Shown here piece by piece: positions 1-64,000 of a DNA stretch of 64,000 bases; position 1 is the stretch's first letter, and the number at the start of each line of letters is the position of its first letter. The notes under the pieces are model-generated. The model saw only the letters and a list, made by a program, of their open reading frames with translations, searched no databases and was not told where the DNA came from. Origin of the DNA: Mantamonas sphyraenae STR306 (taxonomy: Eukaryota; Protista; CRuMs); NCBI GenBank assembly GCA_026936335.1, contig JAPMXV010000023.1:1-64000 (forward strand). The letters run 5' to 3'. The position numbers and the translations under genes were made by a program.

Positions 1-188
1 TAACCCTACCCTAACCCTAACCCTAACCCCTAACCCTAACCCTAACCCTAACCCTAACCCTAACCCTAACCCTAACCCTAACCCTAACCCTAACCCTAAC
101 CCTAACCCTAACCCTAACGCTAATCCTAACCCTAACCCTAACCCTAACCCTAACCCTAACCCTAACCCTAACCCTAACTCTGGCCCTA
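1..188. repeat. Telomeric repeat array (TAACCC)n = TTAGGG on minus strand, degenerating at the inner edge
   Basis: Tandem TAACCC from base 1 with a few variants (TACCC, TAACCCC, TAACGC, TAATCC), ending in TAACTCTGGCCCTA. The C-rich strand at the 5' end is what a left chromosome terminus should show. Confidence 0.98.
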
Positions 189-465
189 AGATTCTGTTTC
201 GAGGCCCTTGTGGTGTGTTTAGCGTGGTCCGGTCTAGGTCGTGTGAGTCGTGCTTGAGTTGCTGGCGGGGAGGCTGAGTTGGGTGGTGACGTGGGGCAGT
301 GGGCAATGGGTGGGAGTGAAGATGTTGGTTGAAAGTGGCCGTCGTCCTGCAACGCCGCGCACTCAGCACTGCCCATCCGCCTTCAACCAAAGTATCACCA
401 ACACCCACAACACCGTCCACCAGTCCAACACCATCCACATACACTCCACTACCTCCACCACCATC

Positions 466-3400
466 ATGGACGACGACTACTCAAGCACTCCGAAGCAGCA
501 ACACACACCCAACACCTACCCAGCGTGCGTTCTGCCTTCCATTCCGTTTTCTGACTGCCCGCTTCTCCCGCTTCCTTGCCCCGTCCATGCCTCCGTCGCT
601 TCCCTGTACTCCTCTCCTGCATCTCCACTTCACCATCACCACCCCTGCTGTCTTCTCCGCTCTTCTTCGATCCCCTCTCCCCTGTCACTGCCCTCCCCGT
701 TGCCAGTTTTCTCGTCAGCCAATCTCCTCCGTTTTCCCTCTCTGCTCGTTCCAGCCTCCCTCCACCCCGCTTCTGCCCTGACGGCGTCCATTCCGCCTTC
801 CGCTCACCGTTTCCACCCCGCCCTCACCCTCCCCGTCTTCCCACAGCTACGCGTACATGGTCCCTCCCATGGCTGCCCAGCCGTTTCCGAACATGCTGCC
901 CGCCTCTGGCGTACAAAACCCGTACCAGCACCCACAACCACCCGTTGTCTGGGTCCCTGTCAACACCCAACCTCAGCAGCACCACGCATATGCTCACCAG
1001 GGCCACCCATACTACGCCTACCCTCCTCCGCCGCCTCCTCAGCCGCGACAAATTGCCCAGATGCACTTCGCTCAGACTCCGTTACACCGTCCGCCTGCTC
1101 AACCCGCCACAAACCACAACCGCGTCCCCAATCGCGTCAGCCCTGCCTTTGTCGGCATCACACGGACCACATCCACCACCACATCGTCCTCCTCCTCCCA
1201 CCAGGACACACGGCAGACTGGAGACAGCGACGACGACGACGCAGACCAGGACACAGCCACACATGACCCCGGCGACGTGGAGGACCTGATGATCCTGAAC
1301 TTTGGCCACCGTGTACCACCGTCAATCTCCTGCAACTCGGAGTGGGTGACCAGCTCAGGGATGGAGGCGTACGAAGAAGACGGCGAGGCAGACGACGCAA
1401 CCCAGCAGCACGTGGACGACGAGTTGGAAACTCAGGGTCCACTCAGCTCTGCAGACACCAGTGATGCCATGGATGAGGAGTACATGCCGCAAGACGACAG
1501 CGACGACGACGCAGACGACATGGAGCAGGAGGACACGGACGAATGGCAGCCGAGACGCACAGGTAGAGGCCACACGCGACGACGCAGAGGCAGATCCAGC
1601 CTTCCCACTGGTTCACACACGGTGAAAGGCAGCGGACAGCGCAGACTCAGGGTCACGGCTGGCAGTGGCACAGAGACAGGAACGTCGAGCACCCGGGCAA
1701 GGAGGGCCAAGAACGGAGACAACGGGACAAAGAAGGGGTCAGGGGCGGAGAAGTCGAACAAGTTGCCAGAAGGTGTTGTGCGCAAAGGGTGGACAGCAGG
1801 ACACAGTGACGAGCGCAGCCGCAGCAACAAGAAGGAGCACACGGCACTGCTGAACCACATGCACACTCTGGCCAACGAGCATCCCATCAACGACATCCCC
1901 GACATCATGACCCTGCAGGCGCGTGTTGTGGTCTGCAATGGCACCCTGCGCACGCTGGTCCGACAGCTCCTGCTCGCTCTGGGCAACATTCCCCTCTCCC
2001 AGGGCGACATGGCACTCTGCCTCACCCTTCTCGGCCTTGACATGGATCAACAGACGTGCAGAAATGCCATCCACCACGCTGGTCTGGCCCTGGGTATCAC
2101 AAAGGCTGGGTTGAAGGTGTGCTGGCTGGAGGAACCACACGACCACGGCGACCCCAACTACGCCCTCCTCAACCTGCTCATGACAGAGATGGACACTCTT
2201 GGCGACAGACCCCATCCCACCACCTGGAAGGAGCACGAGCAGACCCAGCTGTTGCTGCAGGAAGCACGACGCCCTGATGACAACGACAGCGACCCACACT
2301 GGACACAATGCGACTACGACCACCATCTTCCCACCACCAACAAGGTGGACAAGTGGAATCCCGTGTCTGTGCGCAGTGGCTGGAACAGTGGCCCTACCAG
2401 CGACGAGCGTGGCAGCTGCACGGCGCGGGAGTTCCAGACGCTGCTGGCACACATGAAGGCACGCGCAGCCAAGCACCCTCGCCATATCCACACACACGAG
2501 AACCATGCACTGCGTGAGCTGATCAACAACGCCAGCAAGGTGTCCCTTGTGCGACACATCATTCTGGCGCTGGGCAATGTTGGCGTGCCGCCTGTCGACC
2601 TGGCCTTCTTTTTCCGCCTCATTAGACCACGCCTCACCTACAAGCAGGTTCAACAGGTCATCAGCAACACCCTCTCGCGCGGTGTCACCGCCCTCTCCCT
2701 CAAGATCGCCTGGTTGGACAACCCCCATCCCAGCGACGCCACACTGCACACCCTCCTCCACACCCTCATCGACCGCATCACACCCCACATCAACACCCGC
2801 CCTACCACCACTGACGCGGTCAACGCCCTCGACATCCCCAAGCTTGATCTGCCCGAGCCAACAGAGGAGGAGAAGATGGCCGTGGAGGATGAACTGCCAG
2901 ATGGCGTTGTGCGCAGTGGCTGGACGCACTGGCGCAAGAGCGAGCGCAGCCACAGCAACAAGAAGGAGCACACGGCACTGCTGAACCACATGCACACTCT
3001 GGCCAATGAGCATCCCACCGACGACATCCCCGACCTCATGACCCTGCAGGCGCGTGTTGTGGTCTGCCATGGCAACCTGAACACGCTGGTCCGACAGATT
3101 CAGCTCGCTCTGGGCAACATTCCCCTCTCACAGGGCGACATGGCCTTCTTTCTCACCCTTCTCGGCCGAGACATGGATCAAAATGCGTGCTTCCTTGCCA
3201 TCCGCGACGCTGGTCTGGCCACAGGTGTGACAGAGGCTGGGTTGAAGGTGTGCTGGCTGGAGGAGCCACACGACCACGGCGACCCCAACTACGCCCTCCT
3301 CAACCTGCTCATGACAGAGATGGACACTCTCGGCGAATGGCCCCCTCCCACCACCTGGAAGGAGCACAAGCAGACCCAGCTGTTGCTGCAGGAAGCACGA

Positions 3401-4057
3401 CGCCCTGATGACAACGACAGCGACCCACACTGGACACAATGCGACTACGACCACCACCTCACCACTACCAAGGTGGACAAGTGGCATCCTGAGTCTGTGC
3501 GCAGTGGTTGGATCAATGGTCTCAGCGACGAGCGTGGCAGCTGCACGGCGCGGGAGTTCCAGACGCTGCTGGCACACATGAAGGCACGTGCAGCCAAGTA
3601 CCCTCGCCATCAGCATGCGCACGAGAACCATGCACTGCGTGAGCTGATCAACAACGGCCGCAAGCAGTCTCTGGTGCGACACATCATCCTGGCGCTGGGC
3701 AACGTTGGCGTGCCGCCTGTCGACCTGGCCTTCTTTGTTCGCCTCCTCAGACCACGCCTCACCTACAGGCAGGTGCAAAGTGCCATCACTGGCACCCTCA
3801 TCCGAGGCGTCACCTCCCTCTCCCTCAAGATCGCCTGGCTCGACAACCCCAAACCCAGCGACGCCACACTGCACACCCTCCTGCACACCCTCATCGACCG
3901 CATCACACCCCACATCACCACCCGCCCCACCACCGTCGCACTCATCAACGCCTACCCCATCCCCTCCTTCACCCTCCCCAAGCGCAAAGACCCTTCCTCT
4001 TCCTCCTCCTCCTCCTCCTCCTCCTCCTCCTCCTCGAAACGGCAACGCCTCGAATGA
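466..4057 (+). CDS. Subtelomeric modular repeat protein, copy 1 (ABAB), unknown family, predicted nuclear; join(466..524,847..4057)
   Basis: Exon 1 MDDDYSSTPKQQHTPNTYP, donor GTGCGT at 525, pyrimidine-rich intron ending CACAG at 846, in frame with the 1066-aa ORF. P/Q-rich then acidic then basic N-terminus, two ~377-aa AB units, C-terminal KRK...KRQRLE NLS-like tail. Confidence 0.85.
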
Positions 4058-4307
4058 ACCACCCTTCATTCCCACTCCCTCCCACTCACCCACCCTTCCC
4101 ACCCTCTCTCCTCCACATACTCCTCCATCCCACCACACCCAAACATCGCCTCCCTCTCCTCCCCATTCATCACCAACGCCACCTCCATCGCCTCATCCAC
4201 CTGTGCACCCCACCCATCTGCCTTCAACCAAAATATCACCAACACCCACAACATCCCTCCACCAGTCCAACACAATCCACATACACTCCAATACCACCGC
4301 CACCACC

Positions 4308-7300
4308 ATGGACAAGGACTACTCAAGCACTCCGAAGCAACAACACCCACCCAACACCTACCCAGCGTGCGTTCTGCCTTCCACTCCGTTTTCTGACTGC
4401 CCGCTTCTCCCGCTTCCTTGCCTCCTTCTTGCCTCTGTCGCTTCCCTGCACTCCTCCCCTGCATCTCCCCTTCCCCATCATCACCTCTGCTGTTTTCTCC
4501 GCTCTTTTCCGATCCCATCCCCCCTGTCACTGCCCTCCCCGTTGCCAGTTTCCCCGTCTGCCAATCTCTTCCGTTTTCCCTCTTTGCTCGTTCCAGCCTC
4601 CCTTCACCGCCGCTTCTGCCCTGACGGCGTCCATTGCACCTCCCGCTCACCGTTCCCACCCCGCCCATCCCCCTCCCGTCTCCCCACAGCTACGGGTACA
4701 TGGTCCCTCCCATGGCTGCCCAGCCGTTTCCGAACATGCCACCCGGCCAAGTCGTCCAAACCCCGTACCAGCACCCACAATCACCCATCATCTGGGTCCC
4801 TGTCAACACCCATCCCCAGCGACACCACGCGTATGCTCATCAGGGCCACCCATACTACCCCTACCCTCCTCCGCCGCCTCCTCAGCCGCGACAAGCCGCC
4901 CAGATGCACTTCGCTCAGACTTCGTTTCACCCTCCGCCTGCTCAACCCACCACAAACCACAACCGCGTCCCCAAACGCATCAGCCCTGCCTTTGTTGGTA
5001 TCACACGGACCACATCCACCACCACATCGTCGTCCTCCTCCCACCAGGCCACACGGCAGACTGGAGACAGCGACGACGACGACGCAGACCAGGATACACA
5101 CACACATGACACCGGCGACGTGGAAGACCTCATGTTCCTGAACTTTGGCCACCGTGAACCACGGTCAGTCTCCAGCAACACAGAGTGGATGACCAGCTCA
5201 GGGATGGAGGCGTACGAAGAAGACGGCGAGGCAAACGACGCAACCCAGCAGCAAGGGGACGACGAGTTGGACACTCAGGGAGGACTCAGCTTTGCAGACA
5301 CTGGTGATGCCATGGATGAGGAGTACATGCCGCAAGATGACAGCGACAACGACACAGACGACATAGAGCAGGAGGACAGGGACGAATGGCAGCCGAGACG
5401 CACAAGTAGAGGCCACAAGCGACGAGGAAACCACGCCAGTCGTCGTACCGGTTCACAACAGGTGAAAGGCAGCGGACAGCGCAGGCTCAGGGTCACGGCT
5501 GGCAGTGGCACCGAGACAGGAACGTCGAGCACACGGGCAAGGAGGGACAAGAACGGAGACACCGGCGCTGGGAAGTCAGCAAGCGTGAATAAGAAGAACA
5601 AGTTGCCAGATGGAGTTGTGCGCAAAGGGTGGGCGGTTGGTGGTGACCACTGTGATCGCAGCCACAGCAACAAGAAGGAGCACACGGCACTGCTGAACCA
5701 CATGCACACCCTGGCCAACGATCATCCCATCGACAATATCCCCGACATCATGGCACTGCAGGCGCGCGTTGTGGTCTGCAATGGCACCCTGTTGACGCTG
5801 GTCCGACAGATTCAGCTCGCTCTGGGCAACATTCCCCTCTCCCAGGGCGACATGGCCTTCTGCGTCAACCTTCTCGGTCGAAATGAGTATCGATTGGCGT
5901 GCAGAAAAGCCATCCACCACGCTGGTCTGGCCATGGGTGTGACCAAGGCTGGGTTGAAGGTGTGCTGGATGGAGAAGCCACACGACCACGGCGACCCCAA
6001 CTACGCCCTCCTCCACCTGCTCATGACAGAGATGGACACTCTTGGCGACAGACCCCATCCCACCACCTGGAAGGAGCACAAGCAGACCCAGCTGTGGCTG
6101 CAGGAAGCACGACGCCCCGCTGACAACGACAGCGACCCACACTGGACACAATGCGACTACGACCACCACCTTGCCACCACCAATGTGGAAAAGTGGCATC
6201 CCGAGTCTGTGCGCAGTGGCTGGAGCAACGGTCCCAGCGACGAGCGTGGCAGCTGCACGGCGCGGGAGTTCCAGACGCTGCTGGCACACATGAAGGCACG
6301 CGCAGCCAAGCACCCTCGCCATGAGCACACACACGAGCACCAGGCACTGCGTGAGCTGATCAACAACGGCAGCAAGCAGTCCCTGCTGCGACACATCATC
6401 CTGGCGCTGGGCAACGTTGGCGTGCCGCCTGTCGACCTGGCCTTCTTTGTCCGCCTCCTCCGGCCACACCTCACCTACAAGAAGATGCGAAATGCTATCA
6501 GCGACACCCTCACTCGTGGCGTCACCTCCCTCTCCCTCATGATCGCCTGGTTGGACAACCCCAAACCCAGCGACGCCACACTGCACACCCTCTTGCACAC
6601 CCTCATCGACCGCATCACACCCCACATCAACACCCGCCCCACCACAGTCGACGCCGTCAACGCCCTCTACATCCCCGAGCTTGTTTTGCCCGAGCCCACA
6701 GAGGAGGAAGTGGTGGCCGTGGAGGATGGACTGCCAGATGGAGTTGTGCGCAGTGGTTGGACGTCATGGCGCAAGAGCGAGCGCAGCCACAGCAACAAGA
6801 AGGAGCACACGGCACTGCTGAACCACATGCACACTCTGGCCAACGAGCATCGCATCGACGACATCCCCGACCTCATCACCCTGCAGGCTCGCGTTGTGGT
6901 CTGCCATGGCACCCTGACCACGCTGGTCCGACAGATTCAGCTCGCTCTGGGCAACATTCCCCTCTCCCAGGGCGACATGGCCTTCTGCCTCACCTTTCTC
7001 GACCGTGACATGGATCAACTGGCGTGCAGCCAAACCATCATCAAAGCTGGTCTGGCCATGGGTGTGACAGAGGCTGGGTTGAAGGTGTGCTGGCTGGAGG
7101 AGCCACACGACCACGGCGACCCCAACTACGCCCTCCTCCACCTCCTCCTGACAGAGATTGACACTCTCGGCGACAGGCCCCATCCCACTACCTGGAAGAA
7201 GCACAAGCAGACCCAGCTGTGGCTGCAGGAAGCACGACGCCGTGCTGACAACGACAGCGACCCACACTGGACACAATGCGACTACGACCACCACCTCACC

Positions 7301-7876
7301 ACCACCACGGTAGACAAGTGGTATCCTGAGTCTGTGCGCAGTGGCTGGAGCACCAACCTCTACAACGACGAGCGTGGCAGCTGCACGGCGCGGGAGTTCC
7401 AGACGCTGCTAGCACACATGAAGGCACGCGCAGCCAAACACCCTCGCCATCAGCACGAACACGAGCACCATGCACTGCGTGAGATGATCAACAACGGCAA
7501 CCTGCTGTCCCTGCTGCGACACATCATCCTGGCGCTGGGCAACGTTGGCGTGCCGCCTGTCGACCTGGCCTTCTTTGTCCGCCTCCTCAGGCCACGCATC
7601 ACCTACCAGCAGGTCTGCCCTGCCATCAGCGCCACCCTCACCCGCGGCGTCACCTCCCTCTCCCTCAAGATCGCCTGGCTCGACAACCCCCAACCCAGCG
7701 ACGCTACACTGCACACCCTCCTCCACACCCTCATCGACCGCATCACACCCCACATCTCCACCCGTCCGACCACCGTCGCACTCGTCAACGCCTACCCCAT
7801 CCCCCCGCTCACCCTCGCCAAGCGCAAAGAACCTTCCTCCTCCTCATCCTCCTCGAAACGCCAACGCCTCGAATGA
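4308..7876 (+). CDS. Subtelomeric modular repeat protein, copy 2 (ABAB); join(4308..4366,4690..7876)
   Basis: Same exon 1, intron position and splice signals as copy 1. ORF intact and highly similar. Confidence 0.85.
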
Positions 7877-8182
7877 ACCACCCTTTCGTTCCCACACCCT
7901 TCCCACTCACCCTCCCCTCTCCAGCCACCCAATCACCCTCTCTATCACCTCATTCGTCAGTGTCACCCACCCTCCCACCCTCTCTCCTCCACATACGCCT
8001 CCATCCCACCACACCCAAACATCGCCTTCCCCTCTTCCCCATTCATCACCAACCCCGTCTCTTTAGCCTCATCCACCTGTGCAGCCCACCCATCTGCCTT
8101 CAACAAAAATATCACCAACACCCACAACACCCGCCACCTGTCCAACGCAATCCACATACACTCCAGTTGCACCACCGCCACC

Positions 8183-10629
8183 ATGGACAAGGACTACTCA
8201 AGCACTCCGAAGCAACAACACACACCGAACACCTACCCAGCGTGCGTTCTGCCTTCCACTCCGTTTTCTGACTGCCCACTTCTCCCGCTGCCATGCCTCC
8301 TCCATGCCTCCGTCGCTTCGCTGCACTCCTCCCCTGCCTCTCCACTTCCCCGTCACCGCTGTTGCTGCCTTTTCCGCTCTTCTCCGATCCCCTCCCCCCT
8401 GTCACTGCCCTCCCCGTTGCCAGTTTTCCGGTCTGCTCATCTCCTCCGTTTTCCCTCTCTGCTCGTTCCAGCTTCCCTTCACCCCGCCTCTCCCCTGACG
8501 GCGTCCATCCCGCCTTCCACTCACCGGTCCCTCCCCACCCTGCCCCTCCGCGTCTCCCCCACAGCTACGCGTACATGGTCCCTCCCATGGCTGCCCAGCC
8601 GTTTCCGAACATGATGCCCGTCTCTGGCGTACAAAACCCGTACCAGCACCCACAACCACCCATCATCTGGGTCCCTGTCAACACCCACTCCCAGCAGCAC
8701 TACGCATATGCTCACCAGGGCCACCCATACTACGCCTACCCTCCTCCGCCGCCTCCTCAGCCGCGACAAACCGCCCAGATGCACTTCGCTCAGCCTCCGC
8801 TGCACCGTCCGCCTGCTCAACCCACCACAAACCACAACCGCGTCCCCAAACGCGTCAGCCCTGCCTTTGTCGGCCTCACACGGACTACATCCACCACCAC
8901 ATCGTCGTCGTCCTCCCACCAGGCCACACGGCAGACTGGAGACAGCGACGACGACGACGCAGACCAGGATACACACACACATGACACCGGCGACGTGGAG
9001 GACCTGATGTTCCTGAACTTTGGCCACCATGAACCACGGACAACCTCCAGCAACTCAGATTGGATGACCAGCTCAGGGATGAAGGCGTTCGAAGAAGACG
9101 GCGAGGCAGACGACGCAACCCAGCAGCAAGTGGACGACGAGTTGGAAACTCAGGGTGCACTCAGCTTCGCAGACACTGATGATGCCATGGATGAGGAGTA
9201 CATGCCGCAAGACGACAGCGACGACGACACAGACGACTTGGAGCTTGAGGACATGGACGAATGGCAGCCGAGACGCACAGGAAGAGTACGCACACGACGA
9301 CGCAGAGGCCTCACCAGTACTGGTCCACAGAAGATGAAAGGCAGTGGACAGCGCAGGCTCAGGGTCACGGCTGGCAGTGGCACAGAGACAGGAACGTCGA
9401 GCACACGGGCAAGGAGGGCGGAGAACGGAGACACCGGTGCACGGAAGAAAGCAGGCGTAGACAAGACGAACAAGTTGCCGGATGGAGTTGTGCGCAAAGG
9501 GTGGACAGGGGGACACAGTGACGAGCGCAGCCACAGCGACAAGGAGGAGCACACGGCACTGCTGATCCACATGCACACTCTGGCCAACGAGCATCGCGTC
9601 GACGACATTCCCGACCTCATGACCCTCCAGGCGCGTGTTGTGGTCTGCCATGGCACCCTGACCACGCTGGTCCGACAGATTCAGCTCGTTCTGGGCAATA
9701 TTCCCCTCTCCCAGGGCGACATGGCCTTCTGCCTCACCCTTCTCGGCCGTGACATGGATCAACATGCGTGCAGCCGTGCCATCATCAGCGCTGGTCTGGC
9801 CGTGGGTGTGTCAAAGGCTGGGTTGAAGGTGTGCTGGCTGGAAGAGCCACACGACCACGGCGACCCCAACTACGCCCTCCTCCACCTGATCATGACAGAG
9901 ATGGACACTTTCGGCAGCAGAGCCCATCCCGCCACCTGGAAGGAGCACAAGGAGACCCAGCTGTGGCTGCAGAAAGCACGACGCCCAGCTGACAACGACA
10001 GCGACCCACACTGGACTCAATGCGACTACGACCATCACCTTGCCACCACCACGGTGGAAAAGTGGGAACCAGAGTCTGTGCGCAGTGGCTGGGCAACGCA
10101 CAATCCCAGCGACGAGCGTGGCAGCTGCACGGCGTGGGAGTTCCAGACGCTGCTGACACACATGAAGGCACGCACAGCCAAGCACCCTCGCCATCAGCAT
10201 ACACATGAGCACCATGCACTGCGTGAGCTGATCAACAACGGCAGCCTGAATTCCCTTGTGCGACACATCATCCTGGCGCTGGGCAACGTTGGTGTGCCGC
10301 CTGTCGACCTGGCCTTCTTTGTCCGCCTCCTCAGACCACGCCTCACCTACCAGCAGGTGCAAGGTGCCTTCAAGCACCCCCTCACCCGCGGTGTCACCTC
10401 CATCTCCCTCAAAATCGCCTGGCTCGACAACCCCCAACCCAGCGACGCCACACTGCACACCCTCCTCCACACCCTCATCGACCGCATCACACCCCACATC
10501 ACCACCCGCCCCACCACTTTCGCGCTCGTCAACGCCTACCCCATCCCCTCCTTCACCCTGCCCAAGCGCAAAGTCCCTTCCTCTTCCTCCTCCTCCTCCT
10601 CCTCCTCCAAACGCCAGCGCCTGGAATGA
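8183..10629 (+). CDS. Subtelomeric modular repeat protein, copy 3 (single AB unit); join(8183..8241,8565..10629)
   Basis: Same gene structure, with only one A and one B module before the conserved C-terminal tail. Confidence 0.85.
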
Positions 10630-10658
10630 ACCACCCCTTCATTTCCACACCCTCGCAC

Positions 10659-12702
10659 TCACCCTCCCCTCCCCACCCACCCAATCACCCTCTCCATCAC
10701 CTCATCCGGCAGTGTCACCCACCCTTCCCACCCTCTCTCCTCCACATACGCTTCCATCCCTCCACACTCAAACATCGCCTCCCTCTCCTCCCCGTTCATC
10801 ACCAACCCCACCTCCATCGCCTCATCCACCTCCGCACTCCACCCAATCCAATGCCACGCCTTCCTCCACCCTGCCTCCCTCACAATCTCCACCGTTTCCA
10901 TCCTCGGCCTCGCACCCCACCCCCGCAACACCTCAACCAACCCGTCCTCCCCTCCCTTCACCCCTCTCTCCAGCGCAGTTTCCTTCCCTCCATCCCCTGC
11001 AAACGTGTCCACAGGCACCCCCCCCTCCTTCAACGCACCCATCTTCTCCAAATCCCCACACTCCACAAACTCCACATGCATGTCCTTGTTCCTCTCCAAC
11101 AGCGACCGCAACGCGTCATTACGAACGCCTTCGAAGTTCCAGCACGACCGATTGCCTTCCATCGCTTGAACAACTGCTGCTGCGCTTTCTGCCCCGATGC
11201 GGTTGCTACCAAGGTCCAGTCTCTGCAAGCTTCTGTTCTCACTCAGTCTCTGCCCCATAGCTGTTGCTCCTTCATCCCCGATGCTGTTGTAGCCGAGGTA
11301 CAGTGTCTGCAAGCTACTGTTCTCCCTCAGTGCCTGCCCCAGTGCTGCTGCTCCTTCGTCCCCGATGCTGTTGAAGCCAAGTAACAGTGACTGCAAGCTG
11401 CCGTTCTCACTCAGTCCTTGCCTCAGTGCTGCTGCTCCTTCTGCACCGATATTGTTATCACTGAGGTCCAGTCTCTGCAAGCTACTGCTCTCGCTCAGTC
11501 CCTTCCCCATTGCTGCTGCTCCTTCGTCCCCGAGGCTGTTGTAGCCAAGGAACAGTGCCTGCAAGCTGCTGTTGTCACTCAGTGCCTGCGCCAATGCTGC
11601 TGCTCCTGCTGCACCCATTCTGTTGTCCCAGAGATTCAGTGTCTGCAAGCTGCTGTTTGCGGTCAGGGCCTGCGCAAGTGCTACTGCTCCTTCTGCCCCG
11701 ATGCTGTTGTTTTCCAGGTTCAGTGTCTGCAAGCTGCTGTTCCCACTCAGTGCCTGCGCAAATGCTGTGGCTCCTTCTGAACCGATGCTGTTGCTCTGGA
11801 GGTACACTTTCTGCAAGCTGCAGTTGTCACCTAGTGCCTGCGCCAGTGCCGCTGCTCCTTCTGACCCGATGCTGTTGCTCTGGAGGTGCACTGTCTGCAA
11901 GCTGCTGTTCTCACTCAGTGCTTGCGCCAGTTCTGCTGCTCCCTCTGCCCCAATTCTGTTGAGGGTGAGAAACAGTGTCTGCAAGCTTCTGTTCTCCCTC
12001 AGTGCTTGCGCCAGTGCTGCTGCACCTTCTGCACCGATGTTGTTGTCGCTGAGTTCCAGTGTCTGCAACATACCGTGCTCACAAAGTGCCTGCGCCAGTG
12101 CTGCTGCGCCTTCTGCCCCGATGCTGTTGCTACCTAGGGACAGTGTCTGCAAGGTGCTGTTCTGACTCAGTCTCTGCGCCAGAGCTGCTGCTCCTTCTGC
12201 CCCGATCCCGTTGTATTCCAGGTTCAGTGTCTGCAAGCTACTGTTCTCACAAAGTGCCTGCGCCAGTGCTGCTGCGCCTTCTGCCCCGATGCTGTTGCTA
12301 TCTAGGGACAGTGTCTGCAAGGTGCTGTTCTCAATTAGTGCCTGCGCAAGTGCCACTGCTCCTTCTGCCCTGATGCTAGTGCTGTCGAGGTCCAGCGTCT
12401 GCAAGCTGCTGTTCTGAGCCAGTGCCCGCGCTAGTGCCACTGCTTCCTTGTCTCCCAGGTCCACGTTGCGAAGGTGCAGTTCCTGTGTGCAACCTGTCAA
12501 CACACGCTCCATCCTTTCCTACATACCCTACACCCATCCCTCCTCCTCCTCCCCTCGTTCGACGATCAAACGTCACGCTCGCCACCTCCCTCCCGATTTC
12601 TTTCGGCCAACTCACCCTTCCTTGAGCCTGTAAAGCTTCCACAATCCGCCCATGGTCCCCGCTCTGCAACAACTCCACCCATCTACCTTTTGCCAATCCC
12701 AT
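10659..12702 (-). CDS. Ribonuclease-inhibitor-type (28-aa, NLRC3-like) LRR protein with C-terminal ankyrin-like repeat and LPDE motif; join complement(12616..12702,10659..12482)
   Basis: About 16 repeats of LxxLxLxxNxIGAEGAAALAQALxxNxS. Tail GVPVD...ETALERGVKGGEDGLVEVLRGWGA (ankyrin-like) and TLPDEVMERVIGWV. Exon 1 ends at a GTGAGT donor and the CACAG acceptor keeps frame. Confidence 0.85.
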
Positions 12703-12939
12703 ATCCTGCGCACTTCCATGAGTGTCAGCTCCTCCCGATTCCTCCCTCCCGTGTCACTCTCTATCCCACCCACACACGCCACAAGTCCCCCCCCCCCACC
12801 CTTCCCTACCCGATGACTGTTCCGAACTCTGTGTGTGTGCAATATGCGTTGGATGCGCCCCCGCACGGAGGACGAGCAGCACTCAAAAAAATCCTTTTCT
12901 TCCACACCTTCACATCCCTTCATTCCCACTCCCTCCCAC

Positions 12940-14414
12940 TCACCCTCCCCTCCCCACCCACCCAATCACCCTCTCCATCACCTCATCCGGCAGTGTCATC
13001 CACTGTGCAGTCGGTTCATACTCCTCCATCCCTCCACACCCAAACATCGCCTCCCTCTCCTCCCCATTCATCACCAACCCCACCTCCATCGCCTCATCCA
13101 CCTCCACACTCCACCCAATCCAATGCCACGCCTTCCTCCACCCTGCCTCCCTCACCATCCCCACCGTTTCCATCCTCGGCCGCGCGCCCCACCCCCGCAA
13201 CACCTCAACCAACCCGTCCTCCCCTCCCTTCACCCCTCTCTCCAGCGCAGTCTCCTTCCCCCCATCCCCTGCAAACGTGTCCACAGGCACACCCCACTCT
13301 CTCAACTCTCTCATCTTCTCAAAATCCCCACACTCCACAAACTCCATGTGCTTCCCCTTGTTTCTCTCCAACAAAAACTGCAGCGCATCGTTCTCGATTC
13401 CCCGAACATCCCAGCACGAACGGTTGCCTTCCAGTCCAACAACCAACGCTGCTTCTCCCACGCGGTTCTCCCCGAGATCCAAAATCTGCAAACTGCTGTT
13501 CGCAACCAACGCCACTGCCAAAGCTGCCGCCCCATTCCCCCCTATGGCATTTCCTCGTAGCCCCAGCCACGTCAGCGTGCTGTTGCGATGCAGACTTTCC
13601 GCCAACGCGCACGCTGCGTCGTTGCCGACCTTACAGCTCGAAAGATCCACCGTGCGCAAGGTGCAGTTCCCACGCAGTGCTCCTGCTATTGCCGCCACTC
13701 CTTCTCTCCCCACGCCATTGTTCCACATGATCAGCACCTCCAAACCATCCAGCGCACGCGCAAGGGCCGCCGCCCCCACGTCCCCAATCCCGTTCCAGCT
13801 CACGCTGAGCCTCCTCAGACTCCTGTTCTCCATCAAACCCTCTGCAATTGCCTCCATCCCAACATCTCCAATGCCGTTATAGGTTAGATCTAGGGTGTGC
13901 AGCCCTGTGTTCCGCTGCAGTGCCGCGCCCAGCGCTCGTGCCCCCTTTTCGCCAATGCGGTTGTTCCACAAGGACAACACCTGCAGTCCACAGTTCACAA
14001 GCAACAATGCTGCCAGTTTCTCCGTTCCCTTATCCCCAATGGCGTTCCTGTTCAAATCCAGCGTCGAAAACCCTTCGCTCTCCACCAGCCCATCAGCCAG
14101 CGCTGCAGCTCCTTCTTCCCCAAGCGTCACCCAATGCAACTTCACCACCTGCAACATTCGGCCATCAGTTCCCTCTTCCCTCCCGCGCAACCCCCCATCC
14201 CACCCCCCACCCCCCCCCCCCCCCCCTTCACCACCTGCAACATTTGGCCATCAGTACCTCTTCCCTCCCGCGCAACCCCCCATCCCACCCCCCACCCCCC
14301 ACCCCCCTACCTCCCCCTCCTCCCAAAACCCACCTTTCCAGCCTCCCCCACCACCACCTTCACCCTTTCGACATCCCCACTCACAACTGCATCCTCTAAC
14401 CCTTCCGTGTTCAT
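12940..14414 (-). CDS. Paralogous RI-type LRR protein with the same ankyrin-like/LPDE C-terminus; join complement(14334..14414,12940..14148)
   Basis: About 9 LRRs and a C-terminal ~150 aa nearly identical to the previous gene. Exon 1 MNTEGLEDAVVSGDVERVKVVVGEAGK resembles exon 1 of the paralog (SGDxxR...G[KR]) and has a phase-0 intron at the same place. Confidence 0.82.
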
Positions 14415-16657
14415 CAAACCCCCATTCCATTGCCCTCACTCCCGCCTTCATCCGCCCACCCATCCCAACTCCTCTCCATCATCTCCTCCATCCTCTCAAC
14501 CCCCACCACCGCCTCCTCCCACTTCCACCGCCTTGCCATACCTGCACACACCTCCCTCGCCGTCTCCACCCGTTCCAACACGTGGCTCTGCAACGCAACT
14601 CCGCCCAGAAACCGTTCCATCTCTGCGCACACCTCCACGCCCTCCTCCGCTCGTCCCAACCCATGCACAACCATCACCGCCTCCACCTTGTGCTGCCATC
14701 GCCACCCATGCCGCAACACACGCGCGTACCCCTCCGACCGCCTCCCATAAACACCCGCCGCGTGCACCACCGCCTTGTCCAACAGCCGCCCACGCTCCTC
14801 TTCGTCCAGCTCCGCCAACAATAGATACGCCTCCACCAATCCGCCTCGAATCCGCGTGTCTGGATGGTGCTTCACAAGCGCCTCCCGTCGCCCGACTGCC
14901 CGGCGCAGGTTTGTTCTCGCACGCCGTGTCTCCCCCTGCTTCATCCGCAGCCGCCCACGCACTTCGTCCCTGTCCGCACGCATCATCACACGTTGGTCCT
15001 CTGTGCTCCCTCCCGTCCTCACGTTTCGCGTCACCCGCCGCACCGCCGCCTCCGCCCGGCCAAGTGCCCCGTCCTCCTTCACCAGCGCCTGTGCCACGCC
15101 CACAAGCACCACATGCCTCACATACGCGTCTTCCACCCTGTGTGTTCTCATCAACGCCTGTGCACGCAGCAGATCCGCGCGAGTTCCCTGCAGCCCGTGC
15201 GCCAACACCGCCCGCTCCACCAACTTTGCTCCATCTTCCCTCTCCTTCCGCTCCATCGACCACCACTCCCACACACCTACTTGTCCCACTGCGTCCACGG
15301 CCCGCTCTGCAAGTCGCAACACCTGCTTGGCGTGCTCCCCGACAACCGCTGCCTCCCTTGCCAGCCCTGCATTCCTCAGCACAACCTCATTCAGCGCCCC
15401 CAGCAGCTCGCTCGTCTCCGTCTGCGTAAGACTGCGCACATTGTGCGCCAGCGCGTCCCTGTATCCCGGCTCCACAGAGAATAGCCGAGGCATCTGTTCG
15501 CTCGGCACAACAATCGACCGCCCCTCCAGCTGTCGTATCGCTGCCTGTGCCTCAGCTTCGCTGCAGCACTCACACGCCGTCTCCAGCACGTCCTCATGCA
15601 CCAACGCCTTTGGCCCCACCGTGTTCAAAACCTTTAGCAAACAACCCGTGCACGCCTCCCTCCGCATCCGTTGCACGTGTCGGTTCCTCTTTGTCGCCGC
15701 ACTGTGCACCCCGTCTACCTGTGTATGTGCCACGGCAGGTCTGCTACCCCATGCACTCCCGCGTCCGTGTTCGCGCAGGTACGCGCTCATCACATCCACC
15801 TCAAACTCCATCTGCTCCCCAAGCCGTTCCACCTGCTCCCTCCGCATCCCATGCCCACCTCCACTCGCCAGCTTGGCCATTTCCATCAGCTCATTGCTGT
15901 CCAGCTTGCTCGAAAGGCGCACAACCTTGGGCGAGTACGCCCCGAGGTGCCTGTGCGCCCCTGAATCCCTCCCCACAAACACAATCGACCCGTTCTCCAG
16001 CCCAATCCTCTCCACCACGCTCGCCAGTCGCCTGCGGTCCTCCACACTGACCCCATCCAGCACAAGCACCCAACGCGTCTCGCGGTCCAACCCCTGCACC
16101 CACCGCGCCACATGCGCCGTGTGCGACTCCCCAAGGTTTGCCCCGCCCAGCCTCTCACTCAGGTCTTCCATGCACCCCTCCAATCCCTGGCCCGTGCCCA
16201 TCAACCATTCTGCCTCGGTGTCTTGCGTCTGCAAATGTGCCACCGCGCTGCTTTTCCCACACCGTGTCGGCCCAGTGATCACAACCACCTCCCCTCCCTT
16301 CAACCGCAGCCCTCTTGTCGCTGTTCGTTGTACAGTCTGGCTCCGCACCACCCACAGCTGCTGCCGCCGCCGTTTCTCTTCTGCCGCCCTTGCCACCGCC
16401 TTCTCCCTCTCTCGCCGCTCCTCCTCCGCCACCCTCTCCCGGCCCTTTTCATACTCCGAGTACCCAAAGTACACGACAAACGGAATCGCCATCCCCTGCA
16501 GAACATTTGCCCCTGCGTTCACAAACGGCAACACGCGCCGAACTTTGCCCATCACCTCCGGATCCACTCCCGGCCCTCCCAGACCAGTGATCAACTCTCT
16601 CCTCCCGCCAATCACGCGCACCCCATTCCCCCTCAGCTTCAACCGTCGCATCATCAT
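14414..16657 (-). CDS. STAND/NB-ARC-like P-loop NTPase with N-terminal hydrophobic segment and C-terminal TPR-like helical repeats
   Basis: Walker A VVVITGPTRCGKS, Walker B WVLVLDG, winged-helix-like AQAAIRQLEGRSIV, Ala/Leu-rich helical C-terminus. N-terminus is basic, then hydrophobic (VLQGMAIPFVVYFGY), then a coiled-coil-like stretch. Divergent, so the family assignment is an inference. Confidence 0.55.
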   Translation of the reverse strand: MMMRRLKLRGNGVRVIGGRRELITGLGGPGVDPEVMGKVRRVLPFVNAGANVLQGMAIPFVVYFGYSEYEKGRERVAEEERREREKAVARAAEEKRRRQQLWVVRSQTVQRTATRGLRLKGGEVVVITGPTRCGKSSAVAHLQTQDTEAEWLMGTGQGLEGCMEDLSERLGGANLGESHTAHVARWVQGLDRETRWVLVLDGVSVEDRRRLASVVERIGLENGSIVFVGRDSGAHRHLGAYSPKVVRLSSKLDSNELMEMAKLASGGGHGMRREQVERLGEQMEFEVDVMSAYLREHGRGSAWGSRPAVAHTQVDGVHSAATKRNRHVQRMRREACTGCLLKVLNTVGPKALVHEDVLETACECCSEAEAQAAIRQLEGRSIVVPSEQMPRLFSVEPGYRDALAHNVRSLTQTETSELLGALNEVVLRNAGLAREAAVVGEHAKQVLRLAERAVDAVGQVGVWEWWSMERKEREDGAKLVERAVLAHGLQGTRADLLRAQALMRTHRVEDAYVRHVVLVGVAQALVKEDGALGRAEAAVRRVTRNVRTGGSTEDQRVMMRADRDEVRGRLRMKQGETRRARTNLRRAVGRREALVKHHPDTRIRGGLVEAYLLLAELDEEERGRLLDKAVVHAAGVYGRRSEGYARVLRHGWRWQHKVEAVMVVHGLGRAEEGVEVCAEMERFLGGVALQSHVLERVETAREVCAGMARRWKWEEAVVGVERMEEMMERSWDGWADEGGSEGNGMGV

Positions 16658-16678
16658 GTCTATTCTATTCCCTTGCAC

Positions 16679-19600
16679 CTAAAGGCGCTCCGCGATCAGC
16701 CCACGCACCTTCACCACACTCTCCCCACGCAGCCGCGTCCAGTCCATCACTCCACCTTCCACCTCTGCCCGCGCACTCTCCCACTCTCCCTCATCCAGCG
16801 ACGACACCCGGTCGTAGTACCACGCCAACCGTTCCCGGTTCTCCTCGGCCCACCCGTCCATCACTCCCATGTACGATTCCTTCCCGCCCGGCCGCACCCC
16901 GTTTGCAAAACTCTGCAGCGCTTTGCTCATCAGCTTCAACGTCGTCATGCTCTCTCTGCCCGGTGCCGTCTCTGTAAACAGCTTCACCTTGAACAGATGC
17001 GGCGTCACCCAACGCAGAAACAACGTGTTTGCCAACGCCCCGGCATACCGCTCCTCCCCGACCACCTCACGCATCACCGCAAACACAGCTCGCATCTCCA
17101 ACGGCATTTCCTCCACCGCATCCACCAGCCCGTCCATCACCGCCGTGCACAGATTTGCCAGACGCGCCGCATCTTCCTCGCTTGCCTCTTTCCCTGGCCC
17201 CATCTCCACGGCCACCTTGTCCTCCACCACATGCCGCACCACGTCTCCCACCACACGTTCCATGTGTTCCAATCCCTGACGCGCCATAAATCGCGTCATG
17301 ATCTTGCTCTCCAGCGAATCCAGACGCAGCAACGGCGCTGCCCCGTTCTTGCTCTTTTCCACCTGCAGCTCCATCAGCACACGCACCAGCCTCCCCATCT
17401 GCTTCCCACACACAAACACCTCCAGCAGGTGCTCCGCCATTTCGTCCACCGCCTCCCCATAGTTCAGCTTCACCACACGTTCCAGCAGCGGCGGATCACG
17501 CGCAAACAAAACGCTCGGCATCACCACAATGCTCATCTGCTGCGTCCGTATCTGCTCCACAACCTCCATCTCGTCCTCTCCCCCCACCACCTGCGACACG
17601 TCCGAGTATGCGTCGTCCATCGCCAGCGCACTCACGTCTCCGGCCTCCACATCCCTCGGCGCCCGGATGACCCCGGTTGCCAGCGGGTCCACAAACGGCT
17701 CCCCGTCCTCCGCCGCCTCCTCCAGCTCTCCATACTTCAGCTTCAGTCTCGATTCCGGGTGTCCCTCTCGCGCCGCCCGCTCGTAAAGCCGTTGTGCTGC
17801 CCCAATGTTCCTCGCCACTCCGGCTCCTTCCTGGTACAGCCGCCCCAGGTTGTACAGCGCCTCCACGTGCCCTCCCAACGCACCCAGCCGATACCAACGT
17901 GCAGCCTCTTCCAGACTCTGCGCCACCCCCAGCCCTCGCTCGTGCAACATGCCCAGCGCGTTCTGGCAATGTGCATCCTCTGCAAGCGCCCCGTCTTGAA
18001 AGTACTGCGCCGCCAGACGCACGTTCTGCTCCACCCCTATCCCTTCCAGCAGCATGTCCGCCACTCGCACCACGCTTTCCATGTGTCCCCCGTCCGCTGC
18101 CAGGGTGTAGTGCCGAAACGCAAGCCACGCGCTCTGCTCCACCTCCAGCCCGTGCTCGTACATCACTCCCAGGTGGTACGCCGCCTCGCTGCTGCCCATG
18201 TCCTGTGCCAGTCGCAACATGCGCGCCGCCTCAAAGTACTGCTGCTGCTGCAGGTACATGTACCCGAGATTGCACATCCCAGCCGGGTGGTGCTTCTCCG
18301 CCGCCGCCTTGTAATGCTTCATCGCCAGCGCCAGGTCCTGCGGCACTCCGTCCCCGCACTCTCGTAGCACGTGCCCAGGTTGTTTGCTGCCGACGCGTTC
18401 CCGCTTGCCGCCGCGCTGGCAAACAGCTCCACTGCCCGCACCTTGTCCGTGTACACCCCGTTGTCCTCCTTAAACAGCAGCGACCCCAGATTGTTCTGTG
18501 CCGTCGCCTGCCCGCCTCGACACGCCAGTTCGTAGTACTCCATAGCCTTTTGCAGCCCGCCCATCACCAGTCCCTTTTCGTACAGGTAGCCCAGCGCCGC
18601 TGCTGCGTCGTAGTGGCCCTGCAGCGCCGCCTTGTTGTAGTACTCTGCCGCCACTCCAATGTCTCGCGACACACCCACGCCTCGCTCGTACAGCGAGCCC
18701 AGCGCATACGCAGCCGCCGGCCACCGCGTCGCCGCCATGTCGTACCAGTGTGCCGCCAGCGCCGGGTTTGCATCCCTGCCCAGCCCGTGCTCAATCATGT
18801 GTCCGATGTTGTACTGTGCAGGCGCATACGGCACCGCCGCTGCACGTTCGTACCGTGCGTATGCCACCTGGTAGCTCTGCGGATACCCGTACCCGAAAAA
18901 AGTACTTGTCTCCCTGCGCCGTCAGCTGGATCGCGTCGTCCTGGTCCAGCTCCTTCCAATCGTTGAACCCAGGCAGACCTGCCGCCAGCGCCAGTTTGCT
19001 CACGTTACTGCTCGCCTCCCCGGCCTCGTCCAGGCCCCGTGTCGCCAGCGCCAGCGTCAGAGCGCTTGTAAAATCGTTCACCTGGTACCCAAACTCCCTC
19101 TGGATCTTTTCAAACCGTTCCCCATGCTTGCTCTGCTGCCGAAACCCCGACGCGTCCTTCATGCTGCGCCCGTCCTCTCCCTGTGTCAGTCTTCCTCTCT
19201 GCACCCTTCTTCCGCACTCGCAAAAACAAAACTTCTGCGCGCCACCTACATTCCCAGCTCCCCGTTGCTCGTCTCCAGAAAGTTCACAAAGCTCAACAGC
19301 GACTGCTTCACCATCTTGTCCTCCGAATGTGCCTGCAGCACCCTCGACAGTTTCTCCAGCAGATTCTACACCGAGCACGCGCCCCGATTCCTCAATGTCA
19401 GCCAACGGCCGCCCGCCAAAATCCGTTCCCGCTCCCTCCCTCCCTCCCTCCCTCCCTCCTTCCCTCCTTCCCCCCCGTCCCCGCTCCCCTCACCTGAGCC
19501 TGCGCACACCGGTTCATAAACTCATCGCTCGCCTTCAACTTCTGCTTGCTCACCAACCCTTCCGCCAACCGATACGTGTCCGCCAACAAACTCTCCAGCC

Positions 19601-19688
19601 GCTCCACCACCGCATTTCCCTGCTGCCGAATCGCCCTGGCCCCACCTGCACTCCCCACTCCTTCACCTCTCGATTGCTCTCTGCTCAT
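16679..19688 (-). CDS. SEL1-like repeat protein fused to a RasGAP domain (5' introns approximate; two frame breaks at ~18360 and ~18900)
   Basis: Many SEL1 repeats (AQYNIGHMIEHGLG, ALYNLGRLYQEGAGV). RasGAP motifs LLRLDSLESK (arginine-finger region) and LFLRWVTP. Confidence 0.8.
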
Positions 19689-19762
19689 TCACAGTTCTCT
19701 TCGCTTGAGCTTGCCCCACCCGCCGCCAACCAAACAACCCACAACAACACCACAACCACAAC

Positions 19763-22735
19763 ATGTTCACCAAACTCACCCGCGCCTCACTCGCCCCGTC
19801 CACCCGCTCCACCCTCTCCCTCAACCAAACCCTCCACGGCTACGTTGTCAACAACATCCAAGACGTGCCCGAGTTTGATCTCCAAGTCGTCCAGCTCGAA
19901 CACCAGGACACAGGCGCACAGCACCTTCACATCCACACCGACGACCCAAACAATGTGTTTTCCGTCTCTTTCCCAACACAGCCCACCGACGACACAGGCG
20001 TGGCCCACATCCTCGAGCACACCGTCCTCTGCGGCTCCGAAAAGTACCCGGTCCGCGACCCCTTCTTCAACATGCTCAAGCGTTCCATGAGCACCTTTAT
20101 GAACGCCATGACCGCCTCCGACTTCACCACCTACCCCTTCTCCACTCTCAATGAGGTCGACTACCGCAACCTCATGAGCGTCTACCTCGACGCAACCTTC
20201 TTTCCGCAATTGGCCCGCGACGACTTTCTCCAGGAGGGCCATCGCTTTGACTTTGCCAACCACGACACAAACCCGCCCTCGGGTCTCCTCTACAAGGGCG
20301 TCGTCTACAACGAGATGAAGGGTGCCCTCGCAAACGCAGAGGCCCTCTACTACCACGAAGTCCTCCGCGCCCTCTACCCAAACACCACCTACCACTACAA
20401 CAGCGGCGGCCTCCCGTCTGCCATCCCCGACCTCACCTACGAACAGCTCGTCGACTTTCATCGCCATCACTACCATCCCACAAACGCCCGCTTCTTCACC
20501 TACGGCTCCTTTGATCTCGAGCCCACCCTCCAACACATCCACAACCACGCCCTCTCCCGCTTCGGTCCCATCCAGCCCGTCCCAGACGTCCCCGATGTCC
20601 ACCGCTACACCTCTCCCATCTCCACAACCGTCACCGGCCCGGCAAACGACATGGCCCCAAACCCCGACAAGCAGGTCATCACAGGCTCCACCTACCTCGC
20701 CAACGACGTCCGCGACCACTACACAACCTTCAAACTCGACGTCCTCTCCACCCTCATGTTTGACGGTCCCTCCTCCCCGTTCTTCCAGGCCCTCCTCGCC
20801 TCCGGTCTCGGCGACGCCTTTTCCCCCGTCACCGGCTACGCCTCCTACGTCAAGCACACCTTTCTCGGCGCCGGCGTACAGGGCACCTCCTCCGACCAGG
20901 TTGACAACGTCCTCCAAACCATCCAGGACACCTGGCACCGCGTCGCACACGACAGCCACGGCCTCTCCGACAAGCGCATCCAGGGCGTCCTCCACCAGCT
21001 CGAGATCAGCCGCCGCGTAAAGGGCACAGACTTTGGCCTCTCTCTCCTCTGGGCCCTCATGCGCTCCTGGGCCCACCAGAAGGATCCCATCGAAACCATT
21101 CTCCTCTCCAAGCACATCGATGCCCTACGCGCAGACCTCCAAACCGGCAAGGTCTTTGAGCCCCTCGTCCAGCAGTACATCCTCGACAACCCGCACCGCG
21201 CAGACGTCACCATGCTCCCCGACGCAGACTACCACGCTTCCCTCCAGCGCACAGAGGCCCAACGTCTCGCCACCCTCGAAGACGCCTTCAACGACGACCA
21301 GAAGCGCGACATCGTCGACACCGCTCGCCGCCTCCAGGAGCGCCAGGACCAGGACCAGGACATGAGCATCCTCCCCACCCTCACACGCGACGACATCAAC
21401 CCGCACGGCATCGACTGGAACCTCGTCCCTACCACCGTCCACGACAGCCCCGTCTTTGTCAACGAGCAGGCCACGAACCAGGTCGCCATCGTCCACTCTC
21501 TCTTTGACCTCCCGTCTCCACTCCCGCCCCATCTCCAGGACGCCCTCCCGCTCTTCAACGCCACCCTCACACGCCTCGGCGCTGCAGACATGGACGACCA
21601 GCAGCTCAACCAAGAGATCGACCTCCACACAGGCGGCATCGGCCTCTCCTCCGTCGTCCATGCCAATCTCGACGACGCCTCCTCCTTCACACACAGCGTC
21701 CTCCTCGGAAGCCGTGCCCTCGACCGCAATGCCTCCCACATGAGCTCCCTCATCCGCGCCGTCCTCAACGAGCCCTGGCACGACGACCGCGCCCTCCCCA
21801 CCCTCCGCACACTCATTGCCAGCCGTGCCAGCGCCCTTACAGACAGCGTCGCTCAGAACGGCCACGTCTTTGCACGCACTCTCGCCGCTGCACCCCTCTC
21901 CCCGTACCACGCCCTCTGTGAACGCCTCGACGGTCTCTCCCACGTTCGCTACATGAACAACCTCCAGGCAAACCCCGAAGCGCCCCAACTCATCCTCACC
22001 CACTTTGACCAACTCTCCCAATCCCTCTTTGACCCGGCCTCCCTCCGCACAAAGATCACCGCCGACCGCCAAACCCTCGACTCTGCCACCCACGATGCCC
22101 TCGCCTACCTCCAGCACATCGGCCAGCGCCACCAGCCCCTTCCCTCTTCCTCTTCCTCCGCCTCCGATCCCTCCCACCGCCGCCTGTTTTACCACGTGCC
22201 CTTCCCAGTCAACTACGGCGCCAAGGCTGTTCCCACTGTCGCCTACAACCACCCAGACTACCCGGCTCTCACCGTTGCCGCAAAGATCATGGGCGCAAAC
22301 TACCTCCACCGTGAGATCCGCGAAAAGGGCGGCGCATACGGCAGCGGCGCCATCCAAGGCCCCGGTGCAATGACCTTTTTCAGCTACCGCGACCCTCGCA
22401 CCCTCGAGACCCAGCAGGTCTTTGACGACGCCTGCACTTGGCTCGCACGCGGCGAATTCACACAACGCTGGCTCGACGAGGCCATCCTCAGTGTCTTTGG
22501 CCAGGTCGACGCTCCCGTCGCCCTCCAGGCTCGTGGCAACGCCCAGTTCCTCCACAACATGACCTACGACGACCTCGAACGCCGCCGCCAGCAGTACCTC
22601 GCTGTCTCCCGCGACGACATTGTCGACGTCGCCCAACGCTACCTCGTCGACGTCGATGGCTCCCGCGCCATCCTTGGCTCCCTCACCGACGACCTACGCA
22701 CACGCCTGGGCAACGACTGGGAAACCGAGATGTGA
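19763..22735 (+). CDS. PITRM1: Mitochondrial presequence protease (M16C, PreP/Cym1)
   Basis: Inverted zinc motif GVAHILEHTVLCGSEKYPVRDPFF, KGVVYNEMKG, LHREIREKGGAYG, SYRDP. N-terminal mitochondrial targeting-like peptide. Confidence 0.95.
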   Translation: MFTKLTRASLAPSTRSTLSLNQTLHGYVVNNIQDVPEFDLQVVQLEHQDTGAQHLHIHTDDPNNVFSVSFPTQPTDDTGVAHILEHTVLCGSEKYPVRDPFFNMLKRSMSTFMNAMTASDFTTYPFSTLNEVDYRNLMSVYLDATFFPQLARDDFLQEGHRFDFANHDTNPPSGLLYKGVVYNEMKGALANAEALYYHEVLRALYPNTTYHYNSGGLPSAIPDLTYEQLVDFHRHHYHPTNARFFTYGSFDLEPTLQHIHNHALSRFGPIQPVPDVPDVHRYTSPISTTVTGPANDMAPNPDKQVITGSTYLANDVRDHYTTFKLDVLSTLMFDGPSSPFFQALLASGLGDAFSPVTGYASYVKHTFLGAGVQGTSSDQVDNVLQTIQDTWHRVAHDSHGLSDKRIQGVLHQLEISRRVKGTDFGLSLLWALMRSWAHQKDPIETILLSKHIDALRADLQTGKVFEPLVQQYILDNPHRADVTMLPDADYHASLQRTEAQRLATLEDAFNDDQKRDIVDTARRLQERQDQDQDMSILPTLTRDDINPHGIDWNLVPTTVHDSPVFVNEQATNQVAIVHSLFDLPSPLPPHLQDALPLFNATLTRLGAADMDDQQLNQEIDLHTGGIGLSSVVHANLDDASSFTHSVLLGSRALDRNASHMSSLIRAVLNEPWHDDRALPTLRTLIASRASALTDSVAQNGHVFARTLAAAPLSPYHALCERLDGLSHVRYMNNLQANPEAPQLILTHFDQLSQSLFDPASLRTKITADRQTLDSATHDALAYLQHIGQRHQPLPSSSSSASDPSHRRLFYHVPFPVNYGAKAVPTVAYNHPDYPALTVAAKIMGANYLHREIREKGGAYGSGAIQGPGAMTFFSYRDPRTLETQQVFDDACTWLARGEFTQRWLDEAILSVFGQVDAPVALQARGNAQFLHNMTYDDLERRRQQYLAVSRDDIVDVAQRYLVDVDGSRAILGSLTDDLRTRLGNDWETEM

Positions 22736-22793
22736 TCTCCCACAAGTCAATTTGAAAAACACCCTTTCATTCCCTCGGCTCCAAGCCCGGGAA

Positions 22794-23488
22794 TCACTCC
22801 AGGATCAACTCCTCGTCCTCCTCATACGTCTGGCTCTGCTTCTTGCTGCTCTTGCTGCTCTTGCTGCTGTTCGGGTTCGAGTTCTGGCTCGTCAGCTCTC
22901 GTCGGAACAGCAGGATGTGTGGCTCCGGACTGTGCTTCGCATAGTGGATCTACAACACCGTTGTTCACACGCACACCCCCTTTCCCGTGTCAGCGCTCCA
23001 CTTCCGGCCGCGTTTCCGCCCCCTTCCGATCTTCACGCGCGCCAAAAATCCACTTTGCAAAAGCCCGCCCACAACCACTCACCCAGCCCCTGCTCTGCTG
23101 CACGCCCAGACCACGCCACTCCGTCTCGCTCATCAGCTTGTTCTTCGGCACCATCTTTGCGATGTCGTTCGGCAGGATAACGTGACTGTTCCAATCCACC
23201 CCACACCGCGTCCGTGTCAGCGTACCGTTGACGCGCGGATTTTTTTGGCGCGCGCCCAAATCTCCACCTCCTCCCACCCCCGTCTCCAGCAACCATGCAC
23301 TGCCCACAACACGTCCACCGCCTTGCTCCAAAACACACACACATGACCATCCCCATCACTGCACGTCCGGCCCCCTCCTGCCCTCCCCACGACAGTTTGC
23401 TTCAAAGGCTCCAAATCCACCCAACCTACCGGTACTCGTACACGTCGTCATAGTATTTCTCAGAGTACATAATTTGCTTGGCAGACAT
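22794..23488 (-). CDS. CKS1: Cyclin-dependent kinase regulatory subunit CKS (3 exons)
   Basis: Spliced product [20 protein letters not shown]|HVILP...[18 protein letters not shown]|[17 protein letters not shown], with canonical GT-AG introns. Confidence 0.95.
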
Positions 23489-23605
23489 GGTTGTGTAAGT
23501 GTTGGTTGTCTGGGTTGCGTTCTGTGAATGATATGTGCCTGTGTCTTTGCCTTTTCAACTGCCCCGCGCAGCGCAGCGAAACACACACCCAACAACAACA
23601 GTCCC

Positions 23606-27740
<4,135 letters not shown>

Positions 27741-27782
27741 CGAGCCAATTCAAACTCCATTCATGCATTGCCAGTCACTCAC

Positions 27783-29218
27783 TCATTCGCGCGTCAACAA
27801 GTACATCGACGAAGCGTGCGGCGGAATGCCCGACGACGTGAAGCCCGTGTTGAAGATGCCCACGTCTTGGTGAGCCCACAGATCGCGCACGTGCACGCGC
27901 GTGTTGTTCAGACCCACCGCACCAAAGTCCACACGGATGTCAATGGGCGGTTCGGCAATGTGCACCTGGCTGTTGTACAGCACGACAGCCACAGAGCCAT
28001 CCGACAGCGGCTTCGCCCACACCTGCCCGCCATCCGTAAAGTTTTGCGCCAGATCACCACCCTGGTGAGTGTCCGTGTTCACTGCAAGGATCTCCTTGTT
28101 CATCAGGATCTCCTTCTTCTGCGGCTCATTGTCCAGGTCGCTGATGTCCGTAGCAACAATCAGCGGGCCCCCAAACAGCGCCCACATCGCAAACTCCGTC
28201 TTGGACTCGTTGAATGTGAACGGAAACAGTCCCGTCATCAGAAAGTCTGGGTCATTCCATCCACCAGGGCCCTCAAACTTGCTCAGCCCTGCCATCTTCT
28301 GGATGATGTCCGCAGTGCCGGACGGTGACTCCCAAATCGCTGTCAACCCATCCCACACACGAGTTCCCCAATGTCAGAGACGCACAACTTGCACATCCAT
28401 CCCACTCACATTTGCGCCTCATGGCCCGTGCCTCACGCCCTCGCCCCCCTCCAACAACCCCGCCCCAAAACTCACGCAAATGGTCCGGATGCACACGGTA
28501 CATGTTTGCAATCTCTCGCCAGTTGTTCTGTGCAGGTTCGCCCTCGCCCCAGTCACACGTAGACTGCAAAGCCGTGTCAGCACAACCAAAGAAAACGGGC
28601 CTTTCGCTCTCGCTCAACGCCGCGACACAATCCACGCACAAACAAAATCGGCTTCCCCGTCTTGTTCAGGCTTTCACTGAACATGCTGTACACCTGCTTG
28701 GGCGGCAACGCAGGGTGGTGGCACCAGTCCAGCTTGACAAAGTCGATGCCCCACTCGGCCATGCGCTTGGCGTCGTCGTCAAAGTGGCCCCACGAGCCGG
28801 GTCGCCCGCGCTTGCACGTCTCTGTGCCTGCGCACAAGTAGATGCCAATCGACAGGTTCTTGCTGTGCACATAGTCTGCCAGCGCCTTCATGCCGTTGGG
28901 AAAGTTGGTTGGGTCCGGCTGCAGCTGCCCGTTTGCGTCCCGGGTCGTCGCCGACCAGCAGTCGTCCATGTTCACGTACTGGTAGCCCAGCTCCTGCATG
29001 CCGTTGCTGTGCATTGCGTCGGCCATCTTCTTGATCAGTGCCTCGTCGCAGTAGTCCAACAGACCGCAGTAATCGTCTGTGCACCATGTGTTCCAGCCTC
29101 GCGGTGGCGTCAGTGCAAGCCCGTTGTCCAGCGCTGCTGCATGGCACACCAAACATGCCACCACCACCACCACGGCCAACCACGCTGCGTGTGCTCCGTT
29201 GCTTTGAATAATTTTCAT
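27783..29218 (-). CDS. Secreted alpha-galactosidase / alpha-N-acetylgalactosaminidase (GH27), multi-exon
   Basis: Signal peptide, LDNGLALTPPRGWNTW, VNMDDCW, WGIDFVKLDWC, GPGGWNDPDFL, C-terminal beta-sandwich VRDLWAH. Confidence 0.93.
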
Positions 29219-29260
29219 TTCTGTTGCAAAATCGCTTGAGTTGCGCCGCCTCTCGCCATC

Positions 29261-31662
29261 TCACAACTTTGCTGCACGTTTCAACGTCGGACGAATCAGC
29301 GACTCGTAGTACGGCGGCACACCGCGTGCGTCAGTCATCGGCTCGGCAGCATTGACTTTCGCAAAGTACTTTTCGTACACGTTGCCGTCGTATGCGCCCA
29401 GCGGGCTCTTCAGCACAAAGTCCTTGATGTTGAACGAGTCGACCAGCGGCACCGCTTGTTCGCGCACCTCATCACACAGCGCAAGCACCTCGGCACGCAA
29501 CGTGTGCGACTGCTCCGTGTCCACAAAGCCCGTCTCCAGAAGCAGAGCACGGTGCTCTTCCAGGTTCTTCAATCCCCACAGCGCAAACAGCTTTGCCAGC
29601 ATCCCACCCAGCTGTGCATCTTCCTTCATCACACGCTCCACCGCCATGTGGAACGACTCCATCATGTACGTGTGCGTGTGGTGACGCGCAACCTCGATCA
29701 GCTGCACAAGGTTTGCGTTCCACGCCTCCAGCTCGTCCATCCCGTCCCCAATGCACTCCTGCAACTGTTCGCCTGTCTGCATGATGATCTTGCACGCCAT
29801 CAGTTGGTGTGCCTCCAGGATGAAGCGTCCGTCGCGCATGCTCGCTCCGTCCGTGGCTGCGCTCTGCTTCACATCCACAATCTCCTCCAGTCGGTTCAGG
29901 TACGCCACCGTACCCTCCAGCTCCGTTCCCATCATTGCCTTTTGCAACATGCGCATGACACTCTTGGCGTTCTGCTGGCAGATCACTGTGTTGTCGCCCT
30001 CCCACGAGCACTGCACCGCAAAGTCGTTCAGCGACGTCGACAGCTCGCTGTACGCGCTGTATCCGTGCCCACCACACGACTCACGACACACCTCCAGACC
30101 AGCCTTGGTGTACCAGGTGCAGAACGCCTTGAGGCCACTGGAGATCGAGTGCAGATCGGCAAGCATGCGCATGTCTGGTTCGCCGCTTTCGATCGTGTCC
30201 ATCACTGCGTAGTAGTCGTTGCTCCAGCCGCTCCGCCGTAAAGTGCATCCCAAACGAGCCTGCAATCAGCGGCATCAGCCGGTACTTGTGCGTCTGGTAG
30301 TCCAGAATCTGCCGTTCCGGCTGGCCTTCCTTTGCCGGGAATTGCCTTCGCACGGCACCGTAGCGCACTGCAATCGTCAGACTCTTTTGCAGCTGTCGTG
30401 CAGAGTCGTCCACAATGTGCACGCGCCCGCCAATCAGAGCGGCATACGCAATCTGAGCCTTCACGGGCTTTGTGTACCTGCCCTGCCTGTCCACCTTGGC
30501 GTACTTCATGAGCATGTTGGTTCGTGGAATGCGCACCTCGCTAAACAGAATCCAGCCGTTGTCCAGGCCGTTGCGCCCCATCTTGTGTCCGCAGTCGCCT
30601 GCCACCACACCTGGCATGAGTGAATGATCCTCCAGCGAACGCAACTGCACCAGAAACGCATGCACGCCGTGGTCCGTGTCGCCGATGATCAGGCGTGCAA
30701 ACACCACACAGTGTGTGGCCGACTGTCCTGCCCCTCCAATCCACCACTTGGCGGACGTCAGCGTGGGCGAGTTGAGCACAAACTCGTCGCTGTCCCTGTC
30801 AAACACCGCACGCGTTTGCAGGCCCGGCACATACGACCCGTGACCCAGTTCGGTCATGGCAAAGCAGCCGATGATGCCCAACCGTGTGATCAGAGGGTCG
30901 TACTCGGCAATCAGTTCGTCTGTACCCTGAGCACGCAGAGTCTGCCGGAACAGCAAGTAATGCACACCTGTGCGTGTCTCTGCACTGCTGTCAAACAAGC
31001 CCATCTGCTTCTTCAGCGCCACCGAACGCACATCCCGGATCGACGCGTCCTTGTTGCCCGTCATCTCGTAGATCTCCAGCATACGCTTCATGCGCATAAA
31101 CGTGCGCTCACGCAGCTCCTGCCGACTCATGTCGTGGTCGCGGTCGCTGTTGAAGATCGGGTCGCGTTCCAGCAGTTTGAACAGCTGTTCCGTCAACTGC
31201 GAAACCCACACGAAAAATCCGACGCGTCAGCACCGGTCGCCAAGTGCGTGTTTACACGCCCTCGTCACCCTCCGCACACATCACACGCATCCCAAGCAAC
31301 CCCTCGCCTCGTTGCGTCTCATCCATGCACCCACGGTGTCGTCCCTGCGGCTGTCTGTTGCCTACGGGCCCTGAGCACCACTTCTTCTCGCCCCCTCCTC
31401 CGACAAAAAAAGGGCTGTCCAGTACGCAGACGGCTCCTCAACACACACACATCACCAGGGCCACCGAAATAGCCGTCCTGGCCGCCTGCGTCCATGGACC
31501 ACAGACCACACCTACCAGCGTGTTGTCTTTGCCTCCATCCAGCAGATAGGTCATCTCGCGAGGGTTGAAGCTGGCCTTGCGTCTCTCCTCCTCCAGCGGC
31601 GACTCAAACACTTGCGTGTCAAAGGACGCCAGCGTGCTGTTGGCACCGTACGTTGTGGACAT
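29261..31662 (-). CDS. ACOX: Peroxisomal acyl-CoA oxidase; one intron; frame break at ~30224
   Basis: GCFAMTELGHGS, KWWIGG, DCGHKMG, AVRYGAVRRQF, CRESCGGHGY, WEGDNTV, C-terminal PTS1 AKL. Confidence 0.95.
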
Positions 31663-31772
31663 AGTCAGAAGTGGAAGAAAGGTGGTTGCGGGGGGGGGAG
31701 TTGGGGTCAATCTCTGAAGAGGTTGGGGTGTCTGCCCAGGGGCCACCATCCCATTTTCCACCGCCTTCTGCC

Positions 31773-33649
31773 ATGGTGAGCCATCCCCGCTTCCTGCTTC
31801 CTTGCCTCACTTTCCACTCACCTCCGGTTCTTTGCAATCCCACCTCAACCCGTGACCTGGCAGTCTGGAAAGCGATCTCGCGACGACCAGACGGAGGATC
31901 CGTCGATGGACACGGTGACCAAGGAGAACGCGTCGTTTGTGGACACGGCGCTGGAGTACGAAGACCTGGTGGGCGACGAGGAGGAAGAAGACGATGTGGT
32001 GGACCCGCAAAGCTCAGAGTACGAAGACCACCTGCCGCCAGTGGAAGAGGACCAGCTGGACGACAACGTGGTGATTCCAGGCGTCGAGCTGCGTCGGGGC
32101 ATCATGGACCGAGGCCTGGGCAAGGGAACCACGTCCTCCTCCTCCTCCTCCTCCTCCTCCTCCTCTTCCAACAGCGGCCGGGGCAGCCGGGGTCGGGCCA
32201 ACGATGACGGATTGGACCTGGACGGCCAGGACGACGACGAGGAGAATGCGGTAAGGGACTTTGGTGGTGGTGGTTTGCATTCCTGCGGGCGACGAGTGCC
32301 GCCCACGTACGCAGCACACACTGACACGACAGATGGGTGACGGAATTTCGGTGGGAATGTTTCATGTGCCACTGTGGGACGATGTACACACGCAGGGGCC
32401 ACGTGTGTGGCGTCGAGACGTGGACGGACTGGCGGACGGGGAGGAACTGGACTACGACCCGACGGCATACGACACACTTCACGGCTTCAACCTGGACTGG
32501 TCTTGCATGAGCTTCGACATCCTTGCGGACTCGCTGGGATCGGAACGCACACGCTACCCAATGACCATGTATGCAGTGGCCGGGTCGCAGGCAGACTCGC
32601 GACACGACAACACGCTGACGGTGTTCAAGCTGGACCAGGTGCCACGCACATACTTCAACGAAGACGACGACAACGCCCTCAACGACGACGACGATGACGA
32701 GGAGGACTACGAACCGGTGATGCAGCAGCGTACGGTGAAGCACGACGACGGTGTCAACCGCGTACGTGCCATGCCCCAATCCTGCAACATTGTGGCCACC
32801 TGGAGTGCCTCGGGAATGGTCCATTTGTACGATTTGGGTGCACACATCGCCGCCCTGGACGCGCCGCTGACCGAACAGCTCAAGGACGAGCCCTTTCAGA
32901 GCTTTGAGGGCCACGCCAACGAGGGCTACGCCATGGATTGGAGCCCGCTCAAGAAGGGACGGCTCGTCACAGGCGACTGCTCCAAGTATATCTACCTGTG
33001 GACACGGTCGCAAGGCACATGGAAGGTCAAGCAGCAGCCGTACAGCGCACACTTGGATTCGGTGGAGGACCTGCAGTGGAGTCCTGAGGAGGAGGACGTG
33101 TTTGCCTCCTGCTCCGTGGACCAGACCATCCGCATTTGGGATGTGCGCACCAAAAAGGGACAGGTGATGCACTGGCATGCGCATGACGCCGACGTCAACG
33201 TGATTGCCTGGAACACCTTTGACTCCAACTCACACCTGCTGGCCTCTGGTGGCGACGATGGCATCGTGCGCGTGTGGGACCTGTCTTGCATTCGCGATTC
33301 GCCTGACGAGGCCCTGTACGAGCATCTGGAGTGGCATCAGTCCCCAGTGACGAGCCTGGAATGGTCGCCGCACAGCGATTCGGTGCTGCTCTCCTGCAGT
33401 GACTCCCCCGACGACCAGGTGGCCATTTGGGACTTTGCGTTGGAAACGGACGAGGAAGCCAAACCCATCGACAATGTCGACAAGGGCTACGATGATGAGG
33501 AGTTGCCTCCGCAGCTCTATTTCGTCCACCAGGGCCAGACAAGCATCAAGGAGGCCCACTGGCACCCGCAGATCCCGGGACTCGTCATCAGCACCGCTTT
33601 GGATTCGTTCAACGTGTGGAAGGCACACAACATGACTGGAAGGCAATGA
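31773..33649 (+). CDS. GRWD1: Ribosome assembly WD40 protein RRB1/GRWD1 (first coding exon appears to be ATG only)
   Basis: ELDYDPTAY, WSCMSFDI, EGYAMDWS, SVEDLQWSP, HQGQTSIKEAHWHPQIPG. ATG|GTGAG at 31773-31776 splices in frame to CAG|TCTGGA at 31863. Confidence 0.92.
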
Positions 33650-33707
33650 ACAGCATGGCTCACGCAGCGCCACGCCAACAACAACAACAAATCAAACCCA
33701 CCCATCC

Positions 33708-35687
33708 ATGAGCCTGGTGCAATTGTTGGAGCAGCAGGACACAGAAGCACTATTGGCGTTGGCAGAGGCAGACACAGACACGGATTGGGAAACCACAGTG
33801 GCGTTGCATGGGGACGAGCTGGCGGCAGTTCACGTGGCAGCAAAGGCCGGCGACCTGTCCTTGTGGAGGGCGCTGGTGACACAAGCAGGCGTGGATGCCA
33901 ATCAACGCACAGGCATCCACCGTCTCACGCCACTCCACTACTTTGGTCTGCAAACGGGCATGCTGGGGCGCGTGTTTGCGGACGCCCAGGAACGCGCCCT
34001 TGCGCTGGACTTGCACGCCGCCAACGACCTCGGCATCACCGTGTTGCACGCCATTGCGGCACGGGGCGACGTGGAAGCATTGGAGGCACTCATTGCGTAC
34101 AGTGAGGCAATGGGTGTGCAAGCAGATGTGGAGCACACAGACGTGGACGGGAAAACGGCGCTCGTGGACGCGGCCATGAACAAGCAGTACGCAGTGGCAA
34201 TGGCGCTGGTGGAACAGATGGGTGCGAATGTGAATGCCAGCGATGGAATCCTGCACAAGAGTGTGCTGCACCTGTGTTGCGTGGAGGCAGACGGAAAGGA
34301 ATTGGCCGAATTTCTCGTGGCCCATGGGGCTGAAGTGGAGGCTGAGGACAGCAGCCAACGCACGCCATTGCATTACACAGCCATTGAGGGCCTTGTGGAC
34401 ACAGCTCGTGTGCTGTTGGACACGGGGGCGGTGTCGCTGGGGCGAGCGGAACACGACGGCTTCACGGTGTTGCACTACGCGTCGATCAATGGCCACCGCG
34501 CATACGTGGACATGATTCTGCAGGAAAACGTACGTGTGGATGTCGCACGCAGGGTGCGTGTGAATGCAGGTGAGCAGTACGGACGTACGGTGCTGCACTT
34601 TGCGGTGGCCAAGCAGGATGGGCAGGCGTGTGCTCAATGGTTGGACACCCTGGAACAGGACTACGGGGCAGAGGAGAACCGAATCGACGTGAACGCAGCA
34701 GACACAAATGGGCGAACGGCAGTGCAGATGGCCACCATGTTGGGAGCACTGGAGTTGGTCAAGCAGCTTGTCGAGGTGGGCCACGCAGACACACGGATGT
34801 GTGTGCACCTTGCAGCCAGACAGGGACACGCACACGTGCTACGCTACCTGTTGGAGGACAAAGGCGAGCAACACACAGGCGAGACGGAGAAGGAGGACGA
34901 TGACGGACGAACGCCGCTACTGGCTGCACTGAAGCAAGGTCACGTCGAGTGTGCACGTGTGTTGTTGGACGCAGGAAGCAGTGCAGAGGGCACAGGCAAC
35001 GATGGACAGGGGGCGTTTGCATTGGCGTGTGGCAGCGGCAGTGTGGAGTGTGTGGAACTGCTCCACTCGCGTGGCCTCGTGGACGTGTTTGCAGAGTCAT
35101 CCTCGGGCATGACTGCCATGCACTATGCAGCCACGGGCTCGGGCGACGTGGTGGCCATGTTGGTGGACATGGGATTGCCCGCACATGCGGTGGCCGAAGG
35201 CTTGAACGGAGCCACGCCCTTGCATCTGGCCGCCATGATGGGCAATGCGGACACGGTGCAGGCCCTGCTGGACTACGATGCCAAACACGACGCACAAGAC
35301 GCCGCACAGCGTGTGCCATTGCACTACGCGAGCGCAAGCACAGTGCAGGTGTTGCTCAACGTCATGGACGATACCAACCACAGCGATGCGTTTGGACTCA
35401 CGCCGTTGCATGTGGCTGCCATGTATGGCAAAATCGACGTTGTCAGAGCCTTGCTTGCCCATGGGGCCGATCGAGAGTTGCAGGACGACACCGGAACCAC
35501 TGCCCTGGGACACGCCCAATCTGGAGGCCACACTCGGGTCGTCGCCCTGTTGCAGACAGACACGCAAGACAATGATGTGGCCGGGTCCCAGACACCAGGC
35601 TCTGCATTGGAATGGTTGTTGTCGCAACCCTCCGGCACGGAAGGAGGGACATCCTCCTCTTCTTCCTCCTCCAAACAAGAAGAATGA
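33708..35687 (+). CDS. Ankyrin repeat protein
   Basis: More than 12 ankyrin repeats (GxTPLHxAA), e.g. GLTPLHVAAMYGKIDVVRALLAHGAD. Confidence 0.9.
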   Translation: MSLVQLLEQQDTEALLALAEADTDTDWETTVALHGDELAAVHVAAKAGDLSLWRALVTQAGVDANQRTGIHRLTPLHYFGLQTGMLGRVFADAQERALALDLHAANDLGITVLHAIAARGDVEALEALIAYSEAMGVQADVEHTDVDGKTALVDAAMNKQYAVAMALVEQMGANVNASDGILHKSVLHLCCVEADGKELAEFLVAHGAEVEAEDSSQRTPLHYTAIEGLVDTARVLLDTGAVSLGRAEHDGFTVLHYASINGHRAYVDMILQENVRVDVARRVRVNAGEQYGRTVLHFAVAKQDGQACAQWLDTLEQDYGAEENRIDVNAADTNGRTAVQMATMLGALELVKQLVEVGHADTRMCVHLAARQGHAHVLRYLLEDKGEQHTGETEKEDDDGRTPLLAALKQGHVECARVLLDAGSSAEGTGNDGQGAFALACGSGSVECVELLHSRGLVDVFAESSSGMTAMHYAATGSGDVVAMLVDMGLPAHAVAEGLNGATPLHLAAMMGNADTVQALLDYDAKHDAQDAAQRVPLHYASASTVQVLLNVMDDTNHSDAFGLTPLHVAAMYGKIDVVRALLAHGADRELQDDTGTTALGHAQSGGHTRVVALLQTDTQDNDVAGSQTPGSALEWLLSQPSGTEGGTSSSSSSSKQEE

Positions 35688-35715
35688 ACAGCAACATGAC
35701 ACATGACACATGGAC

Positions 35716-36498
35716 TCAAAAGAACTTGTACTTGCCTGTGCGCATGACAATGCGCATGGACTCGGAAAACTGCTGGACCTCTGTGCCGGGCTCATTGGAG
35801 CTGGGCTCAAAGGCGCTGAGAAACTCCTGGTCAAAGGTGCTGCTCCAGGTGATGTCAACGGTGGTGAGCAAGGGACACGCAGAGGCGAGTTCGTCAAACA
35901 GGTCCTGGTCGAGCTCGGAGCAGCTGAAGAGCACGAGAGACTCGAGTGTGGAGGCCAGCGAGGTGGCCAGTTCAATGACAATGGTGTTGCTGAGGTCCTT
36001 GAAACCCGAAATGGTCAGGTGGCGCAACTTCTTGGCCTGTTCGGCCAGGTTGATCAGGGCAATGCCCTTGGTTTGGGCGTTGCCCGACAACAGCACCGTC
36101 TCCAGATTGGTAAACGTGTTGGCCAGCGACGTCAGCGACATCGTGTTGGTGCCCATCACACCACGCACATCCAAGTGGCGCAGACTCTCTGCCAGGGTGC
36201 CATTGTTGAAGCGCAGCAGGGCACCCAGCTCAAAGTGGGCGCAGTTGCGCACACTCAGGTGTTCCAGCTGCTTCGAGGCGGCGCTCTCAAACTCGGAGCC
36301 CTTGACCCACTCATTGGTGTCAATTTCCAGCTCACGCAGCTCAGGCAGCTGCGTCAGCACCTGCTGCAGCGCCTCTGTGTCCACCCGCGGTCCTGGCGAG
36401 TTGAAGTGCAGCACCTGCAGACCCTTGCTCAGCTTCTCCGTCTCGGCAATGTTTACCAGCGAGATGGATGTCAGCTTGGCACAGTGCGACAGGTTCAG

Positions 36499-36535
<37 letters not shown>

Positions 36536-37145
36536 AATCGCTTGGGTACCGCTCACTCGCCGCTGCTGCCGCGTGTGCGTTGCGAGGGCGTTTTTCCACC
36601 GTCCCACATTTGCCGCAGTCACGTGCGCAGCCATGCAGGCCAGCCACAGCAACGTGCAACGTGCCATTGTGCCACAGCCTGTGTGTGGGGCAACCCCGTG
36701 TGTCGAAAACGACACCAGCGTTGGGCAAACGTACGTAATTGAGGGGCGGATCCAGGTCGCACAGGAGGGAAATGGAGGCGTTGCTAATCTTGTAGCAGCC
36801 GTTGAGGTTGAGGGAAGTAAGCACAAAGGGACCCTTTTCGGCCTGCTCCTGCTCCGACGACTGATCACCCTCGGCCTCCGTCTCTGCCTCCTCGCTCATG
36901 GCCAGGAACTGCAGCAGGGCTTCGAGGAAGCCGTCTGTGGCCAGCTTTGCCACGTGTGTCAAGTCGACCGTCACTGCGTATCCGCCGAGTTCCTTGTCTT
37001 GCTCGTCGGCCACGTGGACCACATTGTGTGCAGGGTGCTCCGAGTTATCCTCCACCTGCTGCCCAATGTACGGAAACTCCGTCTTGACGCACTGCAAGCA
37101 CAGCTCGGGCAACATGGGCGGCTCCTGCGCCACGCACAAGGACAT
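35716..37145 (-). CDS. FBXL/AMN1-type (cysteine-containing) LRR protein, multi-exon; exon structure uncertain
   Basis: LTSLNLNGCYKISNASI, LNLSHCAKLT, LEHLSVRNC, LESLVLFSCSEL motifs spread over two ORFs separated by intron-like CA-repeat sequence. Confidence 0.6.
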
Positions 37146-37724
37146 ACCAAGCACATGAGGGTACGCAAGTGGGGTGCACACACGTGTACGGCAGTATGCA
37201 ATGCGTGTCAGTCGAGTGTGGGACGAGGGCACTTCCACAGGGGCGTCCTTTACGCGAAGGACACTCGCCGATGCACACTCCTCACGCGCCCTTTTTGTCT
37301 GCCGCCCCACGCCACAGTCGCACACGCGGCGGACCAGGCGCAGTGGAAGCTGGGGACGGGAGATCGAAAGCAAATGCGCACGGGGATGGGTATGCATTGC
37401 GTGCAGCAGGCAAGGGGAACGCACCAGGGGGGGCTGTGTGGGGTTTTTGGGTGCTGGGAGCGGCGCCGGCAGACGCAGCAGAATACCAAAAGGTAGGCAG
37501 ACGTGAGGGAGGGCGCTTGTGGCGAGTGGGCAGGGACGTCATGAGAGAAGGTGGCCACGAGACACAGAGTGCATGTGGAGAAGAGGGTCAGGGCATGTGC
37601 GATGGCGTGTGAAGAAGGGGCGCAAAAGGCAGAGACGGGTAGGGAGGGCTCGGCCGAGTCGGGGATTTCCAAGCTGACGCGGCTGGTTGGCACGCGCCGC
37701 ACGGGAGCAGGGGACACACAGAGC

Positions 37725-38186
37725 ATGAGCGCGGAGGAGTATCTGCAACAAGCAACGGAAACGCAGCTGCAGGAGTACAAGCTGGCGTTTGACCAGTTCG
37801 ACACAGACGGCAGTGGAGCGATTTCTGCGGACGAAATCACACAGTTGCTGCGCTCGCTGGGTCTGCGAGTGCTCCCGCAGGACGTCAAGAAGTTTATGGA
37901 CGAGGTGGACGAGGACAAGAGTGGCGAAATCGAGTTTCCCGAGTTTGTCAAGATGATGGTCACCAAGATCAACGATGCGCCGCCCGAACAAAAGGTCGAC
38001 GAAGCCTGGGCTGTCCTCGACGCCGACGGCAGCGGATTCATCTCCACGTCCGAACTGCGTGGCGTCATCGAATCCCTGGGCGAGAGCATCACTCAAGAGG
38101 AGGTGGATCTGCTCATGGCCCAGGCCGATCGCGACGGAGACGGCCAGATGGACAAGGAGGAGTTTGCCAAGTTTGTCCTCTCGTGA
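37725..38186 (+). CDS. Calmodulin-like 4-EF-hand protein
   Basis: Four canonical EF loops: DTDGSGAISADE, DEDKSGEIEFPE, DADGSGFISTSE, DRDGDGQMDKEE. Confidence 0.92.
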   Translation: MSAEEYLQQATETQLQEYKLAFDQFDTDGSGAISADEITQLLRSLGLRVLPQDVKKFMDEVDEDKSGEIEFPEFVKMMVTKINDAPPEQKVDEAWAVLDADGSGFISTSELRGVIESLGESITQEEVDLLMAQADRDGDGQMDKEEFAKFVLS

Positions 38187-38323
38187 TGGTCCCTCCTGTC
38201 CAAACAGCCTCAAACATCCAACCATACCATACCATCACCCACACCCGCCCGCATTCCATTGCATCATTTGCACCACCTTTTCATGAACAAACCGGGATTG
38301 TCGTTTTCATTGGAATTTGCAGC

Positions 38324-39409
38324 TCAGTGTTGCACCACAAACAGGATGTTGCCACCCGTGCTGATCTGCTTGATGCGGTTCAGATGACGCAACACCTGCA
38401 GACAGTAACGGCCGGTGGAGTCCATCTTCATGTGGCTGCACTTGTTCTTCTTAAAGTCGTCCTGGGCGAAAAAGTGGGTGCCCTCAACCTCGGACGTCTC
38501 TTGCTCGTGGTACTCCTTGTACCTGCGCAGCTGGTCGTTGGTGAGCCGGTTGAAATGCGTCGTCATCACCGAGTAGCGTGCCTTGATGATGCTGTTCAGA
38601 TCCTCCACGGCGTTGTTCAGCTTCTGCAAGTTCAGGCGTCCACGCATGTGCGAAGGCACACTTTCCAGCTCCTTTTTGGTGACCTTGCGGATGGATGCCA
38701 GTCCATCCTCCACCAGCCACGGCTGCGGTGCCATGTCTTCGCTGTCGTTGCCTGCATAGGCCCCCGAGCTGCCGCTGCCGCCGCTGTTCTCGGTCGTCTC
38801 TTCGTACTGCGCCTCTTCGGCCGACATGGACGAGGCATACGAGGAGGAAGAGGCACTGCGTTTGTGCTTGCGCTGCTGCTTGCCGCTCTTCTTCTTCTTG
38901 CTCTTGCCCTTCTTCTTGGCGCCGTCCTCCTCGGCTTGGGACTGCTCCTGCTCCTGCTCGGTCATCTGGATAAACTCGGCAGGGAGCTGGCTGTGCACCA
39001 TTTGAATGTACTCGTGCTGCTGCTCCATGATGCCACCCAGCTCGTTGGCTGCGTGCACACAGGCCAGCTCCGAGTCAAGGTGTGCGTTGATTGTGCTCAG
39101 CATCGACTCGATGTCTGTCAGCTGGCCATTCATCTGGGCCAGCACCTGTTCCCATGTGTCGCGGTCCATGCTCGCTGTGTGTTTCGTGTGCGTGTGAGTG
39201 TTGGACAGGAAGGGGAAGCGCAGGTGTCAATGTCCGCGAGTTTGAACAAGAGCCGTTGCGGATTTGCTCCAACTTTTGCGCGCGCTCCACACTCTCGGCC
39301 ACCTACAGGCATCGCGAAGAGGAACCAGGGCTTGCAGAGTGGATGTCTGCGTAGAAAAGCCACTCATCATGCCGCGGTAGGCGGTATCGAGGGCAATGGA
39401 AGTGTCCAT
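38324..39409 (-). CDS. SKA1: Spindle and kinetochore-associated protein 1 (2 exons)
   Basis: C-terminal microtubule-binding domain VPSHMRGRL...ETSEVEGTHFF...LQVLRHLNRIKQISTGG matches the SKA1 pattern. Upstream exon MDTSIALD...PLRDA joins in frame through GTAGGT...CACAG. Confidence 0.85.
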
Positions 39410-39784
39410 GGGTGTGTGTGGTTGGTGTTTGTTGGGCGGGGGTGTGTGGTGTTGTCGGGCAGGCGTCAGACCTGGATGAACACGGGATACACTACGTAGT
39501 TGTAGAGAAAGCGTAGAATGCGTGCAAAGAGGCACACAGTAGAGGCGGTGAGACAAAGGTAGTCGCGCAGACGAAGTAGAAGTGCGACGAGGGAAAAGAG
39601 ACGAAAGGCAAGGGAAACGGTGGAAGTGCTGCTGCTGATGAGGCTCAATTGCATGCAAAGGTCTCTTCTGGGAATGGTGTGCGTATGCCGGTCGGGTGGT
39701 TGGAACTGAACAACGGCAGGACCTGGGATGCACTCTTGGCCACCCCGGCGCAGGTTCCGCCAACAACACCCACTTCGGCCTCCC

Positions 39785-39918
39785 ATGTCGCACGCAGCGG
39801 TAGACGAGGCCGAAGAGGCGCTGGACACCCTGCGCATGGCCATGCGAATGGCCATGGAGCTGGTGGAGGAGGACAGCAGAGCCCGGCGGTACGAGGAGGA
39901 CGAAGGAAGGGGCTCCTA

Positions 39919-39949
<31 letters not shown>

Positions 39950-42900
39950 TACTATGAGTATGAGGACGACGAGGAAGAAGACGACGACGAGGAAGATGAC
40001 CACGGCCACGAGAGTGACAGCAGCTCGGGTGAGGAGGCAGACACGTACAGCCTGGATCCGTTGAGCAACGCCGCATTGGGCAATCTGCTGCTGATGAACG
40101 CAAAGGTGCTGCGGCAGACTGGCGAATACTTCCAAGTCAACAGCGACGGGTTTGGCAGCGGCGTACGATCCGCTAGCAGTGGGGGGCGTGTACAGAGTGG
40201 CCAGAGCAGCTCGGCGGCAGTGATGGCCCAAGCCAGGAATCTGCTGCCGCCGCCATCGCCAGCCAGCAGCAGCAACACGGCAACAACCGGCGGTTCCACG
40301 AGCCGCAAGGCTGCAAAGAAGAAGAAACGCACCACGGGAGTCAAGAGCCGAAGCAAAAAGACTTCTGCAAGCATCAAGGTCAATCTGACGTACTGCAAGT
40401 ACCCGCTGTGTGAGTTTTTGGGGGGCGAACGCGGGAGCCGTTTTTGGGAGATGGCGCGACGGAGAAAGACGGGCTGCAGGCGTGCGAGGGGAGACTGACA
40501 CGGCACAACCACACTGCGTACCGCCGCGTACATACGCACATGTACAGTGCGGCAATGTTTGCAGGACATGGGATGGGAGGAATGGAACGAAAACGAGGAC
40601 GACAGCGAATGGAACTTGCTGTGGACGGACACCAGCGTTGCAGCTGAACGGCTGATGGATCTGCTGCCCTACCAAAAGATCAACCACTTCCCAGGCATGA
40701 TCCAGATCTGTCGCAAGGCCAAGCTTGCACGCAACCTGCGGCGCATCGCAGCGCGGAATCCGCAGGAGTTCCGCTTTTTCCCCAAAACGTGGATCCTGCC
40801 CGAGGAGGAGGCGGCGTTCCGTGCGGTGCTGCGCAAACGCAAAAAGCGCACGTTCATTATGAAGCCCAACAGCGGCTGCCAGGGCAAGGGTATCTATCTG
40901 GTGCAGGAGGCTGGCGACCTGGGGGTCATTGAGGACGGGGACGTGTGGGTGGCCCAGCAGTACCTGAGCAAACCCTTCCTGATTGACGGCCTCAAGTTTG
41001 ACCTGCGTTTGTATGTGCTTGTGGTGTCGTGTGACCCCATGCGCATGTATATGTTCCGGGACGGATTGGCACGGTTTGCCACGGAGGAGTACGTGGCGCC
41101 GAGCTCGTCCAATCTGGATGAGGCGTGCATGCATCTGACCAATTATGCCATCAACAAACACAACGCCAACTACGAGTACAACCAGGACTCGCGCAAGACG
41201 GACCGCGGCTCGAAGCGGTCGGTGACGTGGATTACGCAGTGGTGGCACGAGCACGGCTACGATGTGAACAAGATCTGGAAGGACATTGCAGAAATGATGG
41301 TCAAGACGGTGCTGAGCATCCAACCGCAACTGAGCCACTTGTACGGCACCACCCTACCCAAGACGCACGACGAACACAGCTGCTTTGAAATCCTGGGCTT
41401 CGACGTGATGCTGGATCACAAGCTGCAGCCGTGGCTGCTGGAGGTGAACCACTCGCCGTCGTTTGGCACAGACACACCGATGGACGAGATGATCAAACGC
41501 ACGCTGGTGCGTCAGACGATGAAGCTGGTGCACCTGAGCAAGTACGATCGGCGACGGTACCGCAAGGCGGAACGGGCCCGCTTTGCGGCACGCAATCTCA
41601 ACGGAGGATCGCAAAGCATTGTGATGGCACGTGCGGCTGCGGAAGAGAACGAAAGCAAAGCAGAGGAGGAGCGTAGCAAGCGGATTGAGGCGCAGATGGA
41701 GTGGGAGGAGAAGCATCTGGGCAATTTCTCGCGGATCTACCCGTGTCGGGAAGAGGACGGGGGCGAAGTGTTTGCTGGTCTGTTGCAAGGCACGGAATCG
41801 GCACGGTTTGCACCCTCACACACGACGGCGTCGCAAGCGAGGAGAATGCACACGGCGGCGCGGTTGCAGGAGAAACAGAAGGAGCAGAAGGAGAGGCGAG
41901 CACGCATGCGCAGTGAAGTGGAGGCGAATGACAAGAAACACGCAGTCGGGGCAGGAAATGGGGGCACGGGGGCGATGTACGGGGGAAGTGTTGTGATGGA
42001 TGCCGAGACACGGCTGGCGCGATTCAAGCAGCGTGTGCAGCGTCAAAAGAGCGGAGACACGGCACGGAGCAGTAGCCATGGACAAGGACACAGAGGGAGC
42101 TATCGTTCACGTCGAGGAGGATTCCTGGGAACACGGGGAACGGAGGATGAGGAGGAAGACGAGGACGAGGACGAGGCGGAAGCAAGGAGAGAGAAGGTGC
42201 TGGCAGAGATGGATCGACTGCCGCCTGTGGATAGTTATGACGAAGACGATGACGAGGAAGAGGTGGAAGAGGTGGAGGAGAGCCGTATGATTCGTGGTGG
42301 GCGGAACGGCAAGTCGCGGGTTAGGGTGGTTGAGGGAGGGGCAGGACAGAGGGAGGAACAGGAACGATGGAGTCAGCCTACGCCTATGCAACGGGCAGGC
42401 AGCTCTGCACGATTGGTGCCTTTGCGACGAGTCAATTCGTCGTACACAGCCCCAGTGAAGGAGTACAGCTTTGCGATGCCTGCAGGCCCAAGTGCAGAGC
42501 GACGACGCAGCAGTGCTGCGAGTGCACGGCCGCGAACGATGGAAGAGAAGCAGCGTGAAAGGATGCTGCAAGCGAGGAACAGCAGCAACGGGAGCGGGAA
42601 TGGGAATGGGACCCCGCAGCTCGTGTCAAGCAGCAGATACAGACGGGAGACACTTGAGGAGGAAGGTACGGAAGTGCAGCAGGAGCTGGACGAGATGCAA
42701 CGGTCAATTGAGGACCTGTATGCTCGTGCAGAGGAGCTGCAGCGGAAGATGCACACGCAGCAACGGCGAACACGCAACAGCAGAGAGCTGCTGGGGATGA
42801 AGGAGCCTCCAAAGGCGTCCAATTCGAACAGTGGCGGCGTTGGCGGTGGTGGTGGGAGCAGTGGGAGAGTGGTGCAGGGACGAAGGACATCGACGAGCAC

Positions 42901-42973
42901 CAGCAGCAGCAGTCAGGTGCAACAGCAGAACCCGCTTGGATTTGCATTGCATATCCGCAGCTTGGGTGTGTGA
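39785..42973 (+). CDS. TTLL6: Tubulin polyglutamylase, TTLL6/13 group (one intron)
   Basis: QKINHFPGM, IMKPNSGCQGKGI, KFDLRLYVLV, GLARFAT, MHLTNYAINK, FEILGFDVMLD, LLEVNHSPSF. Confidence 0.9.
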
Positions 42974-43042
42974 TTGGGGAATGGGCAATGAAGTGTGGCA
43001 TCCACTGTTTATGGTTGATTATGGCTGTGTCTGGGGTGGCAC

Positions 43043-43733
43043 TTAGACGTTGCCCATGGCCTTGAGGGAGGCAATGACCGGGATGGCTGTGCCGAGGCCG
43101 ACCAGAGTCACCACACCAAAGGCCACAGAGCCCTTGGCCTTGGGACCGCTGGCAAAGGGCAGCGACTGTTACGCAGGAAGGAGTGTCCGTGGATGGGTGG
43201 GTGACAGGGATGGATGTCAGAAGAGAGAGGGAAAGAGAGAGAGAGAGAGCGCAAGGGGTGAAGGAAGCACAGACGCGCCACAGAGCGGGAGGGGAGCCGT
43301 TGGAGGAAACCGGCCTGGTGTGGACATGAGATGTGGACGGGGTATGGCATGCGCATGGGGAGTGTGGCAGACATGTGTGCTGTGTGGGTGGATGGTGGAT
43401 GAATGTGGGAAGGGTCTGTGTGCGTGTGTAGGGCCAGGGAGGCGGCGCATTCGCGGAAGGTTCTCGGGCGGGCGGGTGCGAGGCAGAGACACAGAGACGA
43501 GGGCATGGATGAAGCGAGGCGGAGGATGGTGGAGGGGATGGAAAGTGGGACGATGACAGGTGGAGGGAGGGAGGATGGGGGGAGAACGATGGTGTGGGGT
43601 GGGATTGAAGGACAGGAGGCGGAAAGCAACTCACGTCACCGGGCTGGGCGGGACCATGGGCCATGGAGCGGCGCAGGGTGCGGGAGTTGGCGGACAGAGT
43701 GTTCTTGGCCACAGCGAATGTACGAGAGCTCAT
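43043..43733 (-). CDS. Cytochrome c oxidase subunit VIIc-like small mitochondrial protein, copy A; join complement(43635..43733,43043..43165)
   Basis: 73 aa: presequence-like MSSRTFAVAK...RRSM, then HGPAQPGD|SLPF and one TM with GLGTAIP. Resembles the COX7c H..GPG..LPF...G.G.A.P pattern. Confidence 0.65.
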
Positions 43734-43915
43734 GTTGGAAGAGTGGGTGTTGTTGCTTTTGGGGTGGGTGGAGAAGAGGGGATGGGTGAGGGGGCATTCA
43801 TGAGCAGGAACTGACCCAACCAAACCATGTGGGATTGCACTTTGAAAGCAGCATAGGGTGAAGAGGGACGGAAGGCTGACGGATGAGTCTGGTGGCCAAA
43901 AAGAAAGAATTCTAC

Positions 43916-44004
43916 CGCCAAGAAGGAGGTGTCGAACCCCTGCGTGCATCACACGCCCAGTGGGTCTGAAGCCCATGCCCAGGACCGCCTGAGATCATCT
44001 TGGC
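43916..44004 (-). tRNA. Selenocysteine tRNA (anticodon UCA)
   Basis: GCCAAGATGATCTCAGGCGGTCCTGGGCATGGGCTTCAGACCCACTGGGCGTGTGATGCACGCAGGGGTTCGACACCTCCTTCTTGGCG folds into the eukaryotic 9/4 form: 9-bp acceptor with U-U, 6-bp D stem with 4-nt loop, long variable arm, 4-bp T stem, G discriminator. An oligo-T follows downstream. Confidence 0.92.
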
Positions 44005-44269
44005 ATCAATACGAGGTTGCATCAAACGGTCTCAAGGAACGGCGGCGAGTTTGCAACCGACCACTTGCGACCAAGCGTTTCACCGCCCTCCGAAATGATC
44101 CGAGGGGAGTGCTCGACACCCTCCGTGGCGAATGCACACTCAGCCTGAGTGACCAATTGGGGTCATGGGACTCTTTTCGATGGTTGGGTCCATTCCTGCT
44201 CATGAATGCCCCCTTCCCCGTCCCCTCTTCTCCACCCACCCCAAAAGCAACAACACCCACTCTTCCAAC

Positions 44270-44960
44270 ATGAGCTCTCGTACATTCGCTGTGGCCAAGA
44301 ACACTCTGTCCGCCAACTCCCGCACCCTGCGCCGCTCCATGGCCCATGGTCCCGCCCAGCCCGGTGACGTGAGTTGCTTTCCGCCTCCTGTCCTTCAATC
44401 CCACCCCACACCATCGTTCTCCCCCATCCTCCCTCCCTCCACCTGTCATTGTCCCACTTTCCATCCCCTCCACCATCCTCCGCCTCGCTTCATCCATCAC
44501 CTCGTCTCTGTGTCTCTGCCTCGCACCCGCCCGCCCGAGAACCTTCCGCGAATGCGCCGCCTCCCTGGCCCTACACACGCATGCAGACCCTTCCCACATT
44601 CATCCACCATCCACCCACACAGCACACATGTCTGCTACACTCCCCATGTGCATGCCATACCCCGTCCACATCTCATGTCCACACCAGGCCCGGTTTCCTC
44701 CAACGGCTCCCCTCCCGCTCTGTGGCGCGTCTGTGCTTCCTTCACCCTTGCGCTCTCTCTCTCTCTCTTTCCCTCTCTCTTCTGACATCCATTCCCTGCC
44801 ACCCACCCATCCACGGACACTCCTTCCTGCGTAACAGTCGCTGCCCTTTGCCAGCGGTCCCAAGGCCAAGGGCTCTGTGGCCTTTGGTGTGGTGACTCTG
44901 GTCGGCCTCGGCACAGCCATCCCGGTCATTGCCTCCCTCAAGGCCATGGGCAACGTCTAA
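44270..44960 (+). CDS. Cytochrome c oxidase subunit VIIc-like protein, copy B; join(44270..44368,44838..44960)
   Basis: Coding exons appear identical to copy A. GTGAGT donor and AACAG acceptor. Confidence 0.65.
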
Positions 44961-45044
44961 GTGCCACCCCAGACACAGCCATAACAAACCATAAAACAGT
45001 GGATGCCATACTTCATTGCCCAACTTCCAAATGAGCCTCTCACT

Positions 45045-48000
45045 TCACTTCTTCCTGGCGCGTGTGCGCTGCTTCTCGGCGTGCTCCACCACCTTCTCGT
45101 CTGTCTTCAAGCCCTTGCGTTTGCGCAGTTCAATCATGTACTTGCGTGCAATGTTGGGTGCAATGTCCTCGTCGTCTGTCTCGGCCACATAGTGTGGGTC
45201 CTGGTACATCGTCTCCCAGCGGTCAAACAGCAACTGTGCACTTGCCGCCCCGCTCGACTTGATGCGCAGATCCTCGGCAAACCCAAAGCTCTCCACCACC
45301 GGAAGCAACGCTTCGATCAGAAACACATCCGTGCCCTCTCGCATGGTCTCATTTGTAATGCGACCTCGTCGCTTGCTGCACACCGCGTACACCTTGCCCA
45401 ACGAGTCTCCGCGTGCCTGGATGAAACACTTGAACATGGCCTCACGCAATCGCTGCCATCTCTCCTCAAACGCACTCCTGCACGCCTCCTTGCTGGCACT
45501 GATCAGCTGGCCCGACAGCGGGCCGTGAGCTCCACCGGACTGCTTCTTCGGATCCGCCACAATGTCCACCTGCTCCACCACAAATGCCACTCCCATCATG
45601 GGCTCCTTGCAAATCGGTCCCGACGTCGCGGCAATCTGGAATCCGCTCACCAGGTTTGTTTCCAGCTCCCGCAGACGATCTGCCAGCTCCGCACCGCTCA
45701 GCAACGTCTCACCCTCACTCACCACCGTTGCCTCTGCCTCTGCCTCTGTCTCCACCTCCACCACAGTCTCGCCTTCCATCTCTCTCTCGCCCTCCTCCTC
45801 CTTCTCCTCCTTCTCTTCCTCACCCTCCTCCACCACACTCTCACCCTCCTCCTTCTCCACCACCTCATCCTCCTCCTCCTCCTGCTTCTCCTGCTGCTGC
45901 TCCTCCTCCTCCTCAACAAGCACAGGCTGACGTCGTCCCTCCCAAAACGTGCTAAACTTCTCCGACGTCGCGTACACGTCAATTCCGTTCAACAACAAGT
46001 TTGTGGGCGACAGCTGTGAGCCCACACTCCACACTCGTTCCAGTTGCTCAGTCCATACCAACTCCGGTTCGTCTTCCCTGGCCTGCTCGTCTGCCGCTGC
46101 CAATTCCACCGCAAACGCTTCCTTCAGCTTCTCCAACGCCTCCACCACATCCTCCTGGTCCTTGCGCTTGTGCCTGCGCTGCGCAAGCTGCATCATATGC
46201 CCGCCATGCTTCTCCAGAAACTGCACAATGTTGCTGGGGATCGGCACAGCTCGGATTTGCACTGCACATGCGTGATTGGCGGTCAGACGCCGCGCAGACT
46301 TTGGCGGCTCCAGCTTCTTGTGCTCCTCAATCTCCTCCTCCGTCAGCTTGGCTGCCACAACCGTCTCACGGAACGAGATGATGGGTTTCGACACCACGAG
46401 GCGCACCTTGGCAAAGCGTTCCTTCAGATCCTGCAGGCAGCGCTCCAGATGCAGCTCACCCGCACACGCAATGATGTGCTGGCCCGTCTTGCTCAGGATC
46501 ACCTGCACACACGGGTCGCTTTGGTTCAGCAGGCGCAGTCCAGCTCCAGCTGCGGCATCTTGCGCGGATTGCGCGGTTCAAGCGCAACACGCACAATCGG
46601 ATCGCCACCAAAGTGCATTACGGGGAACACGGGACACGTGGGCTCGCTGCACAGCGTGGCTGTCTTGAGCACCAAGTCGTCGAGACCCCCAATGCCAAAC
46701 ACATTGCCTGCGGGCACACTCTCAATCGCCTCCAGCGACCTGCCCATCAGCAGGTACAACCGATCCACTGTCGTCACGGTGCGGTACTTGTCCGGCACAC
46801 GCGGATCATACCGTGGGCCCAACACATGCACCGTGTCTCCCCGTCGCAACGTGCCCGAAAAGATGCGTGCAAACGCCACAAACTCCTCCTCGTCCTTCTT
46901 GTCCTCGTTCCCCTCTGCACGCTCCTGCTCCGCAAGCATGCGCTGCTCATCCATCGGCAAGCAGTCTCGCGTGATGGCAAACATCTTTGCAATAAACACC
47001 ACCGTCGGTGCCTCGTCGCTCTGATCACACGCCAGCACAGCCTCGCGAAGCGCAGCCGGCACCTCAAACGGCTCCTCCAGCGCGTCTGTGAACCCACTGC
47101 CTCCACCTGCACTTGGCACCACAGAAGAAGAAGAAGAAGAAGAAGAAGAAGAAGAAGACGATGCGCCAGCTCCGCTCTCAGCTTGCACCACACGTCCCGC
47201 CCCAGACGACGACGACGAGGAGGAGGAGGCGAGAAACGTGCGTGCGTGCAGACGGGCATACGACGGATCCAGAGCATACCAAAACAGGGGCAGGCGTTGC
47301 CGTTGCGATACCAAAGGCGACGTCATACGCTCGCACACCATCTCCAGCGCCGCCTTGCCCAGCGGCAGCCATTTGGACATGATGGCCTGTGTCGCCACAT
47401 CCGCCTCCTTCGATTTCAGCTCCCGCTGCTGCACTTTGATGTCCATGCTCTTGCAGATCTTCTCCAACATGTCCACGTCGCGGTCTCGTGCCGCCGTGTA
47501 CACCCTCCAAATGTTCTCCAGGACAAACTGCACAAACATGGGCTTGCTCTTGCTGCGCGCCTTGCTCTTGGGCACAATCCGCTTCTCCTTGTGGTCAAAG
47601 TAGTACTCGCCCCACAGCGTACGACGCAGCACGTCTCCACGCACACCCATCTTGCTGGCGTACATCTCTGCAAAGTGTTCGATGCGGAAGCCCCAGCCAA
47701 AGTATGCCGACGAGAACAACACATTGCCACGGCTTGGCGAAAAGAACGCCTCGTCGTCATCGTCGTCTGCAAACAAGTCATCATCCACATTGTCGCCTGA
47801 GCTGCTGCTGCTACTGCCGCTACCTCCCTCACCGTCCCCTCCACTGCTGCCACTGCTGCCACTGTTGCTGCTGCTGCTGCTGCTTCCGCCATCGCCTCCA
47901 CTGCGCTCTGCACGCTCGTCCTGTGCACGCAGCTTCTGCACACTGATCAACGCTTCCATAAAGTTGTTTGCATCCTCAATCACTTGCTGGATGTGGTTGT

Positions 48001-48642
48001 ACGCCGCGCTGGGTTCCATCTCCAGCTCGGTGATCAACTTGTCCATCTTGTTGATTACCAAGAAGGGGTGCAGTCCTTCCTCGTGTGCTGCGCGCAGCAC
48101 AGCCTGTGTTTGCACACACACACCCTCCACAATGTCCACCAGCACCAGTGCTCCGTCGCTCACGCGCACAGCGGACGACACCTCCGACGCAAAATCAACG
48201 TGGCCCGGAGAGTCGATCACATTCACAAGATACGCTGCATGCCCAACACAGCGCCCCCATTCTTTGTTAGCACCAGTGTCTTCCATGCCTCCCTGAATCA
48301 CTTCTGTGCAGCCTGCGCGGCCGACAACGTCTGCGGGACATTCCGCCGCCTTCCCAGAAATCGCAATCACCTACGTTCCATTTTGCCCGTCTCTGCGTCC
48401 TCCTGTGCATACACCAGCGTGATAGACGACGACTTCATCGTGATCAACCGCTGTTGCTCGGCCTTGAGGTTGTCCATGAAGCGTACCTTGCCCGCAAGCT
48501 TGGCGGAAATGATCCCGTTTGCAGAGAGCAGCACGTCTGTAAACGTAGTCTTGCCGTGGTCCACGTGTGCCAGAATACACACATTCCGCAGGCCCTTTGT
48601 ACGCTGATGCAACTGTGCCAATTCCTCAGGCGTCACAATCAT
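45045..48642 (-). CDS. EFL1: Elongation factor-like GTPase 1 (EFL1/Ria1); one intron; frame break at ~46544
   Basis: RNVCILAHVDHGKTT, VNVIDSPGHVDF, INKMDKL, GELHLERCLQDL, PVVESFGF, ARKYM..LRKRKGL...HAEKQRT C-terminus. Confidence 0.95.
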
Positions 48643-48796
48643 GTCGACCTGTGGTTTTTCTCGTTTGGATGCTCCCCTGCCCCGCAGGAAGCACAATGCA
48701 TTGAATGTGTCTCCCCACTCCCACCACACACATATGTAACAAAACACCCACTTTTCCACCACCACCCCAACTCCATTCCTCCCCTGAATCCTTCCG

Positions 48797-50402
48797 TCAC
48801 GAGGTGGCACGGTTGCTATAGATGAAGAGCAGCACAGTGGCGCCAATAGACACGATCTGCGAAAGAAGCCGTGTGGTGACGGTGAGAGCACCAAACAACT
48901 TGACGCCAATGCTGCGTGCCTTGATCATGTCCACCAGCTGACCCACACTGGCTTCAGTTGGCAACACGCCAATCTCCCACACCTCCTTGCGCAATGTCAT
49001 GGCCTCCATCTTGCGGAATTCCACCACCGATTGGCTCATCAGGTCTGCGGCACTGCTTTCCACGTCATCGCTCGCAGACGCCTTGTCGTCGTGGGATGGG
49101 CCGTCACGCTTAGACTCTGCATCATCCTCTACGAACCGCAAACGCACGCGTGCTTGTTCATGCTCACGCTTGCGTGCGGCCTGCGAGTGTGAATTGATGT
49201 AGGATGCCATCACGTAGCTACGCAGGTCGCTGTCACGGATGCCCACGTAGGCGATGTTGGCCATTTCCTCAGAAAGGACCATGGAGTCTGAATGCAGCCG
49301 ACCCATGGGTCCGAGTTCAAACAGCATTAGCAACAGGGAATTGCAGACCCACCACACGGCCGATGCCACCACCGTCTGGTCAGGCACGGGGGCAGCCACG
49401 AGTTGGAAGGAGATGAGCGAGACCAGCATGAAGCCATACACGGCACGGAGACCAAACAGCCACGAAAAGTACGATGTGAACCATTTGATCTCACCTGCAA
49501 TGCCGGCATGCACACGTGACAACCACCACACTCGCTCCTGGGTCAGGGAAGACCACGTGGACACCGCAGTGTGCACCTCAGCGAACCGATGCAACAGCTC
49601 GCCCACAAACAGCATGGGCACCACCAACGGCACATACCACACAAAGGTGTCATGCAGCGAGAGCAACAGATCCACCACGGCCAGCACCAGACCAACAGCA
49701 TCCCGTGCAAAGGGCCAAAAGTAACACTGTGGTGGTGGCCATGGATGGCGATGATCCCATGTACCACACCACCAACAAATACGTGAGCGTGGACATGTTG
49801 AGCAGCACCGCCACAATGAGAACGAGCCGGAAAACGGAAGCCGTCTTGACGGCACGCGCCCTGCGGTCTCCCTGGTGTTCCTGCACCAGCAACGACATGT
49901 CGTGCAGGTGGCTTGTGTTCCACTCTGTACGTGTGGTCAGATGCGAAAGCATGAGCAGAATCCAGTTGCTCGGAAGCACGTGCCACATCGTCACCTGCAC
50001 GCTGTACTGCATCAGCTTCCACAGGGCACCTGCAAGCAGAAGAAACGCGTCTGAAGAGTTGTTCTCCAGCAGAAAGGGTTTGATCAGCGCAATGGCCATG
50101 CGCACAGATTGAAGCAGCAGCAGTAAATAGCCCGTTGCCACCTGCGCATCTCCCAGCTTGTTTGTGCGCCTCTGCAGGAACAACGATGTCATCATGTCCG
50201 ACACCCACCTCACTCCCACGGGCAACGCGCTGCGCATGGCCTCGTGGCTGTCTCCCATCATCACGTCCACCCCGGCTGCGTCTTCTTCCACCTGCAACGC
50301 CGCCAACCTTCCTGCCATCAGCGTGTTCTTTGAGCTTGCGCTCGGTCCCCTGCGAGGCGACACTCTCGATCCCCCCCTGTCCCTGCCTGCACCTTGTGAC
50401 AT
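48797..50402 (-). CDS. Seven-TM protein, gustatory-receptor-like (7TMIC/GRL) candidate; frame break at ~49742
   Basis: Seven hydrophobic segments across the two joined ORFs, and a C-terminal IGVKLFGALTVTTRLLSQIVSIGATVLLFI resembling the GR/OR TM7a-TM7b motif. Confidence 0.55.
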
Positions 50403-50610
50403 TGCTTCTAGTCTGTGGTGCTGTGTGTGTGTCTCTCTCTCGCCTGGCCGGAAGTTTGGCGCCTCGGCTTTCCTTTTCCAGAAACGGCGCAACGCTCCTC
50501 CCGTCCACATCCACGCCACAGCCCCACATCAACACGATTCCTCCCACCCACACACGACGCAAGGGAAACCCGCTGCTGTTTGTTTTCATTTGCGTTTGCG
50601 CATCCAGTCT

Positions 50611-51392
50611 TCATTCCTGGGGCTCACCAAAGGCGTAACACTTGCTGACGTAGATTCCCGAGCCACCATGGTTCTCTGTCACCACATACTTCACATACAG
50701 GGCACTCACGGGCTCATCAAGATCGTACAGGTGGTCTCCAGCACGGTACTGGATGTCGCTGTCCACCAGCTGCGTCCATTCCTTCGCGTCTTCCGACACG
50801 TGGATTTCCAGGTCTGTGTGTCCGATGTGCCATGGTGGGATGGTGGGTGGGTCAGTGGGTGGGGTGGGTGCGGTTTGTGTACGCCCATGTCAGCACGCGA
50901 GGGTTAGGGTGCATGGCGTCGCACCGGGACGTGTTGATCCGCGCCCAAAACAACTCACGCGACGGGTTCTGGTTCGATTCGCCGTGCAGGTAGATGCCCA
51001 CTTTGTACAGAGTGCTCAGGCCCACCAGTTCAAACACCACATGCTGCGGCACTGTACATCCTCCGCGTGCGTCAGTCGCTGTTGCGTTCACTCCCACTTG
51101 GCCGATCGCGCGGAAATGCGCACGACCCAAACGGCCTCCCGCCCACGTTCACACTTACGCGGCTCGGCAACGTGTGTGAACCACACAAGCGACATGTCCC
51201 TGTTGAGCAGGTTCAGACAACGAGACTCGTGCACACTGCATTCCATTGTACGATGTCCTCGTTCGGTGTCAGCCTCTGTTCACCTGCCACCTCCCTCCAT
51301 CCCTCTCTCTCTGTATGTGTTCTTCCCACTCACTATTGCGACGAAAACTCGTAAATGTCTGCTCCATTGTCAGCCACACACAGGTTCTTCAT
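50611..51392 (-). CDS. Small galactose-binding/F5/8-type C (discoidin) domain protein, IFT25/APC10-like; 4 exons
   Basis: Spliced product MKNLCVADNGADIYEFSSQY...LVWFTH...LPQHVVFEL...EIHVSEDAKEWTQL...YVKYVVTENHGG...YAFG. The exact orthology is unresolved. Confidence 0.6.
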
Positions 51393-51418
51393 TTCTGTTC
51401 AAAACAATCGTCTGGTCG

Positions 51419-51629
51419 CTACGGCGCAAAGTCCAGGTCCTCCACATCGGCAAAGTCATCGTCATCATCATCATCGTCGTCGTCATCATCATCATCACCC
51501 ATCAGCCATCCAGTGCCTCCATCCTCTGTCTTGTCCTCCACCTTTGTCCTGCTGCTGCGGAGCGACTGTTCGTCCACATCCAGTGCATCCACGCCCCCTG
51601 CCCTACCACCACCACCACCTCCTCCTCCG

Positions 51630-51663
<34 letters not shown>

Positions 51664-53581
51664 GTGGAACATCCTCATCATCACTTCCCTCTTCATCCTC
51701 GTCACCGTCTTCGTCAGAGAATTCATCCTCCTCGTCAGCCAGCTGCTGCTTGTCCGAGTCCACCAGGAACCACTTGCCGTCGCTGGTCATTTGCAGGTCA
51801 CGCTGACACGCCACACCTCGCAATACGATGTCGTGTGAACGAGGCAGGGTGCCAGTCCTGAGGAATTGCTCCACCGCCAAAGAGCTGGGCATCCTGTGAA
51901 CATTGGACAGTCCTGCGCCCGGCACGTGCATGTGTGGCGCAAGATACACCAACAGCTCGCCCACTGTGCCTGCCACACGCTCTTCCTTGTTCAACTCCTC
52001 CACGCGTGCCCGTTTGCGATCGTGCACCTCGTACGGCTCCTCCAGCCTCGGTGGCTTGTTCGTCCACGCCACAAGCCTGTCACGTTCTCTCTTGAGCCGC
52101 TCCACCTCCTGTGCCACCTCTGCCCGCTTGTCCAGGGTTTCGTTCAGCTCCGTGGCCACCTCTAGCAGTTCTGCGTCATCCTTGACCCGTCGCAACCCAC
52201 GTGCACTCACACGCGCAGGCAGCGCTTCCTCCTCCAGTGTGCTGCTGCTCACTTTGGCCCCATCCACCGTCAGTTTCTTACGTCGTTCCTCCTGTTCCCT
52301 CTGTTTGCGCATGACATCCGCTCCAGCCCCTCCTCCCCCACCACCTCCTCCCACTCCCTCATCCTGTCCTCCCACGCCTGACCCTTCTCCTGCACCTCCT
52401 CCTCCTCCTCCTCCCTTTGAATTGGCTCCTGTTCCGCTGCCCTTCTTCTTGCCTTCTGACTTGCGTCGCTCCTTCTTTGCCGCCGCTGCTGCCTCCTTGG
52501 CCTCCTCAGCTGCCTTTTCCTGTGCCTTCTGTTCATCCCTCTGCTTTCCCAGGTAGGCCATGCTCTCGTTCACCGACAGCACATTGAGTCGATTGCTGTT
52601 TCCGCTGCTGTTGGCCTCCCGTGCCGCCGCTGCCTTTGCCCGTGCCGCCATGCGTGCCTCCTCCCTGTTCATTGTGCTGCGTGGCACCCCCAATGTCAAG
52701 GACCCTGTGCTACTGTTGCTCAGTGAACGTCCACTGCTGCTCAGGGAGCTGCTGCGTGACCCCAGTGTGCTTGCAAACGGCTTGTGTCGCGGCGCCGTGG
52801 TTTTGCGCGACCCACGAACGTCATGCGATCGCATCACGTGCACTGCCACGTTTCGCTTGCCCAACAGTTCGTACACACGCGCCGTACGTTCCTCTTGGTT
52901 GTGTGTGCGCACCGTGAAGTGTCCTGCGCTCGAGCGCGCCTTGACCACACGCGCCACCTCTCGCTCCGCCGGCTGCTCTTTAAACTCGCTCAGAAACATC
53001 GCTGCGTTGCCTTTGCTCGCACGTGCCGACTGGAGGCCCGGCGCAAGGTACGCATGTTCCAGTGTGTTGAACCCCAGCTCACCACGTTCCTCCACTGGGC
53101 CGTATGTGCGCGCGTGAGTGACTTGGCTCCAAAAAGCGAAAAGTTTCGAGCAAAAAGCCGGAAACTCTGGCCGTACGGGCCCCTTTCTCCGTTGTCCTCA
53201 CTCACCTTTGTCACTCAGTCGATTCAAAGTCAACGTATACTCTGGCACCTCCTGTTCCAGCCGCTCTGTGTGCAGCTCCAACGAGTCTGGCACCTGCGAA
53301 AGCAGCCGCGAGACGACACGCACCCAGTCGTCGTCGTCAGTGGCCCCCTTGCTCAACAGCGTTTCCATCCCATCGTGCAACTGCGCTCGCATCATCTTGT
53401 TGGCCGTCACAAACGAAAACATGAACCCCATTTTGGCTTCGCTCTGCAACAGGTGGAAGCGCTCAGCCGCCGCGTCCAGCACCTCCGCGTTGAGCTGTCC
53501 GCTCAGATCCTGCGCCGCCCACGGCTTGGCTAGCCGTTCGGGCAACACAAACAACAATGCATGGCTCTTTTTCTGATCCAT
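51419..53581 (-). CDS. NELFA: Negative elongation factor A-like protein (one intron 53205..53095)
   Basis: N-terminus PW...L...VLD....F..L....K...DDDDWVRVVSRLL..VPD...LE parallels the NELF-A N-terminal domain. Exon 2 LEHAYL and GHFTVR parallel LECQYL and KHFQLK. Confidence 0.7.
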
Positions 53582-53714
53582 GGCACCCCAGGTGTTTGTG
53601 TGTGTTTGCGAGTTTGTGTCTCGGTGTTGTCTCGGTCTCTATGTGCTGCCTCCATCAGCGCACAGCACACGCACTCACACTCGCCCGCGCCTGCCCTCCC
53701 AACCCGAGCCGCCC

Positions 53715-54272
53715 ATGTCGAAACTGTACCTGACACGCAAGGAGCATGTGGAGGAGAGGGGAGGCATGGAATCGCGTGTGGCGCGTAAGAACAGCGACAT
53801 TGTGAGCGCACTGCCGGTGGACTACTGCCAGCTGACGTTCCAAAAGGCAAAGACGCCCGTGAGCACACACGACGGCTACGTGTTTGACTTTATCAACCTC
53901 ATGCAGTGGATCCAGGCACACAAGACGCATCCCATCACCAACGCCAAGTTGACCCACAAGGGCTTTTTCCGGCTGAACTTTGATCGGGACGCGGAAGGCA
54001 GGCCGCGCTGCCCGACGTCGGGCAAGGTGTTTACACAACACAGCCACGTGGTGGCCATCCGCACCACAGGCAATGTGTTTTCCATGCAGGTGATCCAGGA
54101 GCTGAATCTGAAGTCCAAGAACATGCTGGAGCTGCTGGACAACTCCAAGTTTGCACGCAGTGACATCATCACCCTGCAGGACCCACAGAACCCACGCACC
54201 GTCAACATGGACACGTTCAAAGCCAACCGAGCCAAGTTGAGGAAGGGTGCCAGTGGCACAGACACCGCACAA

Positions 54273-54318
<46 letters not shown>

Positions 54319-55334
54319 CGGGAAGCGTCGGAGGGTCCAAGGTTGTGTTTTCCGACAATGCCAGTGCCATGTCGTTTACAAGCACGGCACGCAGTGTGGT
54401 GACACAGCAGACAGAGGCTGTGGAGGAGAATGTGTCGAGTCTGGAGAAGCCGAAACGAGTGAAGGGGTCCGGGTACGGGACGCTGCACACGTCACTGGGC
54501 GACCTGAACTTTGAGGTGTATGCGGATCGGGTGCCATTGGCAAGTGAGAACTTTCTCACGCACTGTGCCAATGGTTACTACGACGGGGTGACGTTCCACC
54601 GGCTGATCCCCAACTTTATGATCCAGGGTGGCGATCCGACAGGCAAGGGCACGGGGGGACGCTCGATTTGGGACCAATCGTTCCGAGACGAGTTTGTGAA
54701 GGAGTTGCTGCACGATGCAAGGGGTGTGATGAGCATGGCCAACTCGGGGCCGGACAGCAACAACTCGCAATTCTTCATCACCTTCAAGTCGCAACGGCAC
54801 CTGGACTACAAACATACGGTGTTTGGACGCATTGTGGGTGGGCTCAAGGTGCTCGATGCCATGGAGGCAGTGCGCACAGGGGCAGGTGACAAGCCAAGGG
54901 ACGCCATTGTCATCGAACGTACCACCGTGTACAAAAACCCGTTTGAAGAGTACCAGGAGGACGCAGAGGCCAGGAAGCAACAGGAAGCGAGTGCCCAGGA
55001 GGCAGAGAGCAAACGAAAGGCACGTGAGGAGGCAGAGAGCAAGCAGATGGGCAAGTGGTTCAGCAACCCAGCCGCATCGGTACGAGGAGGAGGGTCATCG
55101 GCGTCGTCGTCGTCCTCCTCCGACAGTAGCACAGTGGGACGCTTTTTGAAACTGCCCAAGCCATCCAAGGGGACAGGCAGCAGTCACAAGCGGAAGGAAC
55201 CGGAGGGCACGGATGGTGGTGGTGAGGAGCAGGAAGAGGCCGTCATCGATTGGAGCTCCATGTCGAGTGCGCGCAAGATGGCAAAGAAGCAACGGATTGA
55301 GAGTGAGCAGTACGGCGACTTTGGCAACTTTTGA
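53715..55334 (+). CDS. PPIL2: U-box cyclophilin (PPIL2/Cyp60)
   Basis: N-terminal KLYLT, U-box-like CQLTFQ..TPV..GYVFD, VVAIRTTGNVFS, DIITLQDP. Cyclophilin FHRLIPNFMIQGGDPTGKGTGG and SMANSGPDSNNSQFFIT. Confidence 0.93.
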
Positions 55335-55454
55335 GATTGAATTGAGATTGGACAAGATTTGTGGAATGGAGCAATGTTTGCCATTGGGTTGGCAATGCGT
55401 CGGATGAACCAACTCGTGTTTTGGAGCGCAGCACACAGATTGAGCTGCCAAGCC

Positions 55455-57539
55455 ATGAGGCGACCACGACGACAACACCCGACACCCCATGAGGAAGGGG
55501 TTAGTGTGCGGGAGAAGCTGCGAAGGGGAACACAGCAGCGGGAGGAGGAGCAGGCAAGACGGCGTGCGGAGCGGCAGGCTGCGCGAGAACAGGAAGCGCG
55601 GAAACGCAAGGAAATGGCCGAGACGGAGCGCACAGACGACACATCGGACGGATTATGGAACGAGCCGGCTGCAGTGGCCCTCATGCACATGGTGACAAAG
55701 GAGAGTGGCACAGCGACGTCGTCGTCGTCGCCCACGGGCGCCGGGGAACCCCACCAGGTTGTGGAAAGGGCGCGGCCAGGAACACCCGAGTCGCCGCAGC
55801 GATCGCCCAAACGCCGACGTGTGGTCACAGACGTGATGAGCTCACCCCAGGTGTTTGGTAACCCTAGGATGGCCAGTGAGCTTGCCAGACAACCAGCCAT
55901 GGTGTTTGGCATGGCACGAGGCAACGCCCTCAACCACTTTCGCGAACGCGAACTTGGCGCGCGCGCAAACTGGTGCCAGCGCACAAACGCCTCCATCCGC
56001 TATGCCAACCTGCAACTGCACGTAAGTGAACCCCCAAGAGGCACAGGGATGATGCACTCCTTGCTCCGTGTGTGACTCTGTGCACGCCGGGAGCGGCGTG
56101 TAAAGGCGGGGCGACGGATTTTTTGGCGCGCAACACACACGGCTGACGTGTGGGGGGCCACCGGGCGACACACACACACACACACAGAAATTGATGGACA
56201 GCAACGCAGTGACGGGGCCCGGAGAGGTGATTGCATACATTGATCAGCGTTCGGGCATTGCAGAAATCACATCGCTGGGGTCATATGTCGTGGCGCTAAC
56301 GAAAACGGGGCTGTGCACGGTGTGGGACAGGAGTAGGTTGGCAGACCAAAAAGGTGGACACCCAGACGCACACACACACACTCACACTCACTCACGCACT
56401 CACTCACTCACTCTGTGTGTGCCTACAGAGAGCGATGATCGAGTGTGGTGTATCAACAACACGGCGGACGAGGTGATCCGCAGTGTGTTCCTGAACAAGC
56501 TGAGCGAAAGCGTGCTGACAGTGAGCGTGCATCGTAGCAACAACTTTAAGAGTTTGTGTGTGCGCAGTACCCCGTTGGAGTATCTGAAGCGGGGGGACGC
56601 CAAGCGGGGCTTTGCGGTGTTTGGCAACGAAAACCTGAGCTACCCGGGCTTTGTGGAGTTTGACGACACCAACGGCGTGGCCCTGACCTTCTGTTCCGTG
56701 CGTCGTGTGTACAAAGTGTGGGACATGCGTGATTACCGCATGTTGTTTGAGATGGAGGAGCGTGGCGTGGCGGAGATCAAGATCTGCCCGCACTTTCTGC
56801 TGGTCGTCCACCAGCGCTCGCAGGCTTCGCTGCCCCTCTCCATGATGGAGGTGCGCACGGGCAAGGTCACAAACACCACCCATGTGCTCCTCCACCGTAC
56901 CAAGCCTGTCGAGTTTGTGGAGCTGTTCAACGAACGCCTGCTGCTCAAGCAACCCGAGGAGGACCTGCGCATCATCGACGTGAGTTGGCGTGGGTGTAAG
57001 AAGGGGGAGGGGAGGGGGTTCATAGGAGGCACTCACACGTTACCCCGCGCATTGCACAGCTGGTAAAGGGTGGAGAGACGCGTGTGGCGGCGAGTGCGTT
57101 TGCCACGCCAAAGGCCTTTATCTTTTTGCACCACAGTCAAATGATGCTGTGCTTCCATGCCACACGCATGCAGCTGTGGGATCACCGTGGACGGCTGGTC
57201 AGCCAATTCGACCAGCAGTTCTTGTGGAACAGCAAACCGAACAGCAATTGCTTTGTCAACGAGCGGCAGGACGTGCTGTTTTCCTTCAACCGCGAACTGG
57301 GCTACCTGTACGTGTGCGACCTGCACAATGGCAAGGTGTTGCAGGAGGTCAAGCTGCACAGCCAGGAGGACATTGCGGCAGCGGAACAGCACGGCGATGA
57401 GGCCCTGCATCACACCCTGCGTGCACACAACCACGCCCTCACCACAACCACCGAGATCCACTACAATGAGGATCTGCATGAGATCTACACTGGCAGCGAG
57501 GATGGTCTCTTTGCAATCTGGACCCCCGGCGGGGTCTGA
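55455..57539 (+). CDS. Conserved uncharacterised WD40-like beta-propeller protein (multi-exon)
   Basis: DEVIRSVFLNK, LTVSV, PGFVEFDD.NG..LT, YKVWD, EIKICP, EFVELFNERLLLKQ, IHYNEDLHEIYTG..DG...IW. I recall this motif set from a plant/protist family of unknown function. Confidence 0.7.
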
Positions 57540-57765
57540 GCAGCGCGTGCGGCTCCACTCCAAACCATAAACACAATTTGCATGTAAGTTTTGGATGACA
57601 TCGATGTGTGTGGGTGGGTGGCCGGGTGGGTGGTTCGTTTCGGTGGACACACGGCGACTTTGGCCGAAGAATGAGAACGGAATCACCAAAAGCCCTCTCG
57701 CAGCGCTCCACCGACCGCTAACCTTTGTCATCGCCCCACGCGCATCTCTGCCCACATTTACAGAC

Positions 57766-58292
57766 ATGAGTGAGACGGACGCCAAACAGGAAATCGAGCA
57801 GGAGAAGGACGAGACGGTGAGTTTTGCATCATTCGGAATCTCGCACCGGAAACGACGGGCCGCCCCTGTGCCGAACTGACAGAAGGATGGGAGCCACCAC
57901 AGATGGAGGCAGTGCGTACAAGGTTTCTGCAGTACATCGACGGTTACAACAGGAAGGACATGGATGAGATCAAGGGCCAGCTGGACGAGAACCTGCAGGT
58001 GGTCTTCAACGGGCAGGTGGCAGCAGAGAACAGGGAAGCTGTGCTGCCAAGCTACGAAGCGGACTTTGCCATTGAGAAGGCAGCCCTGATCAACCGTGGG
58101 CCCAACCTGAGCAAGAACGGCGACCTGGTGGAGGTGGATGTCACCCTCCAGACGACCCAGGGCGACGACACGGTGACACTGGACGTCGTGTACAGCTACA
58201 ACACAGACACGATGAAGCAGGTGCGTCATTCCATCACCAATGTCAAGGTGCTCGGAGGGGAGGAGGGTGAGGGGAAGCAGGACGACGAATAA
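57766..58292 (+). CDS. Small NTF2/SnoaL-like protein (2 exons)
   Basis: FLQYIDGYNRKDMDEI...LDENL pattern followed by beta-strand-rich sequence. GTGAGT...CAG intron in frame. Confidence 0.55.
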
Positions 58293-58771
58293 ACAAGCAT
58301 TGAAACAACACACACACACACACACACACACATGCGCATCTGCTGCATGGCACTCCAACACCCATGCCAATGGTATTTTCAGGGAGTGGGGAGGTGTTTG
58401 CGAGGGTTTGGGTGAGGCAGGCAGCACCCACACGGGTGGCAAGGAATTCCTGCGTCATCCTGTGAGACAAAGCCGCGGTGCCGGGACGGCCCCTCCTCAC
58501 CCAAGCCAAAACTACAAGACAGTACGTTTCAACATGCACACACAGAAACACACACATGCGCAGTCACGCAATGGACCACCCCAGCACAGCACAGCGCACG
58601 ATCACCTTTGCTTTCCACACACACCGCGCCTGTGTGCATCGAGAAACGCTCCCAACGTTTCCCTGCCTGGCTGACACCGTCCACCACACGCATTGCATCT
58701 GCAATTTGTGCTATGCCCGTGCCTCCCTGTGCCCTTGTGTGGATCCCCCTTGTGCACGCAGACAATCCACC

Positions 58772-59935
58772 ATGAGCGACGAGGCAGCAATCATGATCAA
58801 GGTGGTAAGTTGCAAAGGGCTGGGAGACGGACCGGCGAGGTGCAGAGCCACCCCGCAGCAGCACACATGCCATACACACATGCACATGGAGACGCACGTG
58901 CAGCGCAGGCAATGTACAATGCATGTGTGGTGTTGTGATGGCGTGTGCACCTCTGCCTGTCCAGATACACAGCGCGTCGTTTGGATAAAGCCCGGAACTC
59001 GGCGTCGCTGACCCGAAGCTTTGGCTTTCTCGCGCGCACTTTGCGCACTCACACTCACACTCTGCCCCTCTCTCATTACAGGCCGTGTGCGGAGACGGAG
59101 GTGTGGGCAAGTCCGCCATCAGCTTCCGCTTCTTCCTGGACGAGTTTGTGGACGAGTATGACCCCACTGTCGGTATGTTTTTTTGGGGGCGACTTTGCGG
59201 GAGGGGAGCGGGCAATTTGGAGGAAGGCTGACGCACAAACGCACCCACCACCTGCAAAAACAAACATGGACACAACAGAGGACAACTACAGGAGACTGGT
59301 GGATGTGGACGGCACCCTGACCATGGTGGAGTGGCTGGACACAGCAGGCCAGGAGGAGTTCAAGGCTCTTCGCTCGGTGGTGAGTTTCTTTCCCCTCTTC
59401 TCTTCTTTTCGTCATCGTTTTTTGCACGTCTCTCTCCACCGGCACCATACACACACACACACACACACACACACGTACACACATGCCATGACACAGTGCT
59501 GTGCAACCCCCGTTGCCATGACTGAGCACACACACACACACACCACACACACGTTTGCTGACACTCTGTGGGCGCCTGTTGCAGTACATGCGCGAACGCG
59601 AAGGATTCATGCTGGTGTACTCCATCACCAACGAGGATAGCTTCAACAACATCGGCACCTTCCGTGACATGATCCTGCGCGAGAAGGAGGCTGAAAGCTG
59701 GCCCATGGTGCTTGTGGGCACCAAGTGCGATCTCGACGACGAGCGCGAGGTGACCACCGCCGAGGGCGAGAAGCTGGCCAGCTCCTGGGGCGTGCCTTTC
59801 TTTGAGACCTCTGCTCTCAACAACATCAGGGTGACCGACAGTGTCGAGGAGCTCATCCGTGTCACACGCTCCCACAAGGACCCGTCCCTCGGCGGCGGAG
59901 GAGGCAAGGGCAAGAAGAAGTGCATCATCCTCTAA
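58772..59935 (+). CDS. Ras-family small GTPase (4 exons)
   Basis: GDGGVGKS, YDPTVED, DTAGQEEF, GTKCDL, FETSA, polybasic KGKKK plus CAAX CIIL. Confidence 0.95.
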
Positions 59936-60155
59936 ACACGGCTTGTGCACACACACACACACACAAACCGTAACCCAGCACCACTCCCAACCACAACCAC
60001 CCATCTTTCTCATCTCTCTCTCTCTCTTTTCATCACCACACATCAGGCAACCCGCTGTGCAAACCAACAAAAAACCCCTCCCGTTCTCCCACACCTACCC
60101 CCCCCCTTCAGCAACACACACACACACACACACGCTTCCACTCCCGTCCCATCCA

Positions 60156-61715
60156 ATGGCATTGCGTCAAACAAGAACCGTCGCCCTGAGCGACGACTCG
60201 GAGGAGGAGGAGCCCAAGCTCAAGGGTGACCCAACAGCCCCGTCCTCCGCCACCAAACCTGCCTCGGGCCCACCCAGTGCTGCCGCGTCACCATCCAAAG
60301 ATGCCAAGGCCAGACAAGCTGCCAAGAAGAGGCACACAGACACTCCCAGAATCAGCCGCCAGCGACGACTTGCTCGCAAGGTGGTCGAATCCAACCTCTT
60401 TGGCGGCTCTATCCTCTTTGTCATCCTCCTCAACACCGCCCTCATTGCCCTCCAAACTGAAAAGGCTCTCGAACAGCGCTTGGGTATGCTTGCTCCCGTC
60501 TTCCGCCCTTCCCCCATCCCCGGTTTCCCACCCTCGCCTGGCCGTTTCCAATCACTCACCCCGCCACCACCGTTTCCTTCGCTTCCTTCCCTTCTTTTGC
60601 AGGATGGTACCTTGCCGCTGTGGACAACATCTTTCTTGGCATCTATGTCTTTGAGCTCCTCATCAAACTCTACGTCTACCGCCGTTCCTTCTTCAAGTCC
60701 AACTGGAACAACTTTGGTCCGTTTGTCGATCCCCGTTCACCCCCTCCTCCGCCGCTCCCACCCGCACTGGACTGACCCTTCGACCCTTTGATCCATTCCC
60801 TGCAGATGCCATCATTGTGCTCCTGAGCTTCATTGACTTTATTCGCTTCCTCATCTTCTCCTTCTCCTTCCTCAACCCGCGCATCTTTCGACTTCTGCGC
60901 GTCCTGCGCGCCGTCCGTGTCGTCCGCGCCTTCCGCGTCCTACGCACCATCTCCTTCCTCAAGAGTCTCCAGGTCATTGTCAACACCATTCTCAAGTCCA
61001 TCCCAGCCATGGGTTCCATTATCTTTGTCCTGTTTCTCGTCATGTGTACGTTTAAAAGGAGAATTGTCCCCGTTGCCCCCACACACACACACACATTCAT
61101 CATCACTCACCAACCCCACCAACCCCCTTCCCCCTTTTTCATGCCACAACAGACATCTTTGCCATCATCGGACGTACGCTGTACAGCGAAGTGTACCCCG
61201 AACGGTTCGGCAGTCTGGGCACGGCTGTGTTTTCGCTGTTCCAGCTCATCACCCTAGACAACTGGTTCACCTTTATGGACGAGGTGGGCAGCGAGGAGCC
61301 GGGCATCCTTGTCTACCTCATTATCTTTATCATTCTGGAAACCTTTGTGTTCATCAACCTCTTCATTGCCGTCATTGTCAACAATCTGCAGCTCAGCAAG
61401 ACCCACGAGAAGAAGCGAAGTCGCCTCGACCGCCTGTTTGCCTTTCGACGCAACGCCACAGAGGAGGAGGAGGAGGCACGGGAGGAGGCTCGTGAAGAGG
61501 AGGAGGAGACTCTCAAGCAGCGTGCACAACGCATTGTGGACAACGAAATCGAAGCCTACTACCCCGGCGCAGACGTCTCCTTCCGCCAGAAGCAGCTCAT
61601 GAGCTACTACTTTATGTGTCTCGCCTCCCTCGAGAATGCCATGGACATGAACAGTGCCCAGGGCAAGATTCTCGACGACCTTGTCGATCTCATCCCGCAG
61701 CAAACACTCGGCTGA
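60156..61715 (+). CDS. CATSPER1: CatSper1-like single-domain voltage-gated Ca2+ channel (4 exons)
   Basis: S4 RIFRLLRVLRAVRVVRAFRVLR, pore LFQLITLDNW (TxDxW), S6 FINLFIAVIVNN. C-terminal QKQLMSYYFMCLASLE...QGKILDDLVD resembles the CatSper1 coiled tail. Confidence 0.8.
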
Positions 61716-61873
61716 TCATCAGCGTCCGTGCAAAAATGAATGCTGCACACTTTTCTCCATGCCTTCCCATCCACTTGTCTCCCATGCCATCAGGTCCATT
61801 CATGACACCAGCAGTTGAGTTGTGCGGTGCGTGTTGCCCTTTCGCAGCCAATCATCTCTCGCCTGCAGTCCCC

Positions 61874-64000
61874 ATGTCGGCCGAGTTTGCCGACTTTGGC
61901 TATGATGATGACGACTTTGAATCGAGCAGCACCCAGGTGGACTCCATGTCCAAACTGGCTGTGGATCCGCTCCATTCGGCAAGCAGTGCACACTCTGCAG
62001 CCACTGTAGGCTCCACAGGCTCCCTCTCAGCCTCATCCGTCGACTCTCTGCATCTCGATGGCTCCGAGCATGCCTCCCAGCTTCGTGACGAGCAGCTCAA
62101 GCCTACTGTGGGAATGGCGCTCGCCAGGGAGATTGAAGCGCAACCCGAACTTCGTCCACGCCTCCCAAACTCTGTCCGTGCCGCGTCCACGGGCAAGTAT
62201 GCCTTTCCCTACCCCGCGCAACCTCTCCGCAAGTTTACTCTCTATGAAACAGCGACGGTATGTGCGGTGCGCGTGTGCGTGTGTGTCTGTGTGATGGATT
62301 TTGCCGTTTGCCCTCTCGTTGTCATTCCCCGGCCGCGGTTCATCTCCTTCTAACCCCCCAATCTATCCATGCACCCACCTGCTCTGCTAACATGTGCACA
62401 TACACTCTCCAACGCCACCCCGTTGCACAGAAATTCTATCTGGTGGCCTCCAATCGCGCTCGCACGCGCTTCCGGCTGCTGAAAATCGATCGCACCAACC
62501 CAGACGAGCTGGACATTGAAGAGGACCACACTGTGTACGACAAGGAGGGCATTGAGGACGTGTTGACCATGATTGACGGTGCAAACAGCAGACAGGGTGG
62601 TCTGGGCAAGGGAATGCCCGTAGCAGGGTTGCTTGGGTTCATCCGCTTCACCGAGGGCTACTACCTGGTCCTCCTCACCTCCAAAACCAAAGTGGCCCAA
62701 TTGGGTGGACATGACATCTACGCAGTGTCCGACACCAGTCTCGTGTCGCTGAAGCCCAAGACACGATCGCTGTCGCTGAAACTCACCGACGAGTCTCGCT
62801 ACAAGAACATCTTTGAATTGCTGGACCTCACCAAGGACTTTTTCTTCTCCTACACATACGACATGACACATACATTGCAGTTCAACATGAACGGACCCTC
62901 GCGTGCACGACAGCAGCAAATGCAGGCCGCTGTGGATGCCCTGCAGCCTGAAGCCGCCGTCGACGACGTCATCCCGACCTCGCATGCCATGGATATCCAA
63001 CAGCCCCAGAGTGCAGACGCAGATGGCAGCAAAGAGGAGGGGGAGGAAGAAGAACAGGAGAAGAAGGAGAAGGAGGAAGAAGAACAGGAGAAGAAGGAGA
63101 AGGAGAAAGAACCGGAGAAGAAGGAGAAGGAACCGGAGCACCACACCACCACCACCACCACCACCACCACAACCACCACGGCATCCACAGGCCAGGGCAT
63201 GCCGAGTGTGAGCACAATCCAGGACCGTCTATCGGCAGCCAATCTTCCGTACAAGAGCATGTATGTGTGGAATGGGTTCCTGATGGATGACATGCTGCAG
63301 GCGTTTCCGGAGCTGGGCGACTGGTGTTTGCCCATCATTCAGGGCTTTGTGCGCCAGAAGCGTGTGTTTACGTTTGGACGACCGCTGCACATCACGCTAA
63401 TGGCACGGCGTTCGATCTACTATGCAGGCACACGGTATCGCAAGCGTGGGATCAACCACCAGGGCCAGGTGGCGAACGATGTGGAGATCGAACAGATCCT
63501 GCACGAAGGAGGTCGGGAGCCCGAGGAACGGTACGCCTCAATTGTACAGGTGCGAGGCAGCATCCCTCTGTTTTGGTCGCAGGACAACAGTATTGTCGTG
63601 CCCAAACCGGCCATCTTTGTGGAGAAGCACATCGATCCGTTCTTTGACACCACGAGGCTGCACTTCCAGGACCTGTTTGCACGGTATGGAGCACCCATCA
63701 TGGTGTTCAATCTGGTCAAGACGCAGGAAAAGAAACCTCGCGAGGCACTGCTCAACGAGGAGTACCAACACGCCATCGGCTTTCTCAACCGCCAGCTTCC
63801 GCGGGACTTTCAGATCGCCATGGTCAGTTGGGATCTGCATCGTGTGGCCAAAACCAACAAGGAGCAGGTGTTGCCCCAGTGTTGCGAGTTGGCAGAGGGC
63901 ATGATCCGACGCACGGGCTTCTTTTACTCGGGCCCACGCAAGTTTATCAACGTGGTGCGTGACAGCCAAGTGGACACCTCCTCCAGCAGCAGCAGCAGCA
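61874..64000 (+). CDS. FIG4: SAC-domain phosphoinositide phosphatase FIG4 (runs off the window end)
   Basis: KFTLYET|KFYLVASN...RLLKIDRT, GLLGFIRFTEGYYL, DLTKDFFFSYTYD, AGTRYRKRG, VANDVEIEQI, VQVRGSIPLFWSQ. Confidence 0.92.

Follow-up and report, generated by a model that had tools for sequence, protein, structure and literature searches.

The left end of a contig from the deep-branching protist Mantamonas sphyraenae carries three members of a large, telomere-anchored gene family whose products look like modular DNA readers of a type not described before. With a probability of roughly 0.55, we favour a diversifying repertoire of nuclear DNA-recognition proteins whose way of working resembles that of the KRAB zinc fingers and which belongs to none of the families tested. 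The features at this end of the window (the whole 64,000-nucleotide stretch of DNA analysed) are as follows.

1–174, no strand: telomere repeats (TAACCC)n at the left end of contig C23, on the basis of sequence.
466–4057, + strand: gene 1 (exon 1 466–524, intron 525–846, exon 2 847–4057), 1089 aa, module order ABAB.
525–846, + strand: gene 1 intron, on the basis of transcript depth and gene models.
847–1759, + strand: gene 1 N-terminal region, P/Q/H/Y-rich, then acidic, then basic.
1760–2350, + strand: module A1, with V1 at 1793–1813, V2 at 1943–1954, the V3 helix at 2048–2086 and position 102 at 2063.
2351–2890, + strand: module B1, with V1 at 2384–2404, V2 at 2534–2545, the V3 helix at 2639–2677 and position 102 at 2654.
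2891–4054, + strand: modules A2 (2891–3478) and B2 (3479–4054), with the C-terminal bipartite NLS-like tail.
4058–4215 (also ~7880–8132), − strand: relic of the neighbouring LRR gene's 3' end, carried within the tandem unit.
4308–7876, + strand: gene 2, 1081 aa, ABAB (A 5600, B 6191, A 6728, B 7316).
4367–4689 and 8242–8564: equivalents of the gene 1 intron in genes 2 and 3.
8183–10629, + strand: gene 3, 707 aa, AB (A 9472, B 10060).
10659–12512, − strand: convergent LRR_6 repeat gene with 84-bp units and a conserved tail.

The first-pass annotation had placed ten modules of two subtypes, A and B, at 1760–10560, and the modules are indeed there, arranged ABAB, ABAB and AB across the three genes (gene 1 starts: A 1760, B 2351, A 2891, B 3479); the gene starts themselves lie farther upstream, with ATGs at 466, 4308 and 8183. 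Every string it quoted for the variable patches V1, V2 and V3 recurs in the translation. The repeat unit is 180–197 aa long and occurs in obligate A-B pairs. The homology proposed between subtypes is clear (hhalign 98.4%, E 8e-15, 31% identity over 70 columns), and the same columns vary in both (Spearman rho 0.44 for per-site dN rate, p 2e-8), with subtype B containing a fourth variable patch at module positions 48–53, beyond the three originally described. Module B is basic (pI 10.6) and module A slightly acidic (pI 6.3).

The gene 1 product consists of a low-complexity N-terminus, the ABAB modules and an NLS-like tail. The N-terminal region (48% P/Q/H/Y, then 35% D+E, then 28% K+R) is conserved in paralogs, and the tail, KRK-polySer-KRQRLE, has the bipartite NLS-like character first ascribed to it and is retained by almost every gene whose end lies inside the examined loci. 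The exon-1 peptide is polar, with no signal-peptide-like N-terminus on inspection of hydropathy, nor do the module proteins contain a clear transmembrane segment, the highest 19-residue hydropathy (1.86) falling within the predicted folded core. Each of genes 1–3 has a 322–323 nt GT-AG intron. Expression, a point the annotation had listed for confirmation, is seen at the gene 1 joint 524 to 847 (GT..AG), which has a transcript depth of 2401 in run X4 only; in that run the depth is 279 inside the intron versus 12,571 in the adjacent bin. The family is spliced and transcribed.

Genome-wide, what had been described as a three-gene family comprises at least ~130 genes with more than 600 modules (at least 323 A modules, at least 307 B modules and ~130 N-termini), which amounts to 1.4% or more of the 9,416 genes predicted in the organism. 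A module gene is the first gene inside most chromosome ends, its position and orientation fixed at ~0.45 kb from the telomere; the copies listed lie almost all at contig ends, point inward and are often tail-to-tail with an LRR gene. At many chromosome ends the LRR_6 gene comes next on the inward side of the module gene, with ~380 candidates for its tail, and the relic of it in the window (38/44 identity, E 9e-24) corresponds to repeat families D10 and D13.

Sequence analyses cover the window and the 30 best-matching loci, a sample biased to intact copies close to gene 1. No stops or frameshifts occur in 125 distinct module cores and pN/pS is 0.37–0.43 outside the variable sites; the scaffold is under purifying selection. 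At position 102 the dN rate is 11 versus a dS of 0.5 in subtype A, and 26 versus 0.1 in subtype B. Sites picked in A also come out as selected when tested in B (LRT p 3e-6), and the reverse cross-test, of B sites in A, gives omega ~1, these tree-based tests being inflated by recombination. In neutral free-recombination simulations, the pN of 0.65–0.75 at A positions 13, 64 and 102 was reached in 0/1500 runs, as was the 0.69 at B position 102. The pooled pN/pS of 1.8–2.2, for sites chosen from the data, has p 0.0004–0.036 at simulated rates reaching the observed pN, and single sites give only p 0.02–0.06 against a mutation-hotspot null. Of the diversifying selection suggested at the outset, the excess of amino-acid change at homologous positions holds for V3 and V2; positive selection at V1 is unsupported because synonymous change is raised there too, so V1 is variable and not clearly selected. 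Synonymous diversity is also raised at some V3 codons.

The excess change maps to one face of one helix. Variability on helix 3 points 148–168 degrees away from its hydrophobic face, in keeping with the original description of V3 as an amphipathic helix with a variable exposed face. Helix 3 alone has such a hypervariable face, with a mean entropy at polar positions of 1.6–1.9 bits versus 0.0–0.7 bits on the six other helices, where these positions are conserved. On this face Q, S, K, N, H and R are abundant and aromatics few, and L, I, V and P are common at positions 102 and 105. V3 codons vary in all four bases, and there is no template repeat among the window's repeats; a diversity-generating retroelement target was rejected on both counts. 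Linkage drops to background beyond ~60 bp, V1, V2 and V3 are uncorrelated and nearly all patch combinations are distinct (59/62 and 60/63): the patches reassort freely between paralogs.

The annotation recognised no known family, and no homologue was found in any library searched. The module B, AB region and core profile queries found none among 5.8 billion proteins; JGI metagenomes, IMG/VR, GTDB genomes, Pfam, PHROGs, PDB sequences and the ESM Atlas likewise returned no homologue (the gene model being searched as exon 2 sequence), and Foldseek gave no match to PDB or viral structures. A profile search of 1.84 billion representatives gave zero matches even to the family itself, and eukaryote coverage therefore limits the meaning of that blank. 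Pfam matched nothing in the three window proteins, including no helicase, RT, integrase or nuclease domain; membership of the Y', TLH or telomeric retrotransposon families was rejected for want of a helicase or reverse-transcriptase domain in these genes. A literature search on Mantamonas subtelomeres or a similar family found nothing.

AlphaFold models contain a three-helix core (helices 63–74, 81–91 and 97–109), the AB model being poor (pLDDT 46). HTH proteins dominate the searches with both models, ~45 of the 50 top neighbours over residues 58–128 being HTH-class as read from their titles, at structural Z ≤5.6 (VIA search), which is below significance and graded uninformative by the tool. 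RpoN (Z 5.6, rmsd 2.7 over 52 aa) and ArgR (Z 5.0, rmsd 2.5 over 50 aa) are among them. No named HTH family emerged by sequence profile from Pfam, PDB profiles or hhalign (ArgR against the modules, probability 0.5%), and the PF01316 and PF01498 profiles have no match at module loci. A resemblance to LOTUS, E2F or Tc1/mariner HTH2 was not confirmed: PF01498 matches nine other loci and not the modules, and none of the three ranked in the structure lists. The beta wing proposed earlier does not appear in the models, where the region is helix or coil at low confidence (pLDDT 52–58 and 26–44) and no strand is predicted. V2 does precede the first helix of the HTH-like core, with two further helices ahead of it in the model. 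The proposed three-helix HTH fold with V3 as recognition helix finds weak support in the two structure searches.

Aligned without gaps along E. coli RpoN, the A profile scores best on the RpoN-box HTH, in the top 0.05% of 6409 decoy windows; this register test was made after the structure match was seen, and B did not pick that window. Position 98 falls on R456 in this register, and the variable sites on the base-reading helix; a change at R456 rewires promoter specificity (PMC12096077). In the ArgR register positions 101/102 fall on the SR motif, which is needed for binding (PMC5291005).

In our preferred reading, the proteins would probably be nuclear, and each would consist of successive A-B pairs of a single helical domain with a three-helix HTH-like core. 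DNA, the likely ligand, would be read by the third helix V3 (98, 101/102, 105/106), the first-helix cap V2 and the N-terminal arm V1, while the low-complexity N-terminus would recruit transcription or chromatin machinery in a presumed regulatory role. Recombination or gene conversion between ends would homogenise the scaffold and shuffle the patches, and selection for new reading-face residues would build up a repertoire with specificities in the hundreds. Transposons or viruses as targets are a matter of speculation.

In KRAB zinc fingers change concentrates on a handful of residues in a single helix, at ~i, i+4 and i+7/8. The module proteins share with these and PRDM9 a large clustered family, tandem modules, an N-terminal effector-like region, a constant scaffold and one-helix change; they differ in having 180–197 aa modules in obligate pairs, genes at chromosome ends, binding that is predicted, and no C2H2 motif, KRAB or SET domain. 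Membership of the KRAB/C2H2 arrays was rejected, with no Pfam match in the three proteins and the motif absent from the alignments. KZFPs are described as a large clustered family with an N-terminal effector-like region (PMC5363842). Near-identical repeats, hypervariable positions and reshuffling by recombination recall TAL effectors, which match the module proteins in neither sequence nor fold. A TALE repeat spans 34 aa and reads one base, in bacterial, secreted proteins. Membership was rejected on the repeat unit (180–197 aa versus 33–35 aa with a repeat-variable diresidue) and the lack of a Pfam/PDB match. Tri-helical and winged HTH regulators (sigma54 RpoN box, ArgR/AhrC, MarR/PadR, CRP) are the top structural neighbours; the match scores are below significance, the module shows no wing in the models and has extra helices flanking its core, and these regulators are neither arrayed nor hypervariable. 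The Candida albicans TLO genes are telomere-associated Med2 homologues in 15 copies (PMC4214616, PMC5908203). With TLO, yeast Y' and TLH the family shares telomere-associated expansion and, putatively, a nuclear-regulator likeness, whereas it has ~ten times more copies, no Med2/helicase domain, a modular build and a selected helix face.

HTH folds also bind protein and RNA, as in LOTUS and Z-alpha, and the modules might instead be intracellular receptors whose variable helix face binds foreign (viral or symbiont) proteins or RNA, forming an innate-immune cassette with the adjacent LRR genes. The diversifying LRR family, which at many ends faces the module gene in convergent orientation, the hydrophobic residues on the face and the non-basic module A fit such a role, which we nevertheless judge rather unlikely: polar residues of base-reading type make up most of the face, Y/W/F being nearly absent, module B is strongly basic, the NLS-like tail and transcription-factor-like N-terminus point elsewhere, and subtelomeric co-location is expected for any fast-evolving family. 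It is quite improbable that the family is a selfish or structural telomere-associated element, comparable to yeast Y' or the TLH helicase genes, spreading by inter-end recombination, its protein binding subtelomeric DNA of its own kind and its variation reflecting self-recognition or conflict among ends. Fixed placement near the telomere and tandem units that grow by unequal exchange, bringing the neighbour relic along, are as this would predict; against it, the genes are spliced, expressed and host-like, no terminal repeats were seen and the mobility domains sought with Pfam are absent. Such a protein would still be a DNA binder and therefore overlaps our main reading.

Less likely still is a reading without any role in recognition, in which gene conversion keeps the family uniform and the patches are just surface positions that tolerate change, or hotspots of mutation or conversion; the raised synonymous diversity and modest single-site hotspot p values agree with this, but polar positions of the other six helices are conserved, A and B vary at matching columns with no more than ~31% identity between them, and the pooled pN/pS, its sites chosen from the data, stands against it. 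Variant surface antigens of the VSG, var or MSG kind, selected by predators or parasites, are hardly credible despite the telomere-adjacent multigene family and hypervariable patches, given the lack of a signal-peptide-like N-terminus, the hydropathy maximum of 1.86 inside the predicted folded core and the basic NLS-like C-terminus.

The DNA-recognition repertoires so far known to diversify are mainly those of animal zinc fingers and bacterial TALEs. Tentatively, and on balance doubtfully, the family could be a third natural modular, re-targetable DNA-reading array beside these two, its HTH-like A-B modules serving genome defence; specificity would be set by ~five helix residues and two patches, in arrays kept at every chromosome end and shuffled by inter-telomere recombination in a lineage near the Amorphea root. 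Even with a ligand other than DNA, a gene family that takes up this share of the genome's genes and has no known relative would call for an explanation. If our preferred reading is true, a convergent repertoire built from another domain in a free-living CRuMs protist would represent an independent origin, and would tie DNA recognition to subtelomeric recombination as its diversifier. With over 600 natural variants of a nearly constant scaffold at hand, a specificity code can be tested directly, and a new programmable scaffold for binding DNA could result.

All ten modules of the first-pass annotation are present on translation, along with every variable string quoted there, and the proposed homology of subtypes A and B was borne out by hhalign (98.4%, E 8e-15 over the core). 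The three module genes each contain a single intron after a short first exon; searches with the spliced model used exon 2 as query.

1-174: telomere repeats in the sequence at the left end of the contig
ATG 466, intron 525-846: gene 1, 1089 aa in frame
ATG 4308, intron 4367-4689: gene 2, 1081 aa in frame
ATG 8183, intron 8242-8564: gene 3, 707 aa in frame

Sequencing depth in run X4 is nil upstream of 380, and 279 within the gene 1 intron versus 12,571 immediately after it, while the joint of 524 to 847, with GT..AG ends, is present in X4 alone among the runs; we read X4 as an RNA run, though it is labelled DNA with a query mark. As X4 contigs derive from many paralogs, expression is established for the module family rather than for gene 1 specifically. 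Relatives ~90-97% alike occur at low depth in a 2024 biofilm metagenome, so the family extends beyond the cultured strain.

AlphaFold2, using an A+B alignment, predicts module B (pLDDT 70) as seven helices (residues 25-41, 48-60, 63-74, 81-91, 97-109, 114-122 and 129-146) with a disordered V1 arm; the model of an AB pair is poor (46) with the same helices as the B model. V2 caps helix 63-74 and V3 is helix 97-109, where variability lies opposite the hydrophobic face, as expected of the amphipathic helix originally described, and polar positions are conserved in the remaining helices. Foldseek and Atlas searches returned no match. Wide VIA searches with B residues 58-128 and, independently, A residues 58-118 returned lists of which about nine-tenths are HTH-class proteins (best Z 5.3 and 5.6, respectively), including CRP, PadR, MarR, RpoN, ArgR, Fur, Lrp, Z-alpha and RecQ. 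For the predicted models, these lists show a compatible three-helix arrangement, homology not being implied. Of the suggested winged HTH fold, the three-helix core is weakly but consistently supported; the AlphaFold2 models contain no β wing. In a post hoc test, which B did not bear out, the A profile aligned ungapped to sigma54 of E. coli at its RpoN-box HTH, placing module position 98 on R456, a residue whose substitution alters promoter specificity (PMC12096077). A weak alignment of A to the ArgR HTH (E 0.13) places positions 101/102 on the ArgR Ser-Arg pair, which is required for binding (PMC5291005). The most likely reading, at a probability of roughly 0.55, is that the family forms a nuclear DNA-recognition repertoire; that the proteins are instead immune receptors binding protein or RNA seems rather unlikely.

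The M. sphyraenae FALCON assembly comprises 25.06 Mb in 78 contigs (mean 321,299.41 bp) with 9,416 genes, and 59 contigs carry TTAGGG at both ends (PMC10492846). The assembly searched here for module genes, in which the window opens contig C23, has 25,061,354 bp in 78 contigs. Conserved patterns gave at least 323 A and 307 B modules and 135 N-terminal matches, a few of these by chance, and the core profile gave 700 candidates. Listed forward-strand copies lie near contig starts (first at ~1.7-1.8 kb), and listed reverse-strand copies cluster contig by contig at high coordinates, which we read as right contig ends; module genes therefore face inward from the telomere. An inverted cluster lies on contig C29 (75-103 kb). 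ABAB is the form of most genes, with AB, three-pair and longer forms also occurring. In many cases the module genes at a contig end are followed immediately by a convergent LRR gene, and the spacers between the window's module genes contain a relic of the LRR gene's 3' end, suggesting array growth through unequal exchange. This placement would suit a telomere-associated element that recognises others of its kind; the module proteins contain no enzyme domain, and we think this reading improbable.

Inward of the module genes, the window contains two LRR_6 genes sharing a tail (10659-14190, reverse), an adjoining frame of 754 aa (14414-16678, reverse) that matches AAA_16 (STAND-like) weakly, at E 0.017, and Sel1 repeats with a RasGAP domain in one frame (16679-18370, reverse). 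Across the genome there are ~380 candidates for the LRR_6 tail, which by eye is ankyrin- and F-box-like with no Pfam match; many of them lie just inward of a module gene and others in long arrays (C29, C73, C76). Nine near-identical weak Tc1-type HTH matches (C14, C17, C29, C40, C41, C44, C57, C58 and C68) are probably a transposon family unrelated to the modules.

The window and its 30 best-matching loci yielded distinct cores of 62 A and 63 B modules, all free of stops and frameshifts in this sample of best matches; shorter frames do occur elsewhere in the genome. With the variable sites set aside, pN/pS is 0.37-0.43. In a codon-model scan, position 102 lies far above neutrality in A and B alike, with 63/64 and 106 likewise elevated and, in B, also 37, 48, 52, 53, 101 and 126. 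A's ten fastest sites gave dN 4.5 versus dS 2.0 in B (p 3e-6); B's fastest gave omega ~1 in A, yet evolve faster than the remaining sites (p 4e-5). Linkage reaches background beyond ~60 bp, four-gamete violations rise to 0.87-0.95, and V1, V2 and V3 are mutually uncorrelated, indicating that patches are reshuffled among paralogs. Because recombination inflates tree tests, we ran a neutral free-recombination codon simulation. At the family's background rate the observed pN was never reached at 102 (A, B) or at 13 and 64 (A); tested against mutation hotspots as the null, V2 and V3 pooled (ratio 1.8-2.2) gave p 0.0004-0.036 at rates attaining the observed pN, and single sites p 0.02-0.06 at best. 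The diversifying selection first proposed for all three patches is thus supported for V2 and V3, and these results make it quite improbable that the patches are simply tolerant sites. At V1, where A modules fall into two position classes (first versus later modules), synonymous diversity is high and indels are present, so selection is not demonstrated. All four bases vary, ruling out DGR-like mutation. In B, the His-rich loop at 41-53 (e.g. window 2471-2509) contains an apparently selected fourth patch (48, 52, 53), possibly a metal site or additional contact surface.

The proteins run from a P/Q-rich, acidic, then basic N-terminus through a string of A-B pairs to a conserved KRK-polySer-KRQRLE end; that such proteins are surface antigens is very hard to credit. 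At loci L025 and L030 a second N-terminal type, found in some second-in-array genes, replaces the P/Q-rich and acidic part upstream of the first A module and joins the common basic linker. Single frameshifts outside the modules, real or assembly errors, lie in the poly-Ser tail, removing KRQRLE (L014, L015), or in the N-terminus (L012). On C29, two module genes are fused in frame via a shortened N-terminal region (L011:826-1500). Three loci (L004:3541-4122, reverse, C29 ~97.8-98.4 kb; C29 ~79.2-79.8 kb; C69 264343-264879) carry an additional domain, 190 aa long or more, which in the 3224-aa frame on C29 lies downstream of several modules and closes with a bipartite basic motif resembling that of the module genes. 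This domain has no match in Pfam or PDB, and is possibly the effector domain of a rare variant.

In agreement with the initial failure to recognise a family, no homologue was found in libraries of 5.8 billion proteins and 1.84 billion representatives, JGI metagenomes, IMG/VR or GTDB, and we found no paper describing the modules. Even the genome's own module proteins were not found in these protein libraries, so the blank searches say little about other protists; repeats were masked ahead of gene prediction (PMC10492846), which is perhaps the cause. KRAB-ZNF and TALE arrays are alike in working logic but their defining features are lacking here, and Candida TLO and yeast Y' genes are similarly placed but the modules contain neither the TLO nor the Y' domain. 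No tested family matches the module family, although its logic is like that of known arrays; DNA is a putative ligand.

The module family is real, expressed, under selection and undescribed. As a DNA-recognition repertoire, helix 3 of each module would read a few bases, assisted by V2 and V1, and A-B pairs and strings of pairs would extend the recognised site. Recombination at subtelomeres would reshuffle the patches and selection would retain new ones. Our guess, taking KRAB zinc fingers as the analogy, is that mobile or viral DNA drives this selection.
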